This document shows positions 1 to 64,000 of a stretch of 64,000 nt of DNA, piece by piece. Each line of letters opens with the position of its first letter. The stretch's first letter is position 1. The stretch is from positions 19,374,582 through 19,438,581 of the forward strand of contig JAUZTB010000069.1 of assembly GCA_034780895.1 (NCBI GenBank), given 5' to 3'. This DNA is from Rhynchobatus australiae (taxonomy: Eukaryota). The notes under the pieces were generated by a model. The model was not told the origin of the DNA and did not search any database. It was given only the letters and a program-made list of their open reading frames with translations. The position numbers were made by a program, and so were the translations under genes.

Positions 1-769
1 AGCAGATTTTGATGTCGGGAAAATGCACAAAGTCAGTAAACCTCATCAACAATGAGCATTCATTCTATTTCTCTTCAACCATGACCAGAACTTGTGTCTG
101 TCTAAAGGTTTCATGCTCCTTGACTGCCATCTGGTGGTAGGTCCTGAAGGACAAGTGCAGACATTTGGCACCAACAAACCTACAACTCCTGAAACAGGTC
201 ATTGCAGCAACTTATTTCCAAATGTTAACTCACATTGCAGTAACATCACCAACAACCTCAACCCCATGAATCCTCATGTAATCCAAAGTAATTAGGGTGG
301 AAATGAACCTGGACCCAATTCTAACCCCAGATCAGCCTTGAACCAAGATCTACCCAAAACATTCACTCTAAGTTGTACCTTCCCCAGACCAGGATCTTGA
401 ACCATATAGACAAGAGATGAAAGTTCAAAGGGAGAGAGGGCAATTACTGGGCTGAGTTGGGGGAGATGAGCTCTCCTGGCTCCACAGAAGGGGCTTCGAT
501 ATAATCTTAATCTCAGGACAACAGAGACCTTCATCTTTACAGCAAGACTAATGCACAAGGAGAGGGGCTGCTGGTGCCTGCTGCTAAACAAAGATGCTGC
601 TGGGCAGCTATTGAGCCACACTTACTCACCACACTTACATCTTTAATGCAATCTCCAGTGGTGCTTTCACCAGCCAGGGTTTAATTGAGTATAGGCTGTA
701 CTGTACCCACTGCCAGTGGCTCACAGTCACAGGCTCTCAGTACTGACTTCAGTGAAGCAGAAGGAACAG

Positions 770-1020
770 TGTAAACCCATCACAGGCCTATTGCAACCAG
801 TACAGACCCAGAAAATTCAGCTAAAGACTAGCACAGGTCCATTACACCCCGTGCAGGACCATTGCATCTAGCACATACCTAGCACAGGCACATTACAACC
901 AGTACAGATCTCGTGGAGACACTTTACACGGAGCACAGACCCATCACATACCCAGCATTGATCCATCACAACCAGAACTGTAATCCACCCAGCAATGGGA
1001 CAGCACATCTGGGACAGGCC
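770..1020. repeat. Degenerate tandem repeat (attacaaccagtacaga / cagcacagaccc motifs)
   Basis: Recurring motifs are visible by eye. Confidence 0.5.
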
Positions 1021-2109
1021 CTCAATCTCTTCCACTATTCAATCAGATCACAGTTGAAGAGTGGTCAAGCTCCATCCACTCAATAGGAGAGGGCTACTTC
1101 CTGCACCTTGACTTGGGTCTCACTACACTTCCAGCCCCTCCAAGCTCTGTAACCTTCACAGGCTCAGAACCCTCCCAGTCTCTGTAACCTCCTTCACCCC
1201 AGACCTCTGCTAGCTCCGATTTCTGTACCGTCCTCAAGCCTCATAACCCCTCTGATCTCTTTAAGTTCCTGCAGTTCCACATACCTCCATCTTTGTTATC
1301 TCCACCAGACCAACCTAGTTGGAGGCTGTACTTCTAGCTGTTCAAGCCCTAAAGTCTGAAGTTCTCTTCTAAACCTCGCTGCCTCTCTCTCCTTTCAGAA
1401 GCTGCTTAAACCCTACATTTTGCTCCAAATTTTTGGATGTCTGGCTTAACATCTTTGCTGGCTTCCCATCAAGGTTTATTAAACAATTGCATCTGTGAAG
1501 TGTCTTGGGACACTTTAAAACATTAAAGCTTCTATTTAATGCAAAATATTATCATTTCAGGGACAGCATGAAGCTTGAAATTCCTTAACTACCTTCTCTC
1601 CAATTTCAACTCCTCCCACCGCCAAAATATTGTCACCAAGCTACAAGTTCTTGGAGAAGTTGTCATCTTTTAAAAGTTTAGCACAGGGCTGATGCCCCAT
1701 TGTGGCCGTATTTCTGCTTTGGCTGAGATCAGCGAACTCACCATAAACCAGAGGTGTCTGGGGTATGTGGCTCCATGCCACAATGACAGACCAAAACATT
1801 CATCCTTATACACGCTACACAAACATCACAGAACTCTTTGAACATGGCTCATAATGCTTTAAAACAAAAGTTCGGCTTTTTTTTAAGAATCTGATCAAGC
1901 TTTTCTTTGTATTACAACAAATAACATCAAAACAGCTCTGAATGGAATGGGTACTATGCCATATATCCACTGAGTGGCAGTGTTGTTACACCACATGTGC
2001 TGAAAATTTCAGTTCAATGTGGCTTGCTCTAGGAGCTTGGTATTTTGTTTAAACATTCGTGGGATGGAAAGATTGTGAAAGCTGGTCTTTATTGCCCATA
2101 CTTAGTTTA

Positions 2110-2922
2110 CACTGTGGTTGGTAGAATCTCAGGTGGTGATGAGGAGGCGTACAAAAGTGAGATAGATCAGCTGGTTGTGTCACGTCAGCAACCTCACACT
2201 CAGCATCAGCAAGACCAAGAAATTGATTGTGGACTTCAGGAAGGGGAAGTCAGGAGAACGCGCACCAGTCCTCATTGAGGGGTCAGCGGTGGAAAGGGTG
2301 AGCAGCTTCAAGTTTCTGGGCAACAACATCTCAGAGGATCTATCTTGGGCCCACACATTGATGCAATCACAAAGAAGACATGCCAGTGGCTCTACTTTGT
2401 TAGGAGTTTGAGGAGATTTGGTATGTCACCAGACTCTTACAAATTTCTATGGATATACAGTTCAGAGCACTCTGACTGGTTGCATCACAGCCTCGTACGG
2501 AGGCTCCAATGCACAGGATTGAAAGAGGCTGCAGAGAGTTGTAGACTCAGCCAGCTCCATCATGGGCACAACCCTCCCCACCATCAAGGATATCTTCAAG
2601 AGGTGGTGCCTCAAGACGATGACATCTATCACTAAGGACCCTCACCATCCAGGACATGCCCCCTTCTCGTTACTATCACTGGGGGAGGTGGTTCAGGAGC
2701 CTGAAGACCCACATTCAATGATTTAGAAACAGCTTCTTCTCCTCCACCATCAGATTTCTGAATGGTCCATGAACTCATGAACGCCATCTTGTTTTTCCTT
2801 TTTGTTTGCACTAATTATTTATTTTTATAATTTATAGTAATTCTTATGTCTTAGCACTGTACTGCTGCTGCAAAACAATAAATTTTGTGTCATAAGTCAG
2901 CGCTAATAAATCTGATTCTGAT
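2110..2922 (+). mobile_element. Rex1/Babar-type LINE, 3' fragment
   Basis: TVVGRISGGDEEAYKSEIDQL, SKTKKLIVDFRK, VERVSSFKFLG, QWLYFVRSLRRFG with frameshifts; tail aataaatctgattctgatt. Confidence 0.85.
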
Positions 2923-2924
2923 TA

Positions 2925-3990
2925 CATAATGGTTAAAGCACAGAAGTCCATTTGGCACATTGCATTCATACAAGAGCTTGTCCCAATCCCCATATCCCTG
3001 GAAAATCTTTCCTTTCAGACACAGTTTGAATGCTATGATGGAATTTGCCACTACTTCCCCTGGCAGTGCATTACAGACCCTAACCATTTACTGTGAAAAG
3101 TTCTTACCTCGTATTAACTTTGGTCAATTTACCACCCATCATCACTCTGTGCCCCCTCATTCTTGACCGTTCCACCAGAAGAAAGTGTCTCTGTCTAATA
3201 CATTTCATAATTTAAATATCCCTATCAAATTTCATCACAGCTCTGCTCAAAGGAGAACAATTCCATCTTCTCTAGTCTATTCCTGTAAATCTCTGCATCA
3301 CCCACTCCAGAGCCTTTATATCTTTCTTAAAGTATTTCACCCAGAACCGGGCACACTGCTCCAGCTGTGGCCAAACGAGGGTTTGACAAAGATTCATTAT
3401 GACTTCCTTGCTCTTGTACTTCTAAGCCTCTATTTATAAAGTGTGCAATCCTGTACATTTTTTTTTATTTAAAAACTTCCTTGACCTCCCTGCTACTTGC
3501 AATATATATACCACCAGAACTCTAGAGTTGACCTTTTTAGAATTGTGCCCTTTAATCTATATTGAACCTCCTCATTTTTCAAACTAAAATGTTACATTTC
3601 TGGTCTCTCAGCAATAAATTCCATCTGCAACCTATTTGTCTGTACCATAAGCCTGTCTACACCTCTTCGAAAGTCTATTACTGTAGCCTGCACAGTTCAC
3701 TGTGTCTCTGTGCTTTATGACATCTACAGGTGTAGAAATTGTACCCTGTACACCCAAGTGCAAGTCATTGACATCTATTCAGTCCAGCTCCACTGGATAG
3801 TTGTCTCTGTTCTGAAAAAACACCTTTCACTGTTTTCTGCTAATTAGCCAATTTCCGATCAGTGTTGCTTCAGCCTCTTTCATTACATTGCCTTTCCATC
3901 TTCATCTCAAGCTATCATGCCGCACTTAATCAAACGCCCTTTGGAATCCTATTTATATCAAATCAACTGCATTTCCCTCATCAACCCCGA
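2925..3990 (-). mobile_element. Decayed CR1 3' fragment
   Basis: VRVCNALPGEVV in ORF 2890..3087; ccagaaccgggcacactgctccagc motif. Confidence 0.7.
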
Positions 3991-5160
3991 GTATCTCCAT
4001 CATTTTCAGTTTTTATTTCAGACTTCCAGCATCTGTAATTGTTTGCTCTGTGCGACCTGGAGTCCAGTGGTCCTGGTGGAACCCAGAATGAGTGCCAGTC
4101 AGCAGGCTCTGGGTGGCTGAAGTTCGATGGCATTGGCTCCTTTGCCCCATGGATGGAACTGGATTTGTCCCGCTTTTCAACATACGACATGCCAGGGCCA
4201 ATCCCAGGCAAGAGAAAGGATCTCAAAGAAAATGGGAGCAAGAGCAGGTCGCGGAGTATCTGAGCAAGAGGGTTATCTGCAACTGAGGGCTTGGACAGAG
4301 GGTTATCTGCAACTGGTGACAGGGAGGAGAGGTAGTTCAAGGAACGATGCCCAGGGTGGAACAAGCTGTTGACTGGAACCTTGTGCTCAGTGAAGTCAAC
4401 CACCTCACCCCACCCCCTGACCACCAAGGTAACAAGCTGAATTTCACTGAAGGACGCAGCTTTGAAAACAAAACTGGGCCAAGTATTCCTTGTGAGAGGG
4501 CCACAGATGTCAACCACTGGCCAATCGCTCTCCCAATCCTTACCAAATCTATCATGTTAAACCACAGAATCACACAGCATAGGCCACTCAGTCCACTTTG
4601 CCTGTGCTAGCTCTTTGGTAAAGCTGTTGAATTAAATCAGTTCCCCACGTCTTTATTGGTGGTCCTGCAGATCTTATTCTTTCAACGATTTACCAATTTC
4701 TACTTGAAAGCTGCCACTGAACTTTGTTTTATCACTCTCACAAAACAAAAGGAGTGGCAGCCAACAGCCCCACTCTAAAGATTTTATAAAATCACATCAG
4801 ACTCCTTGGTTCAAGATCACTACCTTACCCAATTCCCATATCCCCAATTCCGTAAGCAGCTAAAAGTCTATCTCACCTTTGAACATACTCAACATCTGGG
4901 TAGCCCAGGGTAGAGTTCAAAGATCTTCATCCTCAGCCCCAAATGGTCAAACCTTCACTCTGAGATGACAACCCCTCATTCTGGACCCTACAGCTGGAGG
5001 GGACAGACTGTTGGCATCTACCCTGTCAACTCCTCCCAGAGTCTTGTGTGTGTCAATGAGAGTACCCCTCATCCTTCAGAACACCAGTATATTTAGCCAA
5101 ACCCAAACTAGTGGTTAAAAACATGACAAGAGCTGACACAGGGTAGGGTACAGGGAACAT

Positions 5161-5166
5161 TTTATT
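5161..5166 (-). promoter_or_regulatory. Candidate distal polyadenylation signal AATAAA
   Basis: Minus strand reads ...TCTGTGTTCAATGT-AATAAA-ATGTTCC; transposon-derived sequence resumes shortly beyond it. Confidence 0.6.
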
Positions 5167-5940
5167 ACATTGAACACAGAAACAAATTTAAACTGAAATG
5201 GTTGCAATCACAGGGCGCCCTGATCTGTGTGAGGGCCTGAGAGACCCTGCCCCATAAACTGCTGTCTGTCTGGATCAGGACAGGATATTACCTGCACTGT
5301 TTACACCGACACCTCCAGGGACCAATCTGAAAACCCCCAGAGTCTCTCCTCTCAGCAACAAAAGCCCAGCAGCTCAGAGCAGAAACTCCTGGGAAATCAG
5401 ACATGAGTCAGTAACCAGAGTGAATTATATTGTGGTCGAATGCTAAGACACATTCGGACAACACTGGAACACGATGGATATTCAGATGCCACTGATTGAA
5501 AATTAAAAGCAAATCTGTCAAATTACACAGGGAACAATTCAGCTCAAAGTCCCGAATGGTCCCAGGAACACTTGCTTCCACCCTGCAGACTATTAAAGTA
5601 TTAACATTTACATTAATTCAGTGAAATTCAATCTAACAAAAGGGATAAAGTTTCATTTATACAAAAATAGATTTCTGTAGACATTTTTCTTCTCTTTTTT
5701 TTGTTTTTCAGCAAGTGTTCGTAGTGTCAACACAGACTGATCACCATCACGTCTCAAAACTGACTGACCACAAGAATGGGCACACCCATCAGTACAGCTC
5801 TGATCACCAGGGAGGGGAGAAGGCTGAGAGGACAAGTGAGACCGAGACTCGTATTGTGGGGGTGAAGAGAGATGAACAAGAGAGAGACTGGGAGAAAAAT
5901 GGTGAAGGAGAGATACATACGCACAGAAACAAAAAATGTG

Positions 5941-5974
5941 CAACACACACAACACACACACACACACACACACA
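5941..5974. repeat. (CA)n microsatellite, read as (UG)n on the RXR transcript
   Basis: caacacacacaacacacacacacacacacacaca. Confidence 0.95.
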
Positions 5975-6273
5975 GGGACTGAAAGGCAGAAGAACAACAG
6001 AGAAAGGCAGATAGAAAGATAAGGGGAGACAATGAGAGATGGGGAGAACTGTAAAGATGACTATAGACTTTGACATGATTGACAAAATGAGATTAAACAA
6101 AGTGATACACAGTACAGATGATGAAATGAGGAAAGGGAAGAGATGAGCTGAAGAGAATGTCTGTATCCTGAGTAAATTCTCCAGGAACAGAGACTCCTGG
6201 TGAGCTCCCCTTCCACTGTGCTCCTGCCCTGTGGCTGTGTTGTTTCGAGAGTGGTCTGGTGTGAGCGCCTCCA

Positions 6274-6279
6274 TTTATT
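6274..6279 (-). promoter_or_regulatory. Candidate proximal polyadenylation signal AATAAA
   Basis: Follows an AU-rich tract (6300-6400) on the minus strand. Confidence 0.45.
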
Positions 6280-7912
6280 GCATAACTTTCTGTGCTTGCA
6301 ACAGTTTAAAAATGCAATTTTTAACTTTTTTTTACAAAATTGCTGTACTTAAAATATTTATATTTCAGGTTAAAATTCAGATTTGAAGTAAAATAAAGAA
6401 CACAAAGACCAAATCAGGACAGCACTGGAGAGAACCCGTGTACAAAGATGAATACCACAACCCACGAGGAAATGTGGGCAGAACAGAGGAGATTGAGGAG
6501 CTGAAGACAGGGATACGGTTAAATGAGGTTTAAACTCCAGTTATCCATGGTTTGGAAAAATAGTCAGGAGCTGATCGAGGCCAATCCGCGTGAACCTCTG
6601 ATGGGTAAAACTCTTCTCCGACCCCTAGACTCTGAGGAGAAAGGAAGGGGAGGGCTGGAGAGTACAAAGCAGGGAGGAGAGGGAGGTGAGGAATGGAGAG
6701 GTGAGAAAGAGGGCAGCAAGGAAGTGGGGAAACGGAGGAGAGGGAGGATTAGTATTAGTGTGGAGGACAAGAGGCATGTGCTTGGGAAGAGTGGCACTGA
6801 TCAGTTTAAGTGCAGATTGAACATTCGAGCTCCTTAATTTTTAAAACCAAACTCCTTTTACCCGGTCACGTTGTATTCAGGCTTGACCTTTACTCATTAC
6901 TTGAATGTTTTCCTTAGCAGCAAAGAATCTTCAGGATGCAAAAGCCCCAAACCCACCCAATATTCACAGACTGGACTGGATGGAAGGGGGCAACAAGACA
7001 TCCCGAATGCACCAATCCATTCTTGGCAGCTCAGGAGGAGGGTGCTGATGAGGCCGTGTAACTCAATCATGCATTGCAGGCGATTATTTCACTGATGTTA
7101 TAGCCGGCTTGAAGCACGGAGTTTTGTGCTGAATATCCGCCTGCCATACGGCCAAGGTCGTATTGGAGCAAGGTTGTTTTGTTCGGATTAATCCAAAAAT
7201 TAACAAAGACCATAAAGTATTCCATGAGACATTCAGTTGGTAGACCAAGTGCGAGATTGAGAACTGCTCTGGGTTCTACATGGGTTTGGAACGTGTAAAC
7301 GTGCTCTGTTTATTAGCCACATCGCTCCAGCCAGCTCAGTGAGAAAGCAGAGACAGGGAAACAATCAGTGTGCAGCTTGCGAGATCCCAGTTGGGAGAAT
7401 TTGCAACTAAACTAGTGAGAGGGCAGATTCAGAGGAGGCCAAATTCCATCTTGCTTCACACCTCCACCAGAGAACCTCATATTGGGAATGGAGGCCACCC
7501 AGAGTTCTTCGAAGTCCAACTTCCAGCGCTGACAAATCTGTGTTGATGTCGACAAGACCAATCCCTCGAGACTACCCCACATGCCGACACAAACCAGGAA
7601 CGAGATCCAAGTTAAATGAAGCCTCTGCTGCACTCAGGGAAGAGTCAGGGTGCGTGCGGACACATGCACACACAGATACCGCAGATCATCTCAACAAGCA
7701 ATTCGTCACAGACCCAGAGATTGATGCAGAGTGTATATAAAAAGAAAATTATTCCTTTGTCATCTCATTAATGAGGAATTACAGTTGAGGGTGGGATGCA
7801 AGGGGTGGGGGCGGGGGCTGTAAATGCAGAGGGGAGGCCAAGGATTTTTGCACCGAGCCTGTACAAAAAGATGGCAAATCTGTTTCTGGGCTGCAGTTTT
7901 CTGTCTGCCCAC

Positions 7913-48421
<40,509 letters not shown>

Positions 48422-49099
48422 GGACACATTCACTTGTGTTCAAGAGTCTGTAAGAAGATCAAATATTTTAAAATGCTGAAATAAGACATAACACTACCTT
48501 CATTATATAACTCGCTACACATTCCTCTACATCCCATAACACATGGTGGAAACATACAAAACAGGAATTAGTTACAATGACAGAAGTCTCAGCATTCCTT
48601 AATACAAGAAGGTCATTTTGCTACTGAAGTGATTTGTCAGATTGAAGCAAGATTGCCAGAAACAGGATGATTGGTGTTCAATGTGCCACATGACCCAAAA
48701 GGAGTTGACCGTCATATCCAGCCTACAAAAAGGACAAGTGAATTGTGTGCAAGCACAGAAACTGGTGTGGGTTCTGTCAAACATTTTGCATTAATATAAA
48801 TGGGACATCCTATGCCAGGATATTCAATATAAAAGGCACATCTTGTGCACAGCACACTAAAGTTGACTCAAGTTAAAAAATAAGGATGTCACCCAAAATT
48901 ATAGTTGCTCCTGAAATATGTTGATATTCATGAAATTATCAACAGCAAACCTAAAGAGAGGGAGAGATTAATAAAGCAGGCATCAAGCCACAGCTCCAGA
49001 CAGTAAACAGATGCCAGATAGCATAAGTGTACAGCAGAGTGTGAAGAGAGCAAGCAATATACTAAAGGGCAGGGATCAGGGAATCAAAGGCTAGTTTGT

Positions 49100-49360
49100 T
49101 TTTTTGTACTTTTTAAATTCCCTGATCATCCCAAAGTGCTTCACAGGCAATTAACTTCTGCAATTATTATATAACTATATGACACAAGTGCAATGAGATG
49201 CATATTTCTGGTACATGTTTATGGAGGAATATTGCCCAAGATGCCAGGAAAACTTCCCTGCTCTTCTTCAAATCATGCCTGTGGGATCATTAAAATCCAT
49301 CTTGACAAGCAGATAGTTCCTCAGTTTAATATCTTGTCTTAAAGATGGCACTCACTCAAG
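49100..49360 (-). mobile_element. DeuSINE-type (AmnSINE/SacSINE-like) ancient SINE fragment; related copies at about 15960-16130 (-), 54370-54460 (-), 57270-57470 (-) and 46430-46800 (+)
   Basis: ccctgctcttcttcaaa...gggatc...cctcagtttaatatc...aaagatggcac resembles the Deu core as I recall it. Confidence 0.6.
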
Positions 49361-52300
49361 ACGTCCCCTCCAACAATTTGCCATTCCCGCTGTACTACCC
49401 ATCTGACAATGTGCCAGTCCCACAATACTGCTTCACAATATTTATCCCTTTGATGACCATTAAATAGAACTGGTGATTATCTCGCTGGTGTTTGTGGGAC
49501 TTACCCATATGTTAACTCATTGTGATACTTTAGACATCACAGCAGGGACTACATTTCAAAAGTACTAAATGTAGTACTCATGATGTACCAGTGTTCTCTA
49601 GAGATTGGCTCTAAAGAACTCTGGTAGATCATGAGTTCTGTCGTTATTTATCTATGTAGCTATCCAGTTGATTTCAGCAAGCCACGCTACTGCGGCACTT
49701 ATTGTCATGCTGAATGCTCTCACCACCCCCAAAAATTGTGTTCTTTTGATCAGTGAGGAAGCTGTGACTGAGTGGCGCCATTAAAGAGTGAAAAGCAGAC
49801 TCAGATCCCACAGCGGATGCAATATAGTCAGGTCAGACTTCACATCCAAGGATACTGCACATTTATGCCAGACATCCACCAAACAAGTAGGAAAAAAAAG
49901 CATACATTTCAATATGCAGTCAACCACACCAGAGAATGCATCACAGTTATTAATGAACATCTGCCCTATTCACTGATTTAATGCAAGTGAAAGTTAGTGT
50001 TGGTCAATACCAACACCAAACATTTCTAGAGCAGGTTAGAGAGCAAAATTCCCTTCATGCTGAAGTTGGAAACCTGACCAAAGAAAAGATGAAAAGAGTG
50101 CACAGGTCAGACTACGACTGGAACAAGAATACCAGTGAACCTACCTGGTATGGACCTTTGGTTAGATCAATTTCAATGAAGGGTCCACAGCTGAATTTCT
50201 CCACAGATGTTGTCTGACCCAAGTTTCTGTAACCACAGCAAAAGGTTTTAATTACTTCTCCTTACCATGACCTCCTCTACATGACCCACCCGTGCCTAGC
50301 ACCAGGCCATCCGTGGAACTTCATGCCAAATTCCTGCCTGGCCTATGTCAGCAGCTTCGGGGCCATGTAAACCCTATTCCTCAGTGCTTCCCTGTTTTTC
50401 TCACACAAACCATTTTTATTCTCTCAAGATATTCTCCCACTCTCACTACAATTTCCTGCATTCCCTTCTATAACCCATTTCATTTACTTACACAAAAACA
50501 AAATACTGTGGATGCTGATAAAAATAGATGTTGGGAGGTTAAGCAGTATCTGTTGAGACAGAAACCGACTGAATGCTTCAGGTCAAAGAAGAAATATTAA
50601 ATTGGTTTCTCTCTCCACAAATGGCCTATGACTTGCCAAATATTTCCTGCATCACACTTTCCTTTTATCAGTTGTGTATGATCATTGTGTTGCTATTCAG
50701 CTTTTCGGTTTGATTACCTTGACTGCAATACTGCTGATTATTCAACCAGTTCAATAACTGACTAATGTTACACTCACTCCAACAAACAACATGTTGTATT
50801 ATTTCATCAGTATAAAAACAAAGCTCACATGAATGTTAGTCCCTTCTTTCCATACCAGGCATAAAAACTTGAACTCACGAAATTATATTTGCAGATTTTG
50901 ATCTTGTAGCTCGGCAGTGAGATCCTCGACTTGGGAGTCAGAAATCATTAGTTCAATACACTATTGGGGAGTGACGCATTTACAGGTACTATTCCTCAAA
51001 GGTTAAGCATCAGACGAAAAACTCTACCCAGGCACCATCAGAAAGAGAGAAGGAAATGTTCCCAGCTTTCTGTTCGAACTTTCTCATTAATTGCCCATTA
51101 ACTCACTTGTGGGATTTTGCAGGGTAGAAGATGGCTGTTGCATTTACTAAGAAAAAGCAAAAATTATTGAAATTAATTTATGAAGGGGAATCGGAACGCC
51201 AATTCACTTTTTTTTAATATGAAGCAAGGGTTCGGGAATGAGAGCTTCACTGAAGGAACTGGACATCCCATCCAGAAGCCTGGCTGTACAAGAAATAAAG
51301 TAGGAGGGGATTTTTAACGTTACACTGTTGCCTGTAACCTGACTGGCCTGTGTCAAACAGGCAAGGAATTCCATTTCATGAAGCCTGGGCCAGATTACTC
51401 AATGGAACTTTTCGAACTATTTTTGAGGTACTCCACAGAACAATTCATCTGAAGAGATTATAGTCACCTCCAGCAGAGAGGCCAAGAATATCAGATTACA
51501 TAGCTCCAGACAGGCTCCAAAACCGCCCACGCTACCAGGCATCAGCACAGAAACAAGAGAGAAATTGTTGACATAAATTTGGCAGGACTGGCAACTCCAG
51601 GACCACTGAGAACTGTAGGGGGTTGTTTGGAGGGGGTGCTGAGGATTTCCAAGGCATTCAACTGTGAACGAACATTGCACCGCACCAACACGCAGAAAGC
51701 AGCCTCAGGATTTAAACAGAAAATCCCCATCCAATCCTAATCCTTCTTGGGGCAGAGAGACAAGAGAAGCTTTGTAAAATCAGTCTTCTGTAGCAATGCA
51801 CGGCTGCAGCTGACAGGTGACAAAAAGATTAAAGTGCTGAAGGCAGCCAACAATTCAGGTTCTGATGAGTTTGATAGATTCTCAACAAGCCTACAGGGAC
51901 CTCCTCAAACCCTGGTTTATTCAAGTAATCATGGAACCCAGCTGGGACTGTTTTGCAAGGGAGCAGTCATGGAAACTGCAGAACTAATATTTAATAATTG
52001 ACACAAGCTTTCGCGATTAGACTAACTGTTAATAAGCATCAGATCATCAGGGAGAGCAGGATACTGAGGGGCACCAGAATTGCAAGCAATGTGAGACAAC
52101 ATAAAAAAAAGGCAAATATGCTCACCTTAAATATGTCACTTAGTGGCATTGAGACTGCATTTATTTCAAGAAGGTCATGTGCAGATACTGAATATAACCC
52201 TGCTCAGAGAACTTTCTGTACAAAACACTGAGTACAATCCCAACTTTTACATCCTTATTTTCATCTCTCTGTTCCGAAGTCACCCAATGATATAGGATAC

Positions 52301-55300
52301 ATGGCCACCAAGATGCCTCATATCGTGATCATTCACCAAGGTAGTCCCAAACAGTCCACAAATTGCTCGACTATAGCTTCCATAAGAGCCAAACACAAAA
52401 GTCCATTAACACCCTGTAACACACTAAAGATATCACATCTTTAACACAATGTAAAGTTAAAAGATACTCCATTGCAGCATGATGTAACAAAAGACACGGC
52501 AAATAAAAACTTAATCAAAGAGGAAACTTTATGGAGGCATTCCTGGAAGTTTAGGCTTTGTAGCTGAATGCACAACTAGCAATGCAAAGCAATGGAAATG
52601 GGCATTGTGTGGAGACAAGACCTGTGAAATATCTCGGGACAGTTTACATACAATGTTAATGCAAATCATTACAATATGCACAAGGCTTCAGAATTTAAAA
52701 ATCTGCTCCAGCGAGTCATCTCTGTATCATGTTCGCTGGCCAAATTGAACACCCTTTTTTCCTGATGATAGTCAAACTGCAAGGCCAAGAGCTAAAGCTA
52801 GGCAGAAAATGCTACCCAGGCTGTTGCAGGCAAAGACCTTTCCTGAGGTTAAGTACTGAATTTGCCAATTCAGAAGCCTCCCCAAAGAGCTGCTTGCCCT
52901 CCTGTCAATTGCTAAACTGCAAATGGGGTGATCTCATCAAAATGAATTATATCTGTACTCCATGTCTGGGGCTTCATAAGGTCAAATCATTCAGAAGCTA
53001 TCAATCTGAGTGTTTGAAAACCTCTTTAGACTTGCAATAAAGAATTAATAAAGAAATACATTTGGTAAATATCATCATATCACCATTAAAAAGCTCAATG
53101 GAAAAATAATGGAGTAGCATTTTATTTTGAATATTTGTCCCTATAGATTTAGTTACAAAATTCAAAACTTTCTCCAACCATCAGAGGAGAGAGAAATTAC
53201 TTTATTTTTCCAAAAAAACAAGCCAATCCTTGAGAAGGTTCAGCAGCTGCCAACCACTCTGAACTTTCCATAAACAAAGGGCTTGTGAAAGCTCAGGCTC
53301 AGTGAACCTGAGATTCAAAGTAATGAAAGACGTCTGTGGAATCTGTCCCCTCTGGCAAAGCATAACAGCCAAAGGGCCCCTCTTCCCTTCCCTCTTCTTC
53401 CTTATGACTCTATTCTGAGCTCAGAAACAGCATACATGACTACTAGGAAGTGTCCATATGCAACAGGAAGATATATATTGGAAAGTTCAAAAAAGCTGGG
53501 TATGAGGTAAGTGAGGAACAAAGAGTGAGAGAAAGAGGCCTGGAGATAAAGAAGGAAGTAGGGAGGAGAGAGAAGCAGATATTACCATTTTAATGCATCC
53601 TGTAATATTTTAGTTAAATATTACGGGTATTAATTGGTATCTCAGTTTAATAACTCAGGAACAAATACTTTCAATAAATACTCCCTCAAAAGTGTTCTCC
53701 AAAACCACAAAGCTCCCTCAGTAGAGCATCCTATACCATTCCCTCTTCCCCACCACTGTGCAACGTTTCCTCAGCACTGCTTGTGACAGTACTACACTAC
53801 AAATGTCTTGATCATGAGCTCAGGATGTGGAGTAGCACCATAATCCAAGATCTGACTCAAAGATAAGTATTCTCACTACAAACCTTGAAACCTTGTCTCG
53901 AGCCTACATTTTCTGGTTCATCACCTGGTGAGTTTGCATTGTGAGCTCTGCTCCAGATCCCCGAAGATGCCATTATTGCCCTGGAAGAGCTGGTCTGTAA
54001 ACAACTCGAGTGCAGCTCCAACAACAATAGTAACATCTTGTGGCTGCTGACTTCAGGAACATCACTCCCAACCACAATATATTATACAGCTCTATTGCTA
54101 TGTTCAAGGGGTCTAGGGCAGGAGGTCAATGCTCTCAAGTTCAGCAAAGCTGAGGTTTCCTGGTTCTCAAAGTCCCAGAGCACCACAGTGCAAAGCAGCC
54201 ACTTTCAACCTACCAGACTGCAATCAGAAACAACAACTTCTACTTTCACGCACCTTTCACCACCTCAAAGCACTTTACAGCCAGTGAAGTACATTCTGAT
54301 GTCACAATTGAAACATAGGAAAATGGCCAATATGCAGACAGCAAGGACTAACAAAAAAATGGTCTGAGTGCTTAGACCCTGCTCTTCTTCAAATGGCATG
54401 AGGGGAATTTTGCTGTCCACCAAGACAACAGACAGATTCCAGTATCTGCAGTCTCTTTTCTCTTCTTGGTCTCAGGAGCATTATTCATTATTACTGGAAA
54501 TAGTTGATAATTTAAACTATCAACAATACTTTATTCATCAAACAGCTTACATTTACTTTCTTCAAAGAAGTCCAATTAATGGATGACAATATTACATGAA
54601 CCATTATTAACCACTATTAAATACAAGACGCATTGTACCTCTCTTTCAATATTTAATTCAAATAACTGTTCAGTCGCTGTGCTTCACAAAGTCCTCCAGA
54701 TAACTCAATTCTATGGACCCTGGTCTCCTCATTCATTCTTGGCCAGTAAATGCTTTGGTTCTGTGGAAGGGGTCCTGGGGCTGAAAGCTTAGCTATTTCT
54801 CTTTCCACAGATGCTGCTTGACCTGCTGAGTCTTTCCAACTTTTTCTGTTTTTATTTCAGATTTCCAGCAGCTGGTGTTTCTTAATTTTCAGATACTTTC
54901 TCTTGCTCAGCGAGGTAACCATTCACTTCCAGATGCAAGAAGTAGATTTATTTTATGTCATTCTTTTGTAGTTTGGTAATAATTATCCTTAGGTGCCCAG
55001 TTCATAACTCATCAAGTTATGACTTAAGATTCCTCTCAGACTGTCTCTTTCTATATTTTCAAAATCTCTTGTTTCAGATATTGCATCATATCATCTTGTC
55101 TGGTAGCATCCTCAGTCTCCAACAATGGGTGTGAGATTGGAGTACAGCTTGCTGTGCTGTCTCAAACTCAATATCCTGGGCATCTTGTTTCCTGTGATAG
55201 TGTTGGCTTAGCACGTGGGCTACATTTGTGTCTCTGCCCAATCAATAATGAATCTTTACAGAAGTGATTGTTTGCATTGAATCAATCTTCATGAGCCTGT

Positions 55301-56129
55301 AATGATATATCTTTATCAGACCCACTCCTGTACTGCACGTCATCCAAGCATTGGTATAACATCTTTCTGATCTATCATGATGAAATCAGCTCTCAATTCT
55401 TTCATTCACTGCCTTCAGGAAGAACTTCCCAAGCAGCTGCAGTATAATCTCATTGTACATAGACAACACATCTTGCTAGTTTCAATTGATTTGCTTCAGA
55501 AGAACATTACATGTTGCTCCAGAGTCAAGTTGGAGTGTCATTGGCTTCCCTTCACCTTCTGGTAAAGATACATCTCGAAGGTGGTCCTTCCACAGAATTA
55601 ATTAATGTAATTTGGCATCAAGTACATTGTTTTTAACTGGTTCTCTGAATCTGACCTGCATAACTCAGAAAGGACTTGACATGGACCTTATATGTCCTTT
55701 TCATTGTGCATCATGGAAATTATACTTAAATACAATATTTCAACATCTAAGCGAACTCAGCTGGACTTTCCCTGATCCACCTTCCCTGCATATCCTTTCT
55801 ACCATCAGCCACCAATATTCCTTGTCCAGCTTTGGCTAGCTCCACAACTTCACATTATCTATATACACTTGAAGGCCAACTGCATCTCACTTAGCAGCTG
55901 TCCGTTCTAGCTGGATTTGTGGATTTCACAAATAACATAATCTCTAATGGACGAGTCCTTTAAATTTACAAAACTGCAATTATCTGCTAAGGTATCAAAG
56001 GAGGCTTCCTCCTCTTGGATAAAATATCCGTCAACTGTTTCATTGCAAGTGTGCAAGTGATGTATCCTTTAGTGTCTCACTTGAGAGCTTTGTGACATAA
56101 TATATTTCTCTGCCCTGATTATCAATGAG

Positions 56130-56447
56130 GCAGCATAGCGGCACAGCAAGTAGAGGTAGGTTCAAATCTTGACCTATTCAGTGCTGCCTCTGTGGAGTTT
56201 ACATATTCTCTCAATGACCACATGTGTTTGCTCTGGAAGCTTTGGTTTTCTCCCATATGCCAAAGACATGTGGGTTGCTAGGTTAATTGGCCACTATAAA
56301 CTGCCCCAATGTTGGTGGGTGGTAGAATCTGGAGGAACAATGATGGGATTGTGCAAAGCATAGGTCACACAGAAAATTAGTAAGGGATTGGGACTGCTCT
56401 GTGAATTGGCATGGACAATGAGCCAAATGTCTGCCTTCTGTATCGTA
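56130..56447 (+). mobile_element. V-SINE (HE1-like)
   Basis: ggttcaaatc B box; ctgtggagtttacatattctc; ggttaattggccactataaactgccc. Confidence 0.75.
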
Positions 56448-58299
56448 AGGACGTACAGGCCATTCCCAGGTTACAAATGCCCAACTTATGAACACATGTA
56501 GATGCAAAATGAGCTCCCATAATATTATTAAATTCAGAAGTCTGACGTACATGCATACATTTGTTCCTATGAACAGCAGAACTAGTTCCCTCTATTTCTC
56601 TCTCCACTTTTAGTCATTGTCCTTTCTTATCAGTCTTATGTTTTTGATGCCATTAATTACAGTACTGTGGAGGTATGGTTACCATATCGAGTGATTTTTG
56701 TGTATTTTCAGCTTTTGGACCTGTAGAAATGGAACCCTGATCAGATCTGTATGGAATATCTTTGTCTGTCTATTTTGGTTTATCTATCATAACCAGCTCA
56801 ATATCAATTATAAACCTTTCCACTCTCTCCATTCTTAGTGCAGATTACTAACCTGGAAATTCAGAAGCTTGGGGACTTTATTTATTCCATCAAGTATAAA
56901 ATCAATTGAATCAAGTAGCTCAGTGCCTCTCCACACACATCCATGTATTCTCAATTGTGAGAAATCACACCTAGCATTTGGTATTCCAGTTCATGTACCA
57001 TGTCTAAATTTCATACCATTAACCAGTACTTACGAAATTTCTCTTCATTATTCATTCCCTAAGGTACTGAAAACAGTTGGCAACTTAAACTATCAAAAGT
57101 AGTTACATTATCAATCATCTGACCAAAAAGATTTTTCACAGTTGCTTTCTTTCAAATGGCCCCTTTCTGCAATTTGTCCCCAAACACTGTTGCAACACCA
57201 GTCTGCAGAGGGATATATGCTATAATCTTTTAAAGGGTGACATTAAAGGAACAATTACCGATGACAGATGGATATCATGTAAAGTATATGCTACAAACAT
57301 GCCCTCAGTTCGATAAATCATCATGAAGATGGTACCTCCAACAACACAGCATTCCATCAGTAGTGTTTCTCCAATAGTACAAAACTTACAGCTGTATTGG
57401 CAGTGTTGTCTTGGATCATGGGTGAGGGACTTTGGGGCTCGAATCAGCAACCCTCTAACTCAGGGGTGCACGAAAATTGCACTGTGCGAATGATGACTCT
57501 CATTTACAAATGCTGATTTTGTTTATCAACCTGGTTGATGTGTTGCAAAGATTCCTGACCAAATTGACCTGCCAAACTGCACAGCAAACAGAAAAATGCC
57601 TCCACACAAAAGGAACCTGAACATCCAATCCTCTGTAAACTAATCTTTCGTCTCAAAATCCACTCTGTTGGAGGTGGAGTAAATTATCAGGAGGTGCATA
57701 GCAATCTCAAATTCATTACATCAAAAAGAACTGGCACCTTGATTGTCTGTCCCATTAAACCGCAGATGGCATCTCAGATTACCCCAAAGCCGCCCTCACC
57801 CAAACTCCACACGCAAATATTTCTTCAGCAAACTCAAGAGAGAAACCAGGGGCAGAAACTCATTCCACATCCCCAACTTGCGGGTGCTGGTGGTACACTA
57901 CAATAACTTGTTGCTGGCACTGGCTTACAGAGTCCTCAGAAAGACTGTAGATCTGTGGATTCTGCTTTTGCAGCACATGCAATGCTCACTTCAAGAGAAT
58001 GGATTTTATTTAGTAAGAGGCTGTCTACAAGTTTTCTTGTGAAGTAGGTAGCCAGCTACAACTAGTTAACTGAAGTTACTATCAGCTGACTCAGAACGTG
58101 TGGTTGGTGGGAATACATAGCTCTGGGTTCTGCTAAAGCATGATAGGTTTTAGCACAGCATGCAGTGCCCTCTGAGAGCAGCGTACAAGGAGAGTGGACT
58201 TTGGTTATTGGAGACATCAACAAAGCAAAAGTGTAGCTTTATAGTTAAAGACAAAACAATAGCATTAAGATGCCTCATGAGCAGGACCCTTAAAAATGC

Positions 58300-59690
58300 A
58301 CAGTTGCATATTGCTAGTAATACTTGATTGGCTATTTAGCAGCAACCAATAAAAAGAAGCTAGGGTTAAGTAGAGCAGCTATTTTGAAGTGATCATTGTG
58401 CAAGTGGGTCAGTGTTTTGGGGGAAGGGAACTAAGGCTTTGGTAAATAGGAGGCTAAGGTAAGGTTCTGTTAAATTCTTTCTTACTTTATTATTGCACAG
58501 GTGGGAATGACACTCAGGGCAGTGATATGCTCCTCTTGCATGATCTGGGAAGTCAAGGAGACTTCCAGTGTCCCTATTGACTACATCTGTGAGAAGTGCA
58601 TCTGACTGTAGCTCTTTAGACTGTGTGAGGGAGCTGGATGACCTTTGGATCACTTGGGGGGGCCTGAAAGGTTGATAGACAGGAGTTGCAGCAAAGCAGT
58701 CACACCTAAGTTGCAGGAGGTTGGTAGCTAGGTGACTGTTGGAAGGAGGAAAGGGAATAGGCAGTCAGTGCAGGGTACTCCTGTGGCTATTCCCCTCAAT
58801 AACAAGTATATCATTTTAGATGGTGTTGGGAGTATGACCTACCATGGGAAAGCTACTGATCAGATCTTGGGGACTGAGTCTGGCTCTGTGGCTCAGAGGG
58901 GAAGAAGGGAGAAGAGGCAAGTGGTAGTGATAAGGGATTCATTGGTCAGGGGAACAGACAGGAGGTTCTGTGGATGAGAATGAGACTCTCAGATGGTATG
59001 TTGCCTCCCAGGTGCCAGGGTCAGATGTTTTTAATTGAGTTTGCACCTCTCTGAAGGGGGAGGGTGAGCAGCCAGAGGCTGTGGTACGCACTGGTACCAA
59101 TGACATAGGCAGGAAAAGTGAGGTCCTGCAAAGTGAGTTTAGGGAGTTAGATGTTAAGTTAACAGACAGAACCTCTACAGTGGTGATCTCCAGACTGCTA
59201 CCTGTGCTAGTGAGGCAAAAAATAGGAAGATAGTGCAGTTTAATGTGTAGCTAAGCAGATGGGGGGGGGTGGCGGCTTTAAATTAGTTGCAGGGGTGTGG
59301 GAGCCAGAGTGATAGGGCAGCAAGTGGAGAGGCTGTGGGGAAAAATAAATGTCAAGACTACAGGCAAGGATGGAAACTGAAAGGTTGAGCATGGTGGAAC
59401 TCATGTTCTAAGCTGCATCTATTTCAATGCAAGGTGCATTGTAGGTAAGGCAGATTAACTTGTAGCATGGATCTGTATGTGGAATTATGATGATGTAGCT
59501 GTTAGTGAGACTTGGTTGCAGGAGGAGCAGGGCTGGCAGCTCAATATCCTGGGTTTCTGTTTTAGACATGATAGAGGGAGAGGGGTGGCATTACTCATCA
59601 GGAAAGTGTCACAGCAGTGTTTAGAGGACACACTGGAGGGTTTGCCTACTGAGGCAATTTGGGTGGAACTGAGGAATAAAGAAGGATGAC
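58300..59690 (+). mobile_element. CR1 LINE 5' portion: 5' UTR, ORF1 (zinc finger + SGNH esterase) and start of the ORF2 endonuclease, decayed
   Basis: CSSCMIWEV...DYICEKC; VVVIRDSLVRGTDRRFCG; CIYFNAR; WNYDDVAVSETWLQ; GRGVALL; EAIWVELRNK. Confidence 0.85.
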
Positions 59691-60849
59691 TACAACCTTC
59701 TGTTTTGATTTGCTAAATTAATCTGATGTAAAACCTGAAATAACTTGGCTATGAGATTATTCTTTTCTCAAACAGGTTTACTCTAAATTATAATCCACTG
59801 TTCATGCATTTAACTAAAATGTTGTCTTGAAACTAGATTAGCAACTAAAGTTGTAATTAACAAAGATATATAGCTTGCTAATGAATTAAACTAAATGCAT
59901 TAAGACTGACATGGCAGCACAAGTGATTTGTTGCAGCTGCAAAATATAGAAGCTGATGGAAACTACCAACATCCACGGCAATCACAACTGCATGAAGTAT
60001 CTGTAGCTTGACAAAATCTGGTTCAGAATTAATGTGGAATCCAAAATTCAGACACTACAATTAACTTGGGAGGGAAAAGTTACCCAACCACACTATTGTG
60101 AAAGATAGACACTATCTAAATTAAGTACTACAGAACTGGTCGATCAAGAGGGACAGGAAAATGACTAAAAGTGAGGCAGGGATGAGGATCCAGAGATGGT
60201 GGTGGAAGAGCCCAACCCTTGTACTTATTCAACAGATATGAAATTCTTACAGCCCATATAGATGAGAGCAGAAAACAAAAGGAAGATGAGCAAACAAACC
60301 ACAGCACCAATGGTACAGGGGGTCATTCAAGCTGAGGGAGTGAAAAGGAATTCTGTACTGATGGGGGAATAATACTATTCCTTGCAGACCCAACAGCAAG
60401 TTTTGATGGTTGTGTTGCCTGCCCAATACCAGGATCAAAAAGATCAGGATGCTAAATGCATGGCTCACAGCTTGCTGTGGGAGGAAATGAATTTCAATTA
60501 TTGGCACACTGCCATGAACTGGCAAAAGGCAGCTATTCCATTGAGATGGGCTTCACTTGAAACTAACTGGGACCAATGTGTTTGCGATTCACACAACTAT
60601 GGTTGTAAATGGGGCTTCAAACAAAAGCTGGGTGGAAGGGAGATCTCAGGTGAGGAAATTAAGCAAAGTGAATAGAAAGGACAAGGCACAATAGTAAAAT
60701 GGATACTGATGACCAGAGTGTCAAAAGGATATGCCATAAAATATAAGAGTATACTTTAAATTAGTCAAAACAGCATTAAAACTGTATGAAGAATTTGCAT
60801 TTCAAGTGCATTCAGATAGAAGGCTGCAGAAGAAGTGCTATTCATAGAC

Positions 60850-62600
60850 TAACAGCAGAGAAACAAGTCCTTTGGCACACCAGGTTCATGCTGATCATCA
60901 AGTACCCATTTACACTCATCTTAATTACCAGTACTTTGAACTTAGCCTTCTATGCCTTCATGATTCAAGGGTTCAATTAGATACTACTAAAATGTTGAAG
61001 GAGTATGTGTCCACCACCCATTTAGGCAGTGCTTTCCAAATTCTAACTACCCTCTGGTTTAAAAAGTTCTTGAGATCCTCTACAAAACTTGTTACTTAAA
61101 CTCACCATCAAGCTTTGCTATGCTACAGGGAAGAATTTCCAACTATCTACCCTGTGCCTGTCATAATTTTTTTGGCTCTCATCAGGTTCCCTCCTCAGGC
61201 TTGTGTTCCAAAGAAAGCAAACCCAGCCTACCTAGTGTCTTATCCAAAACTATCCAACCATGGCAAGATCTTGGTAAACATCTCCAGTGCAATCACATGG
61301 AACCAGAATTGTACACAGTAGCTCAGCTGGGGCCTAACCAATGTTTCAAGAAGTTGTACCATTATCTCCCTGCTTTTGTATTCTATACCCCAGCTAGCAA
61401 AGGAACATATCCCATATGCACTCTTCACCATATCTATTTGTGCTGCCACCTTGGAGGATACTTGTACACTGGAGGTTGTTCTGTTCCTCTATACTCACTT
61501 GACTCCTACATTCACTGTATATGTGCTCACCTTGCACTTATTGATATTAAATTCCATCTCCCCATCTTACCAACTGATCAATATCACCCTGTAGCATAAG
61601 ACTATCAACAACACTAACCACTTTCATATCATCTGCAAACTTATTAATTGTACTTCTATATTCATATCCAAATCATTAATGTATCCAACATTAAGGGTAA
61701 ACAGTGAGTGTTCAGGCACTGATCCCTGTGAGAAATCACAATCACAAAATAGCCCCCTACTACCACCTTCTGTCTCCTATTACCAAGCCAATTTTGGATC
61801 CAATCTGCCAACTTGCCATGGATCCCACAATCATTAACCTTTTGGAACAGTGTCCCTTAAAGTTTATCAAAGGTTCACATAGACTACATTAACTATGTAG
61901 CTCTCATCAATACATACTGTTATACTTTGAAAAATTCAATTAAATTGGTCAGATTGGATATTCCCCTAACAAAACCATGCCGATTTATTTGATTAATCCT
62001 GTCCCTCAGAATATTTCCAATAACTTCCCTGCCAATGAAGTTGGGCTTGTAGGAGATGCAAGAGACTGTAGTTGCTGGAATCTGGAGCAATAATCAGTCT
62101 GCTGGAGAAACTCAGCAGGTTAAGCAGCATCTGTGGGAAGAAAGGAATTGCTGATGTTTTGGGTTGAAATGCTGCATCAGGAAGTTAGACTTGCAGGCCT
62201 GAAATTCCCTGGCTTATCCTTGCTGCCCTCCTTGAATATGGAAGAAATGAAGATTTTAAGATCTCAGGATCCCAGCAATCTCAATTGTCTCCAAGAGCAG
62301 TCTGGGTTACATCTCATGAGGCTCTGGGGATTTGTCCACTTTTAAGCCTACTGAGACATCCAATACCTCCCTTTCAATGATATGTTCTAGAATTTCACCA
62401 TCTTTCCACCCACCCCCTGAATCCTCCAATTACAACATCCTTCTCCTTAGTGAACACGTATGAGAAGTATTCATTTAAGACCTTGTGTACATCCTCTGGT
62501 CCCGAATGAGCACTATTCATTACTCTTTAAAATGCTTCTGGGATTTTCCTTAATCTTGTCTGCCAGTGATACTTCATTACCTGCTCCTCGCTGTCCTAAT
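60850..62600 (-). mobile_element. CR1 LINE RT/3' fragment with a Penelope-type insert at about 62050-62182
   Basis: GIEYKSREIMVQLLETLVRPQLSYCVQFW in ORF 61240..61449; tcatctgcaaac (FADD on the minus strand) at about 61630. Confidence 0.8.
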
Positions 62601-62619
62601 TTGTTTCCCTGTTCATTAT

Positions 62620-63825
62620 AACGTGGATGAATTGATGGTACAAATATATGTTTATGTTCTGGTAGACATTATAGTGATGTGGTTGCAAAGCAAATTAAAT
62701 ATACCAGTACACTTAATATTTGAAAGAGACAAGCAAAATTAAATGAGAAGGGCTAGTCGTGATAGTAAAGGTTGGGAATAAAAGCAGTAGAATGACTCAG
62801 AAAAGCAGAGGATCATTTTGGGTGGAGACAAGAAACAGCATGGGGCAGAAAATATTTGTGGAAATTGTCTAAAAGCTCCTAAACAGTAGTGGTGATGCAT
62901 GGTATAAATCAGGAAATTAGTGGTCTGGGTAGCAAAGCTAACACAATAATCGTGGAAGATATTAATTCATGTATAAACTGGACAAACCAAATTTGCAGTA
63001 ATTGTGTGCAAGAATTCATGAAGTTGTCCTTTGTACAATTACTAATTTGGTTTTCTAATTAGTATTTAGGAACCAACAAAGAAATGATCTATCTAATATC
63101 TAGTATCCTGCAAAGAGAGAGAATTAATCTAGCACCAAGGAGAAATGTGAAATTATCCATTTTGGCAAGAAAAATAAGGTGCATTATTTAAGTGGTAAAA
63201 AATTAGAGCTTTAAGATGCACAGGAATCTACGTGTCCAAATGCATGATTTCAGTTCCCAAAAGGCTGCTATGCAGGTATAGCAAGTAATTAAGAAAGCTA
63301 CAGAATGTTATCATTTATTGCCATGGAAATACAAAAGTAGGGATGTTATACTTCAGTTATATATGGCATCAGTGAGACCAGTATATAGTGTTGGTCTTAT
63401 TATTTAAGGAAGGATGGGACTGGATGGGTTGCATTATGAGGAAAGATGTACTCCTGGATTCTAAAAGCAGGAGATGGGATATGATTGAAACATACAATAT
63501 CCTGGGAGGTCTTGACCTGGTGAATGTGGAGAGAATGCTTCATCTTCTGGAAGAAACAGATCTTGCCATTTGAGAATGAGAGCGCCCTTTTGAGACCAAG
63601 ACAAGGTACGTTTTCTCAGAGGATCAGAAGTTCTTAATTCTATTCCTTGAAGGACAATGGAAGCAGTCTTAAGGCACAGGTAGATAGACATTTGATAAGC
63701 AAAGGGGTTAAAGGTTACCGCTGGTAACTGGGAATACAAAATTGAGATTAGTCAGATCAGCCATGATGTTAATGAAAGGCTGAACAGGGTTGGGTAAAGT
63801 GACCTACTCCTCTTAATTCAGATAT
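62620..63825 (+). mobile_element. Decayed CR1 LINE (endonuclease and 3' fragments)
   Basis: gagaaatgtgaaattatccattttgg; DMIETYNILGGLDLVNVERM; CR1 3' tail. Confidence 0.7.
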
Positions 63826-64000
63826 GCACATCATAGATTTTTACAACAAAATTGAAAGTAATTTAGTATATTCCAAAACAATAGTCTTGTATCTAAACCA
63901 CCAAGGAGAGGTGATTTTGGCTTGGAATATCGGGAAATACATTAAGGTACAACAATGGGCAAGCAATGGCTAACGGTTAATGTATGAATAAGCAAATTCA

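What the first reader, a model, noticed from the sequence alone, without database searches (positions are those of the whole stretch)
48392..48450. In-frame TGA at the start of exon 2 cuts off the canonical RXRA N-terminus
Seen: after the acceptor the exon reads (G)AC TCT TGA ACA CAA GTG AAT = D-S-*-T-Q-V-N, which aligns with human RXRA D-F-S-T-Q-V-N. The TGA replaces a Ser codon (one step from TCA), and the flanking residues still look formerly coding. The other 449 codons are intact with conserved motifs, which argues against a pseudogene. Downstream ATGs are at 48421 (weak context TCCATGA) and 48394 (GCAGCCATGA, matching the Met of human MAAPSLHP). Inference: the protein starts inside exon 2 with a shortened A/B domain, and any coding exon 1 would become a uORF ending 18 nt before the first ATG, a possible translational control. 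Alternatives are readthrough, a null allele or a base-call error.
Basis: partly seen in the sequence, partly recalled or inferred. Interest (0 to 1): 0.7.

Follow-up and report, generated by a model that had tools for sequence, protein, structure and literature searches.

The report
Stop codon in ray RXRA leader
The stop codon near the front of this ray's retinoid X receptor alpha gene is real, but it likely lies in the untranslated leader: database models of this protein in sharks, rays and the elephant shark all include a form that starts a few codons later, so it is likely an ordinary, harmless change.

Summary
The TGA is real: 48442-48440 (minus strand), third codon of RXRA exon 2. A second contig of the same species and contigs of two other species show it, so it is not a base-call error. 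From ATG 48421 the frame is intact, 449 aa, 448 identical to Pristis RXRA.

It most likely lies in the 5' leader. All 21 cartilaginous-fish species with an exon-2-containing RXRA record have a form starting inside exon 2; 0 of 48 records carry the MDTKHFLPL-type exon. Spliced contigs of three other species join an 82-nt exon (window 50226-50145) to this acceptor; it has no ATG and two in-frame stops. Catshark cDNA has TCA here. The pre-ATG codons drift (44% identity, 4 species) while the same stretch of shark RXRG is 94% conserved and keeps an MDT-type first exon.

So cartilaginous fishes likely lost the coding first exon long ago and the TGA is later drift. The true first exon was not found, so a uORF role is unsupported but not excluded. 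Ordinary; interest 0.15.

The parts
50145..50226 (-). 82-nt non-coding exon upstream of exon 2 (exon U); AG before, GT after, no ATG, single copy in the genome
   Evidence: Loose ends of spliced contigs X17, X18, X20 match its 3' end; boundaries and frames; X17 has 83 nt before exon 2, fitting 82 + 1 shared base (5' boundary inferred from this and the AG); one genome hit
50167..50175 (-). Two TGA codons of exon U in the RXRA frame (50175-50173, 50169-50167)
48448..48449 (-). Splice acceptor AG of exon 2
   Evidence: Sequence; used in 3 of 3 spliced contigs that reach it (fourth run X14 gave nothing)
48182..48447 (-). RXRA exon 2 (266 nt): 26 nt of likely leader, then 80 codons of the A/B region (Pfam PF11825)
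48440..48442 (-). In-frame TGA, homologous to a TCA (Ser) codon in catshark and to Ser in Narcine, Heterodontus and Mustelus records
48418..48429 (-). Out-of-frame three-codon ORF (Met-Cys-Pro-stop) whose stop overlaps ATG 48421; weak context
   Evidence: use not tested
48419..48421 (-). First in-frame ATG (M-N-C start of most shark and ray records); weak context; aligns with the Met of shark RXRG S-M-N-S-P
48392..48394 (-). Second in-frame ATG (M-N-A-P-S-L-H-P); good context; the start of the Callorhinchus and Pristiophorus records and of 17 of 114 non-chondrichthyan records
27089..27239 (-). RXRA exon 3
25554..25733 (-). RXRA exon 4 (an alternative donor 21 nt further gives the 456-aa form of relatives)
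16829..16998 (-). RXRA exon 5
14640..14769 (-). RXRA exon 6
11952..12084 (-). RXRA exon 7
11509..11600 (-). RXRA exon 8
9144..9249 (-). RXRA exon 9
7913..8060 (-). Coding part of the last RXRA exon, ending in TAA

Best explanation
The TGA is real and shared with two related species, and it likely sits in the 5' untranslated leader of an intact RXRA gene, as likely neutral drift. Inferred history: the ancestral RXR had a nine-codon first exon (M-D-T-x-x-F/Y-L-x-L) spliced in phase 1 onto this exon, still seen in bony RXRA and in shark RXRG. Cartilaginous-fish RXRA likely stopped using it, so the first nine codons of exon 2 became leader and drifted; in one ray lineage TCA became TGA. Ribosomes would scan the non-coding exons, pass the TGA without effect, and start at ATG 48421 (weak context, 449 aa) or, by leaky scanning, at ATG 48394 (good context, 440 aa).
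For: Shown: (1) TGA present in an organism-A contig with 0 differences over 48230-48520 and no difference at 48440-48442 in contigs of organisms B and C. (2) Frame from 48421 intact, 448 of 449 residues identical to Pristis P0131. (3) 21 of 21 chondrichthyan species with an exon-2-containing RXRA record have one starting inside exon 2: 16 at M-N-C, 3 four codons earlier, 2 at the second Met (my tally). 0 of 48 chondrichthyan RXRA records have an MDT-type exon, against 10 of 51 chondrichthyan RXRG records and 22 of 114 non-chondrichthyan records. (4) Spliced contigs of organisms F, G, H join exon U to this acceptor; in this genome exon U has no ATG and two in-frame TGAs. (5) Pre-ATG codons 2-9: 0.44 mean pairwise identity in 4 species (6 pairs), against 0.81 for Met1-9 and 0.92 for the rest of exon 2; the homologous RXRG stretch 0.94 (7 sequences, 21 pairs). 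(6) Catshark cDNA reads TCA at this codon (PMC10492535 supplement file 1). Inferred: which ATG is used, neutrality of the TGA, and the date of the loss.
Against: The first exon of this genome was not found: 7,972 of 84,700 bases upstream of exon U are N, and a CpG-rich edge abuts a 667-N gap. No RNA run of this species was listed. In F, G, H the letters at the TGA are not shown, because differences near the end of a piece are not listed. The catshark cDNA joins a different upstream exon that is open in frame with an ATG 19 codons before exon 2 (read by hand), and Narcine, Heterodontus, Mustelus and an old Callorhinchus model have N-terminal extensions; these five extensions do not resemble one another or the MDT exon, but they show that upstream in-frame ATGs can exist. 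Starts in database records are predictions. Cluster listings show at most 15 members, so some isoforms were not seen. The identity contrast rests on 4 RXRA species.
Confidence: 0.85

Rival explanations
1. The TGA ends a translated upstream ORF that begins in an unseen first exon and dampens or tunes RXRA translation by re-initiation 18 nt downstream; the tiny ORF at 48429 may add to the choice between the two ATGs.
For: Catshark cDNA has an in-frame ATG in another upstream exon, so a homologous exon here would make a uORF. The first exon may lie in an assembly gap. X17's contig stops at the start of exon U, which suggests several upstream partners (inference).
Against: The only upstream exon found is ATG-free and has in-frame stops. 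The TGA is absent in catshark, Narcine, Heterodontus and Mustelus, which still have short-start records. No MDT-like exon above background in 444 kb (best score 20 of 27 on the gene strand, 21 on the control strand).
Confidence: 0.1
2. Base-call or assembly error, or a private null allele.
For: Only one of the 4 raw reads laid from X22 covers the codon, and its letters are not listed singly. X2 or X1 could be related to the assembly's source.
Against: Same letters in contigs of three species labels from different studies; the coding frame is intact and 99.8% identical to Pristis.
Confidence: 0.02
3. Stop-codon readthrough or selenocysteine insertion keeps a long N-terminus.
For: TGA is the leakiest stop (general knowledge); the flanking codons still resemble the old coding sequence.
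Against: No upstream coding exon to read through from; flanking codons are poorly conserved among sharks and rays; the codon replaced is Ser, not Cys.
Confidence: 0.02

Closest known systems
RefSeq/UniRef RXRA models of sharks, rays and Callorhinchus (e.g. XP_051892890.1 Pristis, XP_059850235.1 Hypanus, V9KUT8 Callorhinchus)
   Same: Same protein with the same start inside exon 2; several transcript accessions per identical protein, as expected for varied non-coding first exons.
   Different: The records say nothing on the TGA; four other species have a sense codon there.
Short mammalian and bird RXRA isoforms starting at M-A-A/T-P-S-L-H-P; mouse testis RXRalpha2/alpha3 (Brocard 1996)
   Same: Start at the Met homologous to ATG 48394: 17 of 114 non-chondrichthyan records begin there. 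Reviews note testis isoforms (PMC9015987, passages) and alternative starts in AF-1 (PMC13262680, passages).
   Different: In mammals this is a minor form beside the MDT-type RXRalpha1; in cartilaginous fishes it seems to be the only conserved form. The 28-residue deletion of RXRalpha2 is recalled; the paper was not held.
Shark and coelacanth RXRG
   Same: Homologous exon start (D/N/H-S-A/T-I-Q-V-N-S-T-S-M) and a short isoform from the internal Met (Callorhinchus P0201).
   Different: RXRG keeps coding first exons, including the MDT type, and conserves the exon-2 start.

Membership tests
Intact RXRA (NR2B1) gene | Uninterrupted AF-1, DNA-binding and ligand-binding frame with canonical splice sites | tested here: met
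   449 codons, one terminal stop, AG/GT at all internal junctions; PF11825 on exon 2
Intact RXRA (NR2B1) gene | Closer to RXRA than to RXRG; BRD3-WDR5-RXRA neighbourhood | tested here: met
   96-99.8% to elasmobranch RXRA, 87-88% to turtle and coelacanth RXRA, 78% to ray RXRG P0158; BRD3- and WDR5-like exons upstream, named from recalled motifs
Pseudogene or null allele | Disabling change inside the used reading frame | tested here: not met
   The stop precedes the start predicted in all relatives; frame intact
Regulatory uORF ending at this TGA | An upstream in-frame ATG on the same mRNA | tested here: inconclusive
   None on exon U plus exon 2; first exon not found, gaps upstream
Regulatory uORF ending at this TGA | Conservation of the stop across species | tested here: inconclusive
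   Shared by organisms A, B, C; absent in catshark, Narcine, Heterodontus, Mustelus; not shown for F, G, H
Regulatory uORF ending at this TGA | Ribosome occupancy and an effect on main-ORF output | not testable with these tools
   Needs ribosome profiling or a reporter
Programmed readthrough or selenoprotein | Conserved coding frame on both sides of the stop | tested here: not met
   Upstream exon has in-frame stops; flanks 0.44 conserved
Programmed readthrough or selenoprotein | SECIS or readthrough element | not tested
   Not searched, as no upstream frame was found

The most novel reading that the evidence does not exclude
All cartilaginous fishes dropped the ancient coding first exon of RXRA, and with it the Ser22-Pro phosphorylation site (Cys-Asp here), making the short form their only RXRA; the freed leader then became a translational control, in which this TGA ends a uORF from an unseen first exon and the overlapping Met-Cys-Pro ORF sets the ratio of the 449- and 440-residue proteins.
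Probability: 0.1. Interest if true: 0.4.

Novelty: already known. Interest (0 to 1): 0.15.

Why it matters
As a single codon it matters little: it warns that a stop aligned to a human N-terminus is not a loss of function when the clade starts the protein later. The clade-level pattern is a modest evolutionary note: shark, ray and chimaera RXRA seem to lack the first 19-28 residues of bony RXRA, including the Ser22-Pro site that is phosphorylated in mouse (PMC7153655, search listing and abstract start only; its title calls the site dispensable for brown adipogenesis), while shark RXRG keeps them. I found no paper describing this in searches (listings, plus passages of PMC10492535); Fonseca et al. 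2020 on chondrichthyan nuclear receptors was seen only as a citation.

Tried and rejected
Search for a canonical first exon: tblastn of upstream peptides and a motif scan on 264 kb, a degenerate nine-codon-plus-donor scan on 444 kb, and a scan with the Narcine extension and one short catshark motif on 48-215 kb gave nothing above the opposite-strand control. Absence is not shown, because of gaps. No RNA holder of this species was listed: no evidence either way. Run X14 laid no record. Raw reads of X22 were too thin (4 reads, one over the codon). The spliced exon 2/3 ends in X3 and X4 were first read as RNA; the X3 flank matches a genomic fragment on C70, so they are likely DNA copies and were not used as expression evidence. 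A 5-kb gap with GC-rich edges was rejected as a promoter candidate: both edges are tandem repeats. The count of bony exon-2 starts (87 of 114) selects on F and V-N by its pattern and was not used as a conservation measure. Pfam found nothing on the two neighbour-gene fragments tried. Brocard 1996 not held. The search of earlier findings gave nothing relevant. No structure or complex prediction was run: the question concerns a leader and a disordered N-terminus.

Full report
Observation. On the minus strand the acceptor AG lies at 48449-48448 and the exon runs 48447-48182. In the RXR frame it reads D-S-stop-T-Q-V-N-V-S-M, with TGA at 48442-48440 and in-frame ATGs at 48421 and 48394. The stop ends 18 nt before ATG 48421, which has T at -3; ATG 48394 has G at -3. 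Joining the nine exons from ATG 48421 gives 449 codons and one terminal stop, with AG/GT at every internal junction. The product is identical to the Pristis RXRA record at 448 of 449 residues, 96-99% identical to other elasmobranch RXRA, 87-88% to turtle and coelacanth RXRA and 78% to a ray RXRG. The gene is an intact RXRA of a ray.

Is the TGA an error? Four runs were laid on 48080-48620. A contig of organism A (X2, a different sample and study code from the best holder X1) matches 48230-48520 with no difference. Contigs of organisms B and C cover the codon more than 170 nt from their ends, differ at 5 and 12 places in those pieces, and show no difference at 48440-48442. Raw reads of X22 were thin: 4 reads, all at least 99% alike, one over the codon. 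The TGA is therefore shared by three species labels.

What is spliced in front? No RNA run of this species was listed. Of four presumed RNA runs of other species, three gave spliced contigs and one gave nothing. All three end their match at the 48447 acceptor and continue with nearly the same 30 letters, which map to window 50154. That defines an 82-nt exon, 50226-50145, with AG before and GT after; the X17 contig has 83 nt before exon 2, which fits its length. In this genome the exon has no ATG and two TGAs in the RXRA frame, and it is single copy. On this transcript form nothing reads into the exon-2 TGA. The letters of F, G and H at the TGA itself are not shown, because differences near the end of a piece are not listed. 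X18 and X20 extend further upstream (191 and 131 nt), but those letters are not printed.

What do relatives do? Protein searches and cluster listings gave 48 chondrichthyan RXRA records. By my tally 21 species have a record that includes exon 2, and all 21 have one that starts inside it: 16 at the Met of 48421, three (Heterodontus, Carcharodon, Cetorhinus) four codons earlier, and two (Pristiophorus, Callorhinchus) at the Met of 48394. None of the 48 has the M-D-T-x-x-F/Y-L-x-L first exon; 22 of the 114 non-chondrichthyan records do. Four species also have extended models (Narcine, Heterodontus, Mustelus, an old Callorhinchus model); the extensions do not resemble each other. The catshark cDNA in supplement file 1 of PMC10492535 reads TCA at the codon in question and joins a different upstream exon, open in frame, with an ATG 19 codons before exon 2 (read by hand). 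These are predicted starts, and listings are capped at 15 members per cluster.

Which state is ancestral? The genome's second hit for exon 2 (C73) is RXRG by its homologues. Ten of 51 chondrichthyan RXRG records carry an MDT-type exon, and coelacanth RXRG and RXRA share 7 of its 9 residues. The RXRG exon-2 start has 0.94 mean pairwise identity in 7 sequences; the same stretch of RXRA has 0.44 in the 4 species where it can be read from records, against 0.81 for the next nine residues and 0.92 for the rest of the exon. The coding first exon thus predates the RXRA/RXRG split, and chondrichthyan RXRA likely lost its use. Anchored on the second Met, bony L-N-S-P aligns with M-N-C-D here, so the Ser22-Pro site is gone and the Met of 48421 matches the Met of RXRG S-M-N-S-P (my alignment of records).

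Limits. The upstream interval is bounded by BRD3-, WDR5- and transporter-like exons (named from recalled motifs). No MDT-like exon stood above the control strand in 444 kb, and neither the Narcine extension nor a short catshark motif was found. But 7,972 of 84,700 bases upstream of exon U are N, and a CpG-rich edge abuts a 667-N gap about 30 kb upstream of exon 2, a plausible place for a missing first exon. A uORF from that exon cannot be excluded.

Mechanism. Shown: a real, shared TGA; an intact frame; use of this acceptor with a non-coding exon in three relatives; short-start records across the clade; drift of the pre-ATG codons. Inferred: scanning ribosomes pass the TGA and start at 48421 or, by leaky scanning, at 48394; the TGA is neutral drift that followed the loss of the coding first exon. 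I put this at 0.85, a uORF role at 0.10, error or null allele at 0.02 and readthrough at 0.02.

Known context. Short RXRA forms from the second Met occur in 17 of the 114 non-chondrichthyan records. Reviews mention testis isoforms RXRalpha2 and alpha3 (PMC9015987, passages) and alternative starts in the AF-1 region, with AF-1 the less important activation function in mouse development (PMC13262680, passages). Brocard 1996 was seen only as a reference entry (PMC4490549) and was not held. PMC11521896 passages added nothing specific. Searches showed no paper on the chondrichthyan RXRA N-terminus; most subscription papers are not searched. Earlier findings of this scan held nothing on it.

Verdict. 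Observation confirmed, interpretation partly supported. The short protein is already in the database models of the closest relatives; the stop codon is most likely leader drift. Interest 0.15.

Noticed in passing
L035:974-1078 (G000:C82) and L036:1048-1116 (G000:C70): Two short spliced RXRA fragments elsewhere in the genome (45 nt exon 2 + 62 nt exon 3; 46 + 23 nt), both starting at exon-2 base 221-222, with unrelated flanks. The C70 flank is also in an organism-B contig. Likely independent retro-inserted pieces; the shared start is unexplained.
   Followed up: partly
window 48429-48418 (-): Three-codon out-of-frame ORF whose stop overlaps the first in-frame ATG; could favour the second ATG. 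Conservation not determined.
   Followed up: partly
window 25553-25533 (-): Alternative donor 21 nt into intron 4 would add seven residues after the DNA-binding domain; matches the 456- versus 449-aa records of many sharks and rays.
   Followed up: partly
L004:4730-4900 (G000:C69 about 19453300-19454128): CpG-rich edge next to a 667-N gap, about 30 kb upstream of exon 2: candidate site of the missing first exon and promoter.
   Followed up: partly
L010-L012 (G000:C69 about 19513000-19530500, minus strand): A membrane-transporter-like gene (my reading: MFS type; one Pfam scan of a fragment found nothing) lies between WDR5-like exons and RXRA.
   Followed up: no
L002 (G000:C73:25446094-25446297): The RXRG-type exon 2 lies on contig C73 while the other two sets of RXR exons lie on C76 and C81: possibly a split or misjoined paralogue.
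   Followed up: no
proteins P0158-P0257: Shark and ray RXRG records show three distinct coding first exons (M-Y-G-H type, M-E/D-D-F-W type, M-D-T type), each recurring in several species.
   Followed up: no
proteins P0010, P0259, P0266-P0275: Several ray-finned fish RXRA records insert an extra Cys-rich segment between the M-E-T-K exon and exon 2.
   Followed up: no
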